Numbered from the stretch's first letter, positions 1 through 64,000 are shown. The stretch: DNA of 64,000 nucleotides from Camelus ferus (GCF_009834535.1 NC_045696.1:9922001-9986000), one strand, 5' to 3'. The notes: generated by a model from the sequence alone, not told the origin. A program made the numbers and translations.

Positions 1-405
1 TTTACTTTCCTTTTCTGACATTTCATTGTTAGTGTAAAGAAATTCAACTGATATCTGTATGTTAATCTTGTATCCTGCTACCTTGCCAAATTCTTTTATC
101 AGCTCTAGTAGTTTTTTTTTTTTGTGGAGCCTTTAGGGTTTTCTATATCTATAGTATTACATCATGGACATGTAGTGACAATTTTACCTCTTTTTTTCCA
201 AGTTGGATTTTTTTTTTTTTTTTTTTTTTTTACTTTTTCTTGTCTGATTGCTATGGCAAGGACTTCAATACTATGTTGAATAGAAGTGGTGACAGTGGGC
301 ATTCTTGTCTTGTTCCAGATTTTAGCAGGATGGCTTTCAACTTTTCACCATTGAGTATTATGCTGGCTGTGGGTTTGTCATAAATAGCTTTAATTATGTT
401 GATAT
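1..405 (-). mobile_element. LINE-1 ORF2 (RT region) fragment, continues beyond the window start
   Basis: Typical antisense L1 ORF2 text (ttgtatcctgctaccttgccaaattc; actatgttgaatagaagtggtgacagtgggcattcttgtcttgttccagatttt). Confidence 0.9.
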
Positions 406-499
406 TTCTGTAAATGAAATAAACTCTTTGCCCTAATGGAGCTCAGATCATATCATAAAGGCACTTGTTATTGTCTATTTCCCACACTGAAGAGGGCAA

Positions 500-1240
500 G
501 TGAAGGCATGTTTTCCAAAAAAAGAGTAAGCATTTCTGTGAGATGCTGCTAAAAGTTTAAGTAAGCTGAGGACTGAGAATTGGCCCTTGGCTTTGACAAG
601 GAAGAAACCACTGCATTACAAGAGCAGTTTCCATAGAACAGTGGAGACAGAAGCCTGACTGGAGTGAATTCAAGAGGGACAGGAGGCAAGAAAGTGGAAT
701 CAATGAGGCCAGAGCAGAAATGGGAAGCACAGGAGTGAGGTGGAGGGTAGAGAGGTTAGGCTCAGGGAAGATTTTGTTGTAGTTATTGTTTCAAGATAAG
801 AACCTTCAAGCACATTTGTACAGAGCATGATCCAGAAGAGAGGAACAGGTGGACATCATGACACAGGAGAGAGAAAAGAGTGGTGTTCCAGAGTGATATT
901 CTAGAGAGGCAAGAGGACACAGGCCCCAGAGCCCAGGTGAGGGCTTACCTTTGCAAGGGGCAGGTATAGTTCATCCCAGGTAATCGGAGGGAAGACAGTG
1001 CAAAGGGCACAGATGTCATTCTGGGAGAATAAAACAGTTCTCTTTCAATTGCTTCTTTTTTTTTTCCACTAAAATCAGATGAGAATGAGCAGAGGAAGAA
1101 GTTCTGAAGGGGGGATAAAAATATTCAAAACAGCCATCTCAGAGGCTAGGAGAGTGCATGGATCAGTGACATGGAACCAGCTTGCTGGGCAGTGCTGAGG
1201 TCACTCATGAGGAGTGACCAGCCAGCAGAGTTGTGTTTTT
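500..1240 (-). mobile_element. L2 LINE fragment (degenerate)
   Basis: Resembles antisense L2 (agtaagctgaggactgagaattggcccttggctttgacaag...agcctgactggagtgaattcaagagg). Confidence 0.7.
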
Positions 1241-1719
1241 CTCTAACTATTGCCCCTTCGTGGGAAGAACTTTCCCACTAGGACCCTTTCTAGGCCTCTG
1301 GCAGCCTTCAGAGTGTGCTCCTTCAGGTTAGATGTCAACGTCTGGTGTAATCAGCTGAGTCCAAGAGGATGGCCTGGGGGTATGAACCACAGTGCAATAT
1401 CTCTCCATAACTGTCTAGCTCTGTAAGCAGCTGTGTGTTGGCTGTGGGTCATTTCCCTAGAGTGATCTGTAAGCATCAAGCTCTAGAAGAGGTTGAGAGA
1501 GTGAGTAACAGTCTGGGGTCAGGCCTGGGAAGATCCACTTGGCATTAGGTGACTTTGATTTAGCATATGACAATGAAATCCAGGAATTTTACCATATTCA
1601 GAGTGTCCAAGACACATTGCAGCCTGATCCTGCTTTATTTTTTTTAAGTTCTTGCATCTGACAATGCACCCTATATCTATAGTGGGAGGGTACTCCAGTC
1701 TTGGGCTACCATCCATTCA

Positions 1720-1920
1720 GTTTTTAATACGTGCAAGGCACTGTGATAATAGCACTTACTTATTCTTTCAGATAATCCTGAAAACAATACAGTGGTCAGA
1801 ACTGTTATTGAGTCCATTTTACAGATGAAGTATCCAAAGCTGAGTATCTTCAGAAGCACAGAGCAAAATATATCACTAGATCTGTCAGACCTCAAAGTCT
1901 GTACCCACAACCACTAGTGT
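1720..1920 (-). mobile_element. MIR SINE
   Basis: MIR core ccattttacagatgaag preceded by caaggcactgtgat-type tail. Confidence 0.75.
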
Positions 1921-1934
1921 AGACTGAATATACC

Positions 1935-2370
1935 TCTCATTCAGTTACACATTGGATTTGACTGCAAGTAACAGAAACTCCAAAAATATCAACTTAAACA
2001 AATTAGCGGGTTTTTCTGTTGTTGTTTTTCATGTAAAAAAGTTCAGTGGTAAGTAGTTCAGGACTGGTAGGGTAGCTGCACAACACACTCTAGAAGTGAC
2101 ATTTCTTCTAGCTTTCTGCATCCCTATCCTTAGTTTGCAGCCTTTGCATTCACAGTCACCTCATGGCTACAAGATGGCAACTCTACCTCCAGCATTGCAT
2201 CAGCATTCCAGGCAGAAGAAAGGGAAGAACAGAGGACAAACGATGCATGTCAATTTATTCTCCCCACTCTACTTTTTTTTTTCTGTCCTCTTTTGAAGAG
2301 TTTTCCTAGAAGCCTCACTCCACAACATCTGCTCACATCTCATCGGCTGGAACTGCCACAGGGCCCTTGC
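1935..2370 (-). mobile_element. Old MaLR solo LTR (MLT1J/K-like)
   Basis: tcagtta...ctgcaagtaacagaaactcc start and cacctcatggctacaagatggc...cattccaggcag internal motif. Confidence 0.7.
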
Positions 2371-2379
2371 ATTCATGAC

Positions 2380-2960
2380 ATCTTGCATTCATGTGGTCCA
2401 TTTATTACAACTGATGAGCTAATACTGGTATATCATTATTAACTGAATTCCATAGTTTAGATTAGGGCTCATTCTTTGTGTGTACATTCTATGGATTTGG
2501 ATTAATGTATAATGACAATACATTAGACCCTTAGAGTATCATACAGAGTAGGTTCACTGCCCTAAAAATCCTCTGTGCTCCACCTTTTAAGCCCTCCCTT
2601 CCCTCAGCCCCTGAACACCTGTGACCTTTTTACTGCCTCCATCATTTCGCCTTTTTCAGAATGTCATACCATTGAAATCACATAGCCTTTTCAGATTGAC
2701 TTCTTTCACTTAGTGATACACATTTAAGTTTCCTCTATGTCTTTTCATGGTTTGGTAGTTCATTTCTTTTTATTGCTGAATAATACTCTATTTTCTGGAT
2801 GTACCACATTATGTGTTCACCTCCTGAAGGACATCTTGGTTGCTTCCACTTTTTGCCAGTTATGAATACAGCTACAATAAACATGCATGTACAGGTTTTT
2901 CTGTGGATGTAAATTTTCAACTCCTTTGGGTAAATATCAAGGGGTGGGGGTGCTGGATTG
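2380..2960 (-). mobile_element. L1MC-type 3' end with ORF2 C-terminal remnant
   Basis: ORF 2735-2920 (KTCTCMFIVAVFITGKKWKQPRCPS...YYSAIKRNE) is L1 ORF2 C-terminus; flanking sequence is L1MC-like 3'UTR. Confidence 0.9.
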
Positions 2961-3004
2961 CAACTCTAAAAAAAGCTATGTGTTAGGGGAAGGAGGCAGG
3001 GCTC

Positions 3005-3130
3005 TCCTCTGGAGTTTCTGAGTCAGTAGGTCTGGGATGGGACCCAAGAATTTGTGTTTCTAACAAGTTCCTAGATGCTGCTGCTGGTCCTGCAGGTCCA
3101 AGAGCCACACCTTGAGCATCACTGCTCTAG
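3005..3130. mobile_element. MER5A-like hAT-Charlie MITE
   Basis: gagtttctgagtcagtaggtctgggatggg...tttctaacaagttc...cacaccttgagcatcactg. Confidence 0.8.
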
Positions 3131-3749
3131 AAGCTTATTAAGTGAGAGAAAAACACTAAATGGGACAGCCACAACTTCCATATTTTAATGCTTTTGGGAT
3201 CTACCTAACCCAAGAGAAAGTTCATGACATCTATTCTTCACCTGCTTCTAAAAGGTCTCAAGCATCTCTGAAGCAGCTTAGTTTAGATCTTGTTTTCCTT
3301 CCAGAACAAGAAACCATTTGTTAGGCTCATCACCACCATCTGGGGGAGAAGCTCTGGGGTGGAAACCCTAGCACAAAGATCCCTTCTGGAACATCAAGCA
3401 TATGTTGACACTGGAGGCTCTGCTAATGCATTTTGATAAGCTTGAATCACGGAGACTTTTTGGCAGCAGATGCCTCACCTCCCGGTGCTAGAGTTTGTGC
3501 TGAGCCACCAAATGCCAAGTGACCCCAAGCCCTCCATCGTTTATGGTTTACTTCTCAAAAACAACCTCATCTGCAGGACAGACCAGACTGTGACACCAGG
3601 AGTCAGCCCGTTCCACAGCCACTTCTTTGGCTCTGCCTTTACAACCTGTATGAATTATAGCCTTTTCTGCATCTCCGTCTTAAATATCAGCTGATACTCA
3701 AGATAGTGTTGCCCCAAGAGGGGCACCAGCTATCATTGCTGCTCTGCTT

Positions 3750-3965
3750 GCCAGCATCTGTTATGCCTGACTGTGCCAGACACGATGCCAAGCATTCCAC
3801 ATGCCTTCTGCTTAATCTCCCCAAGGCCTCTAAAGGTGGGTCCTATTGGCATCACTATCCCCAATTTACAGATGAAACCGAGGTGCAGTGCAGTTAAGAC
3901 ACTGGCTCCGGGTCACATAGCTAGTGAGTGGCAGAGCCAAAATTCAAACTCAGGTCAAGCTGGTA
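3750..3965 (-). mobile_element. MIR SINE
   Basis: ccccaatttacagatgaaaccgagg...ggtcacatagctagtgagtggcagagcc. Confidence 0.85.
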
Positions 3966-4274
3966 TTATGGATTTTCAGTGTGGAAGGGTAGATATGAAC
4001 CAAGCTACTAAGATTGACCCTAGAAGAGGGAGGTAAAGTCTAGAATCAGCAACAAAGTCATCTGTGACATAGCTCTCCAGTTAGGAATCTCCTCCCACCT
4101 TCCAATTACCATGAAGCTCTATTCATACCCCGTGGGCAGCATTTCTCGGGGACCATGGAGTAATAGAATTATTTCCACTTCATTTGTCTTGTCTGCTCCA
4201 GAGTCTTGCCCACAGTTAGCACTGGGGAAAGGTGTATGTTTAGGAAATGGATAGATAGATTAAAAGTGGTCAAA

Positions 4275-4421
4275 CTGAGCACATCTAGCACCCAGATCTT
4301 AGTTTTTAAAACTGTTCTCCAAATAAGGATCCAGGGCTCTTTAGAGAAGTGACTGTTTCCAGGACTGGAGCAGCAAACATACAAGATGAGCCTAGTACAA
4401 CACGTAGTACCAGAAACTAAG
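4275..4421 (+). mobile_element. L1MC/L1MD 3'UTR fragment
   Basis: gagcacatctagcacccagatcttag...caagatgagcctag...gtaccagaaactaag resembles L1MC3/L1MD 3'UTR. Confidence 0.7.
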
Positions 4422-5044
4422 TGTAAGCAGACAGGGTAGGGGGTCCCCGGAGAAAGAGAACCAGGCCTGGCTTTCACGACATGGGTCCCATGGGAAGGAG
4501 GGGATCAGTATAGCAAATGGAAAGCTTACAATTCTCAACTTGAATTGTTTTTCCCATAAAGGATGCACTTTATAGATGAATTGTTGTTCTAATAATTGCT
4601 ATATTTTCTTGACCATATTAGGTCAATATATCAGCTAGATAGTATAAGTAGGTACAGCTCTTCAAAGGCATGTTTTTCTTTGGGAAGAACCAATATAGCT
4701 TAATAAAGAGTTTCCATCCCAGTTTCACAAGCCCAGGCCAGAGGAGGATCTCTGGAAGGTGTGGTCCTCTTCTTGGTGGCTCTCAAAGGGCCTCTAATGC
4801 CACTTGAACCTTTACCAGAACCACTGCCCCAGGCAGCCGCAACGGGTAGATGGCCAAGCACAGTGGTTTCTGATAAAGGTGTGCATTTGCCTTATCTGTA
4901 TTGATGATCATGGCTTATCACACTGAAGCAAACAAAAGAAAAGTTGCCCTACTGCTGTGGTCAAGCCGATGGGCTAGAGTTCCCATGGTTCAGTGAATTC
5001 CATGTTTGACAACAAAGAGGCAGTCCTGCCATCTTCCTAATGGG

Positions 5045-5510
5045 GTGATGTGCCAGTCAAATCCACCCCTCCTCCTTCCACCGTGCTGATCATTCGGGAA
5101 CCAACCCCTGCAGATTGTGTTCTCCAGGCTTGCTGGCGAGTTTGGCTGAAGGACAGCATTAGACAAAGACTGAGTGGGAAGAAGGGAGAAGCCAGGGTAT
5201 CTCTCTCCTCCCTTTGCCTCATGGGGCGTCTCAGTAGCTGTTGCATCTCTAGCAAGGCTCTGAACGCCACTACATATGACCACCGTGGGTGCTGGGTGAC
5301 CCATCTCCTAGCTCTACTAACGTCCCTCCTTCCTCTGATCCCCCAGCCTAGGGGACTGGTGGCCTCCTGCTGTTGCTGACTTCTGGATTCCTTCACTGCC
5401 CTTTGTTTGGCTTCCCAGAACTTTCACCAGCTGCTTAAGCAATTCCCTCTATTAAATAGCCTCTATTTAAAATACTTAGAGTAGATTCTGGTTTCCTGAT
5501 TAAACTCTGC
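5045..5510 (+). mobile_element. ERVL solo LTR (LTR33-like)
   Basis: cccagcctagggg...cctcctgctgttgctg...aattccctctattaaat...aaatacttagagtagattctggtttcctga is characteristic of the LTR33 3' half. Confidence 0.75.
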
Positions 5511-6881
5511 AGTGTCTTAAGACCTGATTTTTTTTCATTCTCATCCTGATCGAGGACAGGAAACACACACACACAGATTTTGAAATCATTTTGCATCTGT
5601 CCTCCTCATTTTATATCATAACAGTTAGTGTTTATTGGAACATGGAAGCTTAACAAGGTGGATCCCTAACACTATGATCGAGTAGAGAAGTTGTAAGAGG
5701 ACCTGAGAGAAGGGTCTAGGGAAGCATAACTGGACTTTATATGACCTCGTGGCCCAACAACTCCAGCAAAATCATTCAATGTATGTGCTCTAAAACCAAC
5801 AAAACTTTGGCTACACACTTTCAAGACTCTCCATGGTCTCCCAGCGAAGAAAGTAACATTCTTCTTTCTTCACTAGGATGTCTCAGAGCACCACCCTGGT
5901 ATTTCTAGGTTAACTAGACAAGCTGCAAAGAGCTTCCTTGATGGCCTAAAGATTCCTTTGTTCATAAGAAAGATGTTGTGGCTTCAGTTTAATGTTGGTG
6001 CCTTCATTTGGTCTTATTGGCTTCATGTGGCTGGTCCTCAGATGACATGGCTTGGGATATTTTAGAGCTAGAGTTGTTTTGCAGTAATTAAGGACTATTT
6101 GGCTGAAGATCCATTTGTTACTTTGCGGGGAGAGGTAGTCATTTGTTCTTCTTGCTTCAAATGTGATAGACTTTGGCTAAGTTAACCAAATAGTTTAAAA
6201 CTAAAATTTTTGAAACTAAAACTAAATTTTTCCTAAAACAAGCAATTCAGATCCACCCAAATGTATCTGAAAATGATCAATGATCTTTTTGACTCCTTGA
6301 GATCTTGATCTAATATCAGTGTCCTTTAAACAACAAACATCATTCTAGATTTGTGCATAGTGTCAAGTCAAAAAAGTTTTTTTTTTTTTATGAGAACCAG
6401 GCAACTCAGATTTGGGTAACCCCGTATACGGGAATCAGCATATGCATACACAAGTGTATATCCATTCTGTTATGTAAGGTCATGAAGAGTAAGTTTCACT
6501 AAATTGCTTTTTTTTTATCACTTAAAGACTGTTTGCTTCAGAAAAAAATGAGAAACTCAACAAAATAGTTTTATTGTTTTTATTTTACTTTTATCAACCT
6601 GTTGCAATCACATATATTGAAGGACAAATTCTTCCCAGAAGACACACAGAAACAACTTCTTAGAACTACTGTTCTTGGGCAGATAAGGACCCATAACTGT
6701 GAAAAGACAAGATACATGTATCAATCAGCAAAAGCAAAGGCTTAGCGTGATCCCTGTCTTTTGTGGTTCGAAATTTCCCTGCAACAGACATACAGTTAAA
6801 CAAATTCAAAAAGAAACCAATTTCATTCTTGGCTACCACAATTTGCTGTGATGGCTTAAAAATACAGAAAGTATATTTTGC

Positions 6882-7062
6882 ACCCAGTGGCTCACGAACT
6901 TTGGGGTATATCAGGATTGCCTGGGGGTTGGTACAATGCAAACTCTGGGCTCTAGTTCCCAGATACTTGGTAGGTGGTGAGAAGCCCCCAAATCTGCAGT
7001 TGAAACAGACCCCCTGATTCTGATGCAAGCGGGTCTCCAGACCATCTTTTGAGGAATACTGG
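6882..7062. mobile_element. MER5-family hAT MITE
   Basis: ccagtggctcacgaactt...aatctgca...tgattctgatgca...ttttgaggaatactgg, with degenerate terminal inverted repeats. Confidence 0.65.
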
Positions 7063-8761
7063 GATTTGAGGCACTGCTCAGAAGAAGACACGGCCCCAAC
7101 CCTTGAATATAATGTATTTTTACCTTAAAGCCAATTTCCATTTTAATTTGACAGGTGCCACCAGTTGAATTAGCTAATGAGGACAGATGTCCCAGGGCTG
7201 GGACAAAACATTCTTCACTTGGTTCATGGATGGGGCGGGGTGGGGGGTGGTCTTTGATGCCATCACTTGATAAAATTCTTATGGGGAAGCCAGGAGCATC
7301 TCGAGCACTCTGATACTACATGCTCTTCTCCAAGGAGGGAAAGGTCATTTGAAGAGCAAATCACTTACCCTCCTCAACCAGACTCCCTCGGGAGACTCAG
7401 CAAGTATTTTTCAGAGCGTGGCCCGGGCCCAGAAGTACTCTTCTAACTGGTGCCGGAACAAGGTTTGACAGTCTGGGCCAATCTGGAATGGGTTCCTGAA
7501 AGCCAATATTGGAGCAGTTGTGATTGAGACCTGCCAAATCATGTGTCAGGAATGTCTAGTTCCTTCCCCGGAAAGAGTGGCAGTGTCTCATGAAAAAACA
7601 CAACTCTGAAAATTGAGACATTCCATGCATTATCCACAGTCATTAAAACTGGAACAAAACCCCAGGAAACGTAGACACCTCCTGTCAGCAACACGTCACT
7701 TTTTGCCGGTGGTTATTTAATATAAACGCCACGGAAGCTCTTCCACAAGGACACACCATGTGGCGGCACCTGCTAGGCCACTGTCCCCATCCTTGTGCAG
7801 CCTGATGCTGGGCAGTGGGAGGAGAAGGGTGGGGGTGGCCAATTAGACAAAACCTTTAAAAACAAGATTCTGGCTAGGACTTCCACCGCACAGATTACCA
7901 AGTGGATAGGCATTTTATTTTGCTAAATGAAAGAGCTAGTTTATATCTTCCCCTGGATCATTTTCTAACCTAACTGCAGTGGAAACATTCTCAGAAAGAA
8001 AGACTTTCTTGTCTGTTTGCCCTTTATATTGCCACTGGGCATCCCACTCGTAGAACTTCGGCAGTGATCGGCTGCTTCTGCTTGGGAACCAAGCCAGCTA
8101 ACAAACTCCTCCAGGACTTGACCAAACACCAGTGTTTCATTTGCTCACAGTCAAATCAGAAGCCCTCAGTGGTGTCATGTTTAAGGGTAGACCGCAATCC
8201 CAGCCCATCTTTTGTGGATGAAATGGTTCGTTTCCCTGGCTCCTCTAGACAGGGAACCACGTCTAACCTAAGCTGTGTAAATTCTATGGATTCATCTTTT
8301 GTTTGTTTGTTTGTGGTTTGGGGTTTTTTGCTGTTAAGCATCTAGCAGGCGTTTTCCTCTGAACGGAAGCCATGAAAAGCTGGCTCCCCAAGAATCACAG
8401 CGAATCCCCTGCATCTGGTCTGTGGCGGATCCTCTGTTACAATCAAACCCTTCTCAGAATAAGGAAAGGGAGTGCGTATGGCCAGTGTCCTGCCTCTCCT
8501 GAGATGTTACGGGGCTGGGTGCTGACTCCCTCCTGCCTGCTTTCCTCCTCCTTCCTCTGGCAGCAGCTGTCGACCAACCCTGAAAGCGTTCACATCCCAA
8601 GTCTCCTGCCCGTGACCGTTGGCAAGTTTCTGAGCAGTTCTGAGCCTTCGTTCCTCAACTGATAAGATGGGTACGGATGACACCGCAAATGACTTGGGGG
8701 GAGGGGTGGATTCAGAGAGCTAGGGAATAGAAAAGGGACAGAAAGGATGATTCTTCCTTTT

Positions 8762-8806
8762 TTTTTTTTTTTAATTGAGTTATAGTCAGTTTACAATGTC
8801 GTGTCA
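8762..8806 (-). mobile_element. Extremely 5'-truncated L1 3' terminus with poly(A)
   Basis: Poly-T then aattgagttatagtcagtttacaatgtcgtgtc, which matches the L1 3' end at ~35213-35250. TSD atgattcttcctttt (8747-8761) / atggttcttcctttt (8807-8821). Confidence 0.85.
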
Positions 8807-9286
8807 ATGGTTCTTCCTTTTCGTTTTGTCTTTTTTCCACAAGAAGGAAAAAGATTCTAGGGTGGGAAGAAACTGTGGTTGTTCACTTGGTACCTGGAAA
8901 ATCTCTTCAGGAGTGAAACTACAGGGCATCTTCATTGCAGCCCACAACTGGAGGGATGTGTTGGTCACCTATCTGCAGAGATCTGCCCATCTAGACCCAG
9001 GGGCATTGAACACAGTCCAGAAGAGGCCTCTGTGCAACCTCTTTGACAACAGTGATGATGAAACCATTTCCTGCCTGGAGGAACACAGTAATGGTTCTCA
9101 CTAAAGTGCTCTAAGTTCACAGGAACATTCATTGTATATATTTTGAGTGTAAATGGAAAGCATCCTCTAAAATAGCCATTTTTAGAGTTTCACAGATGGA
9201 GCTTTGAGGGGTCTGCAATACCTCTGAAATTATATGACTGTTTATGTATATTGTGTACGAAATAAAATTTCCAAAGAGAACCTCTA

Positions 9287-9808
9287 CAGCTGTGCTTCCA
9301 AGAAAAATGTAATGTGAGGGGGAGGGGGCAATGCAGGGACAGGGGACTAAGAGATACAAACCATCACATGTGAAATAAGCAACAAGGTTATATTGTACAG
9401 CACAGAGAATGTAGCCAATATTTTATAATAAGTATAAACAGAGTATAGCCATTAAAAATTGTGAGTCACTATTTTTACACCTGGACCTTACATAATATTG
9501 TACATCAACTATATTTCAATAAATATATATATATAATGTGAGCCATATATATAATTTAAATTTTTCTAGTAGCCACATTAAATAAGTAATTAAATCAATT
9601 CCAATGACATACTTCATGTAGCCCAATATCCAAAGTATTTTCATGTGAACATGTCATCAATATTTTTAAAACCTGTTAGTGAGACATTTTACATTCTTTT
9701 CTTGTTTTTATGAAGCTCACATTCTAGCGTGCGTCTCAGTTCAGACTGGCCCTGTTCCAGGTGCTCAACAGCCACACGTGGCTAGTGATTCCTGTACTGG
9801 ACAGACCT
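9287..9808. mobile_element. MER33-like hAT-Charlie element interrupted by an L1 3' end
   Basis: aatttaaatttttctagtagccacattaaa...gtgctcaacagccacacgtggctagtg...tactggacag. Confidence 0.8.
9319..9530 (+). mobile_element. 5'-truncated L1 3'UTR (L1MA-like) nested in MER33
   Basis: aagagatacaaacc...ttgtacagcacagagaatgtagccaatatttt...catcaactatatttcaataaa. TSD atgtaatgtgag (9307-9318) / atataatgtgag (9531-9542). Confidence 0.85.
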
Positions 9809-9959
9809 TGACTGCAGTTTTTTTCTGGTTTTCACATCCCACTGATAACAAGTGGTGTCACCATGTGGCCGTGAACAGCAAGAGATGATCATTGAAAACT
9901 TCAAAATCAAGTTCTCGGTAGTCCCGATTACGATTCAAATTTCTCCTTACAAACTCAAA

Positions 9960-10150
9960 AGGGCTTTCAGATAAACTATCTCATCAGATCCTCATAACCC
10001 ACAACACAGACAGGGCAGATGTCATTTCCTCATAGCCTAGCTGAGAAAACTAAGGTTTAAAAAATCTTCAATAATTGGCCCAAAGTCAAACAACTAGAGG
10101 TCGGTGGGTTAGGAGCCTGAACTGAGTCTTGGGAGTCTTGAGTCCCTGGG
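9960..10150 (-). mobile_element. MIR SINE
   Basis: atctcatcagatcctcataacc...gagaaaactaaggtt...cccaaagtcaaacaactag. Confidence 0.7.
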
Positions 10151-10204
10151 TCTAGCTGAGAAAGAGGCAGCTCCCTCCTGTCATCACACCGCCATGGAAG
10201 GGAC

Positions 10205-10345
10205 ATTTGTTTGCATCTCCCACTGAATAGTAAGGTCCAAGAGGGCAGGAACTGACAGTCCTTCCGTCCACTGCTGCATAGCCAGCACCTAACGCAGTGC
10301 CTGGCACAGAGTAGGCACACGGTTTCTACTTGAATTAAATTCAGC
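10205..10345 (+). mobile_element. L2 3' end
   Basis: gagggcagg...ccagcacctaacgcagtgcctggcacagagtaggcac. Confidence 0.8.
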
Positions 10346-11469
10346 TGAACCAAAAGTGTGGTTCATACCAGACCCCTCAAGTGATCACTGGAACCACTCC
10401 ATCTCCGGGGATCTTTGTTGAAACCAAAACCATAAAAACCACCTGCATGCTGAGGTCCCGAATTGCCTTTATTCACCCTTTGATGCCTCTTCTTTCCCCA
10501 ACACACAAAATACAACTTAGGGATTGTTTTTTTCTGGGCAAATAACTGTCATCATGGCTATGTTTTAATGCTCACTTTGCACTTTTTAATGGAAATTCAC
10601 ATCTCCAGTGGAAAAAACACCTTGAAAACAGATTCAGTCTGATGTGCGATTTGGATGCCAGTCTCCACCCACCCAAGACCACCTGGAGGAGCCCAGGGAC
10701 CACCCTGCGAGCCTGATGAAGCCACAGCACAAGGGAAGTGCCTCACTGCCCCTCTGCCCTGCCAGCCAGGCGGGGGTGAATCACACAGACCTGGGACAGT
10801 GGGAAAACCCCTGAGAGCAGTGTCAGAGGACGGCTTGACACTTCGGTGGAGACACAGACCTGTTCCCGGCTGCCCTCAGCACAATCTCCAGCTGGCCTCT
10901 GGCTCACTTCTGCGCCGCTGTCAGCACCAGCCGCCTTCACTGACGGTCTCTCGCCTGCCTATGTAGCAGTCTGGAACTGGGCGACTGTGCCCATGGAGAC
11001 CCTGTGCCAATTGCTGAGAGCTGCTATCTTCTCGGAGGTGTTCGGATGTCAGAGCACAGCAGAGATCCAGGACCGACCCCATCTGCCCCCATCAGCTGCT
11101 TCTTGCCAGCTTTCCACTGGGCACCAAAGAGGAATTTAGAGCAGGGGGTACAAGCAAAAGCTTATTCTGAACTTCATATGAGATCCTTGAATCTGATTGG
11201 CAAACGTTCCACAGCTCAGGACCCGACATGTGCCTCTACAGATGAAACATGGCATCCAGCTGAGTCCCAGACTTTTGCTGTCAGATGTGTCTTATTTTGG
11301 TCATGGCTTCTCTGTGCATTAGTTTTCAGGAGAACACTTAAAATCATATCCATATTTTGGTTGAAATAATTTTTTAAAAGCTTCCTAAGTGAACACACTG
11401 AACTAAGTACAGTGAAAGATTCTTGACATATCCCATTAATAATCAGGTACTTCCTGCTCCTGAAGGTCA

Positions 11470-12090
11470 AGGTTGTAGGCACTAGAGAGAGTGATTAAAC
11501 CATAGAGTCCCTTGTGAAGTCTACAATCTAGTTGGGGTGGTGTGGGAGGGGTGGAGATAAATAAGAAATAATATTAAAGGCAATAAATAAGAAAACAAAT
11601 CAATAAATAAGATTATTCTAATAGGCATCAATGCTCTGAAGACATCAAAATGGGATAATGAGGCACAGAGTCATGCTGGGATGGGGAAGACCCCTTAGAA
11701 GGGTGGTCTGAGAACATTTTTCAGAAGACGTCACATTGAGGCTGTGGAATAAATGACAAGAAGCCACATGAAGATCTGGGGAAGAGTGTGTTGAGCAGAA
11801 GGAACAGCCAAGGCAAGAGTGAGCTTGGAGCATTGGGAGCAGCAAGAGGGTGTGGTGAGCAAGGGGGAAAGTGATGAAGAATGACAGTGAGGGGTCCTTC
11901 AGGGCCCCATGGTGATGAGGATGGATTCTACTCCAAGCATCATGCAAAGCTATTGGGAGGCACCACGCAGGGGAGTGAAGTGAGCTCACTGAGGCTTTCT
12001 GAGGTTCACCCCAGCCACCACTGTGGAAGGATGGTGGAAGGGGCTGGAAGGAAAGCAAAGAGTGGTGGGGGCTTTCCTGTAGAACGTGGC
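11470..12090 (-). mobile_element. L2a fragment
   Basis: agggtggtctgagaa...ggaagccacatgaagatctggggaagagtgtg...gattctactccaagcatcatgcaaagctattgggag. Confidence 0.8.
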
Positions 12091-12674
12091 AGTCTAGAGC
12101 AGAAGCAGACCTAAAATACTTATAACTCAGGTCAGGTGAGTTAGGTTTTCTAACAAAGCTTTAAACTAAAGGCTGAGGAGGCAGCCAGTGAGTAGAAGTC
12201 ATTCCAGTTGAGGAGATGAGAGGATTCAATGGAGCTGCAGTGGGAGCCATGTCAGAGGGTTCATGGGGAACACATCTTGAGTTTGGTCCCCCACTGGCTT
12301 GAATTTCTCAGTCTCTGCGTGAGGTCACTCTGATACCAAATAACCATTCTCCATCTCCCCAACCCCATGGAGGGCACAAGTAATGTCTTCTAGAGTCTTC
12401 TACCCTAGTCATGGGGTATAGAGCCAACATTTCCATAGGAACTATACAATTGCTTCCATGTGGGTAACAGCAGCAGGAAGACATCTGATTTCTTTGATGT
12501 GGGGAATTCAGAAGATGCTGGAAGCCACAAAGGGCAAGGCCTTAGATTTCCTGGTTAGATACTAAGACATCCTGGGTGGAGCTCACCTTGGTGAAACTGT
12601 GAAGCCCTCCCAATTTGCAGGGATCAGAGCAGTTCAGAACTGGATCTCACACACCATCCAGTGTAGTATCTATA

Positions 12675-13180
12675 GATTCAAAGAGTGGTCCTAGGGCAGT
12701 AGCATCAGTATCACAGGAGCATGTTGGAAATGCAGTCTCCAGCCTCATGATCTCATGAACCACAGTCTGCATTTTCACAAGATCACCAGGTGATTTGTGT
12801 GCATATTTCAGTTTGAGAAACATTGCTCTAGAGGTTCTTAACCTTCAATGGGCAACAGAATCATCAACACAGTTTTTAAAAATACTACACAAATGCTTGG
12901 GTCCTAGCCCAAAGATTCAGCCTTAGTTGGTCTGAGGTGAGCCCAGACAGTGTTTATGTATTTTTAATGGTCCCTGCATGTCCAGAAGGGTCTCTCATGT
13001 AATCCAAACTCCTTATTTTACAGATGTGAAGCTCAGGCTCAATAAATGGAGGTTTATATCTTGTTAAAATATAGGCATTTTGTTAAAATGAAGATTCTCT
13101 GGTGGGGCCCAAGATTCTGAATTTCTAACAAGCTCCCAGGTGAGGCCAACCTTGGTCCTTAGACTACACTTTAAATAGTG
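12675..13180. mobile_element. Cluster of MER5A/MER5B hAT MITE fragments with a short MIR piece
   Basis: gcagtagcatcagtatcac...tctgcattttcacaagatcaccaggtgatt...gtttgagaaacattgc; aatttctaacaagctcccaggtgagg. Confidence 0.7.
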
Positions 13181-13182
13181 GG

Positions 13183-13818
13183 TGTAATGGTTAATTTAAT
13201 GTGTTCACTCAGCTGGGCCATGGAGTGCCCAGATAGTTGGTCAAACATTATTCTGGATGTGAGAGTATTTTGGGATGCAATTAACATTTACATTGGTGGA
13301 CTTTGAGTAAGCAGATTGCCCTCCATAATATGGGGGAGCCTCACCCAATCAGTTGAAGGCCTGAACAGAATGATGACCAGCCTCCCCTGTTCAAGAGGGA
13401 ATTCTCCAGCAGACTGACTTTGGACTCAAACTGGAACACTGGCTCTCCTGGGTCCCCTGGGTCTCCAGCTTACCAACCCACCCTGCAGATTCTGGATTTG
13501 CCAACCCCCATAATCACATGAGCCAATTCTTTATAATAAATCTTATAAAAATTCCTTTTAATAAATATAAATATATACATATATACAAATCGTATGTAAG
13601 ATTTAGATAAACTTTATATTATATAAGATATATAAATGTATTTTGTATAAATAAGATACATTTATACTTTATTTTAACTTATAAATCTAGTAATTCCTTA
13701 TAGTAATCTTTATATATATATATATCTCATATATAATCTTAATATAATATTATAGTATGTAATTTACATATATTATATATTATACACATTATTATTTTTC
13801 CTCTGGCTTAACTAACAG
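13183..13818 (+). mobile_element. ERVL MLT2 solo LTR (MLT2B/D-like) with expanded TA-rich tract
   Basis: tgtaatggttaattt...ggtcaaacattattctggatgt...gcagattgccctccataatatggggg...cagttgaaggcctgaacagaa; TA-rich 13540-13795. Confidence 0.9.
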
Positions 13819-13829
13819 AGCTGTGGTTG

Positions 13830-15925
13830 CAGAGGGCTCTGTTGAAGTTCCAGTTCCTGCCACAATGGAAAATTTACACAAATCATTACCTGTCTCCCTC
13901 AGAATCAACTCAATTGAGGTAAGAAACACAAAATCCAGGATCCAAAGGAAAAACTATGAGAACTCTGGAAAACAACTGCTGTGTGTGTTAGGTAGGGGAG
14001 AGGTATTGCAGCCTGGGGCAAGGACAGCTAAGGTGCCACTCTAGGAGGATAAAGTAGAAAAAGCAGCTTGAGTTCTGCTCTTCTTCCCTACCCTTGCCTT
14101 GGGACAATCAACAGCTGCCCTCACCCTTTAGAAATTGGTAGTAATGGCCCAGATTGCTGGTTTAGGGACAAAATTAAGGCAGTCCAGAAGCCCAATCCAG
14201 TGAAATGTTTCTGAACAAAAGTGAAGGCTGAGTAGCCTCTGCATTCCCTGCTCTCCCAACCCCAGGGTTGGTTGATGAAAATCTGTAAGTTCCTCTTCCC
14301 AGTACTGCTTCCCCCTGGGAATCTGAAGGGGAAGACTTGGCCTCAAGAGTTGCTTGGTGGGTGACAACAAATGGGGGTGCCCTACCTGAGGCTTTTCCCT
14401 GGGCTTCCCCCTTTTCTCTCCTTGTTCATGAGAACATAGGGATATAAAACAAAAATAGGGAAAAATACAAGATAGGAAAATTATAGAATGGGAATAAATA
14501 ACACAGTAAATCTGCTATCTGGTTAAAGTGATGCAGCTGAAGAATGAATTAATGAGTTGGAAAATCAGATGAGGATGTCTCCAGAAAGAAAATAGGGAAA
14601 TATGCAGAAATGGAAAATAAAAGAAAAGTTAAGAAATCTGTAGAATCACCAGCATTCAAAAACAGGAGTCACAAAATAAAATTAAAATGGAGAGAAGGAA
14701 ATATTTGAAGAATTAATGGAGATAAATTACCCAGAATTAAAGATAAATAATTCCAAATTGAAAGAGTGTACAGAATTCCAAAAGAGGAGAAAGAGGGAAA
14801 AATCCAACACTTACACATATTAGAATTAAATTTAAGCATATCTACTCAAAGAGAAAATTCTGAAAACTCTCCAAAAGAGCACATCATCTACAAAGGAAAA
14901 ATAATCAGGTAGACATCACATTTTTTAACCACAACATTGAATACAAAAAGATAATGGAGTATTAGATTTAAAGCATTGAAAAGGGTACTTTGAACCTCGA
15001 ATTCCATTCCTGGCAATAGTGTCATTCAAATATGAGGATGTAATAAAAATATCCTCCAACATACAAGGCTTGAGGAAGTCAGCCATGCTAAGACTCACAT
15101 TCAAAACACTTTTTGAAGGTAGGATACTCAAATAAGAAAAACAAATCCAGAAGAAACTACAAGAAATATGTGAAATGAAGAGGATCACACATCTTGGAAT
15201 TTTTTGTTGTGGTGGATGGATATTAACACAGTGAAGATACGTTGAAAGGATACGAAAGCATGCTAAAGCTATTTTGCTAAAGAAAAGACACAGATATGGA
15301 ATTTTCTAAGCAACCAAAACAGAAATTTTTTATTTTTAATCTTTTTACTGAAATTACAATTAAGAAGACAGAAACAAATTTAAATACATCAAAAATTACA
15401 TAAATATAAATGGTCTAAATTTTCCAATGAAAAGACATAAATTGTCAGATTAGATTTAAAAAACAAATCTATGTATGTACTATTGGTAAGATATCTAAAG
15501 CATTAAAAACATAAACTGCTTAAACATTAAAGAATGAAAAAAGATAGCAGACAGATGTCAATACTAGATAAAATATACTTTAAGAGAAAAAGCATAATTA
15601 GGACTTGAGAGGATCACTCAATAGTGAAGAAAGGGTTGGTTCCCCAAGAAGACATAGCAGTTTGAAATATGAATGCATCTAATTAACTAGCTCAAAATAC
15701 AAAAAAGATAGAAATTCATGGGAAAACTGACAAATCCATTATCACAGAGGAAATTTCAATTGATAGGTCTCAATTGTTGAAAAGTTTGGCAGACAAAAAT
15801 TAGCAACATGATGAACAAGCTTGACCTAATGACCATATACACCCAATATTCTGTACCCAGTAACTAGAAAATGCACTTAATAATTAGGAAATACACAGCC
15901 TTTTCATACATGCATGAAACTTTTT
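13830..15925 (+). mobile_element. Ancient L1M 5' portion (degenerate ORF1 and start of ORF2 endonuclease)
   Basis: A-rich ORF1-like tract (gaaatatttgaagaattaatggagataaattacccagaatt) and EN start aaatggtctaaattttccaatgaaaagacataaattgtcagatt (NGLN-P-KRH-LSD). Confidence 0.75.
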
Positions 15926-15949
15926 TTAATCTTTGAATATTTAATGGAG

Positions 15950-16250
15950 TTTTCAGTTGAGTTCCCAGACACTCAGAGAAAAAGACTACATTTTTCAGCT
16001 TCCCTTGCTTCTAGGTATGGCCATGTAACTAACAGCTAGCAAGTGGGATGAGAACAGAAGTGATAAAGGCAACTTCCGGATCAGGACTGGATCAAGACTT
16101 GGTTGAGAAGTATCTCAGATCATGCAAAGGGGGCAAAGTTAAGACAGAAGGAGCCCTGGTTCCCAACACTAGACTGTTTATTCTCAGGTTATTTCATGAG
16201 AAAGAAAATTCCATCACGTGGAAATCTCTTCTTGAAGTGGGATGAGTCCC
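15950..16250 (+). mobile_element. ERVL LTR16-like fragment
   Basis: aaagactacatttttcagcttcccttgcttctaggtatggccatgtaactaa. Confidence 0.65.
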
Positions 16251-18699
16251 TTTTAGTTTTGTCTCCCTCATGACCCCGAGCACAGAATATGTATGGAATT
16301 GACAAAACTAAAGCAATGCCCACCAGACTCACCCCAGAAAGAGAAGACATTGATAAGGATGACAGACAGGAAACCAGCCTAGTCTTGCAGCAAAAATCTT
16401 AAGCTGCTGGAGGAGATTTTGAAGGAAGACAACAACGTGGTCAGAATCTTCTGCCCATTGGTTCCAGGAGATGAGACGGATCAGATATGCGGGGTCTGGA
16501 GCGAGGAGTCCCGTCCACAGAGCGGGGCGGGCAGAGAAACAAAGAGGAACCACGAGAGGAAACACACGCCCCACTCACGTGAAGGAAGTGACAGCTACTG
16601 GGACTGAGCAGCCGTTACCTTAGAGGAGGCAGGCTCGTTATGCCAAAACCATATTTGTTTTCAGATTGGTTTGGAGGGACGCATGCTCCTTCGTAAAAAT
16701 AACTAGTTTCTGAAGACAAGAGGAAAATTGGGAGGCAGGTGGCAAGCGTAGGCCACAGTGAAAAAACACATCCCTTCATCACAAATCTCTGAAGATGGGT
16801 GGACACGAGACTGAGGAGAACTGAAGATGGTGAATGAGTCAGAGGAGAAAAACTTAAGGTGGTGACGTCAACAGACTCATAGCGCCACCGTGACAGGGTG
16901 CAGCCAAAGCTTAAAGTCCCTCCGGAGAGCCCCAGCCCCTTACGAGATCATAGGGGTGTACGTGCCAGGAGTTCTAGAAGCAAAGATCAACACATGCAGT
17001 GGAAAAGTACCAGTCTTAGATGGTTGCACTGCAGTTTCTTTCCAAGAATTTCCTTAGCAGGCTGGTATGCCCCACCCACCTGCAGGGAAGGGGAGAGGCT
17101 GGAGATAGCGAGCTCTGAGGTCCAGGGGTGTGGTGCGCACAATAAATCCCCAGGCAGGGGAGGGCTCTCAGAGGCACCTTGGGTGCCCTCTCTTCTCCCT
17201 CCTGGAAGCCTTTCCTACCACCGAGACCTTTCCTACCTTGTCCCTTCTTCCTTGCCCTAACATGCCCAATGCTTCCATGCTCCAAACCCCTTCCAGAACG
17301 TTCTTTCAGAGCCCTCCTCTGAACCCCCTACTCCCCACACCATAAAGTCACGCAAATCTCACTCATGTCTGGGAAGGCAGCCTATTCAAAGCAGTTCACT
17401 CAGCCATCTACAGTTCAGAGCAGCTCCACCTCCCCAGGGCTATTTACAACTTAAAGAGAACCCCAGAGAGCAGCCATGAGCCTGCAAGTCAGTGCCTCCA
17501 CCCAGGCGAGGTATCTGACTCCCCCGTGGGACCTTACAAACTACAGATTTTGGATTTCTACTCATCATCATCTAGGGAAACAGAATACCCAGGAAAGGGG
17601 GTGGAGTGGGAACGTGCAGTTTTCAGCCTTCTGTTTAAGTGCTTCTGGTGCCTGCCAGGGCTGAGAGCCACGGCTGGAGGTGATGTCCAGAGACACTTTG
17701 ACACTTTGAAGCTCCAACTTCACTAAATTACAAGGCGGGAAAAATTTAAATGAGAGTAAAGTTACACCAAGGACTACATAAAGAATCTGAACTGTTGTTC
17801 TTGCTTTCCTCAGCCATCTCCCAGATCGCTCTGCTCCTCCCTCCCTGCTCCTCCACCTGGGCACCGAGTCCCAGCTTTTCAGTTTGGAAAAGGGAATGGA
17901 GAGAAGAGAAAGGAGAAACGACAGGCATTGCTGACGTGCTTCAAAGCCATCTGTACCTGCACCTTTCTGCTTCTTCCCCTTCCCCAGAGACTGGCAATAA
18001 ATGGCTATAAATAAGTAGCAGCTATTAATAATTTCCCTACCATTAGGGTAATGTTTAATCTCTTATTGTCAACCAGAATGGTCTATGGACAAAGGATTTC
18101 TGATTCATTATAGTCATCACTGCCTTAGTGTTAGTCTCCACAGAAAGGTATTTTCATTTCATTTTTATTAGTGCAGTGCAGACTTGAATTTCTTGGCAAA
18201 CCTCAACTCAGTCAATATTTGTTTTGTACTGTTGTTCCTCAGCCTCTAAGTCTTCTAAAACCCAACAAATTATGGTCCTTCCTATTAAGGGCCTTAATTA
18301 TCTTGCTAATAGGCATTCCCTGTTTAAGAACATGATTCTGAACAAGCACTCAGACGTCATCAACCCCAAATGTAATTTTCATTGAGTTACTCGTTGAACC
18401 TGGCTGTGGCCCCATCATGTCTCAGATTAAATTGAAACCAGATTTCCCATCAGGGCTCTTCACCATCAGCCTTTCCCTGCCTGAGAGCTGCCTTCTTGTG
18501 TCCCCTCGCCCAATGGATATCTTCCATTCCCTCCTCCTGGAATCTTCTCCTCCCTGTGCTATCTGGCAAGCTCTCATTCATCCTTTAAGATGGAGACGTA
18601 CCCCCCCCCCTTTTCTTTCTAGGAAGCCTTCCACACCGTCTCCAGCAAGGTTTGCATCTTCTTTTTCTGAGCCTCCCTCTTCCAGAGCTCAGACGTGTT

Positions 18700-19065
18700 G
18701 TCTACACCTCCAAACTCCAGACTCTGAACTTTTCCAGTGCTGGGAATGGGGCTTGGACATCACTGTATCCCCAGTGTCTGGCACAAAACCTATCATGGTA
18801 GGCGGTCAGTAAATGCTGGTTGAATGGAATGAATGTTCCCCCACCCAAAAAAAAAAGCCCACTTGCAGCCAGCATACACAACACTCCCTCTTTCCTCCAT
18901 CTTTCTCAACTTTCGTTCTTTTGGCCTAGAATAAACTGAAAACCACATACCTACCACGAGGGCAAGGGTGGTGTCCATTCCATTCTTTGTTGTATCCCCA
19001 GTGCCTAGAACTGTGCGTGGCACATTGTCAGTGCTCAGGAGATACCTATTAACTCTATGGATCAG
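18700..19065 (+). mobile_element. Two L2 3'-end fragments
   Basis: cactgtatccccagtgtctggcaca...taaatgctggttgaatggaatgaatg and ttgtatccccagtgcctagaactgtgcgtggcaca. Confidence 0.75.
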
Positions 19066-20219
19066 TCCTTCAAACCTATTGCTTCAAAATCCATCTCCTC
19101 TACCCAGCTCTCTCTGCTCCCTCGCAGCACTGTGCCCATCAGTGCCCCTCCTCTGGTTTCCCCATTACCAGGGTATCACTAAGTCAGACCATGACAGAAG
19201 GAGCATTGGAGCTTAGGTAAATTTTTTTTCCAATGTGATGCAATCCAAAAATTGACCACGTACTTATTTTTCTCTCGGTACAAAAAAAAAAAAAAGAAAA
19301 GAAAAGGAGTCCGCTGTGCCAACTTTATAGGTAACTATTAGTTGTTATTATTAGGTAACTATTTGAGTAGGTAGAAGAACAAGGTATTCTGCTCTGTTAA
19401 GCATTGTGGTGGATAGAGAATTGGTGTTTACATCACTCATTCCTCCCTAAGTTTCCAAGAATTAGAACACAATGAAATACACTTCACAGTAAAAACCTAT
19501 TGAATACGATCCCATCTTTCTTGGATGGTTTCTGGATCTGCATGACGCCAGGATCACTCCAAGCAGCATTATCTATTTACAAAAGGTACAGAAGTCCTGT
19601 GGTTAAAGGACCCATTAGAAAGGGTGCTGTGTGCGTTGGCTGGGCACACACTGGCCCTCCACATGCGCTGAGTCTCTCTGTGTCCCAGTGCCCACCCTGT
19701 AACAATTTCATGTCCATAAATGCCAGTGACTTCTCATAACCGGCCCGTTTGCTAATAAAACCAGCCACTGAACTAGCCGTCCGCACTCCTACTCCCAAAC
19801 TCCATCTCCTCGCAAATTCCAGTGGGAAACTCAATTGTTCTGCTTTCTCTTACTCTTGCAATTTCCTTCCCCTTCTATTTATCTTTCTGAAGGTGAGTGC
19901 TACAAAGGACTTTGGGTGTACCCAAAGAGCCATAGCTTTTATAAAACACTGCTGGAGGACCACCCATCACAGGATGAAACAGCAATAAAAATCTCATGCT
20001 TCGAGCTTAGGTTAATCCTTTTGAAAGCACCTGCATGTCGATGGCTCTTATTCTGAGGTGAAAAAGACCGTCTGCGTCCAGAGAGACAGGTGAAAAATCT
20101 GGAGGAGCAATCTAATCAGATCTTGTAGTTAGTCCTGGAGCCCATGACGCATGTCACAAAATGGCTATCATGATATTTCTAATAATAACATCAACAACCA
20201 CAAAAATCATGTCTACCGT

Positions 20220-20375
20220 TTTATGATGTAGGTGTTATTAGCCCCATTTTACAGGTGAGAAAACTGAGGCTTAGGTTGTAGAAAAAGCCAGGCTCGAAAG
20301 CTAGTAAGTGAGGTTGCCAACACTCAGAACCATCTGTGTGCTGCCAAAGCTCATTCTCTTCACCACTCTGCTCAT
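20220..20375 (-). mobile_element. MIR SINE
   Basis: ccccattttacaggtgagaaaactgaggct. Confidence 0.85.
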
Positions 20376-21024
20376 CGAGGTGATCCCCAACCCCATTCCA
20401 TGTGTGTGTATACAAACACACTTATCCCAATATTAGAAGACATTTGTGGTTATTTCGGCTGCCCAGCATCCCTGCATTTGGGGAACATTGTCATCCTATG
20501 GATGCATCTTGTGGGAGGCAGTCCTGGTGCCAAAGCTGAAAACATAAACCGGTCCCTTTTCCCAGCCAACGTTGCCATGAGGGCTTAAGCACATGGCTTG
20601 GGCTCAGCCCATCCAGAGTCTGACCCCGGAGCAGTGATGGTGAGAAGCTGGACCCACAGGAAGCCGTTCCAGTGCAGCCACAAAGGCATCCACACTGCGG
20701 GGCAAAGATGAGGGCCAGCATCCTGGGTGGGTGGGTGGTCATCGGCTGGGGTCCTGGCTGCAGCCTTGGTTTCTCCCATCCTGTCTGCCGCCTTCTGTTT
20801 AGCTTAATGGGCTTGGCTTGCAACAAAAGGGGGTTCACCCACCAAAGGCAAGCATCTCAAGACTGAGAGTATCAATGCTAAGTATCTCACACGGATGCCT
20901 GGGGGTGGGGATGGGGGGAACTGGCCAGCCAACCAGCCTCTCCAGCCTGTCATGTGACTCCTTAACTCCACACATGATCAGAAGTGGGAACAGTGCTAGA
21001 CAACTTTCGAAGCAGGACAGCCCC

Positions 21025-21415
21025 CTTAGTATCTGTTGTTCTGCTCAGACTGCCATAGACTAGACAGCTAAAATAACAGACATTTATTTTCTCACGTTTC
21101 TGGAGGCTGGAAGTCCAAGATCAAGGTGTCGGCAGGGTTGATTTCTCCAGGGGCCTCTCTCTGACTTGCGGACAGCCATCTCTGGTTGTGTCCTTATGTG
21201 GTGGTCCCTGTGTGCCTTTCTCTGTCCTAATCTCCTCTTTTCATAAGGACAGCAGTCAGACTGGACTAGGCCCCAACCTTATAATCTTTTTTTTTTTTTC
21301 AACCTAATCAGCTCTTTAAAGGCCCCCATCTCCAAATACAGTCACATTCTGAGCTACTGGGGGTTAAGGCTTCAACATGCAGATTCAGAGACGGGACACA
21401 ATTCAGCCCATAGCA
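21025..21415 (-). mobile_element. MaLR solo LTR (MLT1B-like)
   Basis: ttctggaggctggaagtccaagatcaaggtgtcggcaggg...tctccaaatacagtcacattctgag...acacaattcagcccatagca. Confidence 0.9.
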
Positions 21416-23119
21416 GTGTCAGATAATTCCATTTGTCCTCATTATACCTCAGTACATGTTAAATGTTAGTATACATTGTGAGGATCTATTGAACAAGGAT
21501 GTATTAATGAAACATTGAAACTGGTATTTCACTCATCACAATACTCACCTGTACTTGAAACTTGCATTTGAGGAAGTGGGAGGCACCTCAGTCATTAGAC
21601 AACATGGGTGCACAGCCTGGGTCAGGCCCTCACAATGTCCTCAGCTCCCCGGGGTCTGACACCCAGTGGCTGGGACCTGGTGTCTGGTCAGGGTGATGGT
21701 CCAAAGTCTGAGCTGGCAGCTGCCACAAGGCTTCAGAGGGAGGAACAGCACCTTCTCCCAGCCGGTCTCTCTGGCCATGCTGTGTATCCCCAGCCCCTCA
21801 CAGATCACCTGGGGGTCTGTGGACTCTCAACCCCCAGTCCATCCTGAGGTCATCAGCTGCTTGGAGTCAGACTTCATCTTGTTCCCCTATAGAGGTCACA
21901 TGGGAGACACGTTCACCTGTCAGCGGGCTGGGCTGTCAGCCACCTGAGGTGCTTACCTGCCACCCGAGCCTGTGCTTAAATGGAAAGAAGTGACTACCAA
22001 AAGGGCTTTGCTTTAAACTTAGGCAAAACAGTGAATGTGCTGAAGAAAAGATTGAGGGGAGAGCTGGTAAATGTCCTTAGCTGAATCAGTTACCCATTTC
22101 CACAAGCCTTGTCTGCCTTCTTCGTTTTAAATGCATTCCACAAATCCTCTCATCCAAGCTTGGACAGGAGACACCATCTTTCCCCCCAGGAAAATCACTT
22201 GTGGGAGAACCGCAGACCCTCCTAGGAATTCTGATGCTCTTAGCAGCACCTGCCCCACTCCCTTCCCCATCCCTTTGCAAATCAAGTAGCCTCCACAGAG
22301 GGTTCTTCTGCCAGGACGTCAGACGCATCGCCCCTCAAGAAGCTGCCTCCACCCAGAGGCCGCATCAGGTTGGGAAATGAGACTTGAATTCGGAAGAGAT
22401 GGGTTCAGTCTTACTCAAGGCTTGTTAACTGTGGGACCTGGAGCAAGGCATGGAGGGCTCTTTACCTCAGCTTTAAATGGCAACAATGGATCTACCCAGT
22501 CCTCCAAGGAAGCCCTTCTAGGAAGCAGACAAGATAACACACCAGAAAGCACCTGGGAACAGCACTGAGCTCGTCAAATGCTTGCAGCCTCCCCTCTCCC
22601 CCACATCCCGGCCTGCTAAGGTCCTGCCCATCCCACAAGTCCCACCCTAGCCTGCAGGCAGTGGGCAGCAGGGGGCTGGCGGCCTGGGCTGTGTGCAGAG
22701 AAGAGCTCGGCTCTGCCATGGGAAGGATCCTCGAGGCCAGAGCCGGCATCCCGCAGGCACAGCTGCAGGCCACTCTCCTCCCAGGGTTGGAGGGATGCAG
22801 ACAGGAGTCCTGCCTCGGATGTGCTGTGATCCAGAAGGGGTTTGAGCCATGGGGAAGCAGAGGGGGTCCTAACAGAGCCCAAAATCAATTGAGTCCAGCT
22901 TGGTTTCATCCTCTGGGTTTATCTGCATTAATCAACACACACCAAGCCAGCAGAGAATCTTGCTGAGGGAGAAGAGGTTAGAGGAGAATTGATTCTGTTG
23001 GTCTCAAGGACCAGATTTGAGCCCCAATAGAGAGAAAACCACAGGAGTATCTATTTTTTAATAGAGTGTCTATTTTTGAGTGAAACTGGGGAAAATGGAT
23101 GAGGCATGGGTGACAATGG

Positions 23120-23465
23120 GTGTCTTAGTCCATGTGGACTGCTGTAACAAAATACCACAGACAGGGTGGCTTATAAACTACAGAACTTTTCTTCTCACAG
23201 TTCTGGAGGTGGAAGTCCAAGCTCAGGGTGGCAGCTTGGTTGGATGAGGGCTGTCTTCTGGGTGGAAGATTCTCCTTGTATCCTCACAGTAGAAAGGGCA
23301 GCCAGCTCTCTGGGGTCTCTATGACAAGGACACTAATCTCATTCATGAGGGCTCCACCTTCATGACCTAATGACATCCCAAAGACCCCACCTCCTAATAC
23401 CATCCCACCTGACTTTAAGGTTTCAACATGAATTTGGGGGTGGTACAAACATTCAGACTATAGTG
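23120..23465 (-). mobile_element. MaLR solo LTR (MLT1A-like)
   Basis: tgtcttagtcc...aataccacagacagggtggcttataaac...cattcatgagggctccacc...aaacattcagactatag. Confidence 0.9.
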
Positions 23466-24121
23466 ATGGGTGCTGCCTACTGGTGAGAAAACCATGTCAC
23501 CCAAGGACTATGTGGCTCAGGGACACCTCAGTTGACAGCCCTTTATGCATAACTGTCACCTGCAATTAGAAAGCTCCCTCCTTCCTCAGATTTTATTTAA
23601 GGACTGCTTCAGATGACCCCTCCTTCACAAAGCCTTTCTGGACCCCCCCAAGGTGAACCTTCCTAAGCTCCCTCACCCCTGTATACATGGCTCCACCTCC
23701 CAAGAGGATTAAGCAGGGTCTGAGAACTCAAGTTCTGCTTCCAACCAACAACATGATTTTTGCACAAGTTACTTTTTCTCTCTGGATGTGGGGATAAGAA
23801 TTCTTGACAGACCTGCCTCTCAAGTTTGTTAGTTGTGAGGCTTGACTGGATAATGAGCATGGAAATGCTTTGCTGGCTCTGATACTTTAGACAATTGTCG
23901 AGTTTTATTATGAACAGACTGTACATTTCTTGAGGGCCCAGGGACACACAGGTCTTTGCTTGTCTTTGCAATCTGTATAATACCAAGCACCTAACCTGCT
24001 CAAAGTCCTGGGCCTCTTGTTCAGTCTCCACACATGTGGTCAAGAAGCCATAAGTCTTGCCCCTAAAGTCCAAAGCCCCAGAAGACTGTGACCCCTGGCA
24101 GGTGGGCACTTGTATACCTGG

Positions 24122-24514
24122 TGTTACAGACTGAATGGTGTCTCCCAAAATTCATGTCTTGACATCCTAACCCCTAGGACCTCAGAATGTGACCTTATTT
24201 GGAAATAAGGTCATCACAGATATAATTAGTTAGGATAAGGCAGGGTAAACCCTACTGCAGTATGACTGGTGCCCTTATAAAAAGGAGAAGTTTGGACACA
24301 GACATGCACACAGGGAGGACGCCATGTGACAATGAAGGCAGAGATGGAGCAATACATCTACAAGCCAAGGAACAGCGGAGATTGCCAGAAGCTAGAAGAG
24401 AAGCCTGGAACAGAGTCTCACACCCTCCAGAACTGTGAGGCAGTCAATTTCTGTTGTTTCAGCCACTCAGTTTGTGTCAAATACTTTGTTACACAGCGTT
24501 AGCAGGCTGATACA
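24122..24514 (+). mobile_element. MaLR solo LTR (MLT1B-like), complete
   Basis: TG...CA ends (tgttacagactgaatggtgtc...ctgataca); 5-bp TSD cctgg/cctag; cagaatgtgaccttatttggaaataagg. Confidence 0.9.
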
Positions 24515-24659
24515 CCTAGCAAATCCTGCCAAATAAGGATTTACCATATTTCCCAGACAAGTGACATGGCTGGGTGAGGGGAGCCCTGGGAAACACTTAT
24601 CTGGGCTGTTTCTCCAAAAGGGTGAGCTCTCCTGAGTAGCTCCCTACACAACCCCACAG

Positions 24660-24790
24660 GGTATGAGGTGTGAGTGTGTGTCGTGTGTGTGTATGGTGTT
24701 TGTGTGTGTGGTGTAGTGTATATGTATGTGTAGGGGATGTGGTGTTAGGTATATGTGTGGTGTGGTAGGGGTGTGGTGTGTGTGTGTGCA
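24660..24790. repeat. Degenerate (TG/TGG) microsatellite
   Basis: Interrupted gtgtgt runs, seen directly. Confidence 0.9.
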
Positions 24791-26835
24791 GAGGGGTGTA
24801 TATTTGGGGGCAGGCAGGATTCTGAGCAGGGAAGGGGGCCTTGTAGCAGGGCAAACTCAGAGACAAAGGCTGCCCCTCAAACCCCTTCTCTACCCCACCC
24901 ACCATCCCCCCAGGGCCCATCAAGCCAAACTACTTTTATTTACCTTCCATCAGCCTGGAGCAGAGACCTGAAGGAATGAAGTACTGATCCTTCCTAGATT
25001 CCTCTTATTCCCCTTTTCCTCTCCTTCCTGCCCCCAAAGTCCAGTGCCAGGGTCAACCTTGAGAACTGATGGGAACTGATGTTTTCTGAGCAAGCAGCTG
25101 AGTTTCGGGCTCTGTAGCAAAAAACAGACATCTGTCTTCTTCTTTGGCTGAAAAAAAAAAAAAAAAAGGTTGGCAAGACACAATCACACACACACAAAGT
25201 GAAAGCAGACAACATTGACCTTCCACTACTGACTGCCCCTTCCCCTCCCCAGATCAGTGCCTCCAAATATAAAATATCGTGCAGAATCCGAGCTGGGCTT
25301 ACAGGGATGGGGACAGAATTCCCGTGAAAGTGAAGTACACGCGTTGGAGGGATTTGAATGGCTCTAGCAAACTGTCCTTTCCCTTTGGAGTCTAGATCCC
25401 GGCTCAGACCCCACAGGTGAGGAAGAGGCCAAAAGCCAGGCCTGGAGGCCGACTCCTAAGCGGACAGCCGGGCTGCCACCCGGACACCGAGGCAAGGGCC
25501 CGCGAAAGTTATGCAGCCTCACGTGCCGCGCGGTATCGCTCGTGCACGTGCATATTTTGGGCCCTTCCTGAGCCGACGGGGACTGTTTGCGTGGAGTGAC
25601 CTGGTGCTCCCGGGCCAGGGACAACTTTGTTTTTGAAAACATCATTTCCTGTAATAGCTTGCGAAGAACTCAAAACCAAAATGGAATGTTTCCAGGCGCC
25701 AGAAACACCCCCCGCCACATTCCCCAGATGGAGATGATTCTCATGGATTCTCCGTAGACATCACCACCTCCTCAGCCTCCTTCTGAGGCAGGAGCTCAGC
25801 CTCTGAGCTGCTTTGGGCCAAACTCCCACTTCCAGAATGTTCTTCAAAGGACATCCCACCAGGAAGGGCAGCGGGCTGTTTGGTCATCCGAGGCAAGTGT
25901 GGTAAGAAATGGCTCCCTTCGGTCCTGGAGATAAAAATGCTGCCATGTGAAAGAGGCCTGCCGGCACCGGCTTTCATCCACTCGCTCATGGTGACCCGGA
26001 GGCTGGTTCCATGGGGTTTTTCATCCCCCCACAAGAGGAGATGAGAGCTTAAGGCCACCCCATCAGAGCAAGGGGTCCTCTGACCTCACATTCTTCCCAT
26101 CACTCTACAGCACTGAGAGTAAACAATACATTAAGTTAGATAACTCAGCCCGGTTGGTTGTGTCTAAATGAGTTACTGTGGGTTATGTGTGAGTTTTTAT
26201 GAGTTTATGGCATGTGTCTGAGTATAAACTAGGATGCCTCCTCCTCTCCCCGAGGAGACAGTGGAATGTTCTTTAAGGACCAAAGAGCTATAAAAGCCAG
26301 TCCATGGTGCACTGGAAAAATAAGGGGTTGGAGTCGAAAGGGCAGGAGAAGAAAGTCTAGGACGAGAGAAAACCCCAAAGGGATCAGCAGACCCATTACA
26401 TCAGAGTCGGGAGTTGCTGGAAAATGTGGGCTGGGAGTAAACAGATCCCCCAGACTTGACTCCTCAGCTAGGAAGGCAGGAGGCAGCCAGGAAGAGGGAC
26501 TGGACTCAGATCAAGTCAGGACCATGGGGACTATCCCCACACTGGCCAGAGCTGTCCTCTGTCCCCATGACTGCCCCAGAGGTTCCAGTCAGCTGCACCC
26601 TTGCCCTCACTGCTAGAGTCCACACTCTGATTCTGGAAGAACCGCCTACATGAGTGGCCATGAGTGATCCACCAGGAGAGGTCACCAAGGGGATGAGAGT
26701 GAGGGACCATCTGGCTGCTCCCAGGGCCTCCAGCCACAGCAGGAAAGACAGAGAGCAAGCAGCTGGCTGGCCCAGGAGGGTTTACTGCATTGAATAAACC
26801 AAGGGTTCAGACCTTATCCAGGAGAAATTGAAACC

Positions 26836-27480
26836 TTCATACATGCTGATGGGAATACAAAATGGTGCAGCCACTGTGAAAAACAGTTTGGCACTTTCTT
26901 GACAAGTTAAATGTAGAGTGACCATAATACCCCACAGTTCCACTCCTGGGTATGCACCTCAAAGAACTCAAAAGCAGGTATTCCAGTAAAAAACTTATAT
27001 AAGAACATTCATGGTCAGCACTATTCTCAATAGCCAAAAGGTGGAAACAACCCAAAGGCCCATCAGTGAATGGATAGATTAAAATGTAGTCTATGTATAC
27101 AATGGAATATTACCCAGCCATTAAAAGGAATGAAGCACTGACTCCTGCCGCCACCAAGTGGATGAACCTTGGAAACATTAGGCTACGTGAAAGAAGCTGG
27201 ACACAGAGGCCACGTGTTACATGATTCCATTCAAAGGAAATGTCCAAATAGGTAAATCTGTAGATATAGAAAGCAGATTTGTGGTTGCCAGGGGCAGGGG
27301 GTTGAGGGTGGACCGAAATGGTGAGTCACCGCTTGATGGGTGCAGGGCTTCTGTTTGAGATGATGAAAATTTCTGGAGCTAGAATTTACTGAATGCCACT
27401 AAATTGTACACTTTGAAATGGTTAAAATGATAACGTTTATGTTATGTGTATTTTACCACAACAAGAAGGTAAAAAAGGAA
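26836..27480 (+). mobile_element. L1MB-type 3' end
   Basis: cttcatacatgctgatgggaatacaaaatggtgcagccactgtgaaaaac...tggttgccagggg...gttatgtgtattttaccacaac. Confidence 0.9.
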
Positions 27481-27624
27481 ATTGAAAAAACAAATGTTAT
27501 CCAGTAATTTTTCCAGTTCACAAAATTTGATTTGTTGAAAAGAAACTTGATCCACAACAGATGAAATGCTAAGAGTCAAGCTTTTAGTCATTCTGTGATG
27601 TCAGATTTACTTTATCTGGAAACA

Positions 27625-27835
27625 GCATCACATTTGCAGAGGGCTTGCTGGGTCCCAGGCCTCAGATTTCCTCTCATCCTCACAGCCACACTGAGAGAGA
27701 GATACGGGCCGTGGTTATTTCCTTCTGGCAGGAGAAGAAACTGAGGCTCGTGAGGACAAGGGGTGGTGATTTGCTGAAGGTCGCACAGCCTCAGGGGTAG
27801 CAGTCCCTAGACTCTGGGTCCAGTGCTCCTTCGCC
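27625..27835 (-). mobile_element. MIR SINE (degenerate)
   Basis: gaagaaactgaggctc...gtgatttgctgaaggtcgcacagc. Confidence 0.7.
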
Positions 27836-28163
27836 ATCAATCTCCTGGGCATCTCAGGCTCGAACCTCAGAACCTTCCAGAGAACCCCCTCACCATTCAG
27901 GAAACTCCACAGCAGGTGGCCTGAGCTCAGTAGTGACATCACAGAAGCTTGTGTTACCCTCTCCCAGTCTGCCCATGGGAGGCAGCCAGCCTGCCCAACG
28001 GCAGTCAGGTAGCGGTGAGGAAATAAAGTACACCTCACGATCCTAAAACCAATAAAGGGATTTTTTTTCTTTTTTTTCTTCCCCAAGATCAGTCACCTGG
28101 CCATGTCCTTTTAAAAAAATATCTCAAGAACCTGGGCAGTCTTTGATTAAACCTTGTGACACC

Positions 28164-28627
28164 TGTGTGTGCAAGGGAAGAGGACAGAACTGTGTCACCC
28201 AGAAAGATTCAGTCACATCCTGACTCCGGTACGACTGTGACCTTATTTGGAAATAAGGTCTTTGAAGATGTGATCAGATTAAGATGAGATCACACTGCAC
28301 TAGAGTGGGCCCTAATCTAACAACTGGTGTCCTTATAAGAAGAAAGAAACTTGGACAAAGAGACACAGGGAAGAAGGCACATGAAGACAGAAGCTGAGAT
28401 TGGAGTGATGCTACCGTGAACCGAAGGATGTCAAAACTTGCCGGCAGCCATCAGAAGCCAAAGGGAAGGCAAAGAAGGATCCTCCTCAGAGCCATTGTCA
28501 GGAGCACAGTCCTGCTGACCCCTTGATTTCAGACTTACACCCTCTAGAACTGAGGGAGAACAGATATTAAAGCCACCCAGTCTGTGGTTGCAGCAATGTG
28601 CTACAACAGCCTCGAGAAATTAACATA
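28164..28627 (+). mobile_element. MaLR solo LTR (MLT1C-like)
   Basis: tgtgaccttatttggaaataaggtcttt...gagattggagtgatg...ccttgatttcagactt...gaaattaaca. Confidence 0.85.
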
Positions 28628-28894
28628 GCAAGGAAAACACAATTGGACATCAGTTGTGTGACATGGCCCCATCCAATGGATGTGCCCATCGTGGTTCACT
28701 CTGATTCCAGCCATCCACAAGATGCTGAGCTGGCCTGGGTGCAGGAGGCGAGCCGTCCTGGCTCGCTGGGCCCCTGGACGTGGTTGCTCACGGAATTGAA
28801 ATTATCTTGGTGCCCTGGACTCACAGGGGTAGTTACTGACCCTTGACAGGCCCTGCCCAGCATCTCATTCTTCTCTTTCTTCCCTCCCTCCCTC

Positions 28895-29145
28895 ACCCAC
28901 TCCCTAGGCCAAGAAAGCAACCACAGACAATATATCAACGAATGAGCAGAGCAGAGTTCCCATAAAACTTTATTTGTGAACACTGAAATTTGAACTTCAT
29001 ACCATTTTCATGTGTCATGAAATGTTATTCTTTTAAAATTTTTCTCAAACGTTCAAAAAGGTAAAAACCATCTTAGCTTAGCATTGGTACAAAAAGAGGC
29101 AGCAGGCTAGAGTTGGCCTGTGGGTGGTAGTTTACTGACCCCTGA
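28895..29145. mobile_element. MER58B-like hAT-Charlie element
   Basis: taaaactttatttgtgaacactgaaatttgaacttcat...tggcctgtgggtggtagtttactgacccctg. Confidence 0.85.
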
Positions 29146-29179
29146 CAATTTCACTGGGTCCCCGGGGCTAAAAATGCTA

Positions 29180-30870
29180 GATGTGTATGATGACCCACAA
29201 ATCAAATTCCTGTCTTTAGCCCAGCCTTCTCTCTGAGCTTCAGATGCCTCGATCCATGTCCACTTGGATGTCTAATGTGTATTAGAATGTCCAGATTTAG
29301 ACATTCCAAACACAACTTTCCATTTCCTTCCCCACTTGAAAGCTATTCCACCCCTCTGGTCCCCATCTCAGTTAACGGGGTTACCATTCCCTGTCAGGCC
29401 AAAAGTCCGTAATCATCCTTGACTCTTTTCTTTTTCTCAAACTCCATATCCGATCCATCTGCAAAATCTGTCCACTCTACCTTCACAGTACACCCAGATC
29501 GCACAACTTCTCCCTACCTCCTCGGCTCTCACCCCCATCCAAGCTACCAGTGCCTCCCAGTCCATCTCCAGGTCTCCTGCCATCTATCCTCCACAAGGCG
29601 GCCAATGGGATCCTTCTGAGTCCAAGAATACTGTTTCCCCACCCTTAGTCCTACCTCTAATCTTCTGAATGCTCCCTGCTGACATTAGACTAAAATCCAA
29701 CACCTGCAAATCAAAACCACAATGAGATACCACCCCATGCCAATTACAATGGCTACTAACAACAACAACAACAAAAATCAGGAAATAACAACTGTTGGAG
29801 AGCATGTGGAGAAACTGGAACTTTTGTGCATTGTTGATGGGAAGGTAAAATGATGCAGTAACTATGGAAAACAGTATGGTGATTACTCTAAAAAAATTAA
29901 ATACAGAATCACCATATGATCCAGCATTTCTACTTCTGGGTACACATCCAAAAGATTTGAAAGCAGAGTCTGGAAGAGATATTTGTACACCCATGTTCAT
30001 AACAGCATTATTCACAATATCCAAGAGATGGAACCAATCTAAGTGTCCAGCAATGCATGAAGGGAGAAGCAAAATGTGATGTATATACACAACGGAATAT
30101 TATTCAGACTCAGAAAGGAAGGAAATTCTGACACATGCTACAACATGGATAAACCTTGAGGACATTATGCTCAGTGAAAGAAGCCAGAAACAAAAGAGCA
30201 AATTCTGCACAATTCCAGCTGTAAGAGGTACCTGGAGGAGGCAAATTCAATAGAGTTAGAAAATATGACGGTGGTTACCAGGGGCTGGGAGAAGAGGGAG
30301 TGGCGTTGTTAATTAATGGGTACAGATACTTAGTTTTATAGGAGAAAAAGTTCTGGAGATTGGTTGCATAGATGTGAGTGTACTTAACACTACTGAACTG
30401 TACACTTAAAAACAGTTAAGAGGGTAAATGTTATGTTATGTGTGTTTTAACCACATTTTTAAAAAACTCCTTCTATGTTCTCTGCACCTACGTGATCTGG
30501 CCCAGCCCCCTTCTCTGAACTCGTTACCCACAACCTTCCCCTTCCTCCTCAGCTCTAGCCATTCTGGCCTTCCAGTTGACATTCTTCCTTCCACCTGGAA
30601 TGTTCTTCCTGCAGACGTTCTCGGAACGTACCCTCCCAACCCCGCAGGCCTCTGCTTGGGGAGACCTCCCCTAAGGACCCTCTCCCAGATGGTGGCCTCC
30701 CGCACTGCATTTCCCGCTGTGGCACTTCCCAGTGTCCCCAGTGCAATTCTTTGCTTGTTTATTGCTTCTGTCTTCCTTGTTTGGGCAGAGGCTTTTCCTG
30801 CTTTCTCACCACTCTGTCTTCAGCTTTTGGCATGTAGTAGGTGCTCACTAAATAGTGATTTGAGAGAATT
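29180..30870 (+). mobile_element. L2 element split by an L1 insertion (L2 parts ~29180-29700 and ~30470-30870)
   Basis: tccacttggatgtctaat...catccttgactc before the L1; gatctggccc...gtagtaggtgctcactaaatag after it. Confidence 0.75.
29705..30465 (+). mobile_element. L1MA/MB-type 3' end with ORF2 C-terminal remnant
   Basis: tgcaaatcaaaaccacaatgagatacca; ORF 29864-30079 ([17 protein letters not shown]...[17 protein letters not shown]). Confidence 0.92.
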
Positions 30871-31169
30871 ACTGTGAGCCCTGCAATGCAGCCTCACATC
30901 CGAAGAGAAGGGCAGGGGGCCCCAAGGGACCCACAATACCCTGCTACTCATCCATAACTCCAATTTCTCCCCTGGACAATGCAATTCCTTCAGATACTGA
31001 GATGGTAAATAATGGAATCCTGTATGTGAAATACTGTGTGCTCTTAGAGAAAACAATTATGAAATGCGTAAATGAGTGGCACAGAGCAATCCTCATTGTT
31101 CATAGAATAAAGATCTTTGTGTTGGTGTGATTTAAAAATCTAAACATAAGCTACATTTCCATTTTCTCC

Positions 31170-31345
31170 AGCCACAAGTGAGGCTGCTGGTCTGGAGTGA
31201 GGACACCTGGACTCTAGTGCTGGTGCAACCTGTTACCTGCTTGGTAACCTTGGCCAGTCACTTTCCCTCTCTGGGCCTCAGTTTCCTTTCTGGTCCTGTG
31301 AAAGGATTAAGCTGGCATTCCATGAGGTCCTTTCTACTTGAAGAT
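31170..31345 (+). mobile_element. MIR SINE
   Basis: accttggccagtcactttccctctctgggcctcagtttcc. Confidence 0.8.
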
Positions 31346-32087
31346 TCAAGCATCTTTGAAAAGTTGTAGTTCATTCTCCCTTCAAGATGGTTGAGATTTT
31401 AAGTTCATCTCAAATTACGAATTAATCAGATTCCTTTTTTAGGCTTCTATCAGTTGGCAATGCAATAACAGTAGAAAAACAATTTTACCCAGGAGTAAAA
31501 CCACAATGATTCATGACTTGTTAAACCTAAATGTAATGGGGGAGGGGAGGAAATACAGAAGAAAAAAGAAATTTACTGGTTCTTGGAATATGAAGGCGTT
31601 TCAGCTCAAAACTGCATTATTCACAGTCTCATCATTTATCGTGACAAGCCGCTGTGTTTTTCATGAGGGTGTAAGGTGTAATTCCTCAGATATTCAGATG
31701 ATATTACAATGGTAGAGTCCCATCCTGCCAACAAAAATGGAATAAACTTCATTTTTAGGGAGGCTAAGCTGAGTCTCAAAGGAAGGGTGCGGAGGGTGGC
31801 TCTGTTCTGGGAGCAGTCCCGGCGATGGGACATAGAGTGTCTGGGACCAGGAGGTGGGGTGCTTTGGGCGCGCGGGCCCTTCCCCAGAAGCTGGCAGCTG
31901 ACTCACAGTCCACTGAGGTGAAACAGGAAGCGGGTGGGCAGGCCAGCACCACAAGCTTGGAGGCTGGGAGGACGGCAACGGGGACTTTCAGAGCTGTAGG
32001 AAATTTACCAAGTGGAACCTGGGGACTCCAAAGAGTTCATGTGCTCTCCCCAACAAGAGCCCGAAGGCACTTAGGCTAAAAATAGAA

Positions 32088-32152
32088 GAGTGAGTGAGTG
32101 TGAGTGAGTGAGTGTGTGTGTGTGGGGGGTGTGTGTTGTGTGTGTGTGTGTG
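32088..32152. repeat. Compound (GAGT)n/(TG)n microsatellite
   Basis: Seen directly. Confidence 0.95.
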
Positions 32153-32899
32153 GCAGTTTCTGGTAATGTATAAAGCAGGTTCTGTGCCTCTCCCCACTCA
32201 CATCCTCCCACCTCCACCCCCAGATCCCTTCCTGGGTTCTCACATGTCTGGGCATGTCTGGCAAAACATGAGGAAAACCACCCAGAAGCTAAGCTGTGTG
32301 CACAAAGCAGCTCAGGTGAGCACCTGGAAAGACGGGAAAGTTAGGCTGATAAGCTTGGCTGCTGTCTAAAACAAATAAATAACCACTATCATCAAAGGGG
32401 AGGGGCCATCCTTTTTCCAGTCTGCTCTGATCCCTGTGACCAGAATTTTTCCCCATGGGATACAGCCAGAGAAACTACACGTGAAAATGGAAGGAGTTGT
32501 TTTCACTCAAAATATTAGAAACTAAACTGAGCAGCTGAGGGGCCCACCACATCCACCACCACTGCCACCCTACCTGTCACTGTTGCACAGAAAGCTGTGT
32601 GGCTTCAGTTTTCTGAGAACTTCAGGGGATGCAGAATCACTCTGGTCCTCTAAGGGTCCCTTAGGGATTTGGCATAATAAGCAAGAGTGGCTTTGATTGT
32701 CTGAGGGAGTGGCAATATCCTGCAGGAAGCAACTTTCATTGAAGGCAAAAATGAGGTGATTTCACACAGCTCTGTAGATGATGGAGGATTCTCCTTGAGC
32801 ATGACTGAGAGCTACCAGGGCAGGAGAGGGAAACCATGGCAGATCACTGGGGAATCATGAAAAGGTTATATTCATGATCCTATGTGGTGTGCCCTTTGG

Positions 32900-33850
32900 G
32901 TATGCCCAGAAAACACTGGAGTTGGTCATATTCAAAGATAGCCACACATACAAGAAAACATCACACTATGAGTGAGAGCCAACAGGCAAAAGAAACACAA
33001 AGCATTCAGATATTTGAACTATAACGACTAAAACACAGACTAAAACAATTCTGTCAAAGAAATAATCAACGAGTTTTAAAATTTTAGCAAGGAAATGGAA
33101 ACTATAAAAAAAAAGGGTCTTGATTGATGTAAAAAAGAACTTCTAAATGTGAAAAATACGTTAGCTAAAATTAAAGACCCAGTGGATTATTTCAACCACT
33201 CTGTAGACAAGTTGAAGAGAGAATTTGTATACCAAAACTAAAGCAGAAGAAACTATCAAGAGTATAGTATGGGAAGAAAAATGGTTAAAAAGACAGAAGA
33301 GAGGGTAGTAGGGTATACAATGAGTAGACCCAGTAAGCATTTAATGCAAGTATCAGATGGAGTAAAGAGAGGGAAAGGCACAGGAAAAGTATCTTCAAAT
33401 ATATGATGATGGATGATTATCCAGACCTGAGGAGGGACATTCATCTGCAAAATCAAGACCAGTGAATCCCAAGCAAGACAATGAAAAAGACATTCTTATT
33501 TTCAGTAAAGAGAAAGAGATAGAAAGAAAATCTTAAAGCAGCCTGAGGGAAAAAAAAGACATTGCCTTTAAGGAAGCCATAGATAGTCAACTGACTGCTC
33601 AAAAGCCACAGTGAGAGCCAGAAGACGATGAAATGATATCTTCAATTTGCCAAAAGAAAAACCTAGATCCCCTATCCATGGAAAATATCCTTCAAGAATA
33701 AAGGTGAACTACAGACATTTGCGGACAAGAAAAAAATACAAAACCCCAAGAGCATTCAGTACCAGCAGATCAGCATCCAAAAGGAAAAGGAAAGTAACCC
33801 CAGATGGAAGGTTAGAAGTACAAGAAGGAACGAGAATTAAAGAATGATGA
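32900..33850 (+). mobile_element. Ancient L1M ORF1-region fragment
   Basis: A-rich ORF1-like sequence (gaagagagaatt; aaaatcttaaagcagcc; gagagccagaagacgatgaaatgatatcttcaa; ctatccatggaaaatatccttcaagaataaaggtgaa). Confidence 0.75.
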
Positions 33851-34507
33851 ACACTTCATGTGAAAAAGTGACCAGATTTTCATCAAATCAGAAATATATT
33901 TGGAATGACCTAAGCTTAAGTCTCATGGCATGTGGGCCATTCACTTTGAGGATACTTGGGCAGACCTCAAAGAAGTCAGGCTAGCAGCCATCCGCCAGGG
34001 CACCTGAAGCTGAATCAGTGGGGCTCACCTGAAAACTAATCAGGAGAAGCAAGCCATGTCTAGGAAGATTCCAATAAAGAAAACTGGGTCTCCCCATATG
34101 AGCCGGAAATAGAAAGTCACAAGGACACTTGTTTGCAACAACGCTGATTCACTCAGGACGCTCTCTAGCGGGCCCCAGGGTGAGAAACCTCGGGGTTTCA
34201 TTGAACATGGGTTAATGATCACCCAGTATCTCCAGTAATCAATGAAGAAAACTACACACAGAGTGGGAGAAAAATCTGTAAGGTCGTGCAAGTTGGAGAT
34301 GACAGTGGCTTAGAGCGGGGTGATGGCCGTGCAGGTGGAATGGGGTGAGTATCTATATTTTGGAGGGAAATATAGCTCATCTACAAACGGACCGGATTGG
34401 AAGTCTGGGGTGGAGGTCAAGGATTACTCAAAAAATCTAACTTGAGAGACTTGGAGTTCCTTTGACTGATATGAAAAAGACAGAAAAGTGCACTTTTAAA
34501 AATCTGT

Positions 34508-34706
34508 CCAACAATTCCAGTCCTGGGCACATATCCATAGGGAACTCTAATTCGAAAAGATACATGCACCCCAATGTTCATAGCAGCACAATTTATAGTA
34601 GCCAAGACATGGAAACAACATAAATGGCCATCAACAGATGACTGGATAAAAAAGTTGTGATACATATATTTTAAAAAGTTGTGAGATAGATATAGATATA
34701 GATAGG

Positions 34707-34764
<58 letters not shown>

Positions 34765-35270
34765 TACACATACACAATGGAATACTACTCAGCCATTAAA
34801 AAGAATAAAATAATGCCATTTGCAGCAACATGGATGGATCTGGAGATTGTCATTCTAAGTGAAGCAAGCCAGAAAGAGGAAGAAAAATACCACATGATAT
34901 CACTCATTTGTGGAATCTTAAAATAAATTTAAAAGACACAAATGAGCTTATTTACAAAACAGAAATAGCCTCACAGACATAGAAAACAAACTTATGGTAA
35001 CCAGGGGGGGAAATGGGTAGGAAGAGATAAATTGGGAGTTCAAAATTTGCAGATATTAACTACTGTACATAAAATAGGTAAATAACAAGTTTCTTCTGTA
35101 TAGCACAGGGAATTACATTCAATATCTTGTAGTAACACACAATGAAAAAGAATATGAAAATGAATATATGTATGTATATGTATGACTGAAAACATTATGT
35201 TGTACACTAGAAATTGACACAACATTGTAAACTACTATACTTCAATTTTTAAAATTCAGAGGAAGAAAAA
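34508..35270 (+). mobile_element. Artiodactyl-type L1 3' end (5'-truncated)
   Basis: caattccagtcctgggcacatatcc...ccaatgttcatagcagcac...ctgtatagcacagggaattacattcaatatcttg...attgacacaacattgtaaact. Confidence 0.92.
34684..34764. repeat. (GATA)n tetranucleotide STR, 14 perfect units at 34709-34764
   Basis: Counted directly; lies inside the L1 3' end. Confidence 0.98.
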
Positions 35271-36878
35271 AGGGGGAGGGGAATTGGGGGACAGGAGTGA
35301 GGAGAATGCAGATTCAAAATTCCAATTTTAGACTTTTTAATTGATAACATATGTGAGACTTCCAGATAAAGATACCACATCTGGGTAGTTGGAGCCCAGA
35401 GGAGGGGTTTAGGCTATAGACATAAATATTAGCTTTATTAGCACATTATAGATGGTATTTAAAGCCATGGATATGGATGAAAATCATCTAACAAAAACGT
35501 GTATAATTTTAAAATATAGATAATTTTTAAAGAAAACAGAAATCACTCATAATCTATGAACAGAGGTCATCATTTATAATTAGGTAGTTAGACCTTCTAG
35601 AATTTTAGTTATCCACATATAAGTATATGTATCACACGGGAGGACAGTGTTACTGAAGTAACAAACAATGGTCTTATTCACAATTTCCCCATATCCTTGG
35701 TCTTGTCTTCTTTCCTCCAACCTAGAGGTAGCAGCCAAGCCATCTGATGCCACTGCCTCAGCAAAGGCATGTGATAACAGAATAGCTTCTCGTTTTTGAG
35801 TTTCCAAGGGACATGGAAAGGACCAAGATCAGCCCCAGGTGACAGACTGGAAAAAGCACCCTGGTGAACACGTGTTCCAGTCTAGATAAAGTTCCCTTGG
35901 AATCGGGGGAGAGAGAGGACCAAAAGGAGGCAATGGGTCTCAGGTGCTGGTGGGTCCCAATGAGCAGGCCCTCCATTCTCTCCCCAGGCCAAATGCTGGA
36001 CCAGTCTCCATGTGGAATCTGATAGCAGCGGTGTCCTGGGCCTCTTTGCTCAGGTAACATCCAATAAGCAGGGCCAAGGCTCCAGAGTAGGAAAAATTGC
36101 CAAGTGAAGGGACTTTGACCCCCACTGTGGGGCAGAAGCAGCAGCAGGTGACTATGCACCCAAGTGCAGACAGAAAACACACAGCCAACGGACTGCACAG
36201 AGCTTCCGGCAGGGGAGGGACCCTTAGCAACCTGTGTGGACTAATGACCATGGACAACTCCATGGACATCAGCAAGGACCAGAGGGACCTCCAAGCATAT
36301 CTTGGCATATCAGAGCCCTTTGGAACATATACAACCAAGGGAAAATATGGAAACCCTAAGATGACATGGCAACATGGGGGCTCAAGATAGGAGTTAAATT
36401 CAGCTAAGGAAGAATCTTTTAAAGTTATACTTCCTGTGATGTATCAATAAATTATTGGAAGTTGTCTTTGCAGAGAGGTTGGAGATTCTGCAAGAGCAGG
36501 CAGAGGCAAATGTGGAAGAAGCACCATCTATTACCGTTCACCCCCTAGCCTTGAGCCTCCCAGGGCAGCAGGGCTTGGGAAACGAGGAAGGGAGGGCGGG
36601 GAGAGAGTAAAGACAGAGGGGGTGCTCTCCCCAGGACCTGGGACACAGTGAGCCTGGAGAGAATGCCAGTCATGCCCACTTCATTCATCACTGGCACAGT
36701 GCCTCACTCAATATTAAGGATCTAATAAACATTTGTGGAATGACAGAATGGTAGGAACACAATAAATATTTGTTAAATAAACACACATATTATGTATGTG
36801 AGATATAGAGTTTACAGAAGCAACGTAATATTGTTCAGGAACAAAACAGAAGAAAACATTTTCAATTCATCTAAATCT

Positions 36879-37440
36879 AGCAGCACTATTTACAATAGCC
36901 AAGACATGGAAACAGCCTAAATGTCCATCAACGGAAGACTGGATAAAGAAGATGTGGTATATTTATACAATGGAATACTACTCAGCCATAAAAACCGACA
37001 ACATAACGCCATTTGCAGCAACATGGATGCTTCTGGATAATGTCATTCTAAGTGAAGTAAGCCTGAAAGAGAAAGAGAAATACCATATGAGATCGCTTAT
37101 ATGTGGAATTTAAAACAAAAACAAAAACAAAAAAGCATAAATACAAAACAGAAATAGACTCATAGACATAGAATACAAACTTGTGGTTGCCAAGGGGGTG
37201 GAGGGTGGGAAGGGATAGAAGGGATTTCAAACTTGTAGAATAGATAAACAAGATTATACTGTATAGCACAGGGAAATATACACAAGATCTTATGGTAGCT
37301 CACAGAGAAAAAAATGTGACAGTGAATATATATATGTTCATGTATGACTGAAAAATTGTGCTCTACACTGGAATTTGACACAACATTGTACAATGATTAT
37401 AAATCAATAAAAAATTTAAAATAAATAAATAACAAAAAAA
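36879..37440 (+). mobile_element. Young lineage-specific L1, 5'-truncated, with poly(A) and TSD
   Basis: ORF2 C-terminus plus 3'UTR and A-tail; exact 15-bp TSD aattcatctaaatct at 36864-36878 and 37441-37455. Confidence 0.95.
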
Positions 37441-38499
37441 AATTCATCTAAATCTTACCATCCATGAAATCATCCTGTCGTTGATCTGGATAAAGGTGGA
37501 ATCGGAACATCTAGCCATTACTTCTTTCCCTGAAAGTTTTCCTTCTCTTGCAATAAAGCTTTTGCAATTACAATCATTAACCTCCTAGAGGCAGGAGTCT
37601 CATGCTGATGTCCCCACTGTCACTGTGAAGGGCTGGATCTGGCTCACTCCATCAGCGCCTGTGCAGTGGGACCACAGCCTCCTGCCCCAGTGGTCCTGAG
37701 GGCAGAGGCAGCCTGTGGCCGAAGCTGCCCTAGCCTGACCAGTGGATGGACCTTGTTCTGGTCCTGAAACTGGCACCACACCCCCGTCAGCAGTCCAGGC
37801 TTCTGCTCCGCGTCTGAGCGGGTGATCTTGGAGATACCTTTCAGCTTAAATGTTTGATGATTCTGAGCTTCTTTGATTAAAGTAGCTGATTGTCACATGG
37901 GACTGTTTCCAAATGCACGCGTCAGCACTGAAGCTGACACATAAAGAAGTCCGGGATCTCCCCAGGACGGGCAACCCGGGCATGAGGAAAGTTCTCCTGC
38001 CTGGCCAATGTCCCCACCCCCTGGACCTTCCAAAAAAGAGGAGAAACTCCTGCTGTGAGACAGAGGGCGCGAGGTGGGGTGCAGCCAGTACATGACCTTC
38101 CCTCTGCCCAGGAGCAGCACCTCCTCCCTCCTCTGGTGGCTCCAGCTCCCACAGATCAGGCCACCATGGCTCCAACTTCAAGGGTGACCCCAACCCCCGG
38201 AGCCAGCAACTTTACCTCCTCCCTTTGTCCCTGCCGCCAAGGGGTGGTCATGGCACATTGCTGTTGTTAACCTTTGAGTTGTCTGACTGTTCCCTATTTG
38301 ACTTCTCATCGCCCCTCCCCCCAATTCCCTGTATTATGTTTATTCCCATCTTAAGTACTTAGAAGGTCTTCTATTTGCCCAGTCGGACCTTGACAGACAC
38401 AAGGGCTGTGCAGCTACTGGAAAATGCAGGCCAGACACAGCCACTCTCCCCCAAGCCCCCTCTGGACAGGTGACAGGGTGATTGTGGGAGGCCTTACAA

Positions 38500-38597
38500 A
38501 GGGTGACCAACTCATCGCAATCTGCCCAGTTTTAGTTGCAAATCCCACAGCCCAGGAAATGCCTCAGTCCTGAGCAAACTGGGGTGGTAGTCACCCT
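38500..38597. mobile_element. MER81/MER94-like hAT-Blackjack MITE
   Basis: Terminal inverted repeats agggtgacca / tagtcaccct around ~100 bp. Confidence 0.75.
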
Positions 38598-39518
38598 CTA
38601 CCTCAGCAAGATGCTTCTGAGGAACATCAAATGCCATCTTTGGAGTGAAGAAATCCAGAAGAGAGGTGAGAAGCAGGCTAGCTCCTGGTTCTTGGGGTGA
38701 CGCACAGAGCCCTGGCCTCGGGCTGTGTTGTGTGGCTCTGAGAAGCCACTCAGGCCCTCCTGGCCCAGTTCCTGTGAAGTGGAGAGTAAGACCTCTGCAG
38801 TTACATCTCAGCCACCCACTGAGTTAACAAGAGAGTCGAAGGAGGGACAGCTGGGAAAGCACGTGCAGGGAGGACGAGCCACACGGGGCGGATGTGATCT
38901 CACCTCGTCTTGCTTTCTTACCGGAAAAGCATCAGCTGGTCTCGGGCAATTAAACAGTGAAGATTGTATCAAGCCCCTGTGATACGAATTCACAGGTGCA
39001 TCAGGCAGGCGCTTAACTGTAATTCCTCACCTCGTGACTGGACTTTGAGGACCTGTGACTTCCCCTACGAGAGCCCCTCCCCAACCCTTGCTCCCTCTCT
39101 TCGCTTCCCCTGCCAGGAGTTACCTGCAGAGACCGTGGGCCTCCTGGCTGCTCCCGTGGAATTCCCAACACACCTCCATGTCTGAGCACTGGCCGCTCTC
39201 CCCCAGAGGCTGGAGGATGGTGACAATTCCAGGGAAGTGGCTGCACCCACTGGCCCCGAGCCTCGTGCCCTAAGGATGCTGGGAGGCAATCTCATTCCCC
39301 AGGATAATGAAACTTCATGGGGAAGAGGGATTAGATGGAGATTAACAGCCTACTGGGCACCTGACCACACTGCCTTCTTGAAAACAAAGGATGTTTGTGT
39401 GTCTTCTTTTCCCGTGTAATAACATCATAACTGCCTGGTGAACAGACGGATCAAGAAAGAGAAAGGAGATATTTGTTGCTGTGGCTAAAGCTGGGGTCCC
39501 AAATGCAATAGGACTCTT

Positions 39519-39683
39519 TTTTTTATTTATTTATGTTTATTTATTTTTTAATTAATTTTTTGGGTTTTGGGGGGAGGGAGTAATTGGATTTATTCATCTA
39601 TTTATTTAATGGAGGTACTGGGGCTTCAAATCAGGACCTCGTGCATGCTAGGCATGTGCTCTACCACTGAGCTATACCCTCCT
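39519..39683 (-). mobile_element. tRNA-Ala-derived SINE (camelid Vic-1 type), long form
   Basis: Reverse complement reads ggagggtatagctcagtggtagagcacatgcctagcatgcacgaggtcctg...cccagtacctccattaaataaata plus an A-rich tail. TSD caaatgcaataggactctt (39500-39518) / caaatgcattaagactctt (39684-39702). Confidence 0.9.
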
Positions 39684-40160
39684 CAAATGCATTAAGACTC
39701 TTGATGGGGTCTTGAGCCCAACACCTCCCAGCATTATGGGCCAGTTACTGTCAAATCTCTAAGCAATAAAAATAATAATCTTCCCACTTAGGCAACGTGA
39801 ATCCACATGACACTCAAGCAAGGTCAGAGAGCTTTGCCTTCCCTGGTCACGAGCCCCTGGGTCCCTTTCTTGAAGCATCTTCCACCTTCCTCCGAGCCTT
39901 GCTCCTGGAGTCATTCTATAGCCAAGACCACTGGTACCTGTAGCCAGCTCAACCCTTGAACAAGCTCCAGCCCACATCAGCCCTGGCTCTGTCATTCTTT
40001 ATTGTGTCCATCGGGATAGAGACTGGCCAATGGGAGGTCAGCTCCTCCCTCTTCTAGACTCAGGGACACTTATTAAATTCCATTATGTACATTTTCACAA
40101 ATATTCCTCTTTTCATTTCTGTGTCCTTTAGGATAGGAATTACTATCTTTACTTAATGAG

Positions 40161-40651
40161 TGTGCTAGGCTGAATAATGCCCCACCACAAAGAGGTCCAG
40201 GCCCTGATCCCTGGAACCTGTGCATGTTACCTTATATGAAAAAAGAGCTCTTACAGATGTGGTTAAGGTAAAGGTCTTGAAATGAAGCTGGACTATCTGG
40301 GGGGACACTAAATGCAATCACAGATGTTGTTGTAAAAAGGAGACAGAGGGAAAGTCGACAGAATAAAAGGCAACGTAACCACTGAAGCAAGATATTACGC
40401 TGCTGCCTTTGAAAGGGGAGGAGGGGGCCAAATGCAAAAAAAAAAAGTGGCTTTTAGAAGTTGGAAAAAGCAAACAAACAGATTCCCTGCTAGAGCCCCA
40501 GAAGGATCATGGCCCTGCCAACATGTGAGTGCAGCCCAATGAAGTTGATTGCAGACTTCTGACCTCCAGCATTCTAGGAGAATAAACATGTATTATTTTA
40601 TGCCAACAAGTTTGTGGTAACATAGTCCAGTACCAATAGGAAACTAATAAA
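40161..40651 (+). mobile_element. MaLR solo LTR (MLT1D-like)
   Basis: tgtgctaggctgaataatgcccc...ccctggaacctgtgcatgttacctta...cagacttctgacctccag...aataggaaactaata. Confidence 0.9.
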
Positions 40652-41244
40652 CTGAGTAAACAGGAAGGTTTAGACTTGAGTTGCTTCAGGCCGCCCAGCA
40701 GGTCAGTGGAGCTAGAGTTCATCCTCTGGCCTTTGGAGTCGAAGCCTCACGATCGTTGTTACTCCACGCTGCTTCCGAGACGGTAGCAGTGCAGGGTGTA
40801 ATAACTGGAGACACATAAATTAAGTAAGCACGCAGGTGTGTGCACGCACATGTGTGCACGCTCACGATTAGCAGGAGGAGAGAGAAGCGTGAGAGAGGAA
40901 GAGAACATATCACTGAACGGCATTCATTCCTTAAACTATATCCACTGGAACAGCAAGACACACCAGATAAAAACATGACCAGGACCAGTAATTTTTAAAA
41001 GATGTCATTAAGTTAAATTTTGTGCTCGGTTTTCTCAGGTCACGTTGTGGTCTTCATTTTGCAATATAAGCGATGATGCTTCAAAATGCTCACCTAAGCA
41101 GTGGACTTACAGGAAGGTCTGGAAGAAAGCAAAGGTCCTGTCTTCTGAGAGTAGGATGGATACCATCCAGGGCTCTGCTTCGGAAGGTCTGGAACTTCAG
41201 CATTTGCCTTTCTTGAAGGAGATCAGAATCAAGCCCATCACTGA

Positions 41245-41425
41245 CAGACACTGGGCCCCGTGGTGCCAGGGCCCACCCTTGAGGCCTTGTTCAACCTACC
41301 ACGTGTTGAATTTCCTCTTTCATTTTAACTCCTGCAAAAACCCAGGGGCAGTCGACTGAGAAAGTACCTCATTTAACCTAACGAGGAGTCTGAGGCCCAG
41401 AGAGGTGAAGGAATGGCTCACTAGA
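41245..41425 (-). mobile_element. MIR SINE (degenerate)
   Basis: gtgccagggc...gaggagtctgaggcccagagaggtgaag. Confidence 0.6.
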
Positions 41426-43522
41426 AGGGGCGAGGGAAGCTTCTCTCAGTTTCTGAAAGCTCTCAGTGGAAGAACTACAAGTGTCTGTCCTTTTCTCATC
41501 TTCTGAAAAAGCAATTTATCGGGCAAGTCTGTCTGTGGCTGAGCTATTTGACGTGTTTTCACTTGGGAAAACTTTACTCCACCCTGCTCCCTTTGATGTA
41601 GACATTTTGACCTCACCTAACCTTAATAATCTATCTGTTTATGGAGAAATAGTTAGATGCATATTACTTGGACACGATACTGTGGTATTATTATCTGAGA
41701 GGCCGCAGCGCATTTTGTGCCCTGGGTTGAAGGAAACGATAAAAGCCAAAGACCCCTGGCCAGAAGATGACAGCATGTCAGAGCTTAATGTGAGAACTTC
41801 CTTCTATTTTCAGCACCTTTAACTTAGGCAAACACACCATGTCACAAACACTGGGAAATGTAAGTTGGGAGGGTCCCTCCAGTTAATTAAACTCCCCCCT
41901 TCTTTTCTAAGGCTCTCCCCCAAAATTCTGAAATCCTCTTATCGGCTCTCACGAGGACAACAGAAGGAAACAAGCATTTTCTAAGCCCTTAATCCTATTC
42001 CTACCCAACCTCCCTCACTGCCTATGCCAGGCTTCCTGTTTCTTTAACTCAGTCTCCATGGCTGGTTTACAAGCCCCTAACACCTCCATGGTTGCCAGGA
42101 ATTTTCTGCGGCTGGGACCCACTTGGCTTGTTTTAATTAGATGGTTGGGGCGGGGAGCTATCTGAGGCCCGCAATGGGGGAATCAGTGTGGAATCAGGGT
42201 AGATTCTTGATGGCCTGGGTAGCCGTCCTCCATTGAGACGGGGTCCTGCCAATCCATTTCGTTTGCTCGACTCACCGAGCCACAGTGGCAAGATGTGCCA
42301 GGAAGACCTTTGCTCAGGGCCTAGACCGTTCACTTGGCAAATCCTCACAGACATGCCAGATGAGAAGGTAGGGGTTTGAATAGCATGGCGGAGATCTGGA
42401 ACCATCCACCAACTCTAATTCCCTGAACCAAGAGGACTGTCCCAAGGGAAACATGCTTATTTTGTCAATGACATCTACTGGCAGAGAATGCAAGGCCAGA
42501 GAAGAAGTGAGTGTCCCTACAGGCAAGAGGAATCACCAGCTACTTTCACACGCCCCTGGTTTCTCCCCACAGATGGCAGCTTGATGGCATTAGATGTCAC
42601 CTTCTATAACCACATCCACAAACTTGCCTTTCTGCTTCTCTCAGGAAACTGATGAAATTTTGATGAACCAAAAGTGCACTATCTTAAATCCAATGAAATG
42701 CCAAGATTCCCAGGTTTGCTTTGAGGAACCCACTGGACCGATGGTGACTTGTTTAAAATTCAGCAGCAGCTCTATTTGGTTAAATTCAACAAATAAGTTA
42801 CTGAGCGGTGCCGTGGCCGGGCTCTGCCAAGCCAGGAGTTTACCAGTTGCCTCTGACCTCATGGAGCTCCAAGTCTAGCTGGGAAGACTACGTTTAAATA
42901 GCGAATCACAAACGTGATGCGCTTCACAGAATGCGCTATAAATAGCAGGGGGATTAAAGCTAATCTGGAAGGCCAGCTGCCGCTGCAGTAGCAAACTGAA
43001 GCCAGAAAGAGAAGCAAGGAAAATGCAGGAAGTGTGCCTGAAAAAAATAGTAATAGCCTGGGGGTCACACACAATGGTGACCAGGTTTTTTTTGTTTTTT
43101 CCCGCCAAGTTCCAATGAAGCACCCATTCATTTTTATTTTGTGAGATTCAAGCAGTAATAGCTGGGTGTACAAAGAATTTCCTGTAGATTAAATGAAGCT
43201 GGAAGGAGTTGATAGACTTCAGGCAGCGATTTGCGCTATTAATCCAAGCCAGTCATTCATTAACCCTCAGGAAGTTTTCTGTGCCAAAGTCGTTATTATT
43301 ATTATAAACTAAACCCCAAGTCTCCAAAGGGTGTATGGCCACTTTTCTCCCCAGGATACTCAATGTATGAGTCAGCCAGGGAGCCTGAATCATTTCCTAA
43401 ATTCCCTTCTGGTTCGCGGGGAGTTTGGCTTTGTATAGTGCACTGCTGGTGTGGGAATCCGACAAAGAGCCCTCTGGAAAGGTAACTATCACTCTGGCCT
43501 TTTTAATGAGGTCCTGAGAGGC

Positions 43523-43980
43523 TATGGCAGGCTGCTGATTGTCCCCCAGTTTCTGTTCTTCTACTCTGCCGCAGTGTAACATTTTAGCTGGCAGCATGGC
43601 CGTCTGGCCAAAGACTACATTTCCCAGCCGCCCTTGCAATGGGCTTGGTCATGTGACTAAGTAATGCTAGCAGAAGCAATGGGGGTCACTCCTTGATCTT
43701 CCCCTCAAAGACTTGGAAGGATAATCCCCTCCCCATTCCCAGTCCCTCTGTCCCTTTCCATGGCTGGAAGGAGATGACAGGAACTGTCGCAGGCTCCTCA
43801 GAACACAAAGATGGCCCGGGAAGCCATCCGCCATGTTGAGGATGCAAAGCTGACCTGACAGCCCTGAACTGCTGACCTCCAGACTGTTACATGGGAAAGA
43901 CATCAACGTCTATCTGATTAAGTCACCATATTTTGGAATGTCTTTGTTACAGCAGCTAAGCCTGTACTCCTACAAATACA
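43523..43980 (+). mobile_element. ERVL LTR16-like solo LTR
   Basis: caaagactacatttcccagccgcccttgca...catgtgactaagt...ctttgttacagcagct...aaataca. Confidence 0.8.
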
Positions 43981-44074
43981 GTGACTACCGAGCAAGCCCA
44001 GTGGCCCCTGATCAGGCGCCTCCCCGCAGCCTAAATCTGATATATCAGACAGTAGTTTTTATTCTGAGCAAATA

Positions 44075-44310
44075 TAATATGGGGCACATACTAAGTAATG
44101 AGGGTTTGTTTTTTTTAACATGATCTCATTTAAGTCTCCCAACAATCCTCTGTGGTCAGCACCACTATTGCCCCATTTTAAAGATGAGGAAACTGATGTA
44201 CAAATATACCAAGAAACTTGCCCAAGGTCCCACAAGCAAGTAGGTGGTGGAATAGGGATTTAAGCCCAGGCAGTGTCATTCCACCTCTTCCCTGTGCTGC
44301 CTCTAACCAC
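44075..44310 (-). mobile_element. MIR SINE
   Basis: ccccattttaaagatgaggaaactga...cttgcccaaggtcccaca. Confidence 0.85.
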
Positions 44311-44769
44311 TAAGATGACATGTTCACAAACATCCCTTTGGGGTCCAAGTAAACATGTACCCCAGGTTAAACAAGTCCCAAAGTAGTCATACATTTGCTC
44401 TGTGTGCGTCTAACCCATGTCTCTTGCCTTTCTAAAGGCACCATTGATCGGCCACCCTCAGAAGCTCTGCCTGGTGGTTCAATAGTTCAGCAGTTCCTCA
44501 TTGATTGAATCTCTATCATGTTCCAGGCATTGAGTTTGACACATAAAAATGGATAACACATGGCCCTGGGTCTCAACAAACCTGCCTTCCAATGGAAAAG
44601 AAAAAGACTTGGATGGATTATTTCAGTATAATGAACGTGGTGAGTGATGAGAGTAGGCACAGAGCATCACTGCAAGCTGTCACCTTTTGCTTTTCCAATG
44701 CATCACAAGAGGTTAAGAGCTACTCAGTTGGTACTCGAAAGGGAAGGTAAATAAAAGAACATCTGCTGA

Positions 44770-44960
44770 GACTCAGTGCTGTTTTGTACTAGATGTTATC
44801 TTGTGTAACCCTTACCATAAAACTCAGAGGGGTATAATTTTATCCCCATCTTGCAGACAAGGAAAACGAGGCCAACAGAACCTAAGCAATGCTTCCAAGT
44901 TCCTATACTTTGCAGCAAAAGCAAGATTTAAATCTACATTTGTCTGATTGCAGAGCCCAG
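44770..44960 (-). mobile_element. MIR SINE
   Basis: atccccatcttgcagacaaggaaaacgaggcc...tgtctgattgcagagccc. Confidence 0.75.
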
Positions 44961-46323
44961 GTTTTGTATTGTTGTTTGTTTTGTTTTTGTTTTTGAATTG
45001 AAGTATAATTGATATGTAACACTATATTTGTTTAAGGTGTACAACATAATGATTTGATATTTTTATATACTGCAAAATGATCATCAGAATAAATCTAGTT
45101 AACATCCATCACCATACATAGTTACAGACTTTTTTTCTTGGAATGAGAACTTTCAAGATCTACTCTCTTAGCAACTTTCAAATATGCGGTACAGTATTAA
45201 TTATAATCGCCATGCTGTACATTACATCCCCATGACTTACTTATGTTATAACTGGAAATTTGTACCTTTTGACCCCCTTCAGTCATTTCACCCACCTGCC
45301 ACTCCCCACCCCCCTGCTTCTGGCAACCACCAATCTGCTCTCTGTATCTATGAGTTTAGGTTTTTGTTTGTTCTTTCAGATTCCACATGTAAGTGAGATC
45401 ATACAGTATTTGTCTTTCTCTGTCTGACTTATTTCATTATTCCATAATGTCCTCAAAATCCATTCATGCTGTCACAATGGCAATAATTCATTCTTTTTTA
45501 TGGCTGAATAATCATTATGTATATATTTTTTAAATGTGATTTATGTACATACATATCATTTTATTTATCCATTATCTGTTGGTGGACATTTAGGTTGTTT
45601 CCGTGTCTTGACTATTGTAAATAACGCTGCAATGAACATGGGGCTGCAGATACCTTTTCAAATTAGTGCTTTCATTTTCTTAATGTAAAATACTCAGAGG
45701 TGGAATTGCTGGATCACATGGTAGTTTTATTTTTAATTTTTTGAGGAACCTCCATATTGTTTTCCATAATGGCTGCGCCAATTTACATTCTCACTGACAT
45801 TGCAAGAGGGTTTCCTTTTCGCCACATCCTCACCAACATTTATTTCTTGTCTTTTTTGATAATAACCATTCTAATAGGTATGAGGTGATAGCGCATTGTG
45901 GTTTTGATTTGCATTTCCATGATGATTAGTGATTTGAGCATCTTTTCATGTATCTTATGTCTTCTTTGGGAAAATGTCTCTTCAGATCCTTTGCCCATTT
46001 TTTTTGTTTCTTTTTTTATTGAGTAATCGTTATCTTACAATGCTGTGTCAAATTCTAGTGTAGAGCACAATTTTTCAGTCATACATGAACATGTATATAT
46101 TCATTGTTACATTTTGTTTTTCGCTATGAGCTACCACAAGATCTTGTATATATTTCCCTGTGCTATACAGTATAATCTTGTTTATCTATTCTGCATTTTA
46201 AAATCCCAGTCTGTCCCTTCCCACCCCCCACCCCCTTGGCAACCACAAGTTTGTATTCTATGTCTATGAGTCTGTTTCTGTTTTGTATTTCTGTTTTGTT
46301 TGTTTGTTTGTTTGTTAGATTCC

Positions 46324-46683
46324 TCATATAAGCAATCTCATATGGTATTTTTCTTTCTCTTTCTGGCTTACTTCACTTTGAATGACATTCTCCAGGAACA
46401 TCCATGTTGCTGCAAATGGCGTTATGTTGTCAGTTTTTGTGGATGAATAGTATTCCATCGTATAAATATACCACATCTTCTTTATCCAGTCATCTGTTGA
46501 CGGACATTTAGGCTGTTTCCACGTCTTGGCTATTGTAAATAATGCTGCTATGAACATTGGCGTGCAGGTGTCATTTTGAAGTAGGGTTCCTTCTGGATGT
46601 ATGCCCAGGAGCGGGATTCCTGGGTCACATGGTAAGTCTATTCCTAGTCTTTTGAGGAATCTCCATACTGTTTTCCACAGTGG
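46324..46683 (-). pseudogene. L1 ORF2p C-terminal remnant (about 120 codons)
   Basis: Translates PLWKTVWRFLKRLGIDLPCDPGIPLLGIHP...[41 protein letters not shown]. Confidence 0.92.
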
Positions 46684-46826
46684 CTTTCCTTGCTTCCCTC
46701 TCCCACTCTTAATGATTTAGATGTCTTCTTTTACAATTTTGTGTTTATTCTATTTGTAATTTATGGTAGTTATCACCTTTCCAGTTATAAGTTTCTCATT
46801 TTTGTAGCATCATGCTTCTTTTCTAT

Positions 46827-47546
46827 TTAGAGTAGACCTGTCAATATTTCTTTTAGCATGGGTTTAGTGTTGCAAAACTCTTTTAGTTTTTGCTTGTCTG
46901 TGAAGTTCTTTAACTCTCCTTCTATTCTAAAGGATAGCCTTGCTGGATAGAGTATCCTAGGCTGCATCTTTTTTTCATTCAGGTGTGGGTCTGTTTGGGT
47001 TCTTCCTTCTGAGCTTCCTGTACTTGGATATCTGATTCTTTCTTTAGGTTTGGGACGTTTTCAGTCATGATTTCTTCAAATACCTTTTCAATTCCCTTTG
47101 TCCTTTCTTCCCCTTCTGGAATCCCTATTATGCGTAGATTGGCATGCTTTATATTATCCCATAGGTCCCTTATGTTGCTTTCATTGTTTTTTATTTGTTT
47201 TTCTGTCAGCTGTTCTGATTGGGTGTTTTCTGTTGTCCTGTCTTCTAGGTCACTTATTCGTTCCTCTGCATTATCTAGCCTGCTTTGTACAGCCTTTAGG
47301 TCAGCTCTCATCTCAGCAAATGAGTTCACTAATTCTACTTGGTTCTTCTTTATAGCTTCTGTTTCAGTTTTGACATTTTATATCTCTAAACACTGTTTCT
47401 TTTAGTTCCTTCAGTACTTTGATCACTCCTTTTTTGAAATCGTGCTCTAGTAGGCCATCAATGTCTATTTCCTTGATAGTGCTTTCAGGGGATTTCTCTT
47501 GATCTTTTAATTGGGAGTGGCTCCTCTGCTTCTTCATATTGCTCAT
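46827..47546 (-). pseudogene. Disrupted L1 ORF1p
   Basis: Three pieces: MSNMKKQRSHSQLKDQEKSPE... (47546-47364); ...RLDNAEERISDLEDR...LRIIGIPEGEE...VQEAQ (47329-~47010); LNEKKMQPRILYPARLSFRIEGELKNFTDKQKLKEF...ILTGLL* (46982-46827). Frameshift near 47375 and an internal deletion near 46983. Confidence 0.9.
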
Positions 47547-48882
47547 ATCTCTCTGGCACTGTGGCTTAAGGAGTATCAGTTATCTAGTTCTCCTGGAGAT
47601 GGTGTGCTCTTAATGATTTTATCGAGAGGTCTTTGTGTCTTCACCCTGTTTCACGAACTCAGCTTGCTGTTTCCAGAGGCCCTCTGTTGGTGCCCTTGTC
47701 TGTGCTGCTCCCAGTGGCTGTCGGCAAGCAGATCGCGCCCCCTCCCAACACTGGGTCAGGTGCTGAGCTCTTACCCAGTGGGCGGACAGGTCACTCCCCC
47801 TCCTGATGCCGCAGTCAGGGGGTGGGGGGGAGGCAGGTGGGCAGATCGCACGCCCTCCCAGCACCATGGTCAGGTGCTGTGTTCCTGCCAGGAAGGGGGG
47901 GTGGCCGCCCGTCCTCTCCCAGCACTGGGTGCTCCTCTGCTCTGTGCAGCTGCCCGCTCCACCTCTGGTCGGTGCTCCGAAGGCAGGCTCGGGGAAGACC
48001 ACGGAACCGCCCTGTCCCTGCTCCAGGCCAAATCTCAGCTCCTTGTTTGTCTTGGCGGGGCAAGTTCTCTGGGGTGCCAGGGCAGAGAGATCCTGTCTGC
48101 CTCGGGCTGTAAACAATTCTCAGTCCTGAGCAGGAGGTTGCAGAGCCCCCCAGTGCGGATGCAGGCCTCGGCCCCGCCCCGCCGGGGCGCTGCGCACAGG
48201 AGGAGGTGGTGGCTGTGGCTGCGCCCCGCCTCTCTTCTCGCGAGAAGCAAAAGTAATGGCGCCGCGGGTCTGAGGAGACAAAGACTATGGCGCCCCTCCC
48301 CCCAGGGCACACCAGCTGTGTTGCTTTGCTTTTTTTTCCGCAATTTATGGGGGACCGAGGTTGTTCTGCTCTGTATCCTCTCCCAGCCATGGCGCGCAGC
48401 CCCCTGCAGCCCCCCGGGGCCACCTCAGTGCAGCCGTCCCCATCCTCCACCCGGCTCGGGCAGCCTGTCCCGGCCCCAGCTGCCAGCTCGCGTCTCAGGC
48501 TGGGTGTTGCGGGGACCCTTTGTGCCCATTTAACTCAGTTCTGTCGGTCAAGGGGTGCTCAGGGCAGATCTGAGCCTCGGAGGCTCCCCCTCCATCCCGC
48601 TGGCCTCTCCGTTGGAGGGGAGACCCAGCAAATAAGCGCTAGTCCTCCTTTGCTGCTCCCTCCCCGCGGGATCGGTCCCACACTGTTTTGCTTTTTCTTC
48701 TTTCTTTTTTCCTTTTCTCCTACCAGATTTTTGGCATCTTTGTCTTTTTAAGAGGGCAATGTTCTGTCAGAGTTCGGCAGGAGCTCTGGTTGGCTGAGTA
48801 GGTCCATAGGTGTGAGTTTTGGTGTATTTGTGGGAGAGGGTGAGCTACAAGCATCCTTCTACTCCGCCATCTTGCTTCTCTC
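47547..48882 (-). promoter_or_regulatory. L1 5'UTR internal promoter / CpG-rich island
   Basis: GC- and CpG-rich; YY1 motif aagatggcgg at the element start (ccgccatctt ~48864-48873), GC boxes (ccccgccc ~48173), and palindrome cttctcgcgagaag 48234-48247. Confidence 0.8.
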
Positions 48883-49789
48883 TCCTTTGCCCATTTTAAA
48901 ATCAGATTTTTCTTTGTTTGTTTGCCTTTGAGTTGTATGAGTTCTTTATATATTTTTTATATTAGTCTCCTAGATATATGAGTTGCAAATATTTTCTTCC
49001 ATTCAGGAGATTGCCTTCTCATTTTGTTGATGGTTTCCTTTGCTGTGCATAAGATTTTTAGTTTAAAGTCAGAGCCCACATTTTATCAACTGCTCCCAAA
49101 ATAAGAAATAAATTAATCCTTAGATTGGGCGTTTTTTCATCCAAATCTTTGACTGGAATGCAAAACACCTGGGTTATGGAAACACCAGGCAAAAGGGCTT
49201 TATAAACATTCTTTTAAAAGCAGTGCTTTGTATCAGTCTCAGAGAGAAAATGCCTTTTGTTAGCATGGAAAAGAAAGCTGAGATTATAGGAGATTCTTGT
49301 TTCCCTTCCCTGTTCCTTTGAGGAGCTGCTTCTCCCCAGGCTGACGTGGCCCTGAGGAGGTGGTGACAATGGCACAGGCCTGGCCAGTAGCAGGGCCCTC
49401 AAGGCTCCCACCAATCTGGAAGGCCAAGGAAGGGGTGTGTAACCAAGCAGGGCGGTCCAGCTCGTCCACAATTTCACATGTCCCTGCTGGGAGAAAGAGA
49501 TGCTCCACTTGCCCCTTTCTGGGCATCAAGCCACAGAGACCTGGAGATGAGGCACCATGTTCCTCTGCCGGAGATACAAGTCCACAGCCAGAAGGGATGA
49601 TGCCTGGGAGAGCCAAGCTGCAGGGACTGAAGTGGGTAGACAGATTCCCAACCCAACTCACACCTGAGCAGAAACAATAAATAAATAAGTAAAGCCTCGC
49701 TTTGTCCCAAGCTGGGCTGGGTTCATTTTCTTTTACTTGCCAATTAAAGCATCCTAAGTGGGTCTGAGTGCAAAACACAATCTCACAAT

Positions 49790-49955
49790 TTCAATACTTA
49801 TATTTCTTATATCTATTTCTTATTTTTTTACATTATATGCCTACATAATATTATATATCATATTTATTATTACTTACATTTATAATTATGTAGAGAATGT
49901 ATATGTATTTATATTATATGTTATATTCTTATGTATTTCATAAATTTTATAAATT
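49790..49955. repeat. AT-rich low-complexity tract
   Basis: Seen directly. Confidence 0.85.
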
Positions 49956-51059
49956 CTGTGAATTTCAAGCATACTCCATTTTCAAATGAAACCACAGAGA
50001 CAAGTGCCAAGGTCAAACATTTGGAACCGCCACCTTTTCATCGGCTCCTGTAGCACTGGTTTTCTGTGTATTTTATAGCTAAGGTCTGGTACTCATTTTT
50101 AGCTGGTAAGTTCCAGAGGATGTAGACAGTAACTTCTGACTTAATCACCAGCTCCCCCACCCTCATGAGATGTCAGCTGTGCATACTTGAGTTTTTTAAT
50201 TTGTGTTTCTACCTGTATTGCTATTTTTGTCTAACAAAACTCATCCTATGATTAACTGTTTTCATTTTCTCTTTTCTCATAAAAGGTGTTACTCAAAATG
50301 AATTTCCCTAGCATTTCACAGCTTTCTAGAATCTGTGGCCAAAAGACTAGTTTTCCATTTCTATATCCAGGCCTGATATGTGGACAGATTTGGGGGTGAC
50401 TTCAGGGCTTTGAGGGTCCCTGCCTATCCCAGGGCTTCACCACTTTCTTCCTGAGGTTTTAAAGTCCTCAGTGCACTGCCTCTCGTTCCTATGGGATGAC
50501 TTAAAAGTGTAACTCCACCTGGCAGAGGTGACACGTGGATTAGTTAATTCACAATAGGAAATTAATGAGTGAGAACAGATCCTTTCCAATTCTGAAAGGT
50601 GCAAAGAAGGAGGTAAGAAAAGGTGGGCAGAGGTTTATTTTGGGAGAAGTCCAAGAATGGGGAGCAATCCTGGAGGAAGGGACTGAGGACACCAGAGCTG
50701 CCCTGTAACGCAGCCCCGCCGGCAACACAACATGGTACTCACCGCAGCTTTCCCCTGCACGTGACCTCAGGCAACTACTCAACTTTCCCCATCTCTTCTG
50801 TAAATGGAGACCATCATATTTACATCACAGGATGTTGTGTTTCTTAAAATATCTCAAGTCTACGGTGTGTGAGCTTGATACCCAAGGTTCACTGCCAGTA
50901 TGCAAAAACCTTAATTCCAGTCTCTTCAGATAAATAAACATTTGTGGCATGACATAGGGAATAAATGAATGAAGAAATGAATGAAGAATCAGCTCTCCCT
51001 CCAGTCAGTTGATCGACAGCCACCATTTATGTCGCATCTGCTTTGCCAGCCAGCACAGT

Positions 51060-52055
51060 CAATAGTTAGCAAATTATTTATTGAGTCCCTACTATATGCC
51101 TGGCAGCCATAATCTGTGGAGGCTCAATGTGAAGTGAAGACAGGTGAGGGGGCTTGTTCAAAATGTATCAAGGATTTCCAGATATGGATGGCAGAGCATT
51201 CAACCAAGTGCAGGGTCTTCTGAGCACAAGGCTAACGAGGCTGGCCTTGCAGCTGGACTTGCCAGCAGTGTTTTAGGAGCCAGGGACACAATGGTGACAA
51301 AATAAACAAACACTCTTCCTCTCGTGGAGTTTACATTCTAGCAAGACGAGATGGACAATGAACAAAATAAATAAGAGAAAATATATAGACTAGCGGAGGA
51401 TCATCAGCGCTGTGGGGGGAACGGATCAGGGAGGTGGGGGAGGGGTCCGGGAAGAGCGGGTATTTGCTATTTTTATTAGAATGATCAGGGAAGACCTCAC
51501 CAAGAAGGGGCATTTGCGGGAAGACTCAAGGAGACAAGGGATGAGCAGAGCAGATGTGGCAGGAAAGACCTCCGGGCAGAGGGAACAGCAAGCACAGAGG
51601 CTCGGAGTGGGAGCGAGGCCCCCGTGACTGAGGAAGTGCACGGGGCTCGGCGTGGCAGGAGTGGCGCTCGGGAGGACAGAGCAGCACGAGGTGAGGTCAG
51701 AGAGACGAAGGATATGAACGACTTCATCCGAGGCCATTGTCATGATCCAAGTGACAGATAGTGGTGGCTTAAAACAGGGTGGGCGGGGAGATGGTGAGGC
51801 ATGGTTAGATGGCAGGCGCATCTGGAGGGCAGAGCCCAAAGGACTTGCTGAGAATGGGGGCGTTTAGGCTCTCAGTCTCGGACAAGTTACATCTGAGATG
51901 CCCCTTAATCGTTCCGATAGAGGCACCGAGTGAGCAGCTGGAGATAATGAATTTTGGACTCAGGGGGGTGGGGTCCAAGTGGGAGATACCAAAGTAGGTG
52001 TCATCAGAAGTGACATAGGACACAAGAGGAAAGAACCCTCTGAGTGCTTCAGTCC
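51060..52055 (-). mobile_element. L2a element (3' ~1 kb) with nested MER45A
   Basis: atttattgagtccctactatatgcc...ggagtttacattctag...gatcagggaagacctc...tgagatgccc. Confidence 0.85.
51098..51250 (-). mobile_element. MER45A-like hAT-Tip100 element
   Basis: ggcttgttcaaaa...ggcagagcattcaaccaagtgcagggtcttctgagc is the reverse complement of the MER45A core. Confidence 0.75.
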
Positions 52056-52279
52056 ACCTGGAGAGATAAGGTACACGCAGAAGCTTCTAACCGTGCTGGA
52101 CATTGTGTGACAAGGGCAGGAGGGAGACAAAGACAGTAAGTATGAAAGGAGTTCAGAGTTAGGGGTCAGAGTGTGGGAAGTGGCCAGGGCCAAGCCTGAG
52201 GACCAGGATGGAGAAACAAGACGGACTGGCCAAGAACAGGAAGAGCTGAGCCCGAGAGGCTGAGTGCAGAGGACCCCCA

Positions 52280-53025
52280 GGCTGCTCCCTGACCATTCAT
52301 TTGCTCACCCACCACCTCTCAGCCATCAGCAAGTCCTGTCCCTTCTACCTCTGACATACCTTCTAAATCGACCTATTTCCACTTCCATTACCAGCACCCC
52401 AGGCTCAGGGTTGCCAGGACAACCACAGGAAAACTCACTTCTGCTCTTACTCCCTCCGGATGCTTCCTCTTCTCAGGAGGACCTGGTCTTAGAATTCAAA
52501 TCACATCTCATCACTCACTTGCTTAAAACCTACATCTGGCTTCTCACTGCATTTCAGTTTCAGCCAAACTCTTTTCCAGGGCTTCCCGAGTCCTGCATGA
52601 TCTGGCCCCTGCCAGCATCGCAGCCCACCTTCCCCTTCCCGTCTGTGCTGCGGCCACGCTGTTCTCCTTTGATTCCTTGCCACAGGGTGGTACAGGGAGG
52701 TGGTGAGAAGTGAACGATTCTGGGTATATTAGAAAATTAGAACGAAAAGGACCTGCTGATAGATTGAATGCTAGAAGCTTGAGACTCTAAACTTTTTCCC
52801 ATCTCAGGGCCTTTGCATGTGCTGTTTCCACAGCCTGGAATAGTCTCCTCAAACCCATCTGGTTTCAGAGAGGTCTGAACCCTTCCGTTTCCCTTATGAC
52901 ACTTAGCACAACTTGAAAGGATAGACGTACCGGTTCGCTGTTGGCTTGTGTTTGGTCTCCCATGGTGGTCCGCTGCTCATGAGGGAAGGGCTACACCTGT
53001 CTTTAGTGCCAAATGTCCTGGGGAC
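52280..53025 (+). mobile_element. L2 fragment(s) with a short inverted L2 piece at ~52683-52780
   Basis: catcagcaagtcctgtc...cctgcatgatctggcccctgcc...ctcagggcctttgcatgtgctgtttcc. Confidence 0.75.
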
Positions 53026-53047
53026 TGGGCAGACAGACACTGGGTCT

Positions 53048-53605
53048 ACACTTGATCCTCATTATTCATGGATCCCATAGCTGCAAATTCTCCTACTTGC
53101 TAAAACTTATTTGTAGCCCTCAAATCAGTACTCATGGCGCTTTGACGACCTTCCACGCACCGGCGTGCATATGCTCAGAGCAGTGAAGAATTTGCATCAC
53201 CTCTGCACATGTTCCCAGTGAGGCTGATCAAGGCAGTGCGCTCCATTCTTACTTCAGCTCTTGTGCTGTGCACAAGTGTCCTTTTCCCAGTCTCTTCAGC
53301 ATCACATTTTTCACATTTTGCCCTTTCTGTTGGTGACTTCACTGCTAAGTTGTCCCCCAAGCACACTGCTGAAGTGCTGTCTAGGGTGCCTACCCATAAG
53401 AGGGCTGGGCCTTATGCAGAAAATACGTGTGTTGCAGAAGCTTCCTTTAGGCACATGTTATTCTGTTGGCCGTGAGTTCGATGTCCATGTATACATGTAT
53501 AACAGAAACACACTAACAAAAATATTGTGACCAGAGGCTTGCAGGAGCCTAACCATAATTTTCCCCAAGGCAACAAAGCAATATTCACTAATTCTGTTCT
53601 ATGGG
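53048..53605. mobile_element. Tigger4 (Zombi)-like Tc1/mariner non-autonomous element
   Basis: ttgatcctcattattcatggatcc...tgcaaattctcctacttgctaaaacttatttgta...tgtgaccagaggcttgcaggagcctaacc. Confidence 0.85.
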
Positions 53606-54124
53606 AGCAAGGCAAGGACCACCCTTCACGTGACATGGCCACCAGGGGAGTGACCAGGAAAGAGTGGCCTAAGCATTCGCTCTTCTGTGACCACAGCAGT
53701 GCCCTGAGAGGCCCCCACCTGCCCACCCATGCTTGACGTTGGGGGTCTATAAATCCTGTCACCAGAGTCAAAGCATGCAAAGGGGACTGGTTACAGAAAC
53801 CTCGATAAGAAGTCTGGAACGTAAGGCCAGAGGTTTACTCTGCATCCTCAGAACTGCTTTATGGCACCTTTGAAACGACCCCCAACAAAAACAGGTTTGA
53901 TCCAAATCAGAACTGAGTCTCTGCAGGTTCCTGTCAAATGGCCTCCTCTGGCAGGGAGTGGGGTTTGGGGGAGGTGTGTTCCAGAGCTGAGAAATATTTC
54001 AGAACTGGCAGCGCATAGCAATGAAGACCATTTAAGGCTTCTCAGAGGAGGTGGGTCTTAAGTAGAGCCTTGAAAATCCATTCAAAATGGCCAAGGGAGC
54101 TCCAGGCAAAAGGAATCATGGAAA

Positions 54125-54400
54125 CCAGTGTTTCTCAAGTTTCTTTTAGCCAAAACTCACAGTAAGAAATGAATGTTTTACCCATATATTGAAATAATAC
54201 TTCTTACCCTGACGATACACAATGCACTTTTTAGAAAATTCTATTCTGTTCTATTCTTTCCCATTCAGTTTCATTCCATTCCATCCCATTCCGTCCTATT
54301 CTATTCTATATCTTATTATTCCAATTTTTTCAAAAGCTGGCCGTAATCTACGATCAGCTGATTTTACTACCGATTAATAGGTTACAATCAGCAATTTTCT
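54125..54400. mobile_element. hAT-Charlie-like fragment with internal (TTCTA/TTCCA)n repeat
   Basis: ccagtgtttctcaag start, cacagtaagaaat, and a pentamer repeat at 54238-54310. Confidence 0.55.
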
Positions 54401-55309
54401 TTGCCCAGCAGTCTTCTCACTCAACTCTGACCTGGAGCAAACTGATCCCTTGTTCCTCTTCCCAGGCCTCTAAAAAGGAGTGGCATGCCCAACGAACCAT
54501 GTGACATGGCTGTCTCAGGCTAGAATTGAGGGCTGTCTGCTTGGCTCTTCCTTAGCTGGGAACACCAGACCAGGAGGGCCCCAGCTTTCCTTCAAGAGGA
54601 GTGGTTTCTCTAAGAGAGAATGGTACAGATTTTGGGGGGTGGGAGGAGGGGCCTTCAAAGGTACAAAATAAGTTTTTTGGTAATAAATGAGGAGGCCATG
54701 CTGGCACCAACCATCTTCAGTGGTTGTGGTTTAAAACCTAGAATTAGAAAATTACCTTCAGATAAGGCGTCCCACATACTTCCTGTTGAAGAGCTCCGCC
54801 TCGGTTGGGCATTAGATGTAGCACTTGCTTAACAGCTTCAGAGCAAAGGCAGTAAAAATCATGCTAGATCTGCCAGAGGAAAACCCAGGAAGTCATCCTC
54901 CCGGGTGCCCAGGGCGCATTCTTCAGGTTCATCAGGTCTCCAGTCAAATTCCAAGTCTTGATCACCACCAAAATTTTGCAGTCAGCCAAAGGTTCCTGCC
55001 AGCCAAACTTGTCCAACTGTATAAGGAGGAACATCAGTCCATGGTAAGGCCTCCAAAGCCAAGAGCTAACTTTTTTAAGAAGGCAACAGATATCGTAATG
55101 GACCCAGAAAAAAGATCACTGGGCCAGGAGTCAGAGCTTACAACCCAACCCTGTCATCAAATACCAACTCGGTGTAACCTTTGGCAATTCAGCTGGACCC
55201 TGCCCTGCTTACCCATTGGGAGAAGTAAGGGAATTAGAATTCCTTGTTGGGCTGAAGCAGATGACATCTTAAACTCCCTTCCAACTGGGAATCATCTGTG
55301 ATTCACTCA

Positions 55310-55515
55310 ATCCTTGTAATATCTGCCACTTAATAAACACTGGGGGCCGGACATACTGATGCATTAACACACTCAGCCCTCCCAATAACCCAATGAAGTG
55401 GTTTTTATTGACATTCTGCTCAGAAATGGGGAGAGAAACTTGCCAAGATGCCCACGCTGGTTGGGGAAGAGAAAAGGTTTGAATATAGGTCTGACCCTCT
55501 TTCCTGTCCATCATT
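55310..55515 (-). mobile_element. MIR SINE
   Basis: cctcccaataacccaatgaagtgg...acttgccaagatg...ggtttgaatataggtctgac. Confidence 0.65.
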
Positions 55516-57199
55516 CTGCCTCTGGCACTTAATCAGCTGACCCAGGCAGCTGCCCCTTGAGAGGAAGTAAAAGGCACAGACAGATGTGGCTCAGGTGGGG
55601 ACCCCACCCAGAAAATGGGCACTTCCGGAGCAAAGCTGCCACAGTTACAGGCTTTGTAAACGGCAGCCTCCAACTGTTCATCACAGGGCTGTCTCCTGTG
55701 TAGAAATAGACTCCCTTTTGTCCACACAGCCCTACACACAAACAGTAACTCCATCACCCAGGAGACTGCAGAACAAAGGGAGTGGGCTAGGTATGGACAG
55801 AACAGGGAATAAATAAGCTGCAGTATGGGCAGAGAGAGAAAAAATGATTTAAAGGCTGAACACACCAGGCTATTTGACATGCAGGCTTTTAAATTATGCC
55901 TAGCCTCTTTATGTGAAGAGTGTACACAAATGAGTCTGTATTTTCAACTACGTCACATGACCTGCTTTGCAACCAAAAACAATATTTGTGCTTCATGTGC
56001 TGCACTGTGGTGTTTTATACACAGAATCACCTAGCACAGGTCCTGTACCCCAGATGCAAATTAACGTGGGGGAGGGGCAAGAAGGAGGGGGGAGGGGAGC
56101 AGGCGCCTTCTGCAGGCCACACGCAGGCGCTGACACTGCTGAGCATGACGGATGCTGCCAGCACTGTTGCTTAGCAACCCAATACCCTTCAAGAAAATCC
56201 AGCAGTCTCGCTGGCTCGAAGAAACAAGCAGGGCTGGTTCAGCATAGCATTGGGCATGGAAAGATAATAATGGTTTTGTTCCAATTATTAATAATCATTC
56301 TTTCTGTTTTCCTGTACAGATCAACAAACCTGAGGGTCTCCAGAGCCCTGCACTGGATTGGGGCTGAAAAAAACCCAGGGTTTTTAAATTACCTCCAAAC
56401 CGGCTGCAGAGAGTAGTGGAATTTTACTGGCTGGTCCCATGATGCTCCTTCTATCCCCGGCCTTTTCCACAACATAAAGGCAGATCTCCACGGTGTGACT
56501 CACCAGCATACCTCCAGATAGTTGTTTGTCAGCCCTGTCATGAGTCATGCCTTCTTCAGCTTTCTTTCTTTCTCAAAACTGAAACACTTGACATTTTAGA
56601 AAGGGGTCGGGAGAAGGCTTTTGATTTTTTTTTTTTTTCCTTTAAGTCATTCTGTGGCTTTGTGTGCAAGTTGGGAGGGGAGGATTGTGGGACGAGGTGA
56701 GTGATGGCTGCGAGAACAGGTAAACAGGAGTGAGGCTTTCCACGCCGCCATCAGTCGCCTGCAAAGCCATCCAAGTGCAAGGGTGCCGTCATCCATATCA
56801 CGCAAGAATGGAACGCCCCTGGGCTATATTCTAGAAGGAATGATACCCTGATCAGCATCCTGCCCTCCACCCGTTCGTCTCCAGAACGTACTGCTCCCTG
56901 CATTCCCAGCAAAGAGCTCTGCTGCACTTTGTGCCTCGTAGATGGCAGTGTCATTGTAAGGCTTTAAGAGAAATCCTGCAGGAGGTACAAGGAACAAAGA
57001 AAATTGGAGTTTTCAGATGAAAAAAGAGAAGAGCAATTGCCACACAGACATTGTGCTGGACCAGACAGACGGCAGGACCCCTGGGTTCGGGTTCTGTTTC
57101 TGACGTTAATTGGGTGTGGGATGAACTTCTGTTTATGTTACGTGGTCCAGCACAAGTCTGATCTTCTCCATGAAGCTCTCAGCCTTCTAGACACAGTCA

Positions 57200-57360
57200 C
57201 TTAGCATACTTTTCTCCCTTCCAAAGTGTGAGCACCTCAAAGTCAGGGACTGTTTTATGCACCTCTGTATCACGCCAACCCAGCACCATATCAAACACAT
57301 AATAGATGCTCAATGCATGCTTCCTGTTTTGAAGAGAGACACATAAATGAAAGAATTAAT
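57200..57360 (+). mobile_element. L2 3' end
   Basis: gtcagggactgtttt...cccagcacc...aatagatgctcaatgcatg. Confidence 0.7.
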
Positions 57361-57824
57361 TAACCAGTCCAATAACTAAATCTAATTAATCTCTTGGAAT
57401 CCCTGTTTGTTCCTATGCTTAATGATATGCACTGTCTACTCACAGAAAAGGAATGAGGATTTTAGGGATTGCAAATGAAAGCGTTTTGAACATTATGCAA
57501 CACCGTGCTATTATATAGCATTATTAGAAAAGAAAAGGTAATGATTATCAAAAGTGTCCCCAAAGGGAGGGATCAAGACTGATTCTGCACATACATAAAG
57601 CAGGGAAGGAGAAAGTTAGAGCCGATACCAAATACTTCCTCTATGGGTTGGGGTGATGCCAGAAATTTCCAAAATTGGATTCAGACATCGCAGCACCTTG
57701 TTAAAAACATAAATGCTCTCTTGCAGCCATCCCATATTGATCCATTATTAACCTCGAGTGCTTTAGTCACATGTATTAAATCCACTTCCGAGGATAAGGG
57801 ACATGAAACAGGAAGTTACTTTTT

Positions 57825-58190
57825 ACTCTTCGTTGTGAAAATATTCAAACACACAAAACTAGAGGCAATCGTATAAGCCCCTATGCATTCATCAGCCAGC
57901 TTCAACGACTATATAGTAATATCATATCATATATGTTATGTCATATATATATCATATATATCATATCATATCCTGCTTCATTCCTCTACCTCCCCATACT
58001 GGCTTATTTAGAAGGAAATCTAAAACCTCCTGGTAGTTAATGAGTATTTCAGCATACAGCTCTAAAATATAAGCACTCTTTTTTAACATAACCACAATAT
58101 CAGTACCATACCTAAGATGACAATAATAATAATAATTCCTTAATATCCTCAAATTCCTGGTCAGTAATAAGTGCTCGAATTTCCCTGATA
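57825..58190 (-). mobile_element. L1MC4/5-like 3' fragment with (ATATC)n repeat
   Basis: gaaaatattcaaacacacaaaactagag...ccagcttcaac...aacataaccacaatatc...aataattccttaatatc. Confidence 0.75.
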
Positions 58191-58529
58191 GAACAGTTCA
58201 GTTCTGAGGTACAAGTAACACTGGATTCAGAACACAGCAGGCGCTGGTCCTAGGACTGGTCTTACCCAGGGGAAGAAGACCCGACTTTCACTCGTTTCAC
58301 TGTGGTGTTTTCTTTCATTTTCCTGTTTCATAATTGCCAAGAGCAATCCACATACAGAGAAGGACGTGGGTGTGCAAGCCAAACTGTGAATTACTCTCCC
58401 TATTGGCCAACGACACTCACCAGCTTCTTCCAGCTGTTACAAAAAATAATAGACTTCGGTTTCCATAACCTGGCAATCGTAGGACTTGATTACTTAATCC
58501 TGCTGTCAGCTTCACCTGATCGTAGATAA

Positions 58530-58695
58530 GCCAGGCATAGTTGTCTGAACCTCAGTTTCCTTGTACGAAGGAGGCAATAACAGGACCCACCCCAGAGGGC
58601 TCTTAAGAGAATTAAAGAAGTTGATGTACGTCAAGCACTTAGAAAAGCTCTTGGCACAGTGAACCTATAATGAACATGAACCATTGTGTTGCTAT
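58530..58695 (+). mobile_element. MIR SINE
   Basis: tctgaacctcagtttcc...aagcacttagaa...tggcacagt. Confidence 0.75.
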
Positions 58696-58816
58696 TTCCC
58701 AGTCTCCTTGGAAGCCGAAGCTTGGGCAAGCCGATGCTTGAGGAAGGTGACCCTGCTGGCCCTGTCATGAGTGCCTCCTCTGCTTGACACCACACTACAC
58801 CTGAAATATTTCAAGT

Positions 58817-58940
58817 TAGTGTTCCTCAAAGTGTGCTTTTCAGACCACCTGCATCAAAATCATCCTGAACAATTATTTAAAATGTGGATCACTACACCCT
58901 GGACAATTCTTAAGAACACTAAAGTTTGAGAACTTCTGCT
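58817..58940. mobile_element. MER5-family hAT MITE
   Basis: agtgttcctcaaagtgtg...ctgcatcaaaatcatcctg...taaagtttgagaac. Confidence 0.7.
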
Positions 58941-60274
58941 TTCCGCTCGCTTGAGTGGTTGTAGAGTGACTTTCCCAACCAGAGAGGAAATGGGGTACCT
59001 GAAAAGACAATGAGGGGTAGCAGAAGGGACCTGGGGCCTGGAATAAGGAGGCCTAAAGAGGAGACTGGCCGGCCATCCACCTACCTGTGGAATGGAACTA
59101 GTAATAGCTCCCTAATGGAGCCACAGAGAGAGCCAAATGGGATCCTGAGAGTGGAAACATATTTTCCATTAATCAATTGATATTACTCACTTGTATTTTT
59201 ATTCTAATTCCAAGAACCTAAATATAGAATTCCTATTTGGTGCTTCCAAAAGAAGACCATGTGATCTAAAGATGTTTGTGACAAAGGGCATCCTTCATGA
59301 GAGTCTCATCCATTCATTCATTAACAAATATTTGTTAAGTGTCAATTCTTTGCCAGGGACTGTGCTGGCATAAGTCAGGGAAAAAGCAGTCACATTCCTT
59401 GCCTTCTTGAGCACATAGAGGGCTCCAAAATGTCCAAGGACAAAGAAGAGACAAGGAGAAATATAAAACAAAGCTCACAAGAGTCTAGAGCTAGGAAAGG
59501 ACTTTAATGGACACAATTCCTTCACGGAACTGGTGAGAAGATCAAGACCCAAAGTAGTGAAGAGGCTCCACGCCCCCCAGTGACTTGGTACCTAGAAAGG
59601 CACTCATTTCTTAGTTCTCGGAACTCTTCCCGCTTTGTCTGTTTTATACCCTTTCCTGCACCAAGAAAAGCAAAGAAGCAAAACAAATATTGAGTTGCTC
59701 TTTCTCCACGTCATCAGAATGAGTCATCTGAGTTGACAGCAAAAAAAATTCTTCCCACTTAATGCAGTGCTTTTAAATTCTCATTTTTCATTGAATTTAA
59801 AAGCAGGTTACAAAATAGCATGCGGAGTGGGATCTCATTTTTGTAAACAATACAGCTGTGGTGTATATATGCACACAAAAAAAATGGCTGTACAAATCAA
59901 AGATTATCAGTAGGGGCTAGGGATTATGGGCACCTCTTATTTTCTCCTTTATATTCCTGGAACTCTCTTGGAATTTTCCAAATCTTCTGCAATGAACACA
60001 AATTACTTCTGTACTAAATAAAAAGGTTATTTCAAAAATAATCTCTGATTCTTTTTTTTTTTTTTCAAGTCACTGAGTTTTGCCTTTTTGAAACTAAATG
60101 TGTTCTCATGAGAGGTTTCTGGAACATTTTTGTCCAAATAACACCCCAAAATTAAACTCAGTGTTTGACTTTCAACAGAAGAGATGAGGCACAAAATAGC
60201 CACCTATTGACAGAACTCCCCTCAGATGGTCCTTAGATTTATCTGGGTAAAGACTAGCTATAGTCTTAAATGGG

Positions 60275-60850
60275 ATCAACTCATCTACAAGTATTTCCTG
60301 AGCCCTATCAAGTTCAAGGAACTGCACTGAACCCTATACCCCAAGGTCAAGATGCATTAAGACATGATCCCAGGCTTCAAGAAATTTGGAATTCAGTTGA
60401 GGAGTGAAGGCATACGTATATACAAAGTTTTGTAACAAAAAACATGAACAGAGACGTGATATCAGAAAGTACACTGTGTGTTGGGCCAATAGATAGTTTA
60501 TTTCAGGAACCGTGGGAGCCAAGTAGCAGAGAGGAGCTGGAGGACAGTGGGGAGCCATGAAGGTTTTCTAGGGGGAGGTGGCATAAGAGCTGTGCTTCAA
60601 GAAGGTTAAGGTCTGTGCAACGTGCAACCGTATCTGAGCAGTGAGAGACTGACCAGAGGGAGGAGAACAAGTGCAAAAAAAAGGTCAGGTGAAGAGAACG
60701 CTGGGTTTCAGGTCCAGCTCAGCCATGAACAAGGCAACTTTGAACATGTGACTTCTCCTGCCTGGAATTAGTTTCCTCACCTGCCATGTGAGCGAGTTGG
60801 ACTAGAATCTCCAAGGTCCTTTGCAGCTGTCAAAATGCTTTAGTTCCACG
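60275..60850. mobile_element. L2c-like fragment (minus) followed by MIR (plus, ~60700-60850)
   Basis: caagtatttcctgagccctat...gacatgatcccaggcttcaagaa; ggtccagctcagccatgaac...agtttcctcacctg. Confidence 0.65.
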
Positions 60851-61034
60851 ATCCAGGCAGGAATGATGAAGGCGCAAAAGAACGTGCTGCAGTGGTGAGG
60901 GCAGGAATGGTTTTACTCCAGCAAATGCCTTGCAGAGGGAGTGGCTAAATCACCTTCAGCACAGGCACCAGCAAAATAAGATCAGATTTTCCCCGCTCTT
61001 ATTTTTAACCCCTTGGGAGGTTGGGCAGTAAATC

Positions 61035-61485
61035 TTTTTATTTTATTTTTATTTTTTTTTTACTGAAATATAATTTACATACTATGACATTCACCATTTT
61101 AAAGTGTACAACTTAGTGGGTTTTAGTATATTCACAAAGTTGTGCAACCACCACCACTATCTAATTCTGGAATTAAATTTCATCACTCCAAAAAAGAAAT
61201 CCTTGTACCCATTAGCAGTCACTCCCCATTCCTGATTCCACAGCCCTTGGCAACCTGCAACCTGCTTTCTGTATAGATTTGCCTCTTTGGACACATTTCA
61301 AATAAATGGAGTCTTATGATATGTGACCTTTTCACTCAGCATGCTGTTTTCAACGTCTACCCACGTGGTAGTATATGTTAGTACATCGTTCCTTTTTATG
61401 GCTGAATAATATTTCGTTGTATGGATACACCACATTTTGCATCTCTGTTCACCCACTGATGGATATTTGAGTTGTTTCCACTTCC
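61035..61485 (-). mobile_element. L1MB-type 3' end
   Basis: T-rich tail, ttcaccattttaaagtgtacaac...ttgtgcaaccaccaccact; ORF 61298-61495 (WKQLKYPS...YYSAIKRND). Confidence 0.92.
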
Positions 61486-62389
61486 AGCAGTGCACTGAAT
61501 CTTAAAATCTTGTTTATCAGAGGAAGAGCTGCCACATAAGGTTCCACCATTTGAATTTGAAAAGAAGTGGAAACTTGGGGTGGAGGAAGCATGTTCAACC
61601 CCAGACAGCGACAAAACCAACTTCATCTGCGGTAACCGCCGCAGACATTCATTCTGACAAGTTTTTCCATAGATACTGCAGGGGTAAACAAAATATTTGT
61701 ATCGCCAAAGAGTGTGTGACTTCAAGTGAAAATTTTTGAGCAGCAAAGCCCATTCCATGGATTTAAAAATGCCACAGGATTAGGGGATAATCTTAGCTTT
61801 CATGTTCTGCCAGTGACAAGGCACTGAGTCTGTAGATTCCCAGCGTGACGGAAGCTGCATCTCAGCCAATGTGTGACCTGCTTTTCACTCTGTAAACAAC
61901 CCATTCAGATCCATGTCTATCAGAATTTCAGCATAACTTCTCTTTTTCCCACAGTCCAAGCTGTTAATTTCTTCACTGTATTTTTATGAGCCGGAAAAGC
62001 ATGAACTGTCAGTGAACTGTCAATGTTCGCATTACATTATAAGACCCAAGATATCCTTGCCTTTTCCTAAATCAAACTGAATTAAAAATAAAGCCCATAA
62101 AACATTCATCTGGTTGACATGAGACCTCTGAGTTCAGGCCGTCCTAAATGGGAGGGGAAAGGGGGGAAAAAAACTCAGCTGCATATTTTCTTTTTCCAGG
62201 CATTTAATATAATTTTTAAATTATCACTCAGACCAGAGAAAGAGTGGAGAGTCTTAAGATTGAGAGCTTTATCACCAAGGGAAAAAAAGCATTTACTAAG
62301 CACCTACTTTGTGCCAAGAAGAGTGATGTGTCCAATGGTCTCATGTAATTTAATGGAAGAGAAAAGATACAACCATTAAAAATCATCAT

Positions 62390-62710
62390 AATTTGCCAGA
62401 GGCTGGGGGAGGAGAGAATGGGGAGAGATTGCTAACAGATATGAAGTTTCTTTTTTGGTCTGGTGAAAACATTCTTGAATTAGATAGTAGTGATGGGGGG
62501 AGGGTAGAGCTCGGTGGTAGAGCACCTGCTTAGCATGCATAAGGTCCTGGGTTCAATCCCCAGAACCTCCATTAAAAAAATGAAGTACTAAATAGTGGTG
62601 ATGGCTGCACAACCTTGTGAATGTGCTAGAAACCACTGAAATGTGCATTTTAAAAAGGTAAGCGAATTTTATGGTATGTGAATCATATCTCAATAAAATT
62701 TAAAAATGAA
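62390..62710 (+). mobile_element. L1MB/ME 3' terminus with nested SINE
   Basis: ttgccagaggctggggg...gatagtagtgatgg|SINE|ctgcacaaccttgtgaat...tatctcaataaa. Confidence 0.85.
62495..62591 (+). mobile_element. tRNA-Ala(AGC)-derived SINE (camelid Vic-1 type), short form
   Basis: gggagggtagagctcggtggtagagcacctgcttagcatgcataaggtcctgggttcaatccccagaacctcca with A and B boxes and an A tail. TSD atagtagtgatgg (62484-62496) / atagtggtgatgg (62592-62604). Confidence 0.9.
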
Positions 62711-63269
62711 ATAATAATAATAATGACTCATCATAGTATTGCAAATAAGAGCGGGGGAAAAAAATGCCTGGAGTAGAGTAGAAGATAGTCTACTTTCAAA
62801 TGTGAGTTTTGCTCCTGAGCAAAAACTGTAGTAAATTTCCCTGCATCTCTGTCACTGCCCAAATTCCCTGAAGCCCTCCCCCTGCCATTCCCACTGCAGA
62901 AGGCTGGTCTCCCAAAATCCCCAGCTTTCCCCGGCTAAAGGGACACCCCGGTCCACAGACTTCGGTGGAAGTTCACTTAACGGCTTTGCCCCTAAGAATG
63001 TATTTTAAGAGAACGCTGCCTGGCTTACAACGTGATTTGGAAATATGCTGCTGGCTGTGTTTTATGCATTTTGTCAAGTGTTTTAACTTTGTACTGGCTG
63101 CGACCATGAAGGACACAGTTTTCGAAGGTTGAAGTTAAATAATAATTTCACACCCGAATATGTTCAACCAGGCTGCCGGGCAGCAAGCTGCGGGGTGGGC
63201 ACTGCTCTGGAGCCCCAGGGGCAGTCTCACGTTGGTTGCACAGCGGCCACTGGTCAAGTTTGAGGCTGG

Positions 63270-63515
63270 GTAATATAGCAGTTGAGCCTAGGCTCTCTTG
63301 GAGACTAGCCAACCGACTGGCCATGTGATCTCAGGCATGTTAATTCATCTCTCTAAAACCTCAGTTTCCTCATCTGTAAAATGGCGATTCTTTTATCTAT
63401 AGGTACCTATGGGTTTTTCACAGGATTCAATGAGCGAATGAATATTAAGTGCTTAGACAAGCGCCCAACACGGACTAAGCACTTACTAAGTGGTGGTTGC
63501 TGTCACAATTGTTAT
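63270..63515 (+). mobile_element. MIR SINE, near full length
   Basis: cctcagtttcctcatctgtaaaatgg...aagtgcttag...taagcacttactaagtgg. Confidence 0.9.
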
Positions 63516-63797
63516 GACTTCTCGCACTGTGGCTCTCTGACTGTCCTTAGGAAGGAAGGTGTTTGCCACATCTAATGACCTTCAAGGAAGCTGGCAACCT
63601 GGCTGGGTGTCTTTTGAATGTCATCCCACTTACACATGTCACATTCTAAAATAACTCAGCAAAGGAATGTGGGTCCAAGGACATCCTGGGGGAACTTAGT
63701 TAAGATTCCATAATGGAACCAACAGTCCAGGTTTTCACATGAACCATTTTGATTATCTTTAGACTTCAAGTGATTTAAGTTCAAGCGCCCACTCCTC

Positions 63798-63978
63798 ACA
63801 GGCTCTCAAAAGGTGGTACCAGAGAGTCTGTATCAGAAACGCATGGGGCACTTGTTTAAAATAGGAAATTCCCAGCTCCCCTCGCCAAAGTCTACATCAG
63901 TGGGGTCTCCAGGGAGGGAATCCACATTTCCACAAGCTCTGCACAGCCTCTTCAGCCTGCTGGATTTGAGAGAGCCGA
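63798..63978. mobile_element. MER5-family hAT MITE
   Basis: ggctctcaaaaggtggt...cttgtttaaaatagg...tttgagag. Confidence 0.65.
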
Positions 63979-64000
63979 ACCTCTGCACACCAAGTGCCTA

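Follow-up and report, generated by a model that had tools for sequence, protein, structure and literature searches.

A LINE-1 copy of Camelus ferus that kept both ends and lost most of ORF2: most likely an ordinary fossil with several internal deletions

Introduction

How does a LINE-1 (L1) copy come to keep both of its ends and lose nearly the whole of ORF2? The question is raised by an element of 2,881 bp which runs on the minus strand, from 48882 to 46002, in a 64-kb stretch of Camelus ferus DNA (hereafter the window, from whose first letter all positions are counted). The first-pass annotation left three options for this structure: a copy of an amplified non-autonomous family related to the half-L1 (HAL1) elements, the insertion of a spliced L1 RNA, or a one-off deletion. 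Among the three, the one-off deletion is the most likely. To state it with a figure, we give a probability of about 0.5 to the element being a dead L1 whose internal losses are confined to one locus or to one short-lived parent. The element is thus most likely ordinary, and it carries more internal damage than was first described.

Insertion and boundaries of the element

The two copies of the target-site duplication (TSD) are identical at 15 of 15 nucleotides (100%), a match that is expected by chance at about 1e-8 for a fixed site and at about 1e-4 across 100x100 placements. The target on the element strand reads TT/AAAA, which is the preference of the L1 endonuclease (PMC5860796), and the element closes with a 3' poly(A). 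The duplication is of the length expected from target-primed reverse transcription (TPRT) of a LINE-1, that is, ~7-20 bp, and falls where the TSDs of full-length L1s peak, at 14-16 bp (PMC2912911). When the insert is left out, the flanks translate as the contiguous ORF2 of an older L1 (...KNLILKWAKDLKRHFPKEDI...). The identity of the duplications, the target site and the rejoining of the flanks together imply that both ends came from one TPRT insertion; the element entered through ordinary TPRT and lost neither end. The exact 15-bp duplications and the L1-type insertion site that had been read from the sequence at first pass are hence borne out. Homology to both L1 proteins is found within these boundaries (Pfam PF17489, PF02994 and PF17490). 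Among the 28 open frames of at least 130 aa in the window, five belong to the element and the other 23 have no match in Pfam, so that no host gene is identified in the window from these frames. The features are collected in Table 1.

Table 1. Features of the element and of its insertion site, in window coordinates
Feature	Position	Strand	Remarks
Host, upstream part of older L1 ORF2 fragment	48898..49085	-	Flank translation
Target-site duplication, 5' copy, 15 bp	48883..48897	-	TT precedes (TT/AAAA site)
5'UTR / internal promoter region, 1,336 bp	47547..48882	-	G+C 61%; CpG observed/expected 0.46
YY1-like motif (presumed)	48864..48873	-	~10 nt from element 5' end
ORF1 remnant, 720 bp	46827..47546	-	903 bp in 300-aa relative P0242
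ORF1 loss of 2 bp, frameshift	47374..47375	-	Codon arithmetic against P0242
ORF1 loss of 11 bp	47007..47008	-	Codon arithmetic against P0242
ORF1 loss of 170 bp	46982..46983	-	P0242 residues 194-249; codon arithmetic against P0242 and Pfam profiles
Inter-ORF spacer, first 143 bp	46684..46826	-	Its end resembles pig L1 spacer by eye
Spacer-to-ORF2 join	46683..46684	-	~3.7-3.8 kb probably missing, from pig L1 lengths
ORF2, last 122 codons and stop	46315..46683	-	Cys-rich motif absent
3'UTR	46015..46314	-	G-rich tract ~46216-46236; AATAAA 46020-46015
Poly(A) tail, interrupted	46002..46017	-	Limit against the A-starting TSD ambiguous
Target-site duplication, 3' copy	45987..46001	-
Host, downstream part of older L1 ORF2 fragment	45900..45986	-	Extends past translated stretch

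What is left between the two ends

The 5'UTR includes degenerate short internal repeats (47728-47864), and parts of it match, in antisense, 5'UTR-derived pieces of the dromedary gene model P0256. A short motif close to its outer end, beginning at 48873, we take to be YY1-like. Kojima 2010 defines full-length L1s by a complete YY1 site. The promoter had been called intact; the region and the motif are there, but its CpG depletion makes this an overstatement, and the 5'UTR is better described as present and partly decayed, with a predicted promoter only.

ORF1 is more heavily damaged. It starts with an ATG at 47546 and ends with a stop at 46829-46827, and its first frame is closed by a stop after 60 codons. 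Relative to the 300-aa protein P0242 it has lost 183 bp in three places, and only 25 bp are kept between the losses of 11 and 170 bp. The coiled coil is kept, while half of the RRM is gone and so is the beginning of the CTD; likewise, the Pfam RBD profile is covered over 2-49 of its 98 positions and the C-terminal (dsRBD) profile over 17-63 of 65. The first-pass annotation spoke rightly of ORF1 remnants, but missed all three internal losses (2, 11 and 170 bp). Identity is 88-89% to the closest relative and 75-89% across the close relatives. All five of these (P0242, P0241, P0121, P0257 and P0256) are intact across the 11-bp and 170-bp breaks, in a protein sample that is biased to open frames with a start codon.

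Past the ORF1 stop, the element continues into the spacer and then passes straight into the end of ORF2. Spacers of pig L1s are mostly 390-529 bp and their ORF2 is ~3,800 bp (PMC6501411), lengths by which ~3.7-3.8 kb would be missing here and the parent would have been ~6.8 kb. The ORF2 remnant begins just past the Cys-rich motif and has a premature stop three codons ahead of its end. A dromedary ORF2 fragment aligns through its residues 33-155 to 46686-46318 at 90%, and in the dromedary proteins a Gln codon stands directly before the join on the ORF2 side (LVQ/PLW). The first reading of this part was close throughout: the jump which it saw at ~46685 is placed at 46684/46683, its ~140 bp of spacer and ~120 ORF2 codons measure 143 bp and 122, its 5'UTR of ~1.3 kb measures 1,336 bp, and the endonuclease and reverse transcriptase (RT) regions are indeed lost, as just those final codons are left. 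By its reading frames, the copy encodes neither a working ORF1p nor a working ORF2p.

Camelid affinity and age

The best named matches of the ORF2 end are L1 models of Camelus dromedarius (a set with members such as KAB1262767.1), the top one at 91% aa, which supports the camelid affinity proposed for the element. With the camelid LINE-1, listed in Repbase as L1-2_Vpa (according to a table in PMC6726744), the element shares the TSD, the target site and the standard ends of an L1 together with a closely similar ORF2 end; it is without the stretch of spacer and ORF2 and the 183 bp of ORF1, and neither protein is possible. Against the dromedary set, the ORF2 remnant has a mean identity of 86.6% aa, and the 19 members of that set share 83-90% among themselves. 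As the remnant lies within this spread and the ORF1 identity to its closest relative is similar, both halves look to be of the same age, and the element does not look to have had a long separate lineage.

Compared with a 5'-truncated sister copy at 36879-37440, the element is different at 49 of 525 aligned bases (9.3%, K2P 0.10), or by 7.6% when CpG sites are left out. The neutral rate is ~2-2.5e-9 per site per year. Taking half of the divergence at this rate, the insertion would be roughly 15-25 million years old, a figure to be taken as a maximum should the two copies belong to different subfamilies. The copy is a decaying fossil, and its divergence makes it old enough for the decay that it displays. 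The Old and New World camels are reported to have split ~16.3 million years ago (PMC12127551), and by comparison with this date the insertion site may be common to llamas and alpacas.

Probable deletions at one locus

The preferred reading would run as follows. An L1 of ~6.8 kb would have been inserted by TPRT with both ends, and the internal losses would have occurred at this locus only, or would have been inherited from one short-lived parent. The shortening could have come about through error-prone DNA break repair or serial template switching with overlaps of 0-2 bp; repair of breaks at short overlaps and template switching are a source of clustered deletions. At the large join, the microhomology would be at most ~2 bp on the ORF2 side. 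It may even have been one complex event, in which 11 bp, 170 bp and ~3.7 kb were removed within 325 retained bases. The clustered losses fit such an event, and several independent rare deletions are then not needed. The picture would be no different if the reverse transcriptase had jumped while the element was being inserted. The clustering of the breaks is suggestive only, with P = 0.11 in the 1,545 bp that can be checked, where it is not significant, and 0.035 over the whole element.

The protein models offer a second line of evidence. Among 21 dromedary-named proteins that hold the ORF2 end, 18 retain ORF2 upstream of the join (16 by pattern and two by eye), two begin downstream of it and one has an unrelated start; residues derived from the spacer occur in none of the 21. 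These counts are skewed, since gene prediction prefers open frames that begin with a start codon, and in a deleted copy no in-frame Met precedes the join. The comparisons lean, if slightly, against a dominant family that carries the join. One observation goes against the reading of deletions at one locus: the large break begins in the spacer just past ORF1, as is expected of a non-autonomous family that keeps ORF1.

Non-autonomous families as alternatives

Such a family is the alternative that survives best, although we consider it unlikely. Its master would have consisted of a 5'UTR and an open ORF1, would have lost ORF2 once and would have spread via the ORF2p of intact L1s, in the manner of a HAL1, and the present element would be a decayed copy in which the three ORF1 breaks arose after insertion. 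The position of the break, 143 bp past the ORF1 stop, and the retention of both ends with the poly(A) agree with this, as do the repeated independent origins of HAL1s in mammals (PMC5753468); moreover, restoring the 183 bp of ORF1 gives ~3.06 kb, which is a HAL1-like size. HAL1s encode ORF1p only (PMC5753468; PMC13756887), and the element shares with them an L1 5'UTR, an ORF1 region, the start of the spacer, a poly(A) end and a length of ~3 kb, with neither endonuclease nor RT. HAL1s are a multi-copy family and carry ORF1p, which this copy does not encode, its ORF1 being broken three times; the parent could have been intact, and in that case the 170-bp and 11-bp losses have to be placed after insertion. 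The pig HAL1_SSc, viewed by eye in the supplement of PMC6501411, has an apparently open ORF1, a spacer of ~250 bp and a foreign, AT-rich end without the ORF2 end, unlike the element, which closes with the ORF2 end and 3'UTR of its own family. With ORF1 broken thrice and the pig HAL1_SSc built differently, the membership in HAL1 that had been suggested for the element is unsupported as stated.

A second type of family would be non-coding from the outset, and is improbable. The large ORF1 and ORF2 losses would both have been present in the master, a bipartite L1 derivative with its own Pol II promoter that spread in trans in the manner of a long SINE. In its favour, the element retains the promoter region, the YY1-like motif, the 3'UTR and the poly(A); an unselected master lineage would be expected to collect several deletions, and ORF2p can mobilise any poly(A) RNA (PMC13756887). 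The bipartite LINEs described by Kojima 2018, such as Bov-A, RIME and RTESINE (PMC5786205), have nothing usable of their parent beyond its 5' and 3' parts, and the element too consists of its parent's 5' and 3' parts with no working ORF. The ORF1 breaks are, however, absent from 5/5 close ORF1 relatives, in the biased sample described above. ORF-absent bipartite LINEs, which are defined as families, were as of 2018 reported only from RTE, Ingi, Vingi and R2 (PMC5786205), whereas this element is an L1. The trans retrotransposition of ORF1-defective spliced L1 RNAs was, furthermore, only low-level (PMC5860796).

Either family would be expected to have left the same join elsewhere. An exact 24-nt pattern of the join had no matches in viral and metagenome contigs, collections which yielded no related L1 DNA. 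For example, the P0242 probe gave 121 pattern matches in prokaryote genomes, 6 in viral contigs and 185 in metagenome contigs, none of which was confirmed by tblastn; the ORF2-end probe gave five pattern matches in viral contigs, none confirmed; the 3'UTR pattern had no match in prokaryote genomes and viral contigs; and the whole element had no match among plasmids and phages. Since the general probes for the L1 family matched nothing in those collections, these negatives carry no weight on copy number, and the failure to find a second join there, which would otherwise count against a HAL1-like family, has no power. No internally deleted camelid L1 family was found in the literature searched, although a curated entry may exist in Repbase or Dfam; likewise, the main text of a survey of Camelus transposable elements (PMC8605555) nowhere uses the terms 'ORF2', 'ORF1' or 'internal deletion'.

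Splicing and assembly

That a single spliced L1 RNA was inserted, as the first-pass annotation had also proposed, is hardly probable either. An intron running between the spacer and the end of ORF2 would have been removed and the RNA mobilised by ORF2p in trans, which would give a product similar to the spliced integrated retrotransposed elements (SpIREs). An AG can indeed precede the join: the join follows a Gln codon, CAG stands at its position in an older copy in the window, and AG, a common exon ending, closes the left edge of the element. The older copy, however, has no polypyrimidine tract, with pyrimidines at 5 of the 20 bases upstream. In the pig L1 consensuses (supplement 1 of PMC6501411, by eye), used for this comparison although the camelid parent may differ, CAA and not CAG is found at all six places shown, and the homologous left edge is without GT at six of six. 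There is a donor-like GTAAG in the pig at ~10 nt upstream of the join point, and the element still carries the corresponding stretch.

The 170-bp loss needs another cause in any case. In the alignment with P0242, Thr-Pro-Arg codons stand at its left edge, and since no register of these codons would supply a GT, this loss would not be a GT-AG intron; judged by that alignment, at least one of the large losses is not an intron. This, together with the pig sequences being without GT at the homologous join, weakens splicing as an explanation. The described SpIREs are comparable in that both ends are kept, an internal piece is missing and the hallmarks of TPRT are present (PMC5860796). They differ, as they join a 5'UTR donor to acceptors in the 5'UTR or ORF1 and keep ORF2, whereas in this element the join runs from spacer to ORF2 and ORF2 is lost. 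SpIREs are, besides, dead ends (Larson et al. 2018, PMC5860796). It is very improbable that the assembly collapsed or wrongly joined a full-length L1, hard as L1s are to assemble from short reads. The window is without any N, and the overlap at the join would be ~2 bp or less (ORF2 side), far under the lengths at which assemblers join; moreover, the error would have had to arise at three separate breaks, and the TSDs are correctly paired.

Implications

As a single deleted copy, the element is an ordinary fossil, of use at most for dating and to illustrate how deletions cluster. Were the join to recur with different TSDs, it would define a camelid non-autonomous L1 family, of which none is described in the literature searched. 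If the ORF1 losses were shared as well, an L1-derived RNA would have spread without either protein of its own, in spite of cis preference, with a bearing on the origins of HAL1s and of SINE-like parasites. A non-coding family, if true, would add an ORF-dead bipartite LINE to the L1 clade, a clade absent from the list of Kojima 2018 (PMC5786205).

Other observations on the locus

A 60-aa antisense frame that crosses the join was compared with 1.84 billion representatives and gave three matches, all to unrelated tandem-repeat proteins, and was set aside. A comparison of 516 words sampled from 45500-50500 with sequencing runs was also made. Of the 24 runs listed, 14, under four organism labels, contain 0.64-0.69 of the words, against a rough expectation of 0.54-0.59 if the element were missing; the gap is small, the model is crude and silent on the join, and the figures are given no weight as evidence.

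Related L1 copies and other repeats in the window

L1-derived features of the window
Feature	Position	Strand	Relation to the element
L1 3' fragment, 5'-truncated, ~560 bp	36864-37455 (with TSDs)	+	same family
Older L1 3' fragment	34508-35250	+	75-82% identity
Additional old L1 ORF2 3' fragment	26821-27371
Additional old L1 ORF2 3' fragment	29705-30455
Additional old L1 ORF2 3' fragment	2687-2962
Additional old L1 ORF2 3' fragment	61175-61483
Stop-free frame, 340 codons	47511-48533	+	antisense to its 5'UTR

The same-family fragment is 90% identical to the element and lies between its own exact 15-bp TSDs (36864-36878 and 37441-37455), and it stops short of the position homologous to the spacer-ORF2 join. 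The older plus-strand fragment has its ORF2 end split by a GATA-type microsatellite (~34680-34765). The old fragment near 26844 retains codons upstream of the join position, and it supplied the sequence for checking whether AG precedes the ORF2 side of the join.

The antisense frame, called with no start codon required, gave no matches in a Pfam scan, and its openness is probably accounted for by high G+C. The dromedary 'cylicin-1' gene model XP_064339253.1 contains pieces of the element's L1 family, namely ORF1 in sense and 5'UTR in antisense, and is probably mis-built.

Self-BLAST of the window paired 61035-61253 with 62393-62723 (inverted, 75%). A weak Rfam tRNA match (35.4 bits) falls at 62500-62571, and a second tRNA look-alike at 39600-39682; the paired stretches and this look-alike are probably old tRNA-derived SINE copies.
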